Below are positions 1 to 64,000 of a DNA stretch of 64,000 bases, piece by piece. Source of the stretch: Verrucomicrobiota bacterium (GTDB lineage: Bacteria > Verrucomicrobiota > Verrucomicrobiia > Opitutales > Coraliomargaritaceae); contig JBCBZJ010000017.1 of NCBI GenBank assembly GCA_039815375.1, positions 9,425-73,424 on the forward strand, written 5' to 3'. The notes beneath the pieces are model-generated. The model was not told where the DNA came from, did not search any database, and saw only the letters and a program-made list of their open reading frames with translations. The translations under genes and the position numbers were made by a program. The stretch's first letter is position 1, and each line of letters starts with the position of its first letter.

Positions 1-1
1 C

Positions 2-3000
2 GGTAAGCTTCGTGTGCCGTTTAGCCATGATGCACCTGCTGATATAAATGTTTTGCTCTTTGCCGATGCAAACGGTGAAAAGAACATTCGATCCGATAAG
101 CTCACCTTCCGTCTCGATGGAGCTGCAGACTGCAGCGCCGAAGTTCGAATCGAACGAGAAGTTGAGTGGGGTGAAGTCGAGCCAGTCAATACACCGATCA
201 AAATTTCGGAAGATTCCAGACTGTCACACGATGCGGACTGGTTGGACAAAGTAGGTTCTTCATTCGAATGGGTCGAACCAGCCTTGGATTACGTGCCTAC
301 GATTCCTGTCTTGAGTATGGGTATAAAGTACCCGACTGGTCATCGTATTGAGCTCTATAATGATGGTGAACTGGTTAGCGGTCTGTTCCTTGAAGGCTCA
401 ATTACGGGAACAAAACGAGAGACGACGCTAAGGCGCTGGACTGGTCTGAACATCGAGCTCGGCTCGAATCCGTTTACAGCGGTTATTATTGATTCGGACG
501 GCAACGAAGTCGAGCGCATCGAGCGGAACTTCCACTACTCCGGCCCGGCAGTGAGGGCCGAGTATGTTAAGGAGTCTTCTATTCTGGTAGCCGACGGTCG
601 AACGAATCCGGCCATTGCTCTGCGTCTGACCGATGCTGAGGGTAAACCTGTCCGGCCGGGTATGCGTGGAAGCTTCCGCGTCGATCCACCTTATGAGGCG
701 CTATCTTTTGAAGAGCAGCGCATCGACCGTTTCTTACGAGTTGGAGAGCGGGAGCGCCAGGTTGAATATGAGGTCGGCGAGAATGGTGTCGCGCTTCTAT
801 ACCTCGAGCCGACTGCGCAGTCCGGTGAAGTTACAGTTCGACTCGACCTGAATCAACGTGAGTTTGATTTCCAAGCTTGGCTCGAAGCAGCACCGCGTGA
901 CTGGATTCTGGTCGGCCTCGCAACAGGCACGGTCGGATACAATGATATCTCGTCGAGGATCGACGACTTTGAGGACGGTGAAATCGAAGAAAATTATTAT
1001 GAGGACGGCCGTGTGGCCTTCTTCGCCAAAGGTCGCGTCAAGGGCAAGTGGTTACTGACTGCTGCTTACGATAGCGATAAGAAGAGCGAGCAGCGTGGAC
1101 AGGAAAGCCTGCATCAGATCATCGATCCTGACACTTATTATACGCTCTATGGCGATGAGACCGACCAAGGCTATGAAGCATCGAGTGCAGAAAAGCTCTA
1201 CGTCAAACTCGAGCGCGAGAAATTCTATGCCATGTTCGGTGATTTTGATACTGGTCTGACAGTTACCGAACTCTCCCGATATAGTCGTAGCCTAACCGGA
1301 TTCAAGACTGAGTATCATGGAGATAATTTCACCTTCAACGGCTTTGTCAGTGAGACCGATTTCACCTATGTCCGTGACGAAATTCAGGGTGACGGCACAT
1401 CCGGTCTATACCGACTTTCCAGAAACAGTATTGTGATCAATTCTGAAAAAATCCGCATACAGACCCGAGATCGATTCCAGAGCGAAGTCATAATTGAAGA
1501 ACGGGAGCTGAGCCGCCATCTCGACTACAACATCAACTACGATGATAGCACGATCTACTTCAAGAGCCCGATCTTCAGTCGTGACGAGAATCTGAATCCG
1601 ATCTTCATTATTGCAGAGTATGAGGTCGAGGGTGATGGAGAATCCTATAACTATGGCGGCCGTGCCTCGGTTAAGACAGAGGATGATCGCGTGGAACTCG
1701 GTGTGACTTATGTGCACGAGGAGGATTCCGAAACAGAAGGTGATCTTGTCGGTGCAGATCTGCATGTAAAAATCAACGAGCAGCACGAGTTCCGTGCCGA
1801 GATCGCAAGAACTGAGGTCGACGCAGTCAGTTCAGATGCTTTCGATGCTGAAGGTAACGCTTACCTGGTCGAGCTGACACACCGTTCGGTAGTGGCAGAG
1901 GGTTCCATATACTATCGCCAACAGGATTCCGAATTCGGACTGGGTCAGCAAAACGTTAGCGAAACTGGAACGCGCAAGTATGGTTTCCGCGGCAGCTACT
2001 TAATTGATCGTGAGATCAATGCGGTGGCAGAGGTTTATCATGAGGAGCTACTCGGCACCGGCGATACGCGAAATCACTTTGGTGCCTATCTCGAACGTCG
2101 ATTCGACGATACTGCCTACCGTCTCGGTTACATCTGGACCGAGGACGATATCGATGGCGATGATTCCTATGCTTCAAGCCAGTTGCATGCCGGTGTATCA
2201 CGTAACCTTTTCTCGGACAAATTCATCTTCCGTTTGGATCACTACCAGTCACTTGGAGACGATGGTGAGAGCAGTGATTATCCGACACGCTCGATTCTTG
2301 GTGTGGATTATTTCCTCAATGAGAAAGTCCGCTTCTTCACCGAATACCAACTCGCCTTTGGTGAAGAAACCGACAGTGAAAATGCCCGGGCTGGCATGGC
2401 CTTGCTTCCATGGACGGGGGCAAACATCGACACTTCGGTTCAACAGGAGATCAGCGAGGACGGTGGCCGCACTTATGCGAACTTCGGCCTTGGCCAGATA
2501 CTGCAGCTCAATGACAACTGGAGTATCGATGGCGGTTTCGATAGTGGTCGAACCTTCAACGAATCAAGTTCGGGTGTTAGCGGCGAACCGCTTAACTTTA
2601 ATCCGAATACTCCATCCGCCTCAGGTTCGAGCGAGGACTTCACTGCACTCTCACTTGGGGCGACCTACCGAGAGAAGACATGGAGTTGGAGTGGCCGTGC
2701 CGAACAGCGCTACGCGGAAATCGATGATCGCTGGAGCCTCTACACCGGTATCATTGGAGAGATTAGCGATGGTCTGCACATGGCTTTGCAAGGCTCGCTT
2801 TTTGAGACGCAGGCTGAAAACGGCAATGATTCTACGAACGCCGACGTTCGTTATTCCATTGCCTATCGTCCACTCGATTCAGAGTGGATATGGTTAAACA
2901 AACTCGAGTTGCTCTACGATTCGATAGGTGGTAATAATGCTTTTGAGAACTTCAGGATCGTTAACCGTGGTGATGTCAACTATCTGCCGCATGAAGATCT

Positions 3001-3370
3001 ACAGATTGCCTTCCAATATGGCCACAAGTACGTCTTCACCACTATTGAAGGTGATGAGTTTGACGGCTTCAGCGACTTTTACGGAATCGAAGCTCGTTAT
3101 GATATCCATGAGCGCGTCGACCTTGGTATTCGCGGCAGCGTGCGTCACAGCTGGAATAGCCATGTATTTGATTTCTCATTCGGTCCTTCGATTGGTGTGA
3201 ATCCGGTTGATAATATGTGGATCAGTCTCGGCTACAATGTAACCGGTTTCACCGATGAAGATTTCTCCCGAAGCGACTACACAGCACAAGGTCCTTACAT
3301 TCAGTTCCGTGTTAAATTCGACCAAGAGACCTTCAAGGATGTCGCCAGCCTGCTTAAACACGACATGTAA
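2..3370 (+). CDS. Large outer-membrane beta-barrel protein of DUF11/OmpA-type surface-appendage loci (5' partial; frame is open from the window edge)
   Basis: No in-frame stop between 2 and 14. Ig-like N-terminal segments, then motifs GRVAFFAKGRVKGKWLLTAAYDSDK and YYTLYGD, many amphipathic strands and a C-terminal GPYIQFRVKFDQ strand. Confidence 0.7.
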   Translation, partial: GKLRVPFSHDAPADINVLLFADANGEKNIRSDKLTFRLDGAADCSAEVRIEREVEWGEVEPVNTPIKISEDSRLSHDADWLDKVGSSFEWVEPALDYVPTIPVLSMGIKYPTGHRIELYNDGELVSGLFLEGSITGTKRETTLRRWTGLNIELGSNPFTAVIIDSDGNEVERIERNFHYSGPAVRAEYVKESSILVADGRTNPAIALRLTDAEGKPVRPGMRGSFRVDPPYEALSFEEQRIDRFLRVGERERQVEYEVGENGVALLYLEPTAQSGEVTVRLDLNQREFDFQAWLEAAPRDWILVGLATGTVGYNDISSRIDDFEDGEIEENYYEDGRVAFFAKGRVKGKWLLTAAYDSDKKSEQRGQESLHQIIDPDTYYTLYGDETDQGYEASSAEKLYVKLEREKFYAMFGDFDTGLTVTELSRYSRSLTGFKTEYHGDNFTFNGFVSETDFTYVRDEIQGDGTSGLYRLSRNSIVINSEKIRIQTRDRFQSEVIIEERELSRHLDYNINYDDSTIYFKSPIFSRDENLNPIFIIAEYEVEGDGESYNYGGRASVKTEDDRVELGVTYVHEEDSETEGDLVGADLHVKINEQHEFRAEIARTEVDAVSSDAFDAEGNAYLVELTHRSVVAEGSIYYRQQDSEFGLGQQNVSETGTRKYGFRGSYLIDREINAVAEVYHEELLGTGDTRNHFGAYLERRFDDTAYRLGYIWTEDDIDGDDSYASSQLHAGVSRNLFSDKFIFRLDHYQSLGDDGESSDYPTRSILGVDYFLNEKVRFFTEYQLAFGEETDSENARAGMALLPWTGANIDTSVQQEISEDGGRTYANFGLGQILQLNDNWSIDGGFDSGRTFNESSSGVSGEPLNFNPNTPSASGSSEDFTALSLGATYREKTWSWSGRAEQRYAEIDDRWSLYTGIIGEISDGLHMALQGSLFETQAENGNDSTNADVRYSIAYRPLDSEWIWLNKLELLYDSIGGNNAFENFRIVNRGDVNYLPHEDLQIAFQYGHKYVFTTIEGDEFDGFSDFYGIEARYDIHERVDLGIRGSVRHSWNSHVFDFSFGPSIGVNPVDNMWISLGYNVTGFTDEDFSRSDYTAQGPYIQFRVKFDQETFKDVASLLKHDM

Positions 3371-3385
3371 GCGCTTTTATTTTCA

Positions 3386-4678
3386 ATGATTTACACATTA
3401 TCAAACTATTCAATTTGTCGCTTGGCTTGCGGCTTTCGGAAAGTCTTTTTGTGGCTCTCTTACAGTAAGCTTGTAATTTTATTTCTGTCTTCAAATGCCT
3501 GCTTACACGCCCTCAATATTACGAGTTCTGCGAATAGCATTTCTATCACATCCATCACTTTCGATGATAACGGATCAACGGTTGTTCAGTCTTCTCCATC
3601 TGGTGCTGACGACAACGATCCGGAGCCGGTCCTGCTGGATCTCATGAACCTCCAGGGCGGAACCGTGCTTGATGAATTCAACACCGGAGTAGTCACCGCG
3701 ATTGCCCTTAACTTTACTCCTTCTCCTGGATTTGATGCATACCTCGATAACCAAACTATCAGTAGCACAGATACTGATTTTGCAGAAGCTGTAAGGGTAA
3801 TTTATTCTGACCGAAATCTCCGCAATTACGTAAATAAGAACTCAAGTGCGAACGCCAATAATCCTAACGGCGACTACGACATACTCTATGAGTTTGCGTT
3901 GTCCAATGATGACTATATTATAGTAGCTGAACGAAGTGGAAATAGCGCAATTTCCATTCAGGCAATCGACGAAAATGCCATTGTGATTCCGGGTTCTGAA
4001 ACGCTCAACTTCGTTGGCGGCGGGAACGCGCCTTTTACTTGGGACACGGGCTATCGGTCGGATCAGGATCCGAACAGCAATCAGACACTTGAACTCGCCG
4101 TAGTCGATGTTAGACTCTTCAATACGAATGATAACATTTTTGGACTCAGGGTAATTAATAACTCCGGTGCAGATAACAAAATTCTCGTCGCTTCTGAGGA
4201 TACCTTTGCCAACAACATACCTAATCCCGGTGCCACTCTGTTTCCACTCTTTACTGTTCTGAAGTTTGCTCAGGTTGACGATGGTAACTCGGATCCGGGT
4301 GACGATTTTTACGTGCCGGGCGCAGAGATTATTTACCGTGTAGTCGTAACGAATGGAGGGCCGGGCATCCCCGATTCAGGGACCTTTGTGTTCTCCGATG
4401 ATCTTCCTGATGAGGTCGACCTTTTCGTCGGTGACTTTGCTGGAGGAGGTGGCGGCCCGATCGACTTCGACGACGGTTCCGAGCCCAGCAATTTGGGCTT
4501 TAGTCCGGGCAGCGTGATCTACCGAAATGTAGGTGGGACAGCCATTTCACCTGGAACGTCAGGATACAACGAACTGATTCGTTCTTTTGAGATTCCGTTC
4601 ACCGGTTCCTTTGAGCCTTGGGATGGGAGCGGTCCACAGCCTAATTTCGAGATCGAATATCGGGTTCGGCTTAAGTAG
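3386..4678 (+). CDS. Secreted surface protein with C-terminal DUF11-like (conserved repeat) Ig domain
   Basis: Hydrophobic N-terminus; Asn/Asp/Ser-rich beta region; C-terminal LTVxK...PGAEIIYRVVVTNGGPG...D.LP...FEIEYRVRLK pattern; 15 bp downstream of the barrel gene. Confidence 0.6.
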   Translation: MIYTLSNYSICRLACGFRKVFLWLSYSKLVILFLSSNACLHALNITSSANSISITSITFDDNGSTVVQSSPSGADDNDPEPVLLDLMNLQGGTVLDEFNTGVVTAIALNFTPSPGFDAYLDNQTISSTDTDFAEAVRVIYSDRNLRNYVNKNSSANANNPNGDYDILYEFALSNDDYIIVAERSGNSAISIQAIDENAIVIPGSETLNFVGGGNAPFTWDTGYRSDQDPNSNQTLELAVVDVRLFNTNDNIFGLRVINNSGADNKILVASEDTFANNIPNPGATLFPLFTVLKFAQVDDGNSDPGDDFYVPGAEIIYRVVVTNGGPGIPDSGTFVFSDDLPDEVDLFVGDFAGGGGGPIDFDDGSEPSNLGFSPGSVIYRNVGGTAISPGTSGYNELIRSFEIPFTGSFEPWDGSGPQPNFEIEYRVRLK

Positions 4679-4707
4679 AGTCACGAAAGAATACTTAGGC
4701 AAATACT

Positions 4708-5778
4708 CTATTTGTAAAAGCCTCCTCCAATAAGTTTATCGCCGTCATAGATAGCTAGCACCTGGCCTGAGGCGAGTGCGCGCTGAGGCTCCTTGAAGGC
4801 AACATTTGCAGTGTCAGGTCCTGTAGGTGTGTAGGTAATCATCTGTGAAGGGTCCCGATAGCGCGGCTTTGCGAGCAGTTGGCAGGTCGATCTTACAGGA
4901 TGGTTCGTAAAGCTCAGCCCATACAGTTCAACCTCTGATGTGTAGAGGTCGGGAGAGTCGGTTCGGTCAAATGCGACGATCAGCTCATTGCGCTCCATGT
5001 CGAGCCGAGTGACGACGTAGGCTTCGTTATTGGTATTGGATGGCACCCCGATCCCACGGCGTTGCCCCGTGGTGTAGCGGTGTAGGCCCCGATGTTGACC
5101 GAGAACTTTGCCCTCGCTGTTTACGATGTCCCCCGGCTTGTCCTCAATGTAGTATTCAAGGAAGCGGCTGATGTTCATGTCGCCGAGGAAGCAGATACCC
5201 TGGCTATCTTTCTTCGTGGCGTTGGGTAACTTGTGTTTTTGCGCGAGTTCACGGACCTGCGGTTTTCCGAGTTCACCGACGGGGAAACGCGCACCCGCAA
5301 TCTGTTCCTGACGCAGAAGGGCGAGAAAGTAGGTCTGGTCTTTGTTCTTATCCAAGCCTTCATAGAGGTCGAAGCTGCCGTCCTCCTTTTTGAGCGAGCG
5401 CACGTAGTGGCCGGTAGCGATGCCATCGAATCCATTGTCCAGAGCATACTTTTCGAAGATGCCGAACTTCATCTCGCGGTTACACATCATGTCGGGGTTG
5501 GGTGTGATGCCGCGCTTGTATCCATCAACCAAATATGAAACCACACGTTCGCGGTATTCGTTGACCAGATTGACGATATCATAGTCGATACCGAGATGTG
5601 TCGCGACTGCGCGTGAGTCTTCAATGTCCTGCTGAGCCGGGCAATCAGCCAGTGGCATTTCCTCGTTCATCCAGGTGCGTATGTAAGCACCTGATACATC
5701 ATAGCCCTGCTCTTTTAAAAGAAGGGCAGCCACGGAGCTGTCGACTCCGCCTGAAAGGGCGACGAGGATTTTCTGCAT
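4708..5778 (-). CDS. mnmA: tRNA-specific 2-thiouridylase
   Basis: SGGVDS PP-loop, [39 protein letters not shown]. Confidence 0.97.
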
Positions 5779-6187
5779 GGTTCAGAAGAAAGCCATCAGG
5801 CTGACACCGTCAACAGGGCAAAAATAGATGTCTTCAGCTAAGCTTCTCACCGGCGCATTGACCAAGTTGGAGTTTTCACCTTCCGCAAGGTATCGATGAA
5901 AGACTGTTCTCTTAGTCCGATTCAAAGCCTGAATGATCTCATCACTTTAGGTCGAAAGTGAAAAAGAGATATTTCCGCAAATTTCCTGCCAAGCGTTACC
6001 TGAAAAACGAATCAGTCAGAGTAATAATTGCAGATGCACGGCGGAGATATTCTGCTAATAGCGGTATTTTCTGATCTATTCGACTTGCGATTGGCAGGGG
6101 AACTTTAAGCTCTATTAGTATTGATGCATGTATGCCGTGATACGCTGAGGCATACACGTCCACCATTTCACAAACTTTAATATAGAT

Positions 6188-7660
6188 ATGACACAGACCA
6201 TTGAATCGATACCCGAATATATTGATGATATCCCCAATATCGCCGGCTCTGAAGCGTTGATCGAAAGCACGATTAAAAATGCTGCGGCCAAGTCATCTTA
6301 TGCGGGCGACAACTCCATCAACTTTGAAAACATAAAGGCCGCCTTCGCCATTGCCTTGCACCAGCATCAGCCGCTCATTCCAGGGCGCGGCGACATCACT
6401 CAGACTCCACTCATTAGCAATCTCAAGGACATGATGGATCACCCGAACGAGGGGGATAATCACAATGCCTCCGTCTTCAAGTGGTGCTACGAGCGCATGG
6501 GCGACTTCGTTCCTGAACTCATTTCTCAAGGTAAGCAGCCGCGTTGCATGCTCGAATACTCCGGCACGCTCTTTCACGGTCTCCGTGCGATGGGCTGTGG
6601 CGACGTGCTAGATAAGCTCAGGGCTATAACGGTAAACCCCGACTACCGCCATTGTATCGAGTGGTTGGGCATGCCTTGGGGGCACGCAGTCGCACCATCC
6701 ACGCCAGTGCAGGACTACCGTCTTCATGTTAAGGCGTTCCAACATCACTTTGCAGCCATCTTCGGCCTTGAAGCACTCGAACGTGTTCGCGGTTTCTCGC
6801 CGTCTGAAATGGCGCTTCCAAATCACCCGGACATCGCCTACGAATACATTAAGACTCTCGTTGACTGTGGCTACGAATGGCTGCTCGTTCAGGAGCATAC
6901 GGTAGAGCAACCGGAAAATGGCCATAGCCCGGCACGTCCTCATTTGCCGAACCGTCTTGTCGTGCGTAACTCCAAGGGCGACGAAGTCAGCATTATCGCG
7001 ATCGTTAAGACGCAGGGAAGTGATACTAAGCTCGTCGCCCAGATGCAGCCCTACTACGAGGCCAAGAGCCTCGACCGTTGGGAGCTTGCCGGCAAAATGG
7101 TGCCGCCACTCGTGACCCAGATCGCTGATGGCGAAAACGGTGGCGTGATGATGAACGAATTCCCGCCGATGTTTAATCAGGTCATGGCTGAGTGTTCTCA
7201 CACCGACGTGCCTGCTATGAATGTCTCGGAGTATCTCGACAAGCTCTTCGCCATGGGCATTCATGTGGAGGATTTCGATGTCATCCAACCCGTTCACCAG
7301 AAAAAAATATGGGATTGCGTCGAGCCCGGCTGTGGTGCCGAGCAGCTCGAGGCTGCGATTGAAGGGATCAAAAAGGAAGACCACCAGTTTCACATGGATG
7401 GTGGAAGCTGGACAGACGATATCTCCTGGGTCGACGGATACGACAATGTCCTGGGGCCCATGGAAGAAGCCAGCCATGCTTTCTATAAGAAGGTGATCGA
7501 GCCCGGTATGCCAACCGATGAGACACGCTACCGCAATGCGCTCTTTAACCTGATGAGCTCGCAGACTTCCTGCTATCGCTACTGGGGTCAAGGTGCGTGG
7601 ACCGACTTTGGCCGCGAGATCTGCCGCCGGGTGGGGGCCATCGTCGAAAACGATTACTAG
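6188..7660 (+). CDS. Glycoside hydrolase family 57 protein
   Basis: HQHQP (first conserved region), GFSPSEMA (nucleophile Glu), QIADGENGG (acid/base Asp), QTSCYRYW. Confidence 0.88.
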   Translation: MTQTIESIPEYIDDIPNIAGSEALIESTIKNAAAKSSYAGDNSINFENIKAAFAIALHQHQPLIPGRGDITQTPLISNLKDMMDHPNEGDNHNASVFKWCYERMGDFVPELISQGKQPRCMLEYSGTLFHGLRAMGCGDVLDKLRAITVNPDYRHCIEWLGMPWGHAVAPSTPVQDYRLHVKAFQHHFAAIFGLEALERVRGFSPSEMALPNHPDIAYEYIKTLVDCGYEWLLVQEHTVEQPENGHSPARPHLPNRLVVRNSKGDEVSIIAIVKTQGSDTKLVAQMQPYYEAKSLDRWELAGKMVPPLVTQIADGENGGVMMNEFPPMFNQVMAECSHTDVPAMNVSEYLDKLFAMGIHVEDFDVIQPVHQKKIWDCVEPGCGAEQLEAAIEGIKKEDHQFHMDGGSWTDDISWVDGYDNVLGPMEEASHAFYKKVIEPGMPTDETRYRNALFNLMSSQTSCYRYWGQGAWTDFGREICRRVGAIVENDY

Positions 7661-7787
7661 ATCCACGAAATTCGGAACCACCTCTGGCGGCGTTACGCAG
7701 CGGAACCGGCGCAGTCAAGCACCTCAGTGCGCTCCTTTGACAAATCCGTTCCAAGCCTTGCCAGAGTCACTTCTGAGTCTCGTGAAT
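7661..7787. repeat. 127-bp imperfect palindrome (MITE/ERIC-like element or rod-shaped RNA)
   Basis: Nested pairings: 7661-7677 with 7771-7787, CTCTGGCG/TGCCAGAG, GGAAC/GTTCC, GTCAA/TTGAC, apical GCAC-CTCA-GTGC. Abuts the GH57 TAG stop. Confidence 0.6.
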
Positions 7788-7797
7788 AAGTGATTTC

Positions 7798-7830
7798 AGT
7801 CCCTGCTCGTGAGAGTAGGGACTTTTCTTT
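7798..7830 (+). terminator. Rho-independent terminator between the two GH57 genes
   Basis: AGTCCCTGCTC-GTGA-GAGTAGGGACT followed by TTTCTTT. Confidence 0.7.
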
Positions 7831-7887
7831 GTGAACTTCGTGCGCTTCGTGGTTTAAAAATACATCTGCTTGGTTCTAATTGTGCGT

Positions 7888-9084
7888 ATGTCCGCGATTC
7901 ATCACGCTCTTGTCCTGAACCTGCACCAGCCGCCGAACAATCTCGACGATCTACTCGCGGAACAGGAATGGGAGGTCAAGGAAGTGCTCTTTGCACTCGA
8001 CCGCATGCCTCGCGCATGCTGGGACTACGAGGATATTGCCCGGGTGCATCTTTCCATGTCCGGATCGCTGCTCGAGACTTTGGGTAGCCCGGACTTTCAG
8101 GAAAAGATGTATGGTGCAGTCAAAGTGGGTGATATGCTTTGGCACCTTCAGAATGAAAAGATCTTCAATATTCTGGGAACCGGTTACTACCATCCGGTTC
8201 TCCCGCTTACTCCCGAGGCCGACTGGGATGCCCACATCAAACGTTGGCAGGGCATAGGTAAACACCTCTTCTGGCGCGAACAGTTCCAAGGATTCTGGCC
8301 GCCCGAGATGGGTTTCTGTATGGAGATGATCCCGCACCTCGTGAAGCACGGCTACCGCTACGTGTTGGTCGACGATATCTATATTGAATCACTTGAGGGC
8401 GAAATGAGCTGGCAGGAGCTGCGCTACCGTCCGCACATTGCGGAGTATGGAGGCGAAGAAATCATAGTTGTCGTGCGTGACCGTGAGCTCTCCAATGCCC
8501 AGCTCTCCGGCATGGACCCCGGTTGGTTTATTCATGAGCTGGAAGAGCGCACCAAGTGGTGCGACTTCGAGCCCCTTGTCACTACCTGCTCGGATGGTGA
8601 CAACGGCGGTTGGTTTCGTAATCACGATAAATTGGCGAACTTCTGGCATGTTTTCTACCAATCCATGCTCGAAAAAGTCCGGGCCGGGCAAACCCGCATA
8701 AAACCGACCTTCATTCACGATTACCTCGACCAATTCGGTGTGCACGGTCGCGTCAAAGTTCATACCGGCGCATGGAACACGGAGGACCACTACGGTGACG
8801 ACTTCACTCAATGGACTGGCACGCAGGAACAGAAAGATGCGCATGCGCGAGTGAGAGAGGTTAGCGCCGCCTTCCATATACTTAAGGTTAAAATCGACGA
8901 GCTGCCGGATGGTCCCGAATCCATGCAGGCTGAGCATCTAATCAATGAAGCGCATTGGCGACTTTTGCGCGCCGAGACTTCCTGCAACTTTTATTGGGCT
9001 CAGGCTTGGGTGCCTAAGGTCCACGAGGACCTTAATATGTGCGAGCATCATCTCTACCACGCTGATCGGGTGGTCACGTCATAG
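7888..9084 (+). CDS. Glycoside hydrolase family 57 protein (second, divergent paralog)
   Basis: LNLHQP, GYYHPVLPL, GFWPPEMG, CSDGDNGGW, AETSCNFYW. ATG at 7888 preferred over TTG at 7870. Confidence 0.88.
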   Translation: MSAIHHALVLNLHQPPNNLDDLLAEQEWEVKEVLFALDRMPRACWDYEDIARVHLSMSGSLLETLGSPDFQEKMYGAVKVGDMLWHLQNEKIFNILGTGYYHPVLPLTPEADWDAHIKRWQGIGKHLFWREQFQGFWPPEMGFCMEMIPHLVKHGYRYVLVDDIYIESLEGEMSWQELRYRPHIAEYGGEEIIVVVRDRELSNAQLSGMDPGWFIHELEERTKWCDFEPLVTTCSDGDNGGWFRNHDKLANFWHVFYQSMLEKVRAGQTRIKPTFIHDYLDQFGVHGRVKVHTGAWNTEDHYGDDFTQWTGTQEQKDAHARVREVSAAFHILKVKIDELPDGPESMQAEHLINEAHWRLLRAETSCNFYWAQAWVPKVHEDLNMCEHHLYHADRVVTS

Positions 9085-9340
9085 CTTCTTTCCTGATTCT
9101 GGCTTTCAGTGCATCTTAATGGTAGGCAGCTGTTCTACTCATGGGATGAAAATTCGTTCAGTGTTTGTTTGGCAGCTATATCTTGGATTGTGCTTGTTTT
9201 GAGGCACCCTTCATCTGGAGGCGTGAAATCAATCCCAGCGCCTGAATCAGAAAAATGACACAATATGGAATCTGGCTCTCGATCTATGCTGAAACCAGCC
9301 CGGCGCCACCATCGTTCAGTAGCTTCAGTCAATCGAATTT

Positions 9341-9378
9341 TACAGCAGCCTCCGAGTGGATTTCGGAGACTGCTCTAC
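9341..9378. repeat. Short TA-flanked palindrome (REP-like)
   Basis: TACAGCAGCCTCCGA-GTGGATT-TCGGAGACTGCTCTA. Confidence 0.4.
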
Positions 9379-9400
9379 AAAGTGGGCTAAATCTGCTATC

Positions 9401-9430
9401 TTGACAGCATTATGCTTGGAATCATTATGT
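9401..9430 (+). promoter_or_regulatory. sigma70-type promoter of vapBC with overlapping palindromic operator
   Basis: TTGACA (9401-9406), 16 nt spacer, CATTAT (9423-9428). AGCAT-T-ATGCT palindrome at 9406-9416; CATTATG repeated at 9408 and 9423. Confidence 0.6.
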
Positions 9431-9435
9431 CCATC

Positions 9436-9687
9436 ATGCGCACAACAGTTACAATCGATGCGGATACAGAGCATCTCTTGAAAGAGGAGGCCGAGCGCAC
9501 AGGCCATTCGTTCAAAGTCGTCTTGAATGAGGCGATTCGTGCGGCACTTGCCAAACCCCAGAGAGAGCGTATCCGCGTGGAACCTCTATTCGATACGCCT
9601 TTTCCTGCTGAGTTTACTGGTATTAGCATGAATCACCTCGCTGATATACTCGATGACGAAGAGACGTTACGTGAGTTGTCGCGATGA
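9436..9687 (+). CDS. vapB: VapB-type antitoxin (ribbon-helix-helix)
   Basis: MRTTVTIDAD...SFKVVLNEAIRAAL RHH pattern; ATGA overlap with the PIN gene. Confidence 0.85.
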   Translation: MRTTVTIDADTEHLLKEEAERTGHSFKVVLNEAIRAALAKPQRERIRVEPLFDTPFPAEFTGISMNHLADILDDEETLRELSR

Positions 9688-10112
9688 TTCTTCCGGATAT
9701 CAATTTGCTCCTCTATGCCTATAATAAACAGGCACCTCAGTATGAGCGCGCCAGTATGTGGTGGGAAGAAGTCCTGAATGGCCGCGAATTGGTAGGCATG
9801 CCTCATGAGGTTTCGCTCGGATTCTTGCGTATCGCAACGAATCCACGAATGGGTCAGCTTGCTATCCCGTTTGAAGCGGCGCGTCAGGTCGTTACCACAT
9901 GGCTTGCGGCTCCTAATGTCAGGGTGCTGCTTCCCCGAACAGACCACGCAGTGAAAGTGCTCGAGCTCATGCAGCGTGCTGCTGGCAGCGGACAACTCGC
10001 TTCAGATGCTTCTCTGGCGGTCTATGCGATCGAGAATCGAGCGACGCTTTGCTCGAACGATTCAGATTTTGTGCGCTTCGCGGGGCTGGATTGGAAGAAT
10101 CCGCTGCTTTAG
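9684..10112 (+). CDS. vapC: VapC PIN-domain ribonuclease toxin
   Basis: MILPDINLLLYA, FLRIATNPR, SDASLAVYAIE, SNDSDFVRF. Confidence 0.92.
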   Translation: MILPDINLLLYAYNKQAPQYERASMWWEEVLNGRELVGMPHEVSLGFLRIATNPRMGQLAIPFEAARQVVTTWLAAPNVRVLLPRTDHAVKVLELMQRAAGSGQLASDASLAVYAIENRATLCSNDSDFVRFAGLDWKNPLL

Positions 10113-10305
10113 TTTTGGCCCGGAATCATCTTTTATATCACTGCTGATCCGATTCGTCCGTGGTTAAAAAGATAGTATTGTGTTGGCCGTGCACCGCAAG
10201 ATGCGCCTGCGTGACCTGAATGATTGATGTTCATTTATGTCCGCTAGCGGTTTCCATCTTTCATTCTCGCAGCAAAATATTTTTTAAATTTCCTGAAATC
10301 AGGGG

Positions 10306-10422
10306 TTGACGAGCCACATCGAAATCCCTTTTTTCCGCTGCTCGTCTCCCAAAGAGGCGCTAAATACACATTTTTTAACCCACTAACGCAGGTTTAGGAA
10401 ACGGAGCCTCTGCTCCACCTGC
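10306..10422 (+). promoter_or_regulatory. Putative promoter (-35 TTGACG) and structured 5' leader of the rplC operon
   Basis: TTGACG at 10306 with a T-rich -10 region. Hairpins CGTCTC/GAGGCG (10343-10359) and GCAGGT...GGAGC-CTCT-GCTCC-ACCTGC (10388-10422). Confidence 0.4.
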
Positions 10423-10433
10423 CAATTAGTATC

Positions 10434-11078
10434 ATGAACGTAGCCCTACTTGGTAAAAAGATAGGAATGACTCAGGTATTCGACGATGATAATCGTCTAG
10501 TGCCTGTTACAGTCATTGAAGCAGGACCCTGTCCAGTCACGCAGGTGAAGTCCACAGAGAAGGATGGTTACGATGCCGTGCAAATCGGCTATCGTCCTCA
10601 AAAAGAGCACCGCCTCTCCAAGGCAGCACTGGGTCACTTTAAGAAAGCAGGCGTCGAGCCCATGGCTGAACTCCAGGAGTTCCGCACTAATGGCGATACC
10701 GAACTTAACGTTGGCGATGTGCTGACTGTTGAGAAATTCGAGGAAGGCCAGAAGATCGACGTCGTCGGCACGTCCAAGGGTCGCGGTTTCCAAGGTGTTG
10801 TGAAGCGCTACGGTTTTGCCGGTGGTCCTGCCTCCCACGGTTCCATGTTCCACCGTCGCGGTGGTTCTTATGGTATGTGCCAATGGCCGGGTCACGTGAT
10901 CAAGGGCAAAAAAATGCCGGGCCATATGGGTGATGTGCGCCGCACGGTGCAGAACCTTCAAATCGTCAAGGTCGTTGCCGAGAAGAACCTAATCCTGATC
11001 AAGGGTAGTGTTCCCGGTTCTCGTGGCAGCCTTGTTACAGTCCGCACTGCGGTTAAGAAAAAAGCCTCCAAGGCATAA
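10434..11078 (+). CDS. rplC: 50S ribosomal protein L3
   Basis: GKKIGMTQVF, SKGRGFQGVVKRYGF, GKKMPGHMG. Confidence 0.98.
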   Translation: MNVALLGKKIGMTQVFDDDNRLVPVTVIEAGPCPVTQVKSTEKDGYDAVQIGYRPQKEHRLSKAALGHFKKAGVEPMAELQEFRTNGDTELNVGDVLTVEKFEEGQKIDVVGTSKGRGFQGVVKRYGFAGGPASHGSMFHRRGGSYGMCQWPGHVIKGKKMPGHMGDVRRTVQNLQIVKVVAEKNLILIKGSVPGSRGSLVTVRTAVKKKASKA

Positions 11079-11099
11079 CGCAGGAAAGGAAACGATACG

Positions 11100-11738
11100 A
11101 TGAAACTAAAGGTATTTACAGCTGACGGGTCTAAGAGCGAAGAGAAAGAGTTCGCCAATTTCCCGGCTTTCGATGGTGACAAGGGTGTCGCCGCTGTTCG
11201 TCAGGTCGTGATTGCGCACCAGGCTAACAAGCGTCAAGGCAATGCCTCAACCAAGACCCGTGCCGAGGTAGCCGGTTCCGGTAAGAAGCTTTTCCGCCAA
11301 AAAGGCAGCGGCACCGCTCGTCAGGGCACACGTCGCGTTCCTCACCAGCGTCATGGTGGTGTAGCCCACGGCCCGAAGCCTCGCGATTACTCCCAGAAGA
11401 TCAATCGCAAGATGAAGGCGCTTGCTTTCCAACGCGCTCTTTTTGACCGTGCATCCGGTGGTGGCCTTTCCGTTATCGAGGCTCTCGAGGTGAAGGAGCC
11501 AAAGACAAAGCTCTTCAATCAGGTGCTCACTTCCGTGCTTCCGGAGCGCGGCAAGGTCCTGATTGTTGACGACCAATTTGAAAACAATGCCGCTTTGGCT
11601 GCTCGCAACATTGAGGGAGTGTCCCTTTCTGAGGCCGGCGATCTCAGCACACTCGATGTCGTGCGTTACCGTCACATCATCGTTAGTTCCAAGGGCATCG
11701 AAACCATTATCGCACGTGCGAACGGAGGTGAATCCTAA
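11100..11738 (+). CDS. rplD: 50S ribosomal protein L4
   Basis: RQGNASTKTRAEVAGSGKKLFRQKGSGTARQG, GGVAHGPKPRDY. Confidence 0.98.
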   Translation: MKLKVFTADGSKSEEKEFANFPAFDGDKGVAAVRQVVIAHQANKRQGNASTKTRAEVAGSGKKLFRQKGSGTARQGTRRVPHQRHGGVAHGPKPRDYSQKINRKMKALAFQRALFDRASGGGLSVIEALEVKEPKTKLFNQVLTSVLPERGKVLIVDDQFENNAALAARNIEGVSLSEAGDLSTLDVVRYRHIIVSSKGIETIIARANGGES

Positions 11739-12028
11739 TGATTTCTGCAGATAAAATCCTACTCGAATACCGTGTTACGGAAAAAGCTGCGAACCTCGCA
11801 GCCAACCTCAATCAATACACCTTCGAAGTTACACCGAGCGCCAACCGCAAGGAAGTTGCCCGCGCAGTAGCTAAGGTGTTCAACGTCGAGGTGACTAACG
11901 TCAATATTCTCAACAAGAAGCCTAAGCTCAAGGTCGACCGCACGCGTCGCGGCCGCCCCGGCACCAAGGGTGGCCACAAGAAGGCTATCGTTACACTCAA
12001 GGAGGGCGACAAGATCGAACTCGTCTAA
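11738..12028 (+). CDS. rplW: 50S ribosomal protein L23
   Basis: TEKA, YTFEV...ANRKEVARAV, KKAIVTL. Confidence 0.97.
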   Translation: MISADKILLEYRVTEKAANLAANLNQYTFEVTPSANRKEVARAVAKVFNVEVTNVNILNKKPKLKVDRTRRGRPGTKGGHKKAIVTLKEGDKIELV

Positions 12029-12049
12029 GACACGAAGGGACCAGCTATC

Positions 12050-12895
12050 ATGCCACTCACAGATTCCAGACCTTTGACACCGGGCCAGCGCTTCCTCGTT
12101 CGCAACAAGCAGAACGTGTCGAAGAAGAAACCCGAGCGTCGCCTCACCATCAAGATTCACGACAAGAAAGGCCGTAACTGTTATGGCCGTATCACTTCTC
12201 GTCGCCGTGGCGGTGGTCACAAGAAGGCTTACCGCATCATCGACTTTCGTCGCGATAAAATCGACATACCTGCCAAGGTTCAGGCGATTGAGTATGATCC
12301 GAATCGCACTGCAAACTTGGCACTACTTGCTTATGCCGACGGTGAGAAACGCTACATCCTTGCGCCTCGTGGTGTAAAGGAAGGCGACACACTTCTCAGT
12401 GTGAACGAGCGCGTTGAGTTTTCACCGGGCTATAGCCTGCCGCTTGCGATCATTCCGCCTGCCACGAAGATCCACGCAATCGAGCTTCACCCTGGACGTG
12501 GTGCACAAATCGCGCGTTCTGCGGGTCAGGCAGCACAGCTTGTTTCTGTTGATGGTGAACGTGCCACCGTGAAGCTTCCTTCTGGTGAAATTCGTTACCT
12601 AAATTCACGTTGCCGCGCCACAATTGGTGAAGTTGGCAATCATGAGCACCAGAACCAAAGCCTCGGTAAGGCGGGCCGCAATCGCTGGCTCGGTCGTCGC
12701 CCACGCGTTCGTGGTGTTGCGATGAATCCCGTCGATCACCCAATGGGTGGTGGTGAGGGCCGCACCTCCGGTGGTGGTCACCCGCAGTCTCCATGGGGCC
12801 AGCTCTCGAAGGGCTTCCCGACTCGTAAGAAAGCTAACCCAACCAATTCGCAGATCGTTGTCCGTCGCAACGGCCGTCAATTGAAGAAGAAGTAA
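12050..12895 (+). CDS. rplB: 50S ribosomal protein L2
   Basis: [34 protein letters not shown]. Confidence 0.98.
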
Positions 12896-12909
12896 TTCAC
12901 TGATTAATC

Positions 12910-13173
<264 letters not shown>

Positions 13174-13193
13174 TTTCATTTTCTGATTTCGCC

Positions 13194-13565
13194 ATGCAAT
13201 CTTTCGCACAACGTTTCACCAAGCTGCTCGGCCTGTTCCTACTCGGAGCGATCTTCCTTGCCGGTGTTGTGCGTGCGGATGTGCCTGGCTTCGTCAAGGA
13301 AAGCTTTTACAGCTCTAATGCGGCTCCGGTTACCAAGGTCATTCCTTCACTCGCAGCAGATGTCGTCATTCTTGACGGTGGTCTCGAGCAAGGTCTCCGC
13401 CTCGGCATGGTATGCCGTGTTGTTCGAGGCTTCGAAGAAGTCGGCGAGCTTATCATCATCGAATCCAAAACGGATCGTTCTGCAGGACTTATCCTCGAAC
13501 TCTCCGAAGACTCTTTCATTCAAGCGGGTGATATTGCCCGGATTAAAACACTTCAAAACAGCTGA
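13194..13565 (+). CDS. Exported hypothetical protein with a small beta-barrel (FlgT C-terminal-like) domain, inserted in the S10 operon
   Basis: Signal peptide ending VRA/DV; VILDGG..QGL..G....V.R....GEL.I......SAG.I.......IQAGD pattern; 20 bp and 5 bp spacers to rpsS and rplV. Confidence 0.75.
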   Translation: MQSFAQRFTKLLGLFLLGAIFLAGVVRADVPGFVKESFYSSNAAPVTKVIPSLAADVVILDGGLEQGLRLGMVCRVVRGFEEVGELIIIESKTDRSAGLILELSEDSFIQAGDIARIKTLQNS

Positions 13566-13570
13566 TTACC

Positions 13571-13906
13571 ATGCAGGTCCAAGCTTACACAAAATACGCA
13601 CGTATGTCGCCCCGTAAGGTGCGCGAGATCACCAAGGCCATTCAGGGCCGCAACGCTGCCGAGGCGGTTGAAGTTCTTCGCTTCATCCCACGCAAGTCGG
13701 CACGCCTCGTGAGCAAGACACTCCAGTCTGCCATCGCGAATGCGGAGAATAACAACAACCTTTCCTCCGACTCTCTTATTATCGAGTCGGCCACAGTCGA
13801 AGAAGGTCCGGCTTTCCGTCGCTTCCGCCCCGCTGCACGTGGCTCTGCCCACCCTTACAAGAAGCGTACTAGCAACATCCGCATCATCCTCTCCGACGAG
13901 GCATAA
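13571..13906 (+). CDS. rplV: 50S ribosomal protein L22
   Basis: RMSPRKVR, SAIANAENN, RFRPAARG. Confidence 0.98.
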   Translation: MQVQAYTKYARMSPRKVREITKAIQGRNAAEAVEVLRFIPRKSARLVSKTLQSAIANAENNNNLSSDSLIIESATVEEGPAFRRFRPAARGSAHPYKKRTSNIRIILSDEA

Positions 13907-13926
13907 GCATTTAGATCTTTTACATT

Positions 13927-14559
13927 ATGGGACAAAAAACTCATCCAACCGGTTTTCGCCTGGCAGTCACACGTGACTGGGACTCCCGCTGGTATGCAGG
14001 TAAGAAAGACTTTCCTGCCTACATCAAGGAAGACCACACTATTCGCACCTTCCTGACTGAGAGGCTCCGTTATGCTTCTGTGCCCCGTATCTTCATCGAG
14101 CGCGCCTCTGGTCGTGTCCGGGTCAAGATCTTCACTGCTCGCCCGGGTGTTGTTATCGGTCGTAAGGGACAGGAGCTCGACAAGCTCAAGGCTCAGCTCA
14201 ACAAAAAAGTCGGCAAGGACATCATGCTCGATATTCAGGAGGTCAAGCGTCCTGATCTCTCCGGCCAGCTTGTCGCAGAAAACGTTGCGCTCCAGCTTGA
14301 GCGTCGTATCGCCTTCCGCCGCGCTATGAAGCGTGCGGTCCAAACCACCATGGCGATGGGTGCCGACGGTATCCGTATCCAGGTTTCCGGTCGTCTCGGT
14401 GGTGCTGATATCGCTCGGACCGAGCAGCAGCGTCAGGGCCGTGTGCCTCTCCAAACACTTCGTGCCAAGATCGACTACGGCTTTTCCGAAGCGAGCACCG
14501 TTTACGGGATCATCGGAGTGAAGTGCTGGATCTGCCTTCCTGACGACGACGACGCATAA
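13927..14559 (+). CDS. rpsC: 30S ribosomal protein S3
   Basis: MGQKTHPTGFRL, ARPGVVIGRKG, GRVPLQTLRAKIDY. Confidence 0.98.
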   Translation: MGQKTHPTGFRLAVTRDWDSRWYAGKKDFPAYIKEDHTIRTFLTERLRYASVPRIFIERASGRVRVKIFTARPGVVIGRKGQELDKLKAQLNKKVGKDIMLDIQEVKRPDLSGQLVAENVALQLERRIAFRRAMKRAVQTTMAMGADGIRIQVSGRLGGADIARTEQQRQGRVPLQTLRAKIDYGFSEASTVYGIIGVKCWICLPDDDDA

Positions 14560-14596
14560 TTTAAACAGATTTTCTTAACTCTTTACTCAGCGAACA

Positions 14597-15013
<417 letters not shown>

Positions 15014-15042
15014 ACCAATTTTCAATTTAAACACTATTTACC

Positions 15043-15246
15043 ATGAGCACAAAAGATATTCGTGAAATGTCCGAAGCTGAGATTGAAAAGCAGCTCCGCG
15101 ATACCCGTGACGCTCAAGTCGATCTCCGTATGCGCAAGCAAACCGGTCAAGTCGAACACCCACATCAATTCAAGGAAATGCGCCGTCAGATCGCACGTCT
15201 TGAAACCATCCTCAAAGAAAAGAAGTTGGCCGCAGTCAGCGCTTAA
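15043..15246 (+). CDS. rpmC: 50S ribosomal protein L29
   Basis: RRQIARLETIL; position between rplP and rpsQ. Confidence 0.96.
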   Translation: MSTKDIREMSEAEIEKQLRDTRDAQVDLRMRKQTGQVEHPHQFKEMRRQIARLETILKEKKLAAVSA

Positions 15247-15266
15247 ATTTTTAGCCGATCACCCAT

Positions 15267-15548
15267 ATGGAAGCCGTCGCTACACGTAATTCTCGTAAGT
15301 CCCTTGTTGGAACTGTCTCCAGCCGTTCCGGCGACAAGACCATTAAGGTTACTTACTCCTACAAAGTTCCACATCCGCTTTATAAAAAGGAAATTAAGCG
15401 TAAAACGGTGGTGCATGCTCATGATGAAGCGAACGAGTGTGGACTCGGTGACAAGGTGGAGATCATGGAAACTCGTCCGCTCAGCAAGCTGAAGCGCTGG
15501 CGTGTTACCCGTGTGCTTGAAGTCGCGCCAAAGCTTGGTGGTGAGTAA
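15267..15548 (+). CDS. rpsQ: 30S ribosomal protein S17
   Basis: [22 protein letters not shown]. Confidence 0.98.
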
Positions 15549-15595
15549 TCCAGGTAAACGCATTTCGATTTTTCTATAATAAGGAGACTTTAGTT

Positions 15596-15958
15596 ATGAT
15601 TCAGATGAACAGCCGCGTTTTCGTCGCGGATAACACAGGAGCCAAGTCTGCGGAGATGATCCGCCGCCTTGGGCAGAACAAGCGCAGCGCCGATGTCGGT
15701 GATGTCGTGGTTTGTGCTGTCAAAGAAGCTTCGACGGATGCATCCGTAAAGAAGGGCGACGTGGTTCGCGCTGTTGTGGTCCGCACCAAGGCACCCGTTC
15801 GTCGTGGAGATGGAAGTTATCTTCGTTTCGACAACAACGCTGTCGTTATTATCAATCCGGATGGTAATCCGAAAGGCACTCGCATCTTTGGACCGGTCGC
15901 TCGTGAGCTCCGGGCCAAGTATATGAAGATCATCTCACTCGCACCGGAGGTTCTCTAA
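15596..15958 (+). CDS. rplN: 50S ribosomal protein L14
   Basis: [31 protein letters not shown]. Confidence 0.98.
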
Positions 15959-15959
15959 C

Positions 15960-16202
15960 ATGGCACAAGCAATCAAACGTGAACAGGAAGTCGTCGTCAT
16001 CTCCGGCTCCCACAAGGGCAAGCGCGGCAAGGTTCTTGAAGTGAAGGCTCCGAACAAGGTCCTTATCGAAGGCGTTAACCTCATTACCAAATATGAGCGT
16101 AAGTCTCAGGATAATCCCGAAGGCGGCTCCGTCGAAAAGGAAGTTCCGATTCACTACTCCAACGTTATGCTCGCAGAAAAGTATGACGCGAAGAGCAAAT
16201 AA
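15960..16202 (+). CDS. rplX: 50S ribosomal protein L24 (short, 80 aa)
   Basis: KOW motif VVVISGSHKGKRGKV, IEGVN, IHYSNV. Confidence 0.95.
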   Translation: MAQAIKREQEVVVISGSHKGKRGKVLEVKAPNKVLIEGVNLITKYERKSQDNPEGGSVEKEVPIHYSNVMLAEKYDAKSK

Positions 16203-16304
16203 GCGCTTGCCAGCCGAAACAAGAAAGCCAGTTTCACGCTCTTTTTTCTCACACTCATCGATAACCATTAGCTAATCGGGTTAGAAATCCGATTACCAAG
16301 AACG

Positions 16305-16913
16305 ATGTCCAACGCACTACTCAAGAAACTTTACACCGAACAGGTGATACCCGAACTCAAGAAGAAGTTCGGTTATGCAAATGCGCACCAGATTCCTGCG
16401 GTCAAGAAGATCGTCATTAACTCTGGTTTCGCTGCCACCGCAGACAAAAACCATATCACCTACGTGACCGAAGAAATCGGCAAGATTGCCGGTCAGCGTC
16501 CAGTGACCACCAAGGCGAAGCTCAGTATCTCGAATTTCAAGCTCCGTGAAGGACAGCCCATCGGCTGCAAGGTCACACTCCGTGGAGAAGCCATGTATGA
16601 CTTCATGATGCGCCTTATCAATATCGCGCTTCCTTGTATTCGTGACTTCCGTGGTGTGCCTGCCAAGTTCGATGGTCAGGGCAACTACACACTCGGTGTT
16701 GGCGACCACACGATTTTCCCTGAAGTCAGCGCCGAAGGCACTACTGCTACAATCGGTATGGACATCTCCTTCGCGACCAGCGCGGCTACCGATGAAGAGG
16801 GCCGCGAGCTCCTTCGTCTCTTCGGCATGCCTTTCCGTAAGTCCAGCTCCGAAATCGAAGCTGAAGAGAGCGCCGAAGCTCCTGCTGCAGAAACTGAAGA
16901 AGCCACCGCTTAA
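16305..16913 (+). CDS. rplE: 50S ribosomal protein L5 (acidic C-terminal tail)
   Basis: SISNFKLREG, GCKVTLRG, RDFRG, FDGQGNY. Confidence 0.98.
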   Translation: MSNALLKKLYTEQVIPELKKKFGYANAHQIPAVKKIVINSGFAATADKNHITYVTEEIGKIAGQRPVTTKAKLSISNFKLREGQPIGCKVTLRGEAMYDFMMRLINIALPCIRDFRGVPAKFDGQGNYTLGVGDHTIFPEVSAEGTTATIGMDISFATSAATDEEGRELLRLFGMPFRKSSSEIEAEESAEAPAAETEEATA

Positions 16914-16934
16914 TTTTACGACCCAGGACACACC

Positions 16935-17240
16935 ATGGCTAAAAAATCCGCAATCCAACGCAACCTCAAGCGCGAGCGCATGATCGAGAAATATGCGAAC
17001 AAGCGCAAGGAGCTGAAGGCAATCCTGACTAATCCGGAAACCTCTGATGAGGAATTCTATGAGGCTCAGGCAAAGCTGACCAAGCTTCCCAAAAACAGCT
17101 CTCCCATCCGCGCCCGCAACCGCTGCTCTGTCACCGGTCGTCCTCGCGCGTTCATCCGCAAGTTCGGTCTTTCCCGTATCACATTCCGTGAGCTCGCCAC
17201 CCAAGGCAAGATTCCCGGTGTGACCAAATCCTCTTGGTAA
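16935..17240 (+). CDS. rpsN: 30S ribosomal protein S14 (long, zinc-free type)
   Basis: [37 protein letters not shown]. Confidence 0.98.
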
Positions 17241-17284
17241 GCACCGCGCTTACTCATTACTGAAAACCCAGCAGTTTAAATACT

Positions 17285-17683
17285 ATGGCAGTTCACGACA
17301 CAATCGGCGATTTCCTCACCATCATCCGCAACGCCAGCATGGCGCGCAAGGATGCCTGCACCACGCAGCACTCCAAAATGCGTGCAGCTATTGCAGCAAT
17401 CCTCAAGGATGAAGGTTATATTAACGACTTCAGCGAAGGCGAAGATGAAAAGGGCTTCAAAACCCTTACCGTTTCTCTCAAGTTCGTTGGCAGCACCCCG
17501 GCTATCACCGGAATCGAGCGTCACAGCACACCGGGCCGCCGTCTCTACTACGGTGTCCGTGAGATTCCGCGCGTTCTTGGTGGTCTTGGTGTAGCGATCC
17601 TCACAACTTCCAAAGGCGTGATGCGCGCCCGCGATGCCCGCGAAGCAGGTGTCGGTGGTGAGCTCGTCTGCAAGGTCTGGTAA
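17285..17683 (+). CDS. rpsH: 30S ribosomal protein S8
   Basis: DFLTIIRNA, LKDEGYI, GGLGVAILTTSKGVM. Confidence 0.98.
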   Translation: MAVHDTIGDFLTIIRNASMARKDACTTQHSKMRAAIAAILKDEGYINDFSEGEDEKGFKTLTVSLKFVGSTPAITGIERHSTPGRRLYYGVREIPRVLGGLGVAILTTSKGVMRARDAREAGVGGELVCKVW

Positions 17684-17699
17684 TAAGAAAGGAACTACG

Positions 17700-18236
17700 A
17701 TGAGCAGAATTGGTAAACTTCCCGTCCCCGTCCTCGACAAGGCAACTGTAGCTGTCGATGGTCAGACCGTTCGTGTCGAAGGCCCGAAGGGTAAACTCGA
17801 AAAGACTTTTGACAGCGCCGTGAATATCGAACTCGCCGAAGGCGAAGTCCGTGTCACCCCGGCAAACAGCAGCCGTCACGCTCGCGCGATGTATGGCACT
17901 GCACGCTCCATCATTAACAACATGGTGGTTGGTGTAGTCGAAGGCTATAAGAAGGAGCTGGAGCTTAAGGGTGTTGGTTTTCGCGGCGCACTTAAGGGCA
18001 ACGTTCTCGATATGGCACTTGGCAAGTCTCACCCGTGCATGATCGATATACCTGAGGGTATCACTGTGACTGTGAAGGAAAATACAAAGATCACGGTCGA
18101 AGGTGCGGACAAGCAGATGGTTGGCGAAATCACCGCCTCTATCTTCGCATTCTATCCGGCCGAGCCTTACAAGGGCAAGGGCGTCCACATCGTTGGTAAG
18201 TATGTCCGCCGTAAGGAGGGCAAGAAGTCCGCTTAA
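17700..18236 (+). CDS. rplF: 50S ribosomal protein L6
   Basis: MSRIGKLPV (true start 17700 behind AAAGGAA), GPKGKL, EPYKGKGV. Confidence 0.98.
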   Translation: MSRIGKLPVPVLDKATVAVDGQTVRVEGPKGKLEKTFDSAVNIELAEGEVRVTPANSSRHARAMYGTARSIINNMVVGVVEGYKKELELKGVGFRGALKGNVLDMALGKSHPCMIDIPEGITVTVKENTKITVEGADKQMVGEITASIFAFYPAEPYKGKGVHIVGKYVRRKEGKKSA

Positions 18237-18257
18237 TATTAGCTGAGGCCAAAAGAA

Positions 18258-18614
<357 letters not shown>

Positions 18615-18621
18615 GAAATAA

Positions 18622-19149
18622 ATGAGCACACAAAAAAGATCATTTTCCCCGGTAGACAAAGCCGAAGAAGCCCCTGAATACGTTGAGAAGGTTGTTCACA
18701 TCAACCGTTGTGCAAAGGTTGTGAAGGGTGGTCGCCGCTTCAGCTTCGCAGCACTTGTCGTCGTCGGTAATCAGAAGGGTGAAGTTGGCGTCGGCTATGG
18801 CAAGGCTAAGGAAGTTCCCGAGTGTATCCGCAAGGGCACCGAACAAGCCAAGAAGAATCTCGTCGAGATCAAGCTACGCGGCGACACAATCCCGCACCAC
18901 GTCCTCGGCGAAGCTGACGGTGGTAAGGTTCTCCTTCGCCCGGCATCGGACGGAACCGGAGTGATCGCTGGTGGCGGCTGCCGCGCAGTGCTTGAGTCCG
19001 TTGGCATTAAAAATATTCTCTCCAAGTCCCTCGGTTCGAACAACCACCTGGCTATGGTCAACGCTACTATGGCGGCGCTCAAGCAACTCCGTTCCAACGA
19101 GGAAATCCAGAACGTTCGCTTCGGCGACAAAGTGGCTTCTGAAGCCTAA
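18622..19149 (+). CDS. rpsE: 30S ribosomal protein S5
   Basis: [31 protein letters not shown]. Confidence 0.98.
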
Positions 19150-19161
19150 GGATCCCAAAAC

Positions 19162-19653
19162 ATGAATCTCGAAAAAATTCCCACCATCCAAGGTGCCACC
19201 CACCCGACCAAGCGTCTCGGACGCGGCGAGGGAAGTGGTCACGGCAAGACTTGTGGCAAGGGCCACAAGGGGCAGAAGGCTCGTTCCGGCGGCGGTATCC
19301 GTGTCGGTTTCGAAGGCGGTCAGATGCCTCTTTACCGTAAGCTTCCGCGTCGTGGCTTTAATAACTTTAACTTCCGCACGACTTACCAGACCGTTAATGT
19401 GAGCGAACTTGAGCGCGTCGAAGGTGATACCGTCAACCGTGAGTCTCTCGTTAGCGCGGGCCTGATTCGTGACAATGACAAGGGTATCAAGCTTTTGGGT
19501 GACGGTGAAGTCTCCAAGGCATTCACCGTTGAAGTTGATAAGGTGTCCGGTTCCGCAAAGTCGAAGATCGAGGCTGCAGGCGGTAAGATCGTCGAAGCTG
19601 CAGCTGAAGAGGCTCCTGCTGAAGAGGTTGCTGAAGAAAAGGAAGACACATAA
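19162..19653 (+). CDS. rplO: 50S ribosomal protein L15
   Basis: GRGEGSGHGKT, GFEGGQMPLYRKLP, KIEAAGG. Confidence 0.98.
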   Translation: MNLEKIPTIQGATHPTKRLGRGEGSGHGKTCGKGHKGQKARSGGGIRVGFEGGQMPLYRKLPRRGFNNFNFRTTYQTVNVSELERVEGDTVNRESLVSAGLIRDNDKGIKLLGDGEVSKAFTVEVDKVSGSAKSKIEAAGGKIVEAAAEEAPAEEVAEEKEDT

Positions 19654-19691
19654 TCCGATTCTAAACGGATCGGCCTAAAGGGCTATCACGG

Positions 19692-21206
<1,515 letters not shown>

Positions 21207-21307
21207 ACTGAGTTCGTGCCGGTTGATTTTCCCGAAGACGATTCTGATTTACGGAAACCGTTTCGCCTTCGAATCCGTTCTTTGATCCAAGATACCTACA
21301 CAGACCG

Positions 21308-22075
21308 ATGAAATACATTCGTTCCGACGAAGAAATTGAGTCGATCCGTGAAGCCTGTGTGGTCGCAGCGACAGTTTTGAAGAAGCTTGTCGATTCGACC
21401 GAGGAGGGTATCACCACCTATGATCTGGACCAACTTGGTCGCAAAGAGATCGAATTGCTCGGTGCCGAGAGTGCCTGTTATGGTTATCGCTCCGGAAACA
21501 GTGTTTTCCCTGCCTACACTTGTATCTCGGTTAACGACGAGATCGTGCACGGCATCGGCAGCATGAAGCGTGTCATCAAGTCTGGAGATGCAGTATCGCT
21601 CGATGTCGTTGTTCGCCATAAGGGTTATATTGGCGACAACGCGACTACCATTCTCATTGAACCGATTGCGAAAGAGACTGCTGACTTGATTACTGCGACA
21701 AAAGAATCTCTCGACTATGCAATTACCTTTGCCCGTGCAGGTAATCGAGTAGGGGACATTTCCAATGCGGTCGAGCGCTTTATCAAACGCCACAATTATG
21801 GCATTGTCCGTGAATTCGTTGGTCACGGCGTCGGCAAGACGATGCACGAAGCCCCCCAGATTCCGAATTTTGGTCGTCGCGGTAGTGGAACTCTCCTCAA
21901 ACCCGGTATGGCACTCGCCATCGAGCCCATGATCAACCTCGGTACCGGCAAGGTGAAGATGCTTGATGACGGCTGGACCGCTGTTACTCAGGACGGCCAA
22001 CCTTCCGCCCATTTCGAGCACACTGTCCTCGTTACAAATGGGGATCCCGAAATTTTAACAATTCCGAAAAAATAA
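21308..22075 (+). CDS. map: Type I methionine aminopeptidase
   Basis: SVNDEIVHGI, GHGVG..MHE.P, AIEPMIN, SAHFEHT. Confidence 0.97.
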   Translation: MKYIRSDEEIESIREACVVAATVLKKLVDSTEEGITTYDLDQLGRKEIELLGAESACYGYRSGNSVFPAYTCISVNDEIVHGIGSMKRVIKSGDAVSLDVVVRHKGYIGDNATTILIEPIAKETADLITATKESLDYAITFARAGNRVGDISNAVERFIKRHNYGIVREFVGHGVGKTMHEAPQIPNFGRRGSGTLLKPGMALAIEPMINLGTGKVKMLDDGWTAVTQDGQPSAHFEHTVLVTNGDPEILTIPKK

Positions 22076-22148
22076 CTTTTCAAACTAACTTAAACTGCTA
22101 TTTTCCACCGCTTTCCTGCATTTCAGCGGGTTCAAAACACTTTTTATT

Positions 22149-22511
22149 ATGCCACGTATCCTTGGAGTTGATATACCTGCCAACAAGAAGCTAGAATACT
22201 CGCTTCGTTATGTTTATGGCATCGGGCCAACACGCGCGAAGACAGTCGTTGCCGAATCCGGTTTCGATCCGGATCGTCGTGCCGGTGACCTCAGCGAAGA
22301 GGAAGTGAACAAGCTCGCATCCATCATCGCCGACAAGCAATACGTCTGCGAGGGTGACCTCCGTCGTGAGCGCACGGCCAATCTTAAGCGCCTCTCCGCG
22401 ATCCGCAGTATCCGTGGCATGCGCCATATGCGCGGTCTCCCTGTCCGTGGCCAACGTACCAAGACCAATGCCCGCACACGTAAGGGCGCTGTAAAGCCCG
22501 TCCGCAAGTAG
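22149..22511 (+). CDS. rpsM: 30S ribosomal protein S13
   Basis: MPRILGVDIP, YGIG, RGLPVRGQRTKTNARTRKG. Confidence 0.98.
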   Translation: MPRILGVDIPANKKLEYSLRYVYGIGPTRAKTVVAESGFDPDRRAGDLSEEEVNKLASIIADKQYVCEGDLRRERTANLKRLSAIRSIRGMRHMRGLPVRGQRTKTNARTRKGAVKPVRK

Positions 22512-22537
22512 TCCGGCACTGTAAATAGGAATTTCCC

Positions 22538-23077
22538 ATGAGCGAAGAAGAAGTTAAAGCATCTGAAGAAGAAAAAGTCGCTGTTGCTACAGAAGAAGCA
22601 GCTGCTAGCGGTGAGTCTGCTGAATCCAGTGGATCTGCTGAGCCGGAAAAGAAGAAAGAAGAAACCGCAGAGGACCTTCTCAAAAGCGATCTTGACGGCG
22701 TTAAAATTCGCCGTGCCAAAGGCAGCAAGAACATTACCTCCGGTGTGGTCAATGTGCTCGCTACTTTTAACAATACCAAGGTCACTTTTACTGATGCTCG
22801 TGGCAACGTTATCTCTTGGTCCAGCGCCGGTAAGTGCAACTTCCGTGGTTCACGTAAGTCCACTGCATATGCTGCTCAAGTCGTCACACAAGACGCCGGC
22901 CGCGTTGCCATGTCTCACGGCATGAAGGAAGTCGTCGTTAAGCTCAAAGGTCCAGGTATGGGCCGCGACTCCGCCGTTCGTGCCCTCCAATCTCTCGGTA
23001 TGATTGTCACCGAAATTGTTGATGTGACTCCTGTCCCTCACAACGGTTGCCGTTCACCGAAACGTCGTCGCGTCTAA
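22538..23077 (+). CDS. rpsK: 30S ribosomal protein S11 (acidic N-terminal extension)
   Basis: [34 protein letters not shown]. Confidence 0.97.
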
Positions 23078-23135
23078 GCTGATTCTGCCAGCCTGACGTA
23101 TTTCTACAAGTTAGCAGATACAATATAGTAACATT

Positions 23136-23744
<609 letters not shown>

Positions 23745-23813
23745 TCCGGACAGCTTTGTCTCCGGTTAGCCGGTTTTCACAATTCCCTTTCAACAGTAAA
23801 TATAGAGCCCATC

Positions 23814-24815
23814 ATGCCAAAGCGCTTAGGAAAATTTGAACTTCCCAACCGTCTGGTAAAAGTCGAAGAGACTGCTACCGACACCTTTGCAACCTTCCAA
23901 GCCGAGCCATTTGAGACCGGTTATGGACACACTATCGGCAACTCCCTCCGTCGGGTGCTTCTCAGCTCCATCGAGGGTGCTGCGATCTCTTCTATCAAGA
24001 TTGATGGCGTGCAGCACGAGTTCCAGAGTATCGAAGGTATCCTCGAAGACGTAACCGACATCGTTCTTAACCTCAAGAAGGTGCTTCTCGTTTCCGAGTC
24101 ACGCGACACCGCGACACTAGTCATCGATGTGAATCGCGATGGTGTCGTGACAGCCGCTGACATTCAGGAAGATACCAACTTCAAGGTCATCAACCCAGAA
24201 CAGGTGATTTGCACGCTCGACAAGAAGCAGCGTTTCCTTGCCGAACTCGAAGTTCGTGTCGGCCGTGGCTACTGCGCAGGTGAAGATAACAAGAAGCCGG
24301 AACAAGCTATCGGCGTCATTGCAATCGATTCACTCTTTAGCCCGGTCAAGCTCGTAAAGTATTCTGTTGAGAATACACGTGTTGGCCAGGAAATGGACTA
24401 TGATAAGCTCATCCTTGAGGTCACTACCGATGGTCGTATTACACCGGACGATGCTCTCAAGCAAAGCGCTGCTATCCTGAAGCACCACCTCGACGTATTC
24501 GACGAAGTTTCTCAAGACGAGATCGAGTTCGAGAGCGAAAGCAAGGAAATCAGTGAAGAGCAAAATCGCCTCCGCAAGCTTCTCAATATGAGTGTAAACG
24601 AAATCGAACTTTCTGTTCGTGCGGCAAACTGTCTCAACAACGCAAACATTACTACGGTTGGTGAACTTGCGATGAAGTCTGAGCAGGAAATGCTTAAATA
24701 CCGCAATTTCGGTAAGAAGTCTCTCAACGAAATTAAGGATAAACTCGAACAACTCGGTCTCTCGCTCGGCATGAAGATCGATGAGCGTCTCCTCGACAAG
24801 GGCGCCGAACTTTAA
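23814..24815 (+). CDS. rpoA: DNA-directed RNA polymerase subunit alpha
   Basis: GHTIGNSLRRVLLSS, ELSVRAANCL, RNFGKKSLNEI. Confidence 0.98.
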   Translation: MPKRLGKFELPNRLVKVEETATDTFATFQAEPFETGYGHTIGNSLRRVLLSSIEGAAISSIKIDGVQHEFQSIEGILEDVTDIVLNLKKVLLVSESRDTATLVIDVNRDGVVTAADIQEDTNFKVINPEQVICTLDKKQRFLAELEVRVGRGYCAGEDNKKPEQAIGVIAIDSLFSPVKLVKYSVENTRVGQEMDYDKLILEVTTDGRITPDDALKQSAAILKHHLDVFDEVSQDEIEFESESKEISEEQNRLRKLLNMSVNEIELSVRAANCLNNANITTVGELAMKSEQEMLKYRNFGKKSLNEIKDKLEQLGLSLGMKIDERLLDKGAEL

Positions 24816-24849
24816 TCAGCAAAGTATACGCTAGAAAGACATTTAGATA

Positions 24850-25437
24850 ATGCGTCACGGCAAAAAAAGACACAAACTCGGCGTATCCGGTCCGCACCGC
24901 TCTGCAATGATGGGTAACCTCTCGGTCGCTCTCATAACTCACGGTCGTATCGAAACCACCCTCGCCAAGGCCAAAGCCCTCCGTCCCTTCATCGAAAAGA
25001 TCATCACCCTCGCGAAGAAAGCTGAAAAAGCTAATGACGCGGCCCGTAAGCTTCATTTTCGCCGTTTAGCGATTGCTCGCGTGCGTGATAAGAAGGCGGT
25101 TGCTCAACTCTTCGACGAGCGCGTCAGCGAATTCGTGGATCGTAGCGGTGGTTACACCCGCATCTACAAGCTCGGTCAACGTGTTGGCGATGCTGCAGAA
25201 ATGGCACTGATTGAGCTGATCGATGGCAACGACGAAGGTTATGAGAAGCCTAAGAAGAGAACTGCGAAAAAAGCTGCGAAGAAGGTAGTCGCCAAGGAAG
25301 AAGCACCAGCTGAAGAAGCTGAAGCTGCAACCGAAGAGGCCCCTGTTAGCACTGAGACAGTCGAACCTGTTGAAGAAACTCTAGCCGAGGAAACACTTGA
25401 AAAGGAATCCACCGAAGAGGAAAAAAAGGACGCTTAG
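24850..25437 (+). CDS. rplQ: 50S ribosomal protein L17 (acidic C-terminal extension)
   Basis: IETTLAKAK, EKIITLAK, RSGGYTRI, GDAAEMALIEL. Confidence 0.98.
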   Translation: MRHGKKRHKLGVSGPHRSAMMGNLSVALITHGRIETTLAKAKALRPFIEKIITLAKKAEKANDAARKLHFRRLAIARVRDKKAVAQLFDERVSEFVDRSGGYTRIYKLGQRVGDAAEMALIELIDGNDEGYEKPKKRTAKKAAKKVVAKEEAPAEEAEAATEEAPVSTETVEPVEETLAEETLEKESTEEEKKDA

Positions 25438-25457
25438 TTCTCTATTGATATATTTTC

Positions 25458-25489
25458 AAAAAGCGCATCCTGATGGATGCGCTTTTTTT
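25458..25489. terminator. Bidirectional rho-independent terminator ending the ribosomal cluster
   Basis: AAAAAGCGCATCC-TGAT-GGATGCGCTTTTTTT between convergent genes. Confidence 0.9.
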
Positions 25490-25493
25490 GTGC

Positions 25494-26453
25494 CTAGTTC
25501 CTCGAAGCTTCTTGAATAAAATCCAAGGTTTTTCGCTCCGACCAATAGAGTTTGTCTTTCTCGAACTGAATAAATCCAAGATGGCCGCCATACTTTGGTG
25601 TCTCCAGGAACAGCTTTGGATTAGAATCGGCCAGCTCGTGCGGGTAGCAAAGGGGTGAAAGAAAAGGATCGTCTTCTGCGTTTATCAGTAGGCTCGGAAT
25701 CGATATATGCCCTAGAAACTGACGGCAGCTCGACGTTTCCCAATACTCTTCAGCACCAGAAAATCCGTGTATGGGTCCTGTGTAAACATCATCAAATTCC
25801 GCGAAGGTCCTCATTTTATCCAGACCTAGGTCTTCGATCTCTTTCGGAAATCGAAGTATCTTTTCACGGACTTTTTCTCGTAGCATCTTCATGAAACGAT
25901 GCATGTAGATTCGGTTTTGAAGTGCTTCGAGGCGGTGTGCGCTAGTCTTCAGATCGCAGGGCACGCTCAGTGCTACTGCTGCGCAGATTCTTTTGTCTAC
26001 CGAACTTCTCCGTTCGCCTATGTATTTAAGAGTTAAATTGCCACCCAGGCTAAAGCCAATGAGTGCAACCTGAGCATCTGGAGCTCTTTGCCATAGGTGA
26101 TTGAGAACGATGTCCAATTCGTCGGTGGCACCACTGTGGTAGCTTTGAAGCTTTCGATTTGGCTCGCCGCTGCAGCCACGGAAATTCCATGCCAGAACAC
26201 TCCAGCCGTTTGCTACCAGAGCTTTCGCCATACCTTGGCAGTAAGCACTCCGAGAGTTGCTCTCAAGGCCGTGCGTTAATAGAGCTACACGATCGGGAAC
26301 TTCGTGGGTCGACCAATCCAAGTCGAGAAAATCACCATCCGAAGTGTCTAGTCGTTCTCTCGTTCTCGTAATTAGAGGGACTCGACGGAATAGTGTCGGA
26401 TAGATGGTTTGAAGGTGAGGATTTTTAAAACCTAATGGTGGCCTGTAGTCCAC
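25494..26453 (-). CDS. YheT-family alpha/beta hydrolase
   Basis: NPHLQTI, DGDFLDLDW, HGLES, NFRGCSG, GFSLGGN, DDPF, GGHLGF. Confidence 0.9.
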   Translation of the reverse strand: MDYRPPLGFKNPHLQTIYPTLFRRVPLITRTRERLDTSDGDFLDLDWSTHEVPDRVALLTHGLESNSRSAYCQGMAKALVANGWSVLAWNFRGCSGEPNRKLQSYHSGATDELDIVLNHLWQRAPDAQVALIGFSLGGNLTLKYIGERRSSVDKRICAAVALSVPCDLKTSAHRLEALQNRIYMHRFMKMLREKVREKILRFPKEIEDLGLDKMRTFAEFDDVYTGPIHGFSGAEEYWETSSCRQFLGHISIPSLLINAEDDPFLSPLCYPHELADSNPKLFLETPKYGGHLGFIQFEKDKLYWSERKTLDFIQEASRN

Positions 26454-26468
26454 AGCCTTTAGAAATGT

Positions 26469-28322
<1,854 letters not shown>

Positions 28323-28469
28323 TTTTTCTGTATTTTATTGTGTTCTGGGTCGTGGTTATCATGTGAATAGAAATATGTTCCACACACAAGTCTAAGAGCT
28401 TGTATCTTTCTAAAGGAGTTGCCTGGGCCACAAGTTTTTACGCATGGAGCGATGGCCAGTTCTGCTGGC

Positions 28470-29318
28470 TTATTTTCGGCCAGCGTGAACTCTCAAAAGC
28501 TTTTTTCCGAAAACGGGGTAGCGTGCAAGAATACCACTGAAAGGCCCACTTTCCATGATGAAACAGGAAGTCTCTGTCAGGGCCGTTACAGTTGCAGAGC
28601 AGGGCTTCTTTGTCAGTAAAGAGCCCTCGCCAAAGCAAGCACCCGGGCCGAGCTCTGCGATCTGGTTACCGCTTTTGTTGATTCCGACAACTCCCTCTTC
28701 AATGAGGAAGAAAGTGGTGCCTTCGGCACCTTCACAGATCAGCACCTCATCCTTGGCATAGGTCTTCCTGATCAAAATTTGTGCTAGATCATTGATAAAG
28801 TCGCTGCTTGCACCAGCTAGAAAGGGAGCATTCTCAAGCAAATTACGTTCGATCGAGTTTTTGATCCCTTCAGCGCGCCGTTGGGAGTGAAGTTCCTTCA
28901 AGCGGAAACGGACCTTAAGATACTTTTCTGTGAGGCCGGAAAAGGAGTCACGCTTGAGTTGAAACAAAGTGGCCTCTTCAGTCGCTGTGATCGTTGCCCC
29001 GCGAACCTCATCGGTCAGCAGGGCACCTTCACCGAAACATCCACCGACACCAAGATCGGCAATATCCTCACCCTTACTGCTGACACGAACGGAACCCTTT
29101 ACGACGAGAAAAAAGCTGTCGCCGATGTCCCCTTCCTTGAAAATTACTTCATGTTTACCGTAATCAACCGACTCAATCGCCTCAGCTAAATCCGAGATGA
29201 GCTTGTAGTCCGCGCCTTCCAGAAAGGGAACCCTGGACAGAAGAACAGTTTCCACCTGTTCTTCGATGGCTTTCCTACGCTTCGAATCACGAGCTGACCC
29301 AATGAGCTTCTTGAACAT
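28470..29318 (-). CDS. Stand-alone tandem cyclic-nucleotide-binding domain protein
   Basis: Two CNB repeats: EGDIGDSFFLV..G.V...FGEGALLTDEVRGAT and EGAEGTTFFLI..G.V...FGEGSLLTKKPCSAT. Confidence 0.88.
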   Translation of the reverse strand: MFKKLIGSARDSKRRKAIEEQVETVLLSRVPFLEGADYKLISDLAEAIESVDYGKHEVIFKEGDIGDSFFLVVKGSVRVSSKGEDIADLGVGGCFGEGALLTDEVRGATITATEEATLFQLKRDSFSGLTEKYLKVRFRLKELHSQRRAEGIKNSIERNLLENAPFLAGASSDFINDLAQILIRKTYAKDEVLICEGAEGTTFFLIEEGVVGINKSGNQIAELGPGACFGEGSLLTKKPCSATVTALTETSCFIMESGPFSGILARYPVFGKKLLRVHAGRK

Positions 29319-29418
29319 AGTACTGATACTATAGCCTTTTTCTAGGCTTAGGCAATAGCGTGTTGCTCCCCTTTAGTCCCATGTTTTTTTTGGAATTGGA
29401 GTGCTTTGTGATCGAGAC

Positions 29419-30324
29419 CTACTTTGTAAGTGGTTCGCCCATGTTCATCAACGGGAGTGGAGCAGGGGACTCGCCGTTAAGGAAATAGACTTTTGAGGAA
29501 TCGTCCTTGGAAATCTCTTTTAGAGCCTCAAGAGCCTGAAGTTGGACATAAGCTGGATTACTGGCGATGGCTTCGTTGAGTTTTTCGATTTCGTAGGCCT
29601 GAGCATCGGCAAGAACCCGCCTTTGTTCAGCTGTTAGTTCGGCGGCTTCTCGTTTGGCCTGAGCTTCAGCAATTATCTGCTGCTGTTCGGTGCGGAAGCG
29701 TTCGAGCTCGGCTTTTTGTTTTTCTACTTCTTGTTCACGCTCCTTCTTCGACTCGATTGCCCGGGTAATGAAAGGAGGTAAGCTGATATCGCGGATTAAG
29801 ATATCCAAACAGATAATACCGCGTGGTTCCAGGTATTCGCGCATCGTTTCGAAAATGGCTTGTTGCAGGTTCTCCTGCGTTTCCTGAAGGAAGAAGTCTT
29901 CGGCTCGAACAATGCTCTTACCTTGTTCGCGAACGGCAGAGCGGAGCTTTGGCTGAATCTGGACACGGATAGCATCCTCGAAGGTGCCGGTTTCCTGAAG
30001 CATCCGCGGTGCATCTGCGCCGTTAATTCGAAATTTGATACTCACGTCGACAGACGTGGTGAGCTGGTCCTGGCTCGGGACGCCTGCAGTTTCTTTCAGT
30101 TCCTTTTCACGAATGTCATAGAAGGTGAATTCGTAGAGTGGGTTAACGGGGATGTGTAAGCCTTCGGCATAAGGCTTTTCCCGGACCTCACCGAAGAGTG
30201 TGGCGACCGCGACATGACCCGCGGGAACACTGACGAAAAAGCGACTGGCAGCGAGAAGTGCTATTGCCAAGACAATGATAAAAATGGTGGCTAAGACGGT
30301 TTGCTTGTTCATGGCTGTAGGCAT
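29419..30324 (-). CDS. SPFH/prohibitin family membrane protein
   Basis: N-terminal TM segment, VPAGHVAV.TLFG, EGLH..NP, ILIRDI.LP..I..AIE.K coiled coil. Start 30324 follows AAAGGAAA. Confidence 0.9.
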   Translation of the reverse strand: MPTAMNKQTVLATIFIIVLAIALLAASRFFVSVPAGHVAVATLFGEVREKPYAEGLHIPVNPLYEFTFYDIREKELKETAGVPSQDQLTTSVDVSIKFRINGADAPRMLQETGTFEDAIRVQIQPKLRSAVREQGKSIVRAEDFFLQETQENLQQAIFETMREYLEPRGIICLDILIRDISLPPFITRAIESKKEREQEVEKQKAELERFRTEQQQIIAEAQAKREAAELTAEQRRVLADAQAYEIEKLNEAIASNPAYVQLQALEALKEISKDDSSKVYFLNGESPAPLPLMNMGEPLTK

Positions 30325-30372
30325 AGCTTCTTTTCCTTTGCTGTCACCTGAAAATGGCGCATTCCTGATGGA

Positions 30373-31398
30373 ATGATTCAGAATGCAGCCCATGCGCGTG
30401 AGCGTTTAGAAGCTGAGGCGAAAAGCCTTGGTTTCCATGCATTCGGTGTGACTACAGTTCCGGTCGATTTGCGGCGAGAATACTACCAAAAATGGATTGC
30501 CGCCGGTCAGCACGGGACCATGGGCTGGATGGAGCGCAACAACGACCGCCGCCTTCATCCTGACAAGCTTATTGAAGAGGCGCGTAGTGTCATTGTGGTA
30601 GCAATGAACTACTACCAGCCGGATCCCGAACGCCCCTACCGGATCGCGAAATATGCTCTAGGGGATGATTATCATAACTTGATTTTGAGGCGTTTGAAGA
30701 AGTTGTGTCGTTTATTACGCGATGAGTTTGGCAGTTCGCAACGCCCGTATGTAGATACCGGGCCAATGCTTGAGAAGCCGATTGCAGCGGCTGCCGGCAT
30801 TGGCTGGCAAGGGAAGAGCACGATTCTGGTCGAACCCAAACGAGGCACTTGGTCTTTTCTTGGCAATATTGTGACGACGATTGAGCTGCCGACGGACCAG
30901 CCCGGCAAAGATCGTTGTGGCAGCTGCACTCGTTGCATTGATGTCTGTCCGACCCGGGCGATCACTGCGCCTTATCAACTCGATGCGCGAAAGTGTATCT
31001 CTTATCTTACGATTGAGCACGATGGCTCCATTCCTGAGGAATTTCGTAAGGCTATCGGTGACCGTTTGTATGGATGTGATGAATGCTTGGATGTTTGCCC
31101 CTGGAACAAGTGGGCCCTCCGCAACGGTGAAGCTAAGTTTGCCGTTCGCGAACTGCCACTGTTGAGGGAAATGCTTCTTTGGGATCAATCTACTTTTTCA
31201 GAACGTATGCGGGGCTCCCCTATGCGACGTTTGAAGCTACATCGGTTTAAGCGTAACATTTGTGTAGTATTGGGTAATGTGGGTAAGGAAGAAGATGTTG
31301 AATCATTGCAGTATTTGCTTTCGTCGGATGATGCGATGTTGGTGGAACACGCGGATTGGGCGATATGCCAAATTCGACGGCGTTTACCTATGTCATGA
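30373..31398 (+). CDS. queG: Epoxyqueuosine reductase
   Basis: YALGDDYH, VDTGP.LEK, GWQGK, CGSCTRCIDVCPT, CISYLTIE, GCDECLDVCPWN. Confidence 0.95.
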   Translation: MIQNAAHARERLEAEAKSLGFHAFGVTTVPVDLRREYYQKWIAAGQHGTMGWMERNNDRRLHPDKLIEEARSVIVVAMNYYQPDPERPYRIAKYALGDDYHNLILRRLKKLCRLLRDEFGSSQRPYVDTGPMLEKPIAAAAGIGWQGKSTILVEPKRGTWSFLGNIVTTIELPTDQPGKDRCGSCTRCIDVCPTRAITAPYQLDARKCISYLTIEHDGSIPEEFRKAIGDRLYGCDECLDVCPWNKWALRNGEAKFAVRELPLLREMLLWDQSTFSERMRGSPMRRLKLHRFKRNICVVLGNVGKEEDVESLQYLLSSDDAMLVEHADWAICQIRRRLPMS

Positions 31399-31499
31399 AT
31401 TTATGTTAGGATATTTATCCTAACTCTATTTAGTAGTGATATTTTTATATTTGATAAGATTGCATTATATTGATATCTAGCGTTATTCCTTACGGTATT

Positions 31500-32636
31500 A
31501 TGAAGATATCCCAATCGCTTTATTACCCCTCACTGCCGACTAAATGGAAAGAACTCTATACGGGTCCGGCTTCTGAAGATGCAGAATTGGTATTTGCATT
31601 CGGACTTCGTCAGATTCTTGAGGCTGCAGAAACGTATGAATCCTTGAGCAAACGTTATCCAAATGCGTTTATTGCGATGGCTTCTACCTCTGGCAATCTT
31701 GCAGATCAGGTCCTAATGGATGATGCGGTTGTCTGCACCGCCATTGTATTTGATCACGCGAGTTGTAAGTGTGCCTCAGTCGACCTGAATGAAGGATTTG
31801 ATGTTGCTGAGGTTTGCAAAGGGCTTATTCAGGCAGTAAGAACTGATTCGTTGAAACATATTTTTGTTTTGTCTGATGGAGGCACTGTCAACGGCACGAC
31901 CTTGAGCGAGTCATTGAATCGGTTGCTTCCGGCAGATGTTACCTTGAGTGGAGGCCTTGCAGGAGATGGGACGGATTTCTCCAAAACTGTTGTTGGTCTG
32001 AATCAGGTTCCAACTGCAGGAAGTATTGTTGCAATTGGTTTCTCGGGCGAATCGCTGGAAGTTGGGTTTGGCAGTTCCGGTGGTTGGTCCGTATTCGGCC
32101 CTGAGCGTGTTGTCACAAGGTCTTCCGGAAATGTTCTTTTTGAATTGGACGGTCAGCCGGCACTGAAGCTTTATAAGACTTACTTAGGTGACCAAGCTGA
32201 GCAATTGCCTGCTTCGGCCTTACGTTTCCCTCTCTGTGTCCAACCGGATGATGGTCAGAGTTCAGTTGTCAGGACGATATTGTCGATCGATGAGGAGCAT
32301 GACTCAATGACCTTCGCAGGTGATATACCCGCTGGTGCTTCGGTTCATTTTATGCGGGCCTCCTATGAGGATCTGATCGATGGTGCCGATGCTGCTGCGG
32401 TGCAGGCTAGAAAGCATGATGAGGAACTTGTAATGTGCGTTAGTTGTGTAGGGCGACGTATCGTACTGGGCCAGAGAACAGAAGAAGAGCTTGAGTGTGT
32501 CCGTGAAACATTCGGCTCGTTTCCGGTTATTGCGGGATTCTATTCCTACGGGGAGTTGGCGCCAACCGGCGATGAACAGGCTTGTCAGTTACATAACCAG
32601 ACAATGACGATTACCTCTTTCCGGGAGATTTCTTAG
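31500..32636 (+). CDS. FIST-domain (NosP-like) sensory protein
   Basis: STSG, LSDG..VNG, GGLAGDG, ELDGQPAL..Y, SCVGR, GFYSYGE, LHNQT. Confidence 0.9.
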   Translation: MKISQSLYYPSLPTKWKELYTGPASEDAELVFAFGLRQILEAAETYESLSKRYPNAFIAMASTSGNLADQVLMDDAVVCTAIVFDHASCKCASVDLNEGFDVAEVCKGLIQAVRTDSLKHIFVLSDGGTVNGTTLSESLNRLLPADVTLSGGLAGDGTDFSKTVVGLNQVPTAGSIVAIGFSGESLEVGFGSSGGWSVFGPERVVTRSSGNVLFELDGQPALKLYKTYLGDQAEQLPASALRFPLCVQPDDGQSSVVRTILSIDEEHDSMTFAGDIPAGASVHFMRASYEDLIDGADAAAVQARKHDEELVMCVSCVGRRIVLGQRTEEELECVRETFGSFPVIAGFYSYGELAPTGDEQACQLHNQTMTITSFREIS

Positions 32637-32639
32637 TCT

Positions 32640-34589
32640 ATGGCGCTCCACCCTCTTCTTGCACGCCAGTTGCGGCGCGCCTTCGGCTCTGCCGATGATT
32701 TGCCGGAAAAGTCGAGAGGTTTTGTAGAATTGGTCGGCCAGGCCTATGAGCAATTTGATAGTGACCGAAAGCTTATCGATAACGCTATGCGGCAGAGCTC
32801 GATCGAACTAACCGATGCGAATCGCTTGTTGCGTGAAGAGAACGACGCGAAGGTCGATATCTTTGATCGCTTGTTAGAGACGCTCAAGATACTGGACGCG
32901 AATGAGCATGATAGTTCATTTAGCTTGAAGGATATTGTCGGTACAATTGAGCGTCTGGTGAAGGAGCGACAGGAAACAGTTTCGGAACTAAGGCTTGCTA
33001 AGCGTGAAGCTGAATCGGCAAGTCGCGCAAAGAGTGAGTTTTTGGCTAATATGAGCCATGAGATTCGTACCCCGCTGAACTCGATTGTCGGCATGGTCAG
33101 TCTGTTGGGCGAGACACCATTGGAGAAGGAGCAGCTAGAGTTTGTGAATACTATTCAGCAAAGCAGTGACGCGTTGATTAATACGATCAGCGATATCCTT
33201 GATTTTTCCAAGATCGAGGCAGGCGAGATGATGATTGAATCAATCCCTACTGACGTGACCATGCTTTGCGAGCAGGTTGTCGACATGTTTCTTGGGCAGG
33301 CCCGATCGAAGTCGCTTGATCTAGCACTGTACATTTCGCCCGAACTTCCGGATGGCGTGCTTTCGGACCCGACGCGCATAAGGCAGATTCTGACAAACTT
33401 GATTGGTAATGGCGTGAAGTTTACCAAGCAGGGAGGGGTCGCGTTGATCGTAGATGCAGAGCGCGATGGTGATGGTTGGCGTATTGATTTTGTCGTTGAA
33501 GATACAGGTATTGGTATCCCGGAGGATCATTCGAAGCATATCTTCAACTCATTCAGCCAAGTGGATTCATCTACGACTCGAAAGTATGGTGGCACTGGCC
33601 TTGGATTGGCGATCACGGAACGTCTTGTTCAATGCCTTGGCGGTCAAATAGGTGTGGAGAGCACCTTAAATGAGGGTGCATCATTTCATTTTAACATTCA
33701 TGCTGGTAGTTTGCAACCGATCGAAAATGGTCGAATAACTCAATGCGTCATTTTGAATGACCTGAGAATCTTGATTGTTGATGATGAGCCTCTGAGTGGA
33801 CGGATATTGAGTGCGCAGCTGCAAAGCTGGGGGCTGGAATCGACTGTTTGTGATGGTGCCAAGAATGCAATCGCTCATCTCAAGAAAGATATGGCCTATG
33901 ATTTCATTCTCATGGATTTCAATATGCCTGAGATGAATGGTGCTGAACTGGCAATAGAGCTGAAGCGTCTGATGGGCGACAGCCTTCCTAGGATTGTACT
34001 GCTTACCTCGCGCGGAGTTGAGCCTGACGTTGCTGGCGAGATAATCAGCCGGCGTATTGCCAAGCCCATCAAACCGAACGAATTAAAGTTATGCATATCG
34101 GAGCTTCTAAACACGAATGACTCTGTTCATGAAAATCAAGTTAACTCAGATACGAGCAATCCATGGTCCGGTCAGATGAGTCAGGACTTTGCCAGATCTT
34201 CCCCAATGAGTATACTCATTGCGGAAGATGTAGCGGTTAATCGAAAAGTCATCGAACTCTATTTGTCGCGTTTGGGTTATACCTGCACCACTGTAAATTC
34301 AGGTATAGATGCGGTAGAGATGTTTCATTCTGATACATTTGATCTGGTCTTTATGGACATGCAGATGCCCGAAATGAGTGGATTAGAAGCAAGTCGTCTG
34401 ATTACAGAATCTACCAAGTTTGGAAAATCACCTTACATTATCGCTCTCACGGCCAATGTATTTTCGGAGCAAAGGGAGGCTGCGGAGGAGGCAGGTATGA
34501 AAGATTATCTAACAAAACCATTGCGCCCACTGGTCTTAATGCAGGCCTTGAAGAAGGCCTATAAAGTGATCAGTTCGTCTTCATCTTAA
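32640..34589 (+). CDS. Cytoplasmic hybrid histidine kinase with two receiver domains
   Basis: [15 protein letters not shown]-box, [23 protein letters not shown]; receiver Asp motifs LMDFNMP and FMDMQMP. Confidence 0.93.
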
Positions 34590-35475
34590 TCAGGGTTATT
34601 CCGACTAGGAGTATGAGAATGCAAAGTGCTTTGAGGCGAAAATTCTTCTCTTTGTATAGAGTGATACTACCGATAAAGGTTACGACTACCGCGGTTCGGC
34701 GAACTGGTGAGATGACTGAGATAAGGGCTTCTTCATGAGTTATAGCGGTAAAATACATGTAATCGGCGATTAAAAGGAGGATACCGATCAATGGGATCGA
34801 CCAGCGCCAAACAAATCGCCCTCTCGGCCAGACACCTTTGAACCAGCCTATGTAGAAGGGGAGGATAACCAGGGCGAGGTAGATTGAGAACCAGGCTTGG
34901 ACGGTGGCTGGTTTGAGACAAGCGTTCTGGAGCAAGTATTTATCGTAGATGGCACTACAGGCTCCGAGAAGTGTCGCGACAATCATATAGGCAACCCATT
35001 TGTTGCGGTGAAAGCGAATGCCCTCTAATTTGCCAACAAAGGAAAAGGCGTAGAAAGCCAGAAGCACGATGATGACGCCCAACCATTGCCAAGTGTTTGG
35101 ACGTTCGCTCATTACAAGAACCGCCAAGAGTATTGTCCAAAGCGGACTGGTTGCACGAATTGGAGCGGCTATTGAAAGCGGCAGATGTTTGACTGCAAAG
35201 TAACCAAACATCCACGAAGCACCGACCAGGCTGGACTTAGCGAAGAGTTGGATGTGCTCAAGTGGTCCTATGGAATCGACTAGGAATTGAGCAGAGGGGT
35301 AGCTCATCGGCGCGTAGTATGACCATAGGACAAGAGGTAACCAGATAAGCGCGCTTGTGAGTGTGCCTAGAAATAGTACCGGCAGGACGGCGTTGTCTCT
35401 GAGGGAATGTTTCTTCGCAAGGTCATACAATCCAAGGAAGAATGCGGAGCAGATACTGAGAAAGACCCAGGACAT
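34570..35475 (-). CDS. EamA/DMT family transporter
   Basis: About 10 TM segments in two repeats; [21 protein letters not shown]. Confidence 0.88.
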
Positions 35476-35583
35476 CCTTCTCTAAGTCAAATCATGCAAA
35501 CGCGGTTTCGAAATGAAGAAGGTCGGTGTATAGCTTTTCATAAATCAGTTGTTTCGCTGATTCGTTGTATTTAGGAGATGGGC

Positions 35584-35720
35584 TATCCAAGTAGGATTTC
35601 ACAGTTGCTTCAGCTAGAAGAGGATGTCGCTACCTCTCCGATTCGCAGTCACTTGTTCTGTGCGTTCCTTCATTCGTTGGTTGGGTAGCTCGCTTCTAAT
35701 CAACAACCCAGGCTTGATTA
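35584..35720. repeat. Degenerate palindromic element related to 7661-7787
   Basis: TAGAAG/CTTCTA and GCTACC/GGTAGC arms around the shared core CGCAGTCA...GTGCG(T)TCCTT. Confidence 0.4.
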
Positions 35721-35750
35721 AAAAAAGCACAGGTTGGTGGCCTGTGCTTT
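35720..35750 (-). terminator. Rho-independent terminator of the carB-purU-TPR unit
   Basis: On the + strand AAAAAAAGCACAGG-TTGGTGG-CCTGTGCTTT, giving a U-tract on the minus strand. Confidence 0.8.
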
Positions 35751-35772
35751 CGTAAGAGAGTTTATGGCTGGT

Positions 35773-36456
35773 TTAGCGCTGCTGTTGATACATTTGCATT
35801 CGCTGCTGCCATTGTCCCGCAAGCTCGCTGCTTGACACTTGAGCAGCATAGCTTTCGAACGTGGCGCGATCGCCAGAAACATCTGCCTCTACGGCGAGAT
35901 GATAGGCGGCCTCAGCTCGGATGCTTTCAGGCAGTTTGATGTCAGCGGCAACCGAATTAAGCTGGCTCAGGCCTGCATCTTTGTCGCCTTTATAAAATGT
36001 CGAAAAAGCAAGTCCTAGTCTTGAGCGTCCATTCAAAACGTCGTTTTCGAGGGCTTCAGCAGCGATTGCGTAGTATTCTACTGCTTTATCAAAGTTGCCG
36101 CTTGTGTAGAACGTGTCACCAGCTGCAAGTGCGGCAAGTCCGCCCAATGTCTTGTTGCTGTATTCCTTTGCGAAGACTTCAAGCGCTTCGTTTGCCATCG
36201 CTTCCGCATAGGCCTCCTGGAGTTTGGCGTCGGAATGCTGTGCGTAAATGCGCATTCCATTCAGTCCGATAATGACCAGAGCGATTACTGTGATGCAGCC
36301 CGAGATGAAGGCCTTATTCTCGACCCAGTACATGTGGATACGATCTTCAACTGAGATGTCCTCGGACTCTTCCGCATCGATCAGATTGCGCTCATCGATC
36401 TGCTGATCCTCCGGAAGGGTTGGGTTCTTGATTTTGTTTTTCTGTGGGCGGTTCAT
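35773..36456 (-). CDS. Membrane-anchored TPR protein (YfgM-like)
   Basis: W.ENK motif before a single TM segment, then TPR-like helices. Confidence 0.7.
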   Translation of the reverse strand: MNRPQKNKIKNPTLPEDQQIDERNLIDAEESEDISVEDRIHMYWVENKAFISGCITVIALVIIGLNGMRIYAQHSDAKLQEAYAEAMANEALEVFAKEYSNKTLGGLAALAAGDTFYTSGNFDKAVEYYAIAAEALENDVLNGRSRLGLAFSTFYKGDKDAGLSQLNSVAADIKLPESIRAEAAYHLAVEADVSGDRATFESYAAQVSSSELAGQWQQRMQMYQQQR

Positions 36457-36513
36457 TCTTGAGTGATGGTAAAGGTTTGAATGGTGTTACTTGGAATGAG
36501 CAAAACAGCTCTT

Positions 36514-37368
36514 CTAATCAAAGACGACAGTCTTGTTATTGTAAACGAGTATACGGTTGTCGAGATGGAGGCGGATGGCTTGGGCAAATACGGACTTTTC
36601 CAAATCTTTGCCCTTTCGGATGAGATCCGGAATCGCGTTACGGTGATTCACTCGGGTGACGTCTTGGTGGATGATCGGGCCCTCGTCAAGATCGGCGGTT
36701 GCGTAGTGTGCGGTTGCGCCAATCAGTTTTACTCCGCGAGCATGAGCCTGATGGTAGGGCTTGCCTCCCGCGAATGCCGGAAGGAACGAGTGATGGATAT
36801 TAATTACCGGGCAACCCACGTTAGACAGGAACGCATCCGACAGCACCTGCATGTAGCGGGCCATGACGACCAGATCGCAGCCGTGCTCCTTGACGTATTT
36901 GATCTGCTCCGCTTCGGCAGCTTGTTTGGTTTCTTTGCTTACTGGAACATGGTAAAAGGGTAGGCCATAGGTGGCGGCGTCGCCCTTGAGTGATTCGTGG
37001 TTTGAAACGACACAGGCCAATTCGCCACACATCTCTCCGGCACGAAAGCGCAGAATCGTGTCGTGAAAGCAATGCTCGGTCTTGGAAACAAAAAGCGCAA
37101 CTTTCGGACGATCGCTGGAGAGTGCAACTTTGGTGTTCAGGCCAAGGTCTTCTTTCGCGAATTTCTCAAACGAAGCAGCTTCATCATGAGTCTCTCCCGA
37201 GGGTGACCACTCGATGCGCTGAAAGAAAATGCCAGCGCCTTGATCCTCATGTTGATCTGCGTGGATGATGTTGCTGCCACGCAGAAATATCCAACTGGAG
37301 ACCCTCGAAACGAGACCCGGTTGATCCGGCCCATATAAGAGAGCAATGATGGTAGGCGCTTTCATCAA
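36514..37368 (-). CDS. purU: Formyltetrahydrofolate deformylase
   Basis: ACT domain PDQPGLV, ARYMQVLS, INIHHSFLPAF.G.KPY, GVKLIGATAHY, NKTVVF. Confidence 0.97.
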   Translation of the reverse strand: MMKAPTIIALLYGPDQPGLVSRVSSWIFLRGSNIIHADQHEDQGAGIFFQRIEWSPSGETHDEAASFEKFAKEDLGLNTKVALSSDRPKVALFVSKTEHCFHDTILRFRAGEMCGELACVVSNHESLKGDAATYGLPFYHVPVSKETKQAAEAEQIKYVKEHGCDLVVMARYMQVLSDAFLSNVGCPVINIHHSFLPAFAGGKPYHQAHARGVKLIGATAHYATADLDEGPIIHQDVTRVNHRNAIPDLIRKGKDLEKSVFAQAIRLHLDNRILVYNNKTVVFD

Positions 37369-40605
<3,237 letters not shown>

Positions 40606-40732
40606 AAAATTCCGGTGAGGGTGGATGTTTTAAACGGCCATGCAAGCATGAACACCTTGGTGGCGAGGTAGCTGTTTTTCGCGTCGCCTTGTCGCACTTC
40701 CTAAACCTATTATAGTCTGAAATCTCCAATTT

Positions 40733-42334
40733 ATGTCACGAAGTAAGAAACCTGTTATCATTGTCGCGATCGCCTTTGGTGCTATTATTTTCCTACCGAT
40801 CATTCTTCTAATGATTTCGAGAATCGGAGGCGGTGGCGGTACTGTTTCGCCCGGCGTTATAGATTCGCCACCTGTAGGTAATGCCGAGGTGGTCGATTTC
40901 GATCTCAGTCAAATTGCAGAGAAAGCTGAGAAGCTTCTCTCCGAGGATCTCGCAGATGCTCTCCGAAAAGGTGACATTTCTTTGGATTTTATGGCTGGCT
41001 TGAAGAAAGAGGCGGATAAGGCACGCGAGGATATGCGCGATGGAAAACTACGGCGAGCGAAGGAACGCTACGCTTCAGTCGTGGATACTGCCGAAGGCGA
41101 GTTAGCAACAATTGCTGCAGCTGATCGAGCACGCGCGTTGAAGGACGCAACCTACGAGGAACTTCAGCGTTTGGACTTCCTGCGCTCGGCTTTCGAAAAC
41201 ACATATCGCGAAGCAGTTGAAAACTACAACAAAGCGCTACGCGGAATGGAATCGGGTGATTATGTTCAGAGCGTGGCCGATTTTGAGTTGGCGGGTGCCA
41301 TCCTCGGGGATCTTGAGGCACGCTCCATACAACAAATCGCAAACTTACTCGAAGCAGCTCAAATTTCTCTCGAGAAATATGAGCTCAAGTCGGCTCGGCA
41401 GGCCTACGAGGCGGTTCTCGATATTGATACTGCCAACGCTGACGCGACAGAAGGCCTGACAATGATCAGCGCGCTGGAAGGGATTGCCGAGCAAGTCAAA
41501 GCCATCCGTGCCCTTGAGGATGCCGGGCAGCTCGAAGAAGCCCTTGCTGCGCTGGAAAGCCTTTCGGCCGAACAGCCGAACAATCCATTCATTAGAAATC
41601 AGCGCGCTTCGATTGAAGCACGTATTCTCGAGAACGAGTTTAAGGCTTTAGTTGATAGCTCGGTGCAGGCTGAAACGGCGGGTGATTTAGAGAAAGCTAT
41701 TACTGAACTTGAAGCGGCCTTGAAGCTAAAGTCCGACCCGACTCAACAGGCACGCCTTGCCAAACTAGAGGAGCAGTATAAGGCTGCCCGTCTCGAGATG
41801 CTCCTCGCCGACGGCTTTCAGGCGCTCAAGGACGGACGTTACGAAGCGGCTCGCAACCTTTACAAAGAAGCAGTTGCCCTCAATCCGGAATCCAAGGAAG
41901 CACGCACCGGTCTGGAAAAAGCCTCCAGCCTCTACCTTGCGAATATTCGCTACAGTCAGAATATAAAAGGCGCTGAGCGCTATATCAAAGAAGGGCGCTA
42001 CCCGCTTGCTGCGAAACTTTTTAACGAGGCCATGACCAGTCGACCTGCCACGATCGTGGCAGCGCAGCTCCAGAAGGAAAGTCAGATCCGCAGCACGCTT
42101 GAAGCTCAAAGCAAGGAAGTCCCGGTAGAAATCACCTCTGATGGGCGCACTTACGTTAGTATCATCGGAGTATTGCCTCCGAAGCGTCTGAAATCGTCGG
42201 ACCTTACTCTCTTTCCTGATGTCTATAAAGTTCGAGGGACACGCAAAGGCTATTCCGATGTCGAATTCGACCTGAAAGTTGATGCGACGCTTGGACGCCA
42301 GGCCATCAATGTTCAATGCACACAAAAAATTTAA
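40733..42334 (+). CDS. Membrane-anchored TPR/helical protein with C-terminal PEGA-like beta domain
   Basis: N-terminal TM segment, TPR-like repeats (YEAARNLYKEAVALNPESKEARTGL), C-terminal SDG.T.V...L.P..Y...GTRKGY.DV...C. Confidence 0.7.
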   Translation: MSRSKKPVIIVAIAFGAIIFLPIILLMISRIGGGGGTVSPGVIDSPPVGNAEVVDFDLSQIAEKAEKLLSEDLADALRKGDISLDFMAGLKKEADKAREDMRDGKLRRAKERYASVVDTAEGELATIAAADRARALKDATYEELQRLDFLRSAFENTYREAVENYNKALRGMESGDYVQSVADFELAGAILGDLEARSIQQIANLLEAAQISLEKYELKSARQAYEAVLDIDTANADATEGLTMISALEGIAEQVKAIRALEDAGQLEEALAALESLSAEQPNNPFIRNQRASIEARILENEFKALVDSSVQAETAGDLEKAITELEAALKLKSDPTQQARLAKLEEQYKAARLEMLLADGFQALKDGRYEAARNLYKEAVALNPESKEARTGLEKASSLYLANIRYSQNIKGAERYIKEGRYPLAAKLFNEAMTSRPATIVAAQLQKESQIRSTLEAQSKEVPVEITSDGRTYVSIIGVLPPKRLKSSDLTLFPDVYKVRGTRKGYSDVEFDLKVDATLGRQAINVQCTQKI

Positions 42335-42999
42335 CCTACGCCGCGTTTATGCTGGTAATTTTACCGGCACTTTCCTTCTCGGCAACGGACCCGGACATCT
42401 TTGATGGTCGTGCCATCCGGCAGCAGGCCGCGAGCAGTGCCGCTTCGCAGGACCAGGGTGGGAGTGAAAATTCCAGTCAACCCGAAGGCAGTCAGGCTCA
42501 GAGCTCCAGCGATACGGCTTCGGAAAGTGCCGGTCGTGATTTTTCTGAAATCGGCCAGGCCGGCGGTGGGCAGCCTGTTTCTTCGCCCGCAACCGGCGAA
42601 GCTGTGAGCGGCAGCGCCTCGTCCAGTGGCCAGGCTCCCATTGCCGATTCTACGCAAGCCTCCGGTTCTCCCTCTGGAGGCAGTCCAGCCAGCCAACAAG
42701 TAAGCGAAGGAAACGAAGCTTCCTCGAGCGCATCAAGTTCCGGTAACGGCGAACCTCGCAACTTTGAGGACATCGGTACCATTGGCGGTGGTAGCTCTAG
42801 CCAAGGCGTCAGCGTGAATTCTTCCAAAGCTTCTCCGATACCACCGAGCACGAGCACGCCCGCATCGACTTCGACTTCTGCGTCATCGAGCCAGAGCGAC
42901 CAGACGAATCAAAGTAGTGGTTCTGGTGGCAGCGGCTCACAGCCAACCACTGGCAGCGGCCAGGGTGACTTCGGTAACACGCTCCCCTCCGGAATATGA
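42316..42999 (+). CDS. Secreted Ser/Gly-rich low-complexity protein
   Basis: Signal peptide; overlaps both neighbours; internal repeat R(D/N)F.(E/D)IG..GGG. Confidence 0.65.
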   Translation: MHTKNLTYAAFMLVILPALSFSATDPDIFDGRAIRQQAASSAASQDQGGSENSSQPEGSQAQSSSDTASESAGRDFSEIGQAGGGQPVSSPATGEAVSGSASSSGQAPIADSTQASGSPSGGSPASQQVSEGNEASSSASSSGNGEPRNFEDIGTIGGGSSSQGVSVNSSKASPIPPSTSTPASTSTSASSSQSDQTNQSSGSGGSGSQPTTGSGQGDFGNTLPSGI

Positions 43000-43469
43000 A
43001 AAGTCTCACGTCCATCTTTGTCCTATCCATTTGCCTGACACCTTTTGCTTCTGCCGTTCGTGTGATTGAGGAGGAGGCGATTCCTTTTACATCCTTTCTT
43101 TCAAAGGCAGATTTCGACCTTCGTTATCCAGGCAAAGAAGTATCCGACCTATCGACGATTGATCCCGGTTGGTATGTGATCTACGAGCACGAATCGATCA
43201 GCTACTATTTTGGACCGATTCTCCTGCAGTCGACCGGTGAAGATTATCTCTCTCAACTAGAAGGAACGGTCGAAGCCGCCGTGGCACAACGGCCCTCGAT
43301 TCAGGATTACCGCCTGGAGCTCAGTTACGAGCCGAACCAGGTTAACAGCCAGCCTCCGGCTTCCTCAGGCGGCAGCAGCAGTTCAAATTCATCGGGTGGT
43401 TCCGGCTCCCCGCAACCAGCACCGCAATCTGGTATCTGGGGCTTCTTCCGTCGTCTTTTTGGCTTCTAG
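42996..43469 (+). CDS. Secreted hypothetical protein
   Basis: Signal peptide ending ASA; ATGA overlap; amphipathic C-terminus IWGFFRRLFGF. Confidence 0.7.
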   Translation: MKSLTSIFVLSICLTPFASAVRVIEEEAIPFTSFLSKADFDLRYPGKEVSDLSTIDPGWYVIYEHESISYYFGPILLQSTGEDYLSQLEGTVEAAVAQRPSIQDYRLELSYEPNQVNSQPPASSGGSSSSNSSGGSGSPQPAPQSGIWGFFRRLFGF

Positions 43470-43583
43470 TTCAAGTAATTCGTTTTTTGCGGTATATCCT
43501 GCGAGGTCATTTTTTAGGTCGAAGGTTTTGATTGAATTGTAGGTATCTTTGCCAGATAAGACTGACGCGAAAAACTGACTACC

Positions 43584-43910
43584 ATGAACCAATCTTTCCT
43601 AAGCTCTGAAGGGCGGATCAGCCGCCCAATCTACATTGTTCGAATTGTCCTATTGGCATTGCTTACCGCAGCGATTTCAAAGGTAGCTATCGATTATTTC
43701 AACGAATGGCACAAAGGGCATTACGCACCTCTAGGGATATTTGTGACGATAGTTACTTCCATCATTTGTGGTTTCATTGGCATGATGCAGTTGATCAAGC
43801 GCCTTCATGACATGGGCAAGGGCCCCTTTCTGGCTGTCCTACTGATTGTCCCCGGCGCTAACGTCCTGCTTCTACTCTATGCTGCAATTGCACCTGCTGC
43901 GAAAGATTAG
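43584..43910 (+). CDS. DUF805 family membrane protein
   Basis: EGRISR..Y and IKRLHDMGK motifs, three TM segments. Confidence 0.88.
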   Translation: MNQSFLSSEGRISRPIYIVRIVLLALLTAAISKVAIDYFNEWHKGHYAPLGIFVTIVTSIICGFIGMMQLIKRLHDMGKGPFLAVLLIVPGANVLLLLYAAIAPAAKD

Positions 43911-43925
43911 TTGTGAGGTAACAAG

Positions 43926-44393
43926 TTAATCGGATTTAGGAACCCAGCGCTCGATCGTGAAGTCGTTATTTTCCTGAACGACCTCTGCCAGTTCAAATTG
44001 ATCCTCAAATCTGGGAAAGAAGGTATCACCTTCCACTGTGCGATGCACCCGGGTGATGAATAACTCATCGCAGAAATCCAGAGTCTGCCGATAGATCTCT
44101 GCGCCACCTGCGATCCAGACTGTTTTTTCAGTTTCGAAGTGTTGAAGCATTTCGAGATCGGTGAAGCTGTGCACTCCGGGAATGGCTTGAGGTTTCCGGC
44201 TGAGCACAAAAGTGTCACGTCCGGGCAAGGGCTTGCCTATACTGTCGTAAGTCTTACGCCCCATCACGAGGATACCACCCATCGTCGTCTTTTTGAACCA
44301 CTTAAAATCCTCGGGCAGGTGCCAGGGGATGTCGCCAGCGTTGCCGATCACACGGTTCTCCGCCATCGCGGCGATCGCCTTAAAAGCTTTCAT
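43926..44393 (-). CDS. folA: Dihydrofolate reductase
   Basis: [35 protein letters not shown]. Confidence 0.97.
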
Positions 44394-45184
44394 ACCGCGA
44401 TAGGAGCCTTAATGGCAGGGTGTGGCTCATAGTTGACCAGTTCGAAGTCTTCATACTTGAAGCCATCGATGGTTTTGACTGCAGGGTTGATCTTCATCTG
44501 CGGTTCGCTTCGAGGACTGCGCGAGAGTTGCTCTTTTGCCTGATCAACATGGTTTGCGTAGAGGTGTAGGTCACCGAAGGTATGGACAAACTCTTTCGGT
44601 TTCAGCCCGCAGACTTGCGCCACCATCATGGTGAGTAGTGCATAAGAGGCGATGTTGAAGGGAACGCCGAGGAAGATGTCAGCGCTGCGTTGGTAGAGCT
44701 GGCAGCTGAGCTCACCGTTGGCCACATAGAATTGGAAGAGGGCATGGCAGGGGGGTAGGGCCATGTGCCTGATTTCGCCCGGATTCCACGCGCAGACGAT
44801 GTGGCGGCGGCTGTCCGGGTTGTTCCTGAGGGAGTCAATGACTTCGGTCAGCTGGTCGACTCTTTCACCATCGGGGGCAGCCCAGTCTCTCCACTGAGCA
44901 CCATAGACGCGACCGAGGTTGCCCTCCTCGTCAGCCCATTCGTCCCAAATGGAAACTTTATTCTCCTTGAGATAGCCAATATTGGTATTGCCCTGAATAA
45001 ACCAAAGTAGCTCATGAATGATCGAACGCAGATGGAGCTTTTTCGTCGTCAGCAGAGGGAAGTTTGGGTCGAGCGAGAATCGCGTTTGAGCACCAAAGAT
45101 AGAGTAGGTTCCTGTCCCGGTTCTGTCGTCTCGGTAGGTGCCGTTTTCGAGAACGGTTCGGAGTAGATCAAGGTAGGTTTTCAT
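44390..45184 (-). CDS. thyA: Thymidylate synthase
   Basis: [40 protein letters not shown]. Confidence 0.98.
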
Positions 45185-45355
45185 TCGCTCCAGAGGCTTG
45201 GCTGATGCTGGGAGTTGTCAAACTCAAGCAGGGCTGAGCGAGGTATTGAACTTAAAAAAAAAGTAATTTTATGGAAAGTTCTGGCGAGCTTGGGGTATTA
45301 CATCTGTAGAACTTACACGAAAATCCCTTAGAAGCCCTGCTTTCAATCCAACCCG

Positions 45356-46936
45356 ATGTTCCGCAATTTGCTCATTCATTTTCTTTGCTCTGCTTGTCTG
45401 GTCTTTTCTGCATCCGCGCAAACGTCGCAACCCGAGACCGAGACCGAGCCAGAGCCAGCCGAAATGATCCGCCTTGAGGTAGCGCTGGATCGTGCACTCG
45501 CGAATAATTTGGGCCTCGCAACGCAGCGCTTTGCCGTGGCTAATGCAGAAGACGATATCGAGGTTCAGGAGGCGGTTTTCGACGTTGAGCTCTTTGGTAA
45601 TACGAACTATTCCGAGAGTGTGGCGGCAGCACGAACCAGCGGTTTGGACGATGCCGATATACCAGAGAGCGAAACGCGGAATGCCAGTATTGGTTTTGAT
45701 CAGCGCTTGAGCACCGGTGCGACAGTCACAGTGGATTCAGGGCTACGGCGCCGTGAATCGAACAACAACTCGGTTCGTAATCCAGACTACTTTGGCGATG
45801 TCGGTATTTCTGTGAATCAACCTTTACTAAAGGATGCTTGGAAAAAGATAAATCTCGCACCAATTGCGCGGGCTCGGGTGAGCCGTGACATCTCGCTCTT
45901 TGAGCTCCGTTCGGACGTCTTGGATTTGTTGCGTGAGTCTGAGCTGGCCTACTGGGATCTGGCCTATGCGAAAGCGGACCGTATGTTGATCGCTTCCAGT
46001 ATCGAGCTTGCGACCAACTTGCTTGAGGAGAACTCGGAGCGTCAAAGACTCGGACTTACGACATCCTTGGAAGTGCTTCAGGCTGAAAATGAATTGAATG
46101 ACCGGCAGGAAGATTTGCTACAGGCGGAACGGGAGATTTTCGAAGCGCTGGACGACTTGCTGGATTTGATGGGAGCCACCTCTTTTTTGCAACCGATAGA
46201 AAAAGATCTTGAGGTGGCTGCTTTGCCTCAGCAAATCCCGGTTTTGCGGCCCATTGAAGTGGTGCTTCGTGATGCGATCGATACGGATTTGGAAGCAAGT
46301 GCTCAGGAGCGAGCTATCGAAGTGCAAAAGATTAATCGTCTTTTAGCGGAGGATGAGATGCGGCCCGATCTTTCCCTGGTGGCGGGTGTCGCCTACAGTG
46401 GGCGCGACACCGCCGGTGACGAGGCTTTCTCAGGTGCGCTTGGGCGTGATGGCCGGGATTGGAATGTCGGTCTTCAGCTTCGCTTCCCCTGGGGCTTCCG
46501 TGAGGCCAAGGCACGACTGAGGCAGGCCGAGCGTGATTTGGAGCGGGAGACCTGGCTGCTCTACGAATTAAAACAGGACAAAGCCTTGGCCACCCGCACA
46601 GCCTGGCGAGCTGTAGACACGAGCTTGCGGCGTATCACTCTGACCCAGAAGTCGCTCGAGCTTAATCAGGAAGCATTTGAACAGGAGCGCGCACGCTATG
46701 GCTCTGGCTTGGTCGCGTATCGGAATGTTTTGGAAGCGCAGCGAGACTTTGATTCTGCGAGGCGAGATCGACTCTCTGCTGTAATTGAGACGATGCGAGC
46801 TCAGGTGAATCTGAGCCGGATTGATGGGACAATTCTCGACCGAAACGGTTTCACCTGGGAACGACTCGATGAGCTCGCAACTCCACCCGAGCTTGATCAG
46901 CATCCGCTCGCTGAAGACCTTCAATCCGATTCATGA
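45356..46936 (+). CDS. TolC family outer-membrane efflux protein
   Basis: Signal peptide, ALANNLGL, QPLL, two OEP repeats (EVLQAE, NVLEAQ). Confidence 0.9.
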   Translation: MFRNLLIHFLCSACLVFSASAQTSQPETETEPEPAEMIRLEVALDRALANNLGLATQRFAVANAEDDIEVQEAVFDVELFGNTNYSESVAAARTSGLDDADIPESETRNASIGFDQRLSTGATVTVDSGLRRRESNNNSVRNPDYFGDVGISVNQPLLKDAWKKINLAPIARARVSRDISLFELRSDVLDLLRESELAYWDLAYAKADRMLIASSIELATNLLEENSERQRLGLTTSLEVLQAENELNDRQEDLLQAEREIFEALDDLLDLMGATSFLQPIEKDLEVAALPQQIPVLRPIEVVLRDAIDTDLEASAQERAIEVQKINRLLAEDEMRPDLSLVAGVAYSGRDTAGDEAFSGALGRDGRDWNVGLQLRFPWGFREAKARLRQAERDLERETWLLYELKQDKALATRTAWRAVDTSLRRITLTQKSLELNQEAFEQERARYGSGLVAYRNVLEAQRDFDSARRDRLSAVIETMRAQVNLSRIDGTILDRNGFTWERLDELATPPELDQHPLAEDLQSDS

Positions 46937-48021
46937 AAAGATTCTTAATTACAATCATCATTTTAGGTGCTCTTGGCTTTGGTGGCTATAAGGCCTACGA
47001 ATTCCTGGATACCAAGCAGCCCGAACAAACTGGACGATTTCGAACCGACACGGCCAAAGTGCGCGATCTCGAATCCGTCGTCAGTGCTACCGGGGAGGTT
47101 CTTCCTCTCCTGAGCAGTATTGTTAAGTCGGAGATTAGTGGTCGTATCCAAACTGTTTTTGCCGGTGAAGGCGATGAGGTGGCTAGGGACCAGATGCTCC
47201 TTGAGCTTGATCCAACCACCCTCAAAACCCGCGTCAGTGAAGCGCAACGCAGCTTGGAGGCAGAGCAGCTGCGGCTCGAAAAGTCGAAACGTAATTATGA
47301 GCGGCTTAAGGAACTCTTTGGGAAAGAGTTTATCGGAGAGCAGGAGTTCCTCGATGCTGAGACGGATTTCGAGCTTTCGAAGATCAATCTGGATATTGCT
47401 CAGGCTAGACTGGAGGAGGCGGAGGAGGATTTGTCGAAAACTGTCATCCGGGCACCACACGAGGGTATTCTTACTTTGATCGAGGTGGTTGAAGGCGAGG
47501 TTATTTCAGGAGCGACATCGGTTTCCAACGGCACCGAACTGATCACTGTGGCCCAACTGCGTGAGCTTTACATGGAGGCTAATATCAACGAGGTGGATGT
47601 AGAGCGCTTGCACCTCGGCCAGCCGGCCCGATTGACCTTTGATGCGATCCCGGACTTTGAGTTGATTGGTGAGATTGGTGAGATTGCTTTGTCGGCTCGG
47701 AGAGATGGAGACGTGCGTATTTTTCCGATCGAAGTGGTTTTCGCGGCTGAAAACACGCAAGTGCGACCTGGGATTAGTGCGACTGTAGATATTCCAATCG
47801 CAGCTGCAGCCCAGGCGATTTCGGTTTTGCTATCGGCCGTCTTTTACGACGACGAAGGTGGCGGCACATACGTTTATGTGGAGGATGGAAGTAGTTGGCA
47901 AAAGCGCTTTGTAACGGTCGGTATAAACAATCTGCAATACGTCGAGATTCAGGAAGGTCTTGAAGTTGGCGATGTAGTTGCGCTCAGTCGTCCCGCAAAG
48001 TTTCGGATCGGTGATGAATGA
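46933..48021 (+). CDS. MacA-like periplasmic adaptor subunit
   Basis: VSATGEV, KSEISGRI, IRAPHEG, INEVDV, VEIQEGLEVGD. Confidence 0.9.
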   Translation: MKRFLITIIILGALGFGGYKAYEFLDTKQPEQTGRFRTDTAKVRDLESVVSATGEVLPLLSSIVKSEISGRIQTVFAGEGDEVARDQMLLELDPTTLKTRVSEAQRSLEAEQLRLEKSKRNYERLKELFGKEFIGEQEFLDAETDFELSKINLDIAQARLEEAEEDLSKTVIRAPHEGILTLIEVVEGEVISGATSVSNGTELITVAQLRELYMEANINEVDVERLHLGQPARLTFDAIPDFELIGEIGEIALSARRDGDVRIFPIEVVFAAENTQVRPGISATVDIPIAAAAQAISVLLSAVFYDDEGGGTYVYVEDGSSWQKRFVTVGINNLQYVEIQEGLEVGDVVALSRPAKFRIGDE

Positions 48022-48706
48022 TTCTGAGAGCATTTTTAAGCTGAAGGGCATTCGCCGCACCTATGTGGTCGGCGACGAGGAAGTTCATGCCCTGGATGGG
48101 ATCGATTTACGCATCGATACGAGTGAGTTCATTGCTGTGATTGGGACTTCAGGTTCGGGCAAGTCCACTCTGATGCATGTGCTCGGCTTCATGGACACGC
48201 CAACTTCTGGAGAGATGCACTTTGAGCGTGAAGACGTTTCCAGTATTGATGGCGGTCGACGAGCTCGATTGCGGTCCAGTCGGATCGGCTTCGTATTTCA
48301 AGCCTTCAATCTGCTTCCGCGTTTGACGGTGGCTGCAAATGTTCAGCTCCCATTGACTTACAACCGTGACAAAGTCGATGATTCCCGTGGACTTGCGATG
48401 ACTGCACTGAAGCGAGTCGGTATGGAGCACCGTGCAAACCATACACCGAATCAGCTTTCCGGGGGTGAGCGTCAGCGGGTCGCGATCGCCCGCGCGTTGA
48501 TCAACAAGCCGCGCTTGATTCTGGCGGATGAGCCGACGGGAAATCTGGATACGAAAAATAGGGGCCTGATCATGGAGCTTTTTGCCTCACTTCTCGATGA
48601 GGGGATCACGCTGGCATTGGTCACGCACGATGACGAGGTGGCGCAGTTTGCGCAGCGCCGTATCCGTATGCAGGATGGGCTGATTGTGGAGGATAGTGCA
48701 TCATGA
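48014..48706 (+). CDS. MacB/LolD-type ABC transporter ATP-binding protein
   Basis: GTSGSGKST, LSGGERQRVAIARAL, DEPTGNLD, VTHD. Confidence 0.95.
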   Translation: MNDSESIFKLKGIRRTYVVGDEEVHALDGIDLRIDTSEFIAVIGTSGSGKSTLMHVLGFMDTPTSGEMHFEREDVSSIDGGRRARLRSSRIGFVFQAFNLLPRLTVAANVQLPLTYNRDKVDDSRGLAMTALKRVGMEHRANHTPNQLSGGERQRVAIARALINKPRLILADEPTGNLDTKNRGLIMELFASLLDEGITLALVTHDDEVAQFAQRRIRMQDGLIVEDSAS

Positions 48707-49950
48707 ATCCGATTGCAGATATAGCGACTGGGGCCCGCAATGGCCTACTTGAGATTTGGGCGAACAAGGTTCGTTCACTCCTTTCGATGAGCGGGATCGT
48801 GCTCGGGGTTGCCGCGCTTGTAGCCATGGTTGGTATTGTTCAAGGTATGCTCCAAAATATGCGTGCTTCTTTTGAGCGCAGTGGCGGTATTCTCAAAATC
48901 GAGGTTCAGGAAGCGGAGGCACCCGAATCGCAACAGCACATTGCAAGCATCTCACCAGGGCTAACTTGGCGCGATATCCTTGCCATCGAACGTGCAACTC
49001 CTCTGGCAGAATATATTACTCCCATAGTAGACATGAGATGGGAACGTTTCGTTGCCAACGGGAGACGAGAAGGTGGTTTGCTGCATGGCGTCACACCGGA
49101 TTTTATTTCGATTCAAAACCGAGAGCTCTCTCACGGACGTTTTATTTCGGAAACCGATATCATCCAGAAGAGTCCTGTCATTGTTCTGGGCGATCACGTA
49201 AAGAGTGATATCTTTCGTGATTTCGATACCGCAGTCGGTCAGCAAGTAAGGGTCAAAGGTGATGTCTATACTGTAGTCGGCCAGTTGGCCCCTGTTGATA
49301 ATAGCGGTCTAACCGGTGGACGTCGTTATAATTGGGAGTCGCGCTTGAATTTCATGCCTGCGACTACTGCAATGTCGCGCTATAAGGGGAGCGATGAGGT
49401 GGATAAGATCGAGATTCTTGCGGCGAACATCCAAGAACTGCCGGATTTGATTGCACAGGTCGAAAACACCCTGACGCAAACGCACCGCAGTATCCGGGAC
49501 TTTGAGATCGTCACGCAAGAAGAGCAGTTGGCCGAGATGAAGAAACTAGAGAACTCTTTCGTCTATTCGCTTGGTGGTATCGCCGGTATTTCTCTCCTTG
49601 TCGGTGGCATCGGTATAATGAATGTGATGTTGGCTTCGGTTAGCGAACGGATTCGGGAAATCGGTGTCCGTAAGGCGATTGGCGCGAGAAGCCACGATGT
49701 TTTTATCCAGTTCCTGGCCGAGGCGGTAGTGATTAGTATCCTGGGAGGACTTCTTGGTCTTGCTGCCAGCGTGGGCTTACTTGCGTTCGCCCGTGAGTTC
49801 ATCCCCGAAGGCAGCGGGATCAATGTTATGCCTCTGGTTGCGATGTTTTACGGCTTCCTCTTCAGCTCCGGGATTGGTCTCCTTTCAGGCATTTATCCAG
49901 CACTGCGGGCATCGCGACTGGACCCCATTGATGCCTTGCGCTACGAGTAA
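48703..49950 (+). CDS. MacB/FtsX-type ABC transporter permease
   Basis: NKVRSLLSM.GI..GV, GGIGIMNVMLASV.ER.REIG.RKAIGA, LDPIDALRYE. Confidence 0.95.
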   Translation: MNPIADIATGARNGLLEIWANKVRSLLSMSGIVLGVAALVAMVGIVQGMLQNMRASFERSGGILKIEVQEAEAPESQQHIASISPGLTWRDILAIERATPLAEYITPIVDMRWERFVANGRREGGLLHGVTPDFISIQNRELSHGRFISETDIIQKSPVIVLGDHVKSDIFRDFDTAVGQQVRVKGDVYTVVGQLAPVDNSGLTGGRRYNWESRLNFMPATTAMSRYKGSDEVDKIEILAANIQELPDLIAQVENTLTQTHRSIRDFEIVTQEEQLAEMKKLENSFVYSLGGIAGISLLVGGIGIMNVMLASVSERIREIGVRKAIGARSHDVFIQFLAEAVVISILGGLLGLAASVGLLAFAREFIPEGSGINVMPLVAMFYGFLFSSGIGLLSGIYPALRASRLDPIDALRYE

Positions 49951-49967
49951 GATAGTCTCTCTTTCGG

Positions 49968-50330
49968 TCAGAATCGCACAACCAATTCATTGATTGCTTC
50001 GCAGTGATCCAAGCGCTGGATTTTATTCAGGATTTCACGTTTCCTGAACTGGAGCTCAGAGCGGAGCGTTTGATTTGTCACCGAAATGATAAGTGTTTGG
50101 CCATTTTTGATGCGAACCGGATTGCAGCGTCCAGCAATGTTTCCGAATACCTCGCCCCAGTTCTCGACCAAGCTTCGTTCCGGGCTTGGTTCTTCGAGCT
50201 TATATTGCCCCTGAAGAACAACCAGAAGATTGTCCAAAGGCACCGGATCCTTCCTCGAAGAAGAGGTGACGGTTCGAGGCAGTTCTCGAAAGTCGGCAAT
50301 AACATCCTCTACATTCTTCGAAAATTTCAT
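49968..50330 (-). CDS. DUF721/DciA family protein
   Basis: W..V.G.IA....P..I.....L.I.V.N...RSELQF....IL.KI pattern. Confidence 0.75.
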   Translation of the reverse strand: MKFSKNVEDVIADFRELPRTVTSSSRKDPVPLDNLLVVLQGQYKLEEPSPERSLVENWGEVFGNIAGRCNPVRIKNGQTLIISVTNQTLRSELQFRKREILNKIQRLDHCEAINELVVRF

Positions 50331-50431
50331 TTTTGACCAGAAGTAGGGGGTTCATCCGAGTCTGTCGCTAAATTAAAGGCTAGCCGGGTAAAATAATACT
50401 TAATCTGGTCAATTTTGAACCAGCGATTGGA

Positions 50432-50449
50432 TTGGCACGGCACCTGTTA
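50432..50449 (+). promoter_or_regulatory. sigma54-like -24/-12 promoter (non-canonical -12 GT)
   Basis: TTGGCACG-GCAC-CTGTTA; GG at 50434-50435, GT instead of GC at 50446-50447. Confidence 0.45.
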
Positions 50450-50472
50450 TACTACTTATTATAGTATAAATC

Positions 50473-50565
<93 letters not shown>

Positions 50566-50682
50566 AAATACAATACATAAGAGAATCTTATTCTAAGTAT
50601 AAGTAAAAGTAGATAGTGTAGTTGGTTGAGACTCTGTGCTTGCGGATAAAGATTTTTTACCTTTCTGTCTTATTCATCAACA

Positions 50683-50771
<89 letters not shown>

Positions 50772-51645
50772 TGCAGGTGTGAAGACTTCGTCCGTATCAA
50801 GTTTTTGAACGAATGTAGCGTGCGATGATAGTCGATAGATGTCCTATACTGACGGGGAGCGTCGTGATTAGGATACCCCGGAACTGGGTTTGGAGGCTAC
50901 GAAGGGCGGATTTGGAAATCTGGAACGGTAGCCTCGACTCTCGGAGTCGGGGAACGTTGGTTTGGCGCGCGAATCCCGAAACAGAGTTTCGAGGTTACAA
51001 AAAAATCGGGAATTGTCGCCTTGGCTCTAAGCGTGTGTCTAATAAATTGCTCAAAGCGTTACTTTACTTCTCATGTGTCTCGAAATCGCAGTCAGCGAAG
51101 CGGATGTAATAAATGAAGATGGCGTAGCAAATCGCCATCCAAATCGATCGCGACCTCGATTTGGATATCGACTTCGTCCACTTTGCCTTCGGAGGTTAAC
51201 CGTAACTGGATTTTATTGAACGTCCTTTTAGGCGAAAAGCCCACATCGCTGCCCATCAGAGCTGTAGTCAGGTATGATGATACGTTTCTTCGCTCTTCGG
51301 TTGCCGAGCACACTTCTCAGCCTATGGCATCATCCGGATTCAATGTGCCGCTGCAGTGTTTGGTCGGCGTTATGTTTTTCACTACTTGAATTCTTTGGTT
51401 GGAATCCGGTAGCAACCATCTGATTGAGCCGATTTTAACTACAGCTTTAAACTGCATCATGTGGGTTGGCTGTGTACTATTTTGACTAATCACTTGGGCA
51501 GAAATTTAGTGTAGCATCATCCATATCGAACTAAAAAAAGCCTGAAGTATACTTCCTGAAGTCTTGGTGCGTTTTCACGATATAGTCAAAATCGCTCATT
51601 TTCCTTACGGTAATAGTAGTCCTTAAAAACCATTCAGCGTTAGGC

Positions 51646-51668
51646 ATGAGAATTTAATCAATTCTCAT
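51646..51668. promoter_or_regulatory. Perfect inverted repeat, candidate activator/repressor site
   Basis: ATGAGAATT-TAATC-AATTCTCAT, about 100 bp upstream of the -24 element. Confidence 0.45.
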
Positions 51669-51764
51669 ATTTAATTTTTCTTTGCCTTGGATTTCCGTTG
51701 CTAGCGCAGAGTGCGGGTCATTTTAGGATACAGATATCTGTTGCACCCATGTGTCGAAAGTCTG

Positions 51765-51782
51765 TTGGCATGCATATCGCTA
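51765..51782 (+). promoter_or_regulatory. sigma54 -24/-12 promoter of the viperin operon
   Basis: TTGGCATG-CATA-TCGCTA: GG (51767-51768), N10, GC (51779-51780); about 105 bp before the viperin ATG. Confidence 0.6.
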
Positions 51783-51886
51783 AGATTATGTATGACTTTT
51801 TCAACTAGCAGTTATTCCGTGTAATCTGCTCTTCTGATTCGGAACCGTTACTAAAAAAATTCCCAATCATTACTACATACACACCG

Positions 51887-52822
51887 ATGCCCATATCTTC
51901 AGCAGAGAAAAATCCAACGACTAGTAAAGTTCTAGCATCGGCGAAAAGTGGGAAGTCATCGATTGTATCCAGTAATTGGATATCGGTGAACTGGCATATT
52001 ACGGAAGTTTGTAATTACCGTTGCCGTTTCTGTTTCGCGACTTTTGCCAATGCGCCGAAGGCAAGCCGTATTGGCGAAGAAGAAGGTTGGGCAATTATTG
52101 ACCGGCTCAAGGAGCTCGGTTGCCAAAAGCTGACTTTCGCCGGCGGGGAGCCACTCCTGCATCCGCATTTACATAGCTGGATCTGTCACGCCAAGAGCGT
52201 GGGCTTAACGACGATGCTCATCACAAACGGTCATTTCTGGAAGGAAGACACGGCAGACCGGTTCGCTGGCCGGTTGGATTGGGTCGGCCTGAGCGTAGAT
52301 GCATCCACACAAACACTCCAAAGTAGTCTGGGTCGGGGAAACTATGATCCGCTCACCCGTGCGGAATTCGTCAGCCGGACGGCCAAGACTAATGGGATAC
52401 GTTTCAAGCTAAACACCGTAGTGACCGCTTTAAATAAGGAAGACGATATGTCTCCTATTGTTGAAGCGTCCATGCCGGAGCGCTGGAAGATTTTTCAATA
52501 CCTGCCTGTTGAGGGTGAGCGGGTGGATCCTGAGCTTATTCTATCCGAGGCAGATTTTGCATTCTATGTTCAGCGTCATCGATACCTTGAAGAAATCGGC
52601 GTCTCCGTCGTGCCTGAGGACAATGACGCGATGACCGGATCTTACCGCATGTTGGACCCGTGGGGGCAGCCCTATGATAATCGCGAAACTGGCAGTGCTG
52701 GTAAGGCAGCCTATGGCAAACGAACTTACGGCGAGTCGTTACTCGATTCTTTGCCGGAGGAGAAAGAGCTCAACTTTAGTCTGGAGAAGCTACAGAAGCG
52801 CCGCGGCCTCTATCAGTGGTAG
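51887..52822 (+). CDS. Prokaryotic viperin (antiviral radical SAM, ddhNTP synthase family)
   Basis: SVNWHITEVCNYRCRFCF (N-aromatic-H-x4-CxxxCxxC-F), KLTFAGGEP, ITNG, LSVD, LGRG, FKLNTVV, RWKIFQ.L, PEDNDAM.GSY.MLDP.G, terminal KRRGLYQW. Confidence 0.92.
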   Translation: MPISSAEKNPTTSKVLASAKSGKSSIVSSNWISVNWHITEVCNYRCRFCFATFANAPKASRIGEEEGWAIIDRLKELGCQKLTFAGGEPLLHPHLHSWICHAKSVGLTTMLITNGHFWKEDTADRFAGRLDWVGLSVDASTQTLQSSLGRGNYDPLTRAEFVSRTAKTNGIRFKLNTVVTALNKEDDMSPIVEASMPERWKIFQYLPVEGERVDPELILSEADFAFYVQRHRYLEEIGVSVVPEDNDAMTGSYRMLDPWGQPYDNRETGSAGKAAYGKRTYGESLLDSLPEEKELNFSLEKLQKRRGLYQW

Positions 52823-52846
52823 AAAGTATTTATTTTATAAAAGCAT

Positions 52847-54007
52847 ATGAAAATCATCCAAAAGTTCACAATCGCAGCTTTTTGCCTCTCTTCGGTTTCG
52901 GCTGTTTTCGGTCAACGAAGTATGACGGTGACGACCGATGCAAATTCGGCAGCGTTATTTCGTTTATCAGGAAACCATCCTGTCGTTGAATTTGTCGAAG
53001 TCGATCCGGCAGCCGTCATTGAAATTACCGGAGTTGTGAACGGGTCCCCAATACGCCGTTTTGTCGATAATGATGCTACCCTTGCTTCGGGTAATTACTA
53101 CATCGAGTTCTTTACCATGGCGAAGTTGAATAACGGGGAGCTGCCTTTGCAGGTCTATTCTTCCCCGGTTGAGCTCACGTTGACCGCTCTGGAGGATAAG
53201 CCAAACCTCTTCCCGGATGATGACCTGTTCAACATAAGTTCTGAAGAAGAACGTGTGTTGGCTGTAGACCGTATCGCTGAGACCTACCTTGCTGATTCGG
53301 CTGCTCAGCAGATTGCAAAAGAGGCTGCTCGGGTGCCGCTTAGTTATCTAAAGGGCGAAGGCTTTGAGAAAAATGCCGATGGGACATCGCCTTACTTTCA
53401 TGAACTGATGTCGATCACGGCGGGACACCCTCAGTCCTACAAACTGAAGCCACGACTCAAGGTGATCGCTAAGCAGGTTGCCGAGGATACGTCTTCCAAG
53501 GAGCTGGAGATCGAAGCTTCTGTAGAGCTTCAAAAGGGGGCGCAGAAGCTACCGATTACGATTATGGGTAAGAATCAAACGCGGGATCTTGGCATTCCCT
53601 ATGCGAAGTTGCGGGATCTTGTTCAGGACATTGTCGCGCCACGCCTCTTTAACACGGGTAATGCGTATCCAGACCCAAATATGGATATTTACCGTTCGTT
53701 CCGTCTCCCTGGAGACACGCGCAAGGCAATCAGCCTAAATGATCTGGCGAAGGCAGTGGTTCGCAAGCTGAAGGTCAATGGAGTTAAAGCAGAAGATGTC
53801 TCCATCGAGGTGATCGCCTACAATGGCTACACGTGGAACTTCCGGTTCATTGATCCCGAGGTCTTCCTCATCGTGCCGAAGGTGCAGGTTGAGGACCCGC
53901 TGTTCTTAGCATGCACCAACAATGTCGATGCCGAAGGTGCCCCACTTAAAGATATTCCATTAGGCGTTTTCGGTGTGAAGTCCATTAACCTCATTTACAT
54001 CAAATGA
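52847..54007 (+). CDS. Secreted hypothetical protein (no recognisable domain)
   Basis: 386 aa ORF, signal peptide ending VFG/Q; 24 bp after viperin; ATGA overlap with the next gene. Confidence 0.8.
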   Translation: MKIIQKFTIAAFCLSSVSAVFGQRSMTVTTDANSAALFRLSGNHPVVEFVEVDPAAVIEITGVVNGSPIRRFVDNDATLASGNYYIEFFTMAKLNNGELPLQVYSSPVELTLTALEDKPNLFPDDDLFNISSEEERVLAVDRIAETYLADSAAQQIAKEAARVPLSYLKGEGFEKNADGTSPYFHELMSITAGHPQSYKLKPRLKVIAKQVAEDTSSKELEIEASVELQKGAQKLPITIMGKNQTRDLGIPYAKLRDLVQDIVAPRLFNTGNAYPDPNMDIYRSFRLPGDTRKAISLNDLAKAVVRKLKVNGVKAEDVSIEVIAYNGYTWNFRFIDPEVFLIVPKVQVEDPLFLACTNNVDAEGAPLKDIPLGVFGVKSINLIYIK

Positions 54008-56031
54008 TCGATTTGAAGCGTAGCGTTCAGTTGCTCTTATTCGGGGCAATGTCTATAGGCTGGGCTGTTGGCAGCACGGTCACAACCGTTCGTAGCAGCA
54101 CTTATGATGACGGGAGTGGCTCAACAAGCACCAACATGCTCAACTGGGTGAATACAAGTTATGGCACGTCACACACAACCCTGTCTGATGCGCTGAAAGA
54201 TGCTTTTATGACGGATAAGGGTGCTGCGTTGGGAACCTATCCAAATGCCTACAGCCATTCCAATACAACGATCAGTGCGACAAACTGGACACAGACTGAA
54301 TATCCAACCGGCACACACCCGACGAATCCTTATCTGACTGGTGAGACCGTTGTAAGCGAAGCTTTCTGGGGCGAAGCAAAGGATAGTGGCGGTAGCACTG
54401 CCGGCGGCGGTTTGCTTATTGGCATTTACACCCGTGTGGTTCAGGTCGGTGGAGGTTGTGGAGGTACCACTTATGAGACACGGACCTATAGCTATGTTGA
54501 ACGGGCTGATTTTAACAACTTCGATCTGGATATCGACGACTTACCGGATGAGTGGGAGGCGCAATACGGTCTGAATTACGATAGCTCCACGGGGGTAGAC
54601 GGGAAGTCCGGAGACTTTGATGGGGATAGCTTAAACAACTATACCGAGTACGTGATCAGCACCGACCCCAGTGTCGCTGGATCGACCACCGATACGAACA
54701 GCAATGGCTACAATGACAATTGGGAGGTCCAGTACTTTGGTGGATTAAATGCAAGCTATCCCAGCGATGGGGATGGCGACGGCCTGCTTATTGGAACCGA
54801 GTATGCGATCGGGACAGATCCTACGGTCGCGGATCCATCGACCGATACGGATTCGGACTCTCTGGAGGATAATTGGGAGATTCAGTATTTTGGCGATCTG
54901 GATGAGATCGGCACCGGTAACCCGGATAGCGATACCTACGACAACGAAACAGAGGAGACGAACGGCACAGATCCTACCGTATATGATGCTCCAGATCCCG
55001 ATACTGACAACGATAACCTAGCGGACGCATGGGAAATGCTTCATTTTGGTGATTTGGACGAGATCGGTACGGGTAATCCGGATGGTGATTCCTACGACAA
55101 TGAGACTGAGGAAACCAATGGAACGGACCCTCTCGTGTTTGATTCTACTAATCCTGACTCAGATAACGACGGCCTTTTGGATGCATGGGAGATTCAATAT
55201 TTTGGTGGCCTATCTGAAACGCCAACGGGTAATCCTGATAATGATCTTTACGATAATCAGACAGAACATGCTAACCAGACGGACCCTTCACAGTATGATC
55301 CGCCTCCGTTAAGTAGTCTGCCCGAGTTGGTGACGACTGTACGCAGCAGCATGTACGATGACGGAAGCGGCTCGACGACGACAAACCTGCTGAACTGGGT
55401 GAATACCCGCTACGGTACGTCTTACACGGTATTGGAAGAGGCGCTGAAGTTTGCATTCATGCTCGATAAGGGTGCATCGCTGGATCCGTATCCAAACGTG
55501 TATGCTTCGACCGATACAGTGATTACTTCCACTGATTGGAATCAGACGAATTATCCAACAGCTACACATCCCGCGAATCCTTATCTGGTCGGCGAGACTG
55601 TTGTCAGCGAAGCCTTCTGGGGTGAAGCAAAGGACGGTGCCGGAAATGTAGCGGGCGGTGGCCTGCTTATTGGGCTCTATACCGAGACGATTCTTGCAGG
55701 TGGTGGTTGCAACGGCCCAATCTATCAGACGAGGACCTACAGCTATGTTGAGAGAAGCGATTTCAACAATTTCGATCTGGATGGAGACGATTTGCCGGAT
55801 GAATGGGAAAGCCAGCACGGTCTATCCATAAATGACTCTAGTGGAGCAGGGGGCAAATACGGTGACTATGACCAGGATGGTATTGCAAACTACTTCGAGT
55901 ACATACTCGGGCTGTTGCCATCTATTGCGGATGACTACGCGACGTATGAGCATGCGATCTCCATTTTAAGTCCGAATCTGTTTATCGAGATTCTGACTCC
56001 GGCACCTTCAGAAATAATTTTGCTACCGTAA
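54004..56031 (+). CDS. Secreted protein with a duplicated unknown domain and thrombospondin type 3-like Ca-binding repeats
   Basis: Signal peptide; about 190 aa segment duplicated at 1251 nt offset; DxDxDxLxDxWExxYFG...DxDxYDNxxE...GTDP repeats. Confidence 0.85.
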   Translation: MIDLKRSVQLLLFGAMSIGWAVGSTVTTVRSSTYDDGSGSTSTNMLNWVNTSYGTSHTTLSDALKDAFMTDKGAALGTYPNAYSHSNTTISATNWTQTEYPTGTHPTNPYLTGETVVSEAFWGEAKDSGGSTAGGGLLIGIYTRVVQVGGGCGGTTYETRTYSYVERADFNNFDLDIDDLPDEWEAQYGLNYDSSTGVDGKSGDFDGDSLNNYTEYVISTDPSVAGSTTDTNSNGYNDNWEVQYFGGLNASYPSDGDGDGLLIGTEYAIGTDPTVADPSTDTDSDSLEDNWEIQYFGDLDEIGTGNPDSDTYDNETEETNGTDPTVYDAPDPDTDNDNLADAWEMLHFGDLDEIGTGNPDGDSYDNETEETNGTDPLVFDSTNPDSDNDGLLDAWEIQYFGGLSETPTGNPDNDLYDNQTEHANQTDPSQYDPPPLSSLPELVTTVRSSMYDDGSGSTTTNLLNWVNTRYGTSYTVLEEALKFAFMLDKGASLDPYPNVYASTDTVITSTDWNQTNYPTATHPANPYLVGETVVSEAFWGEAKDGAGNVAGGGLLIGLYTETILAGGGCNGPIYQTRTYSYVERSDFNNFDLDGDDLPDEWESQHGLSINDSSGAGGKYGDYDQDGIANYFEYILGLLPSIADDYATYEHAISILSPNLFIEILTPAPSEIILLP

Positions 56032-56039
56032 TTTTTAGA

Positions 56040-59000
56040 ATGCGAAAAGTATCCAATATCTTCTTATCCCTTGGCTGTAGCGCGGCCAGCTTGTGTGCCA
56101 TGCCGACGGTTGGCGATATCGACATCTATTCTGTCGATCAGTCACTTCTTCTGGGCGACACGGATATCGTGATGCACGGCACCGACATTCGTTTGGAGGT
56201 CAGTGCCACACCGGCTGCTGGCGAAACCATTGAGCGGGTCGAATTTTTTCGTTATGGAAGTTTTATCGGGGAAGGTGCTTTAGATACAAATGGCAATTGG
56301 TATCTTATAACCGAAGCAACTGCCCATACGTTTTCCCCATCGGACGAGCCATCGACTGTATTGATTGATGAGGATAAACTTAATGGTAGCTTCGAGGATT
56401 GGACAGGGACGATGCCTGATAACTGGCTTCGAGGAAATGGGGGTTACAATTCTCAATACGGATATATTCCACTGTTGCCTGTGACTAAGGTAACTACGGA
56501 TGCGCACACTGGTAATAATTCTGTCAAGATTACAGGTGTGCAGGATGCAACCTCTCCTGATGGAAACTATAACATGAAGAATTGGAGTAATGTCTGGTTG
56601 CTTAATTACATAGGCATGCAAACAGGCTCAAAATATAAGGTCGAATTTTACGCCAAACGTCTGAATGGCCTTGCCACTGACAGATTGCAGGTTGGTAAAG
56701 GCTATGGGCCTACATTTCATGATGATCTGGTCTATACGGAGACCGATGGGAGCTGGAAACATTACGAATTACACCCTGTTGAACCTTCTGCAGTCGGTAG
56801 CACTTACGGTCGTTTAGTCTTTACGTCGAGAAAAGGCGGTACGGAATGGCTGATTGACTCAGTTAAAGTGACTCTAACTCAGGATGTTCAGGACATCTAT
56901 TACGCGCGAGTCGTAGAGGATTCGGGAGATGTCGCGACTTCTGATTACGCTGGTGTGAAGACGCTTCCTTTTTCTGCATCGATTAACTTCCAAGCAGATA
57001 CTGCGAGTGTCCCTGATGGCTATGCTGCCGATTTTGGAGCGTTCTATGGAATTCAGGCAAACGGTCTCTCCTACGGGTGGCTCTATGAAGCCAATAACCA
57101 ACTGGTTGATGCTCCCCTTGCATCGGAGCCGATTCAAGAGCACAGTATCGGTTTCACTGTCGAAGATCAGATCATCAATCAGTGGGAGCTGGAGGTTCCT
57201 CCGGGTGAGTATCTTGTGACGATTCACTTCCCTGACAGCCAAAGTATTCCAGGCAGTGGCTATCGTTACTCACTCATGGTCGAGGATCAGGCTGCGATTA
57301 ACGGCTTTATTGAGGCAGGTGCTCCTATGGACTCTGCTATACAACGAGTGATTGTTACAGATGGTCGTTTGACGCTAAGCGCTGATGCGGCCAGTGATGC
57401 CAACTTGATTTCTGCTGTGGATATTATCCAGTTAAGTGCAAGTAGTGATAAATCGATATTCCGAAGAGGCCATAATACTACGAATGACTTCAAAAGTTCG
57501 GTTATCTCTCTGGATGGTCAACCAGGTTTACGTACCGTAGATTTGGATTTAATCGGCGATCAATCAGCGTTAAGGATGCATTATAGCGCATCTTCTAACG
57601 AGTACACGATTTATGCAGCTGACCCGGTCGTATCCTATGGAGCGGAGGGTGGGCCCTCGGAATTGCTTGCAGATATAAGCTACGATTTCGGGGTTTCTGC
57701 CGGTGATGTGTCTGCGTCTTTTAATGGCTACTTGCCTGAGGATGTGGCGTCACAGTCGAGTGCGGCTGTCCAAGCGCTGAAAGGTTTCTATTTGGTGGTT
57801 AAGAATCGCACAGATGGTAGCTTTATTGAGCGTATCCCTTTGGACTTACCGGATGTTGATTCTGCGGACTGGGTTACGTTGCTTACGAATGGCTCATGCA
57901 AAAAATTCACCAACAGCACATATGGTCTGACCACTTGGATTCGGCCGATGACGAGTAGCGAGTGGAACTATCAGGGCGCACCTGATTACATTGAGGACCT
58001 AAACTACACTTTCACTCACATGGCAGATGCAAATAGCGCCAACTATTTGTTCGTCATTGAAGCGGCTTCCAGCTTTCACGGGGAACCCGCCGTGCGTTAT
58101 GCCGGTGGGAATTACGATGGTCAGGCTACCTTAAACACTTTGTATGAATTTAGCTTTGACCGCGGGCAGCCATGGCGAATGCAGAATTTTACTTTGGCAC
58201 ATCGGGGCGAGCTGGCCCCGAGTGCATATCAGGGAACTGACCCGCGTGCCTTGTCGATGACTGAAGAGGCATTTTCCAGTGTAGAATATCATTTCCTCAA
58301 TGCTGCGGGCGGCAGTATTGGGCCTGCTCTTGATATGAATCTACAGTCTGATGTGGATACTTTTGAGTCTACTTTTTCCACGGTCGATCATGCCCCGGAG
58401 TTTCGAAGCCATCCCGTATTGGATCAATTGCTCTTGGATTACGGCAGCGATCCTCTGGCGCTTGCCCGTTATGTTTTCAATGAAATCGAAGTGATTGATT
58501 ACGTCGGCATGCATCCCGGCCTGTCGACCTCGAATATACCGGTAGAAGTCACGTTGGGCGGCTTGCGGCGTGATGCTCTGGCAGTTTTACAGGAGGGCGC
58601 CGGCAGCCCCCGTGAAATCTGCATCCTCCTGACCTACCTGCTTCGCGCTTCCGGTGTGCCGGCTGCGATCGCTGAGCCTTCGGACGGTCATGTTTACCTA
58701 TTGGATACAGACTACAGCCGACTAATCGGGCAGAACATTGCCGGCACCGCGCTTACGCCGGAAAAAATACCTTTGGAATACCCTTGGGTGGTAGCCTACA
58801 TCGAAGGCGAAGCAGAGCCCTTCAAGCACCTGTTCCCATGGATTAAGGAAACCGAGCTCACCGAGGGACATGACCTATATGACCTGCTTCCGGAGCGATT
58901 TGATAATGGCTTCAAGTATTTTGATAAATACATCCGTGCGGACGATGAGGTCATGCGGATTGGTAGTGATGGCCTCGTGGACCCGTTGGTCCGTGGTTAT

Positions 59001-62000
59001 GATGATGATCAGCCCTATGTTCTTTGGCCGGCACTCATCAAGGATCTCTTGAGCGAGAATGGAAGTGGAGTATCTTATGATGAGATTGGCGTTAGGAAAC
59101 ACAATCGACCACAACAATATACCGATTGGTGGGAGTTCCCGCGTCCGTTCCAAATTACCGGATCTGTCGCCCTGCATGACGATTACACCGTCGATCCTGA
59201 TAATTACGATACCGTCACCTATTATCTGGCGACCAGCGATAATCATGATGATACCATCGATATTACGAACAATCTGCTCTGGCAGTCGGAGCCGATTCCA
59301 TTAATGGACCTGCATAATCGATCCGTAAATATCGATTATTCATCCGGCAGCATCACGCTCTCGATTGCGCCTTACCTTCCCTACAGCGGACCGACGACCT
59401 ACAATACTTCAGCCTATCCTACCTTGGGAGATGTCGATTATGTGAGCCGCTCTAAGTTGGGTTATACCTATATTGTCAGTCATGCAGGAAATAGCGCGGA
59501 TTTTGGGGTCTTGGAGCATCGTCAGCGGTCTTACAAGACTGGGATGCAACAACAACAGAACCGCTTCTTTCAATATTACGGAAGTCAAAATTTTTGGAAT
59601 GCGCGGTATGTCTCTGGCAATATAAATGTTTATGACACATTCGGCGGTGGTGCGGAAGGAGTTCTCAGTATGAGCGCACGGCCAATCTCACCGGGCAATT
59701 ATGCCTCCGTCCATAATAGCGGGCGTGTCACCGATGCCATGTTGCGCACGCATACCAGTGCAATTGCTTATCACGAGCGTAATGTGATTAATCAGGGCTT
59801 GTCTGAGGATGCTACTGTGACCCAGCACCGGCTTTTTACCCTGTTGGGGCTGGCCTACTGGCAGAAGACCGTGGATTTTGAATTATTGGCTGCGGCAAAG
59901 CATAAGGTGATCATGCCTACAATGGGTGGTACGATGTTTTCCGGCCTTAACGCGAACGGCTCGGGTGATTTGGTATTCCCTTTTATCGATGTCGCAAATC
60001 TAGTAACCTCAGCTTACTGGGGTGGGCATATAAATCTGGCGCATGGTCATGATTCCAGGACGACCTTTTTAGATCTTTATTATCTATTTTCTGCTCAAGA
60101 CTCTGCTTACGAGCATGCTGTACTTCGAAATCTTCTTGGTGTCGAAGGAGAATATTCGACAGTAAAGGTATTGCAGGAAGCCAGCCGGCGTCATCGTGCG
60201 GATCCTCAAAATGTGCCGGACATTGTGCTCCTGTCCAATGGGCCAAACACCAATGGCAACGACTGGCTTCAGGAAGGCGAAGTATTCTACCAGGGGCAGA
60301 AGCTAAAAGAGTGGGATGCAGGACTCTGGGGTAAGGTTGAAAACCTGTTGGATGCGAATTCGAACCTGATCCATACTTCAGGATTAGCTTTAGGCCTACC
60401 AGAGCACCTTAGAGACGACAGCTTTGAATTGGCATACATTTCCCCGGGCCCGGTAAGTATCAATGGCGTCGGACGGATGGGAGTCGCGACGCTGCAGCAC
60501 TCCGGCGGAGCGGGGATGTATATTAGTAGTTCCAGTAGCCCCCTGAATGGCGGCGGTAGCAACGAACTCGATGGTGCGGATGAACCGGGTTTCCTTAGTA
60601 GGCTCGCGAGTAAGGTTGCTGCTATCATCAATTCTACATCTAGTTCGGAGGGGGTCCAGCATACGCCAGCACCGGATGGAACAACAACGACCGTTTGGGT
60701 TGGCGGTCAGCCTGTTGTTGAGCTCCCTGTTGAGGAAGCCCGTGAGCTTACAAATGCTCTCTCCTCTCTGGCCCCGGCCGATGCAGAATTGGTTGGGATG
60801 GCTTATGTCGGGAGCAGACTTGCCGGCGATAGCCCTTCGGAAGCCTTTGATCATGGGCTAACGGTGCTTGCGAACTCACCTTTTTCAAGCCAGTCCATAT
60901 ATGCATCAACCAGTGATTCTGGTGCTTTGAGTGTTACAGTGGGTGAAATTCCACTGTTCACTGATGGCGCGAACAGTTTGGTAGGAGACCCGGTTAATAT
61001 TATAGACGGTTACTTCTATATCGATACAACCGATATCAGCTTGCCTGGGCCGTTCCCGCTTACACTTCGCCGAAATTACGTCAGCCAAAATCTGGCGGAC
61101 AACCAACTAGGTGCAGGTTGGAAATTCGGCTTTATGCATTATCTTCAGTTTATAGAGGAGAATAGTGACCCCGAAGCACTTATTTATGCAGCGGAAATGG
61201 ACGGGTCGGTTTTGGCTTACGAGAAAGACCTGAATAATTCAGACCGTTGGAATGTCACGATTTCTGCGAATCCCAGCTTGAGTAATCATTCGGAGAGCGG
61301 TGTGGGCTCTCTCGCGAATCGATATGGAAATTACATCGAAAGAGTCGGGGATCGCTACACCCTTTACTCGAACTCAGGCGAAGTGCGCATCTACGATATG
61401 GATGAGTATCCAATTGGAGGTTTAGTGGATCGCCGACGCCCTTATCTACAGTCGTGGTCGGATGCCTCAGGCAACAATTTCGCATTCAGTTATATCGAAG
61501 ATTCAGATGCATTTGGTTATGGAGACTTGTATCAGATCAAGTCTTCGAACGGGAATGCAGTCACTTTTTCCTACGGTGATAATCATCGGCCAAGCATGAT
61601 TGCTACGCATGATGGTCGTATCTTACGTTATTACTACGACCAATTTGGCGATTTACGTCGAGTCACCTTACCGGATGGCTACGAGATTCGCTATACTTAT
61701 CAATTAGCTCTGGATCAGAATGGTGACGATATCTCCACTCACCTGTTGATCCGCGAGGAAAAGCCGCTTGGACGGGTCTTAGAAAATGATTATGATGGTG
61801 ATCGGCGAGTTCTGAGACAACGTGCAACGGTCGGTGAGAGTAACGCACTTATTGAAAATGCATCTTATGCGTATCATCATACGCACGCGAGTGGTGATGC
61901 TGCGACAGGATATACCCTGGTTACGGCTGTAAATGGAGGCGTCACGCGCTACGATTACACGGACGGCTTAATCACATCGATCACTGATGCAGAGACGAAT

Positions 62001-64000
62001 CAGATTCAAAAAGAGTGGTATGCGGATCGCTTAACATTTCCCGATCCGGCTGCAGCACCTGACGCTTCGCGTGTGATTGCCGAGACGACAGTTGCCAGCC
62101 TGACCGAAGACGAGCCGGGTGGATTTGGGCGCAGCTTGAAACGAACGAAAGACAAGCGGGGGCGTGTCACATACTTCTGGTATGATGCAGATGGGAATAT
62201 CGTGCAGACAAAGACGATCGGTGAGATTGACGGGGACCTGAGTAATGGAGATGAAGTTGCGACTTCGACCAGCACCTACAATGACAAGCATCTCCCAACG
62301 GATCTTGTCGACCCGGTTGGTAATATGACTAGGATTGCGTATGGCGATACCGACTACCCATACATGCCAACATCCATAGAGCAAAGGGATTCCAGCGACG
62401 CTCTCATTTCCCGAACAGAACGTGCTTACACCGAGGTAGAGACTGCTTCCGCTTCCGCTTTCGGCTTAAATTCTACAGTGCGTCAGGCAGTTGGCACCGA
62501 TGATGAGAGCTTTGTCCTTACCGAATATTCAGAGCATGGTTTCCCTCTTCGGGTGACGCAGTATACCGATGAGGATGATCTCAATAATGTAACGAGCGAT
62601 CCGAATGTTGTCCTCGAATATATTTATAATATCCGTGGCAGACTCATTCAAGAATCCGATAGCAGTGGTGCCAGAACCACTTACCAGTACGATCCAATGG
62701 ACCGTTTAACTGCTGTGCGTGCCTATGACGAAAATGATGTCCTGCTTTCAACCAACTTTAATTATTATAACGCTGCAGGCGACTTGGAGTGGAATGACGG
62801 TCCCCGGACAGGTGTTGAGGATCATACCTATAGGCGTTACGACGGAGCAGGTCGCTTGCTCCAGCAACTCGTCTGGCGGTCGCAGGCGAGCACTGATGGA
62901 ACTGGAGTCGAAGCCTTTCCTCAGTATTTGGATGAAGCCTTTGCGGTGGAACAGTATTCCTATGACGGCTTTGGCAACTTAACCGGGGTCATCGATCCGA
63001 ATGGCCACGAGATGCGGATGAGTTATGATATGATTGGCCGCAAGCTCAGTCAGAGCAGCTACGAAGGTGCCTATGCCGATGGTGCCGAGCCGCTGTCCTC
63101 CCTCGCTTGGACTTATGAATCAGGCGGCAAGGTGCATACATCGACAAATACTTTGGGAGGGGTTACAGAGAATCTCTATACCGATCTAGGTGCTCTGCGC
63201 TCAAAACAAAATCCGGACGGAACGATTTCTCAATTCCGTTACCTTTTAGATGGGCGTATTACTAAAGAAATTTACCCTTCCGGAAACGAGCTCCGTTATG
63301 CATATGATGACTTGGCGCGAACCGTAACGCGGACACTTCACAAAAACACTGGTGAACAACTCAGTCAGACAATCCAGTATTTTGATCGTCGCGGGAATCC
63401 AATCCAGGAAATCGATGCCGAGGGTTATGTGCGCCAGTCAACTTTTGACGATTTGAACCGGGTGGTCGCCCGTAGTGGTCCAGCCGGTGATGGTGTGGGC
63501 ACGGAACAGCAGTTGAGTCATGCCTCGTATGACCCAAATCTGCGAACCGTGACGATCACGGATGCCAGCCTGCAGTCCGTTGCAACAACGAACGATGCCC
63601 TTGGGCGTGCGATTTCAACCGTCGTTCGTGATTCGCAAAGTAATATCGTTCAGGAAACTTATTTTGATTACTCTACCGACCACCATAGTGTGACTCGTAC
63701 TGAAGGAAGTGGCGCAGATGCCATTCAGGTAACGACCTGGACCAACACACAGGGGCAGCCCGTCCTGATCCAGCATCATCTGGATACTGGAGGTTATGAC
63801 TTCGAACGCCTCGCTTATGATCTGTCTGGAAACCAAACCATGACAGTGGATGCGCTTGGCTACCAAACTGAGCGTATTTATGACGGGCTCAACCGCATGG
63901 TTGCAAATACACGCCCTGATGGTGCAACCACAGAGTTTCGCTACATTGATCAGGGAGAGGTGATCCGGCGAGTGATGCCAGGCGGGTTGACCCATGAGGA
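56040..64000 (+). CDS. Giant secreted RHS/YD-repeat protein (Ig-like, two carbohydrate-binding-like domains, transglutaminase-like, DUF6531, RHS); 3' partial
   Basis: ATG at 56040 (MRKVSNIFLSLGCSAASLCA). The frame reads open wherever I translated it, and its absence from the ORF track implies no stop before 64000. LLTYLLRASGVPA at ~58630; VGDPVNIIDG...LRRNY...LGAGW at 60981; YD repeats (YYYDQFGDL, YQYDPMDRL, YDGAGRL, YDGLNRM) from ~61450. Confidence 0.9.
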   Translation, partial: MRKVSNIFLSLGCSAASLCAMPTVGDIDIYSVDQSLLLGDTDIVMHGTDIRLEVSATPAAGETIERVEFFRYGSFIGEGALDTNGNWYLITEATAHTFSPSDEPSTVLIDEDKLNGSFEDWTGTMPDNWLRGNGGYNSQYGYIPLLPVTKVTTDAHTGNNSVKITGVQDATSPDGNYNMKNWSNVWLLNYIGMQTGSKYKVEFYAKRLNGLATDRLQVGKGYGPTFHDDLVYTETDGSWKHYELHPVEPSAVGSTYGRLVFTSRKGGTEWLIDSVKVTLTQDVQDIYYARVVEDSGDVATSDYAGVKTLPFSASINFQADTASVPDGYAADFGAFYGIQANGLSYGWLYEANNQLVDAPLASEPIQEHSIGFTVEDQIINQWELEVPPGEYLVTIHFPDSQSIPGSGYRYSLMVEDQAAINGFIEAGAPMDSAIQRVIVTDGRLTLSADAASDANLISAVDIIQLSASSDKSIFRRGHNTTNDFKSSVISLDGQPGLRTVDLDLIGDQSALRMHYSASSNEYTIYAADPVVSYGAEGGPSELLADISYDFGVSAGDVSASFNGYLPEDVASQSSAAVQALKGFYLVVKNRTDGSFIERIPLDLPDVDSADWVTLLTNGSCKKFTNSTYGLTTWIRPMTSSEWNYQGAPDYIEDLNYTFTHMADANSANYLFVIEAASSFHGEPAVRYAGGNYDGQATLNTLYEFSFDRGQPWRMQNFTLAHRGELAPSAYQGTDPRALSMTEEAFSSVEYHFLNAAGGSIGPALDMNLQSDVDTFESTFSTVDHAPEFRSHPVLDQLLLDYGSDPLALARYVFNEIEVIDYVGMHPGLSTSNIPVEVTLGGLRRDALAVLQEGAGSPREICILLTYLLRASGVPAAIAEPSDGHVYLLDTDYSRLIGQNIAGTALTPEKIPLEYPWVVAYIEGEAEPFKHLFPWIKETELTEGHDLYDLLPERFDNGFKYFDKYIRADDEVMRIGSDGLVDPLVRGYDDDQPYVLWPALIKDLLSENGSGVSYDEIGVRKHNRPQQYTDWWEFPRPFQITGSVALHDDYTVDPDNYDTVTYYLATSDNHDDTIDITNNLLWQSEPIPLMDLHNRSVNIDYSSGSITLSIAPYLPYSGPTTYNTSAYPTLGDVDYVSRSKLGYTYIVSHAGNSADFGVLEHRQRSYKTGMQQQQNRFFQYYGSQNFWNARYVSGNINVYDTFGGGAEGVLSMSARPISPGNYASVHNSGRVTDAMLRTHTSAIAYHERNVINQGLSEDATVTQHRLFTLLGLAYWQKTVDFELLAAAKHKVIMPTMGGTMFSGLNANGSGDLVFPFIDVANLVTSAYWGGHINLAHGHDSRTTFLDLYYLFSAQDSAYEHAVLRNLLGVEGEYSTVKVLQEASRRHRADPQNVPDIVLLSNGPNTNGNDWLQEGEVFYQGQKLKEWDAGLWGKVENLLDANSNLIHTSGLALGLPEHLRDDSFELAYISPGPVSINGVGRMGVATLQHSGGAGMYISSSSSPLNGGGSNELDGADEPGFLSRLASKVAAIINSTSSSEGVQHTPAPDGTTTTVWVGGQPVVELPVEEARELTNALSSLAPADAELVGMAYVGSRLAGDSPSEAFDHGLTVLANSPFSSQSIYASTSDSGALSVTVGEIPLFTDGANSLVGDPVNIIDGYFYIDTTDISLPGPFPLTLRRNYVSQNLADNQLGAGWKFGFMHYLQFIEENSDPEALIYAAEMDGSVLAYEKDLNNSDRWNVTISANPSLSNHSESGVGSLANRYGNYIERVGDRYTLYSNSGEVRIYDMDEYPIGGLVDRRRPYLQSWSDASGNNFAFSYIEDSDAFGYGDLYQIKSSNGNAVTFSYGDNHRPSMIATHDGRILRYYYDQFGDLRRVTLPDGYEIRYTYQLALDQNGDDISTHLLIREEKPLGRVLENDYDGDRRVLRQRATVGESNALIENASYAYHHTHASGDAATGYTLVTAVNGGVTRYDYTDGLITSITDAETNQIQKEWYADRLTFPDPAAAPDASRVIAETTVASLTEDEPGGFGRSLKRTKDKRGRVTYFWYDADGNIVQTKTIGEIDGDLSNGDEVATSTSTYNDKHLPTDLVDPVGNMTRIAYGDTDYPYMPTSIEQRDSSDALISRTERAYTEVETASASAFGLNSTVRQAVGTDDESFVLTEYSEHGFPLRVTQYTDEDDLNNVTSDPNVVLEYIYNIRGRLIQESDSSGARTTYQYDPMDRLTAVRAYDENDVLLSTNFNYYNAAGDLEWNDGPRTGVEDHTYRRYDGAGRLLQQLVWRSQASTDGTGVEAFPQYLDEAFAVEQYSYDGFGNLTGVIDPNGHEMRMSYDMIGRKLSQSSYEGAYADGAEPLSSLAWTYESGGKVHTSTNTLGGVTENLYTDLGALRSKQNPDGTISQFRYLLDGRITKEIYPSGNELRYAYDDLARTVTRTLHKNTGEQLSQTIQYFDRRGNPIQEIDAEGYVRQSTFDDLNRVVARSGPAGDGVGTEQQLSHASYDPNLRTVTITDASLQSVATTNDALGRAISTVVRDSQSNIVQETYFDYSTDHHSVTRTEGSGADAIQVTTWTNTQGQPVLIQHHLDTGGYDFERLAYDLSGNQTMTVDALGYQTERIYDGLNRMVANTRPDGATTEFRYIDQGEVIRRVMPGGLTHE

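Follow-up and report, generated by a model that had tools for sequence, protein, structure and literature searches.

The window, the whole stretch of 64,000 nucleotides analysed here, ends in four co-oriented genes that begin with a prokaryotic viperin and run into a large RHS gene. This block is an accessory insertion next to dciA. We think it probable, if only just, that the insertion holds two modules, a viperin paired with an exported 386-aa protein of predicted PruR-type binding fold and, behind them, an RHS cassette. The partner of the viperin is likely to be the 386-aa protein and not the toxin, because the pair occurs twice in this genome (the second time on contig C10) and the corresponding cassettes of related bacteria carry no viperin. 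The features concerned are as follows.

49968-50330, minus strand: dciA (Pfam DciA, E 2.4e-11), left flank of the insertion
50466-51340, no strand: intergenic repeats, with hairpin units and a REP/MITE-like element
51887-52822, plus strand: viperin gene, 311 aa
52847-54007, plus strand: 386-aa gene, with hydrophobic N-terminus, beta domain (residues 24-117), helical middle and C-terminal SUOX/PruR-like domain
53537-54001, plus strand: predicted SUOX/PruR-like domain (residues 231-385; motif A-Y-N-G-Y at 324-328)
54004-56031, plus strand: 675-aa gene, exported DxDxDG/TSP3-type repeat protein
56040 to past 64000, plus strand: RHS gene, >2653 aa, running off the contig end

The gene arrangement described in an earlier note on this DNA was confirmed, as all four genes lie on the plus strand with a spacer of 24 bp, a 4-bp ATGA overlap (-4) and a spacer of 8 bp, and no terminator-like site falls in the spacers. 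In the scan, terminator-like sites (9 versus 5.8 +/- 2.5 expected) and promoter-like sites (7 versus 9.0 +/- 3.3 expected) occurred at chance level. Mis-assembly of the gene junctions was ruled out because a single Logan contig of 12,594 bp spans positions 51296-63889 with one letter different, and its source sample is probably the origin of this DNA. The next Logan contig beyond it has double depth. The end of the window is the end of the contig, and for this RHS copy neither the toxin tip nor the immunity gene is assembled. At the dciA site of five out of five same-genus genomes the block is absent and a Lon-N / dnaK region is found instead. Between dciA and the viperin gene lie two hairpin units (50524-50561 and 50732-50769, spaced ~210 bp) and the REP/MITE-like element (~50850-51340), which is multi-copy and present on >15 other contigs; the repeats at 50466-51340 gave no match in Rfam.

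The viperin call proved sound, with 236.8 bits to NCBIfam NF038283 (cut-off 180) and E 4.5e-69 to PADLOC pVip. The protein is of the radical SAM type, with CxxxCxxC at residues 42-49, a C-terminal YQW and no signal peptide. Residues C42/C46/C49, K174/N176, R199/K201, E244, Y253 and Y309-W311 are invariant in an 11-sequence viperin alignment, and all but the three cysteines are what we take to be the viperin substrate-site and tail motifs. The same set also aligns to the solved viperins (9dfu, 6b4c, 7n7i and 6q2p), with which the window enzyme shares the radical-SAM motif, substrate-site motifs and C-terminal aromatic tail. In its beta-8 loop, Asn264 occupies the Cys314-like position and Arg279 the Lys319-like position, and this Arg and a ~10-aa insertion distinguish a small separate clade (P0003, P0004 and P0005; tree support 100/98) from other prokaryotic viperins. 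Patterns derived from this clade retrieved three distant loci (30-34% identity) from a collection of genome contigs and nothing from viral contigs.

An identity as MoaA, the GTP 3',8-cyclase, was ruled out, given a score of 61 bits versus the MoaA cut-off of 284 and cysteines at 42, 46, 49, 79 and 100 only, so that the C-terminal auxiliary-cluster cysteines are absent; the true moaA and moaC of the genome are located on C14. The arrangement nevertheless resembles that of MoaA with molybdopterin-binding proteins, as in a Moco cluster of genome G058, where a radical-SAM nucleotide enzyme likewise adjoins a SUOX-fold gene. As the earlier note had remarked, no kinase is visible, and the three downstream genes gave neither a kinase nor a PADLOC hit; no other defence gene was seen beside the viperin, a view limited by contig ends at both viperin loci. 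Having no kinase is the usual state, since in the part of the survey literature covered here a nucleotide kinase accompanies 12% of bacterial viperins and 88% are without one.

The second viperin, on C10, is 73% identical to the window viperin and overlaps a paralogue of the 386-aa gene by 7 bp, this paralogue being 30% identical to its counterpart. The C10 pair lies at a site unrelated to the window locus, and the two pair-bearing contigs have similar depth (9.9 versus 10.7). Fourfold-degenerate sites are only 33% and 25% identical between the pairs, with both frames open, and a recent duplication was ruled out because synonymous sites are near saturation. The two viperins share identical tracts of 26, 26 and 23 nt, and partial gene conversion between them may have occurred. 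The two 386-aa paralogues belong to different, deeply split subgroups of their family. The pairing is known from this one genome in two copies, which are not independent because of their common ancestry; the DNA 3' of the C10 paralogue is missing, and contig-end matching found no continuation for C10 or C49.

The 386-aa protein, previously called a secreted orphan, does have a hydrophobic N-terminus, as have all seven family members checked by simple hydropathy; the description as an orphan did not stand, as relatives were found. It is a member of a rare, unnamed, exported multi-domain family. No homologue was found in 60 relatives, 400 genomes of the phylum, 100 of the family or 80 relatives of G086, nor in plasmids or phages, and one was found among 400 genomes of the order. 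All ten profile hits are of 386 aa or less, with no viperin/386-aa fusion among them. A metagenome scan with A1 gave no further locus, and one with A5 gave two loci of a single remnant (L038/L039). This remnant and two contig-start pieces in G086 make up the four other readable loci, all of them 5'-truncated, at which no viperin was seen. The best viperin-profile match in G086 has E 2e-15. Among the 21 viperins at E <= 1e-60 there is none whose contig has one of the lengths recorded for further family members (23364, 9844 and 7995 bp), which hints weakly that the family may also exist where no close viperin does. An RHS tip is found ~2.2 kb away from the L038 remnant, which adjoins a DxDxDG remnant, and on account of this position RHS neighbourhoods may be a frequent home of the family.

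Alternatively, a stand-alone antiviral viperin might have landed before an unrelated exported gene, the block being copied or acquired twice with its parts functionally unlinked. We regard this as possible but doubtful. The restriction of the pairing to one genome is in keeping with it, as is the lack of a close viperin on contigs of the three recorded lengths. Moreover, the other viperins of the order lie in mobile or defence regions with varying neighbours (restriction, RES and helicase genes), and one, at L036, has an RTX operon ~0.8 kb downstream of it. However, mere hitch-hiking does not readily account for the retention of 24-bp and -7-bp spacing despite near-saturated synonymous sites, for a pair that precedes two deeply split partner subgroups, or for its presence at two unrelated insertion sites. 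The earlier note would have put the adjacency down to chance insertion if the RHS link failed. That link did fail (see below), but the conclusion is not fully warranted because the viperin/386-aa link recurs elsewhere in the genome. What stands from that note is a viperin with an unusual, tightly coupled exported neighbour, namely the 386-aa gene.

Structural modelling of the 386-aa protein gave three domains with pLDDT 83.6, superseding a first model from three sequences (pLDDT 51.8). In VIA-align the modelled C-terminal domain matched PruR best (7kp2; Z 10.9, rmsd 2.9, 123 aligned), followed by 7rkb (Z 8.8) and then SUOX enzymes. An Atlas structure match to a PF00174 cluster (TM 0.58) was also obtained, and Foldseek alone gave E 2.2e-3 to PruR. 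By sequence, no family member reached Pfam PF00174, the family had no match in PDB or Pfam, and its profile comparison with single SUOX sequences was not significant. For the N-terminal domain the best that was obtained were beta-barrel matches of middling quality (Z at most 7.1). Cysteines occur at positions 13 and 356 only and the Moco-binding Cys is absent, and the C-terminal domain is predicted from the model to adopt a Cys-less sulfite-oxidase/PruR pterin-binding-like fold.

PruR (7kp2, 7rkb and 7kos) is a periplasmic pterin-binding protein whose pterin site comprises N102, Y104 and W160 (PMC11194511). The family motif A-Y/F-N-G/D-Y corresponds to A-L-N-D-Y of PruR, so that N326 and Y328 match N102 and Y104 by motif, and W160 is probably replaced by Phe (F375). 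The 386-aa protein resembles PruR of the PruR-DcpA system in predicted SUOX-type fold, absence of the Moco Cys, export and Asn/Tyr motif. Unlike PruR, which has ~170 aa, it carries two extra N-terminal domains, its family alignment lacks the PW motif, and its gene has a viperin upstream and a DxDxDG gene downstream with no DcpA-type gene. Classical PruR-DcpA signalling was ruled out, as the route is not available in a genome with no GGDEF match.

For the viperin/386-aa pair, our preferred reading is that the cytoplasmic viperin likely converts NTPs to chain-terminating ddhNTPs against phage, possibly with a preference for pyrimidines in view of the Asn and Arg at the Cys314-like and Lys319-like positions. 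The exported 386-aa protein would act as a non-catalytic binder, with Tyr328 and a second aromatic residue stacking on either side of a small heterocycle. As its ligand, a pterin ranks first on the basis of the fold, and a released ddh-nucleoside second on the basis of gene linkage. The two proteins are predicted to occupy different compartments, which counts against the pairing.

An extension of this reading, which we hold to be unlikely, is that the ddh-nucleotide is dephosphorylated, released and then bound outside the cytoplasm by the PruR-like protein. The protein might then serve to sense infection, whether of its own cell or of neighbours, or to recover the nucleoside. A nucleotide-modifying enzyme tightly and repeatedly linked to a heterocycle-binding fold would fit such a route, as would the fact that PruR binds its ligand by the ring system alone, with an aromatic residue on each side, and the unavailability of the classical PruR-DcpA route. 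However, no transducer, transporter or phosphatase gene is present in the readable part of either locus, and the predicted pyrimidine preference is a poor fit to a pocket for a bicyclic pterin. Conceivably, though with little probability, a ddh-nucleoside would leave the infected cell for a dedicated exported receptor and so act as a bacterial danger signal, in an undescribed two-gene system that here would be wired ahead of a contact toxin.

The two downstream genes were assigned correctly in the earlier note. TSP3_bac repeats were found in the 675-aa protein, which also contains two copies of an orphan domain whose homologue search was empty. The RHS call is borne out by RHS_repeat (E 4.5e-30), DUF6531 and YD repeats, which follow a signal peptide and Ig-like, weak CBM-like and transglutaminase-like domains. 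A Pro stands at the presumed catalytic Cys position of the transglutaminase-like domain. From its domain composition the protein would be of the polymorphic-toxin type. It resembles the signal-peptide RHS toxins with inactive transglutaminase (Zhang et al. 2012, PMC3482391, section 19) in signal peptide, Ig-like domain, transglutaminase-like domain without the catalytic Cys and RHS/YD repeats, differing from them in the viperin pair upstream, which only the RHS copy at 56040 has.

Among related transglutaminase-RHS loci, 14 have upstream DNA that could be read, and in 13 of these a DxDxDG protein is encoded directly upstream of RHS (10 by regex, 3 by eye). The 675-aa gene with RHS is an ordinary, widespread cassette. 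The viperin-RHS module proposed in the earlier note was not substantiated, as neither a viperin nor a 386-aa homologue was found at any of these 14 loci. Likewise, a viperin match was absent from all 14 other RHS-positive genomes (401 genomes screened), and an RHS of this type from the three other viperin-positive genomes. Other genes, none of them a viperin or a 386-aa homologue, lie upstream at the remaining three complete RHS loci of this genome; the paralogue on C9 carries an HNH-type nuclease tip (Tox-SHH), and that on C31 an HNH-type tip (weak Colicin-DNase/WHH) plus a DUF4272 gene. The viperin-RHS linkage therefore appears local and of little weight, and no paper was found on prokaryotic viperin together with RHS. 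A single four-gene system, its viperin either sharing regulation with an exported RHS antagonism or adhesion apparatus or repurposed to serve it, would suit the tight, terminator-free co-orientation, the absence of the block as a unit from the relatives' site, the L038 remnant near an RHS tip and the unread DNA downstream of the C10 pair, but is very improbable in the face of these RHS loci and genomes. Under the two-module reading, the cassette probably serves to deliver an interbacterial toxin, with no involvement of the viperin pair; it may be co-transcribed with the pair by read-through and would not be a dedicated partner of the viperin.

A literature search returned no relevant paper on viperin with pterin, nor on viperin with molybdopterin-binding and signal peptide in bacteria. 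The main known genetic partners of viperins, in the part of the literature covered, are nucleotide kinases. The present analysis defines a rare, unnamed multi-domain PruR-like family, and an exported small-molecule binder of this sort would be a new kind of viperin partner, one that would point to ddh-nucleosides or pterins acting outside the cytoplasm in phage defence.

Re-reading of the open reading frames recovered the four genes and spacers (24 bp, a 4-bp ATGA overlap and 8 bp) described in the earlier note:

51887-52822, + strand, viperin
52847-54007, + strand, 386-aa exported protein (the partner)
54004-56031, + strand, 675-aa protein
56040 to >64000, + strand, RHS protein

The assignment of the first gene as a viperin also held (NF038283, 236.8 bits against a cut-off of 180; PADLOC pVip, E 4.5e-69), and its closest PDB sequence matches are viperins throughout. 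MoaA was excluded (61 bits vs 284), the true moaA being on contig C14. Prokaryotic viperins are said, by Bernheim et al., to be antiviral. Alignment to 9dfw, the loop of which we take to be of mouse type, places Asn264 at the Cys314 position and Arg279 at the Lys319 position, separated by an insertion of ~10 residues. In 10.1101/2023.09.13.557418, Asn marks the promiscuous viperin pocket, pyrimidine selectivity is gained once Lys is added at the second position, and a kinase adjoins 12% of bacterial viperins. Read with that study, the placement of Asn264 and Arg279 makes a pyrimidine preference possible but uncertain.

The window (G000:C49:9425-73424) ends with its contig. A Logan contig of 12,594 bp, from a run recorded as marine metagenome, spans 51296-63889 with one different letter; this run may stem from the very sample that gave the genome (G000), so that the match is an assembly check and no independent occurrence of the block. 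The following Logan contig, which starts at 63860 and carries the continuation of the RHS gene (window 63860-64000), has double the depth, and a second near-identical RHS core (orphan cassette or paralogue) is therefore probably present unassembled.

A second viperin of the same genome, 73% identical to the first, lies on C10. Its last 7 bp, stop included, are shared with the start of a paralogue of the 386-aa gene (30% identity), which the contig end truncates. The recurring neighbour of the viperin is the 386-aa gene. The C10 site, with genes for a cupin and a TonB-type receptor upstream, is unrelated to dciA, and the two contigs have matching depth. Both frames are intact over readable DNA, and identity at fourfold-degenerate sites between the pairs is 33% (n=95) and 25% (n=51), indicating an old split. 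In the trees, the two viperins group as sisters (99/99) and share a small clade with the viperin P0005, and the two partners fall into separate subgroups (P0001 with P0002; P0024 with P0025 and P0038). Either long linkage at unequal rates or a viperin copied or converted at a later time would produce this pattern.

The pairing is known from one genome, and hitch-hiking of the viperin with its partner is the strongest alternative, albeit a rather unlikely one. Readable loci of the 386-aa family outside G000 are all truncated. L038 and L039 carry one 5'-truncated remnant that has no viperin beside it: a DxDxDG remnant lies on one side, an IS200-type transposase on the other, and an RHS tip ~2.2 kb away; on the L038 evidence, the family may frequent RHS neighbourhoods. 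G086 has two family pieces, each at a contig start, and no viperin-level match. The 21 viperins at E <= 1e-60 (our threshold, weaker matches lying outside the list) are all on contigs of sizes other than those recorded for other family members. The distant members P0025 and P0029 have the same longest-contig size (23,364 bp) and so may share one contig. Elsewhere, the RTX toxin operon of Glaesserella australis (L036:9983-15375) has a viperin ~0.8 kb upstream of it, a further example beside secreted-toxin genes; in two Oxalobacteraceae (L035:7019-10888 and L037:7031-10888) the viperin is divergent from a ~910-aa gene, with ankyrin repeats in L035, and in G019 and G010 it is followed by a related uncharacterised gene.

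Searching 1.84 billion representatives with a profile of the 386-aa family returned 10 hits, two of them from G000 itself, and a word search added P0002 (62%). The model built from 11 sequences (pLDDT 83.6, pTM 0.82) matched, over residues 231-385, the periplasmic pterin-binding protein PruR of V. cholerae (Z 10.9, rmsd 2.9, 123 aligned) and of K. pneumoniae (Z 8.8), followed by sulfite-oxidase enzymes. The Atlas model was concordant (PF00174, TM 0.58), Foldseek by itself was weak (E 2.2e-3), and sequence searches of PDB and Pfam with the family were blank. PMC11194511 and PMC13259868 describe PruR as holding the pterin ring stacked between Y104 and W160, together with N102, and as having no Moco Cys. 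The partner hairpin has no Cys, and the family motif at 324-328, aligned by eye, matches the A-L-N-D-Y of PruR; unlike PruR, the family lacks the PW motif, and no GGDEF protein was found in the genome. The predicted mode of action is therefore that of a PruR-type binder, but the protein is not classed as PruR. A signalling system based on ddh-nucleosides derived from the viperin product appears quite improbable. Separately, a small exported PruR-like gene (L084:1300-1851) lies in a molybdenum-cofactor/molybdate-transport cluster of G058.

The RHS protein comprises a hydrophobic N-terminus, weak Ig-like and CBM-like parts, a transglutaminase-like stretch, DUF6531 and YD repeats, with Pro at what is presumably the catalytic Cys position. 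The architecture of signal peptide, inactive transglutaminase and RHS in section 19 of PMC3482391 is that of this protein. Residues 770-1400 as query matched 15 of 401 order genomes, including G000, and all 15 loci of the 14 other genomes were fetched; apart from L069, which has no upstream DNA, they offered about 1.6 to 18.5 kb of it. Profile search of the 14 loci with upstream DNA found neither viperin nor 386-aa homologue, and a DxDxDG-type protein resembling the 675-aa protein lies directly upstream of RHS in 13 (10 by regex, 3 by eye). Viperin family matches occur in four of the 401 genomes; the three besides G000 are outside the RHS-positive set, with restriction, RES, helicase or integrase-like neighbours. 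Nor is there a viperin at the other RHS loci of G000, three complete (C31, C9 and C62) and two fragmentary (C43 and C44), with tips of Tox-SHH on C9 and a weak Colicin-DNase/WHH match, then DUF4272, on C31. The RHS half of the block is an ordinary cassette, and the four-gene viperin-RHS system proposed earlier is unsupported and very unlikely.

The DxDxDG proteins (window 55900-56031; L059-L073) mostly terminate in a common hydrophobic strand and Pro. This end resembles strand one of a bacterial Ig domain and may serve in sorting or strand donation. The 675-aa protein contains a ~160-aa domain in two copies (54067-54560 and 55330-55820; about 70% DNA identity), for which no Pfam match or homologue was found. 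IS200/RAYT-like transposases adjoin RHS tips on C31, C44 and in L038, and a multi-copy REP/MITE-like element at 50850-51340 is present on >15 contigs.

Five of the 8 same-genus genomes were checked, and in all five a Lon-N/dnaK region comes after dciA; the viperin-to-RHS block is therefore a lineage-specific insertion. No description of a viperin/PruR-like pairing was found in the literature searched, and subscription papers and preprint supplements may bear on the point. The best reading, which we favour with modest confidence, is that viperin and an exported PruR-like binder would form one module that was inserted in front of a common RHS cassette.
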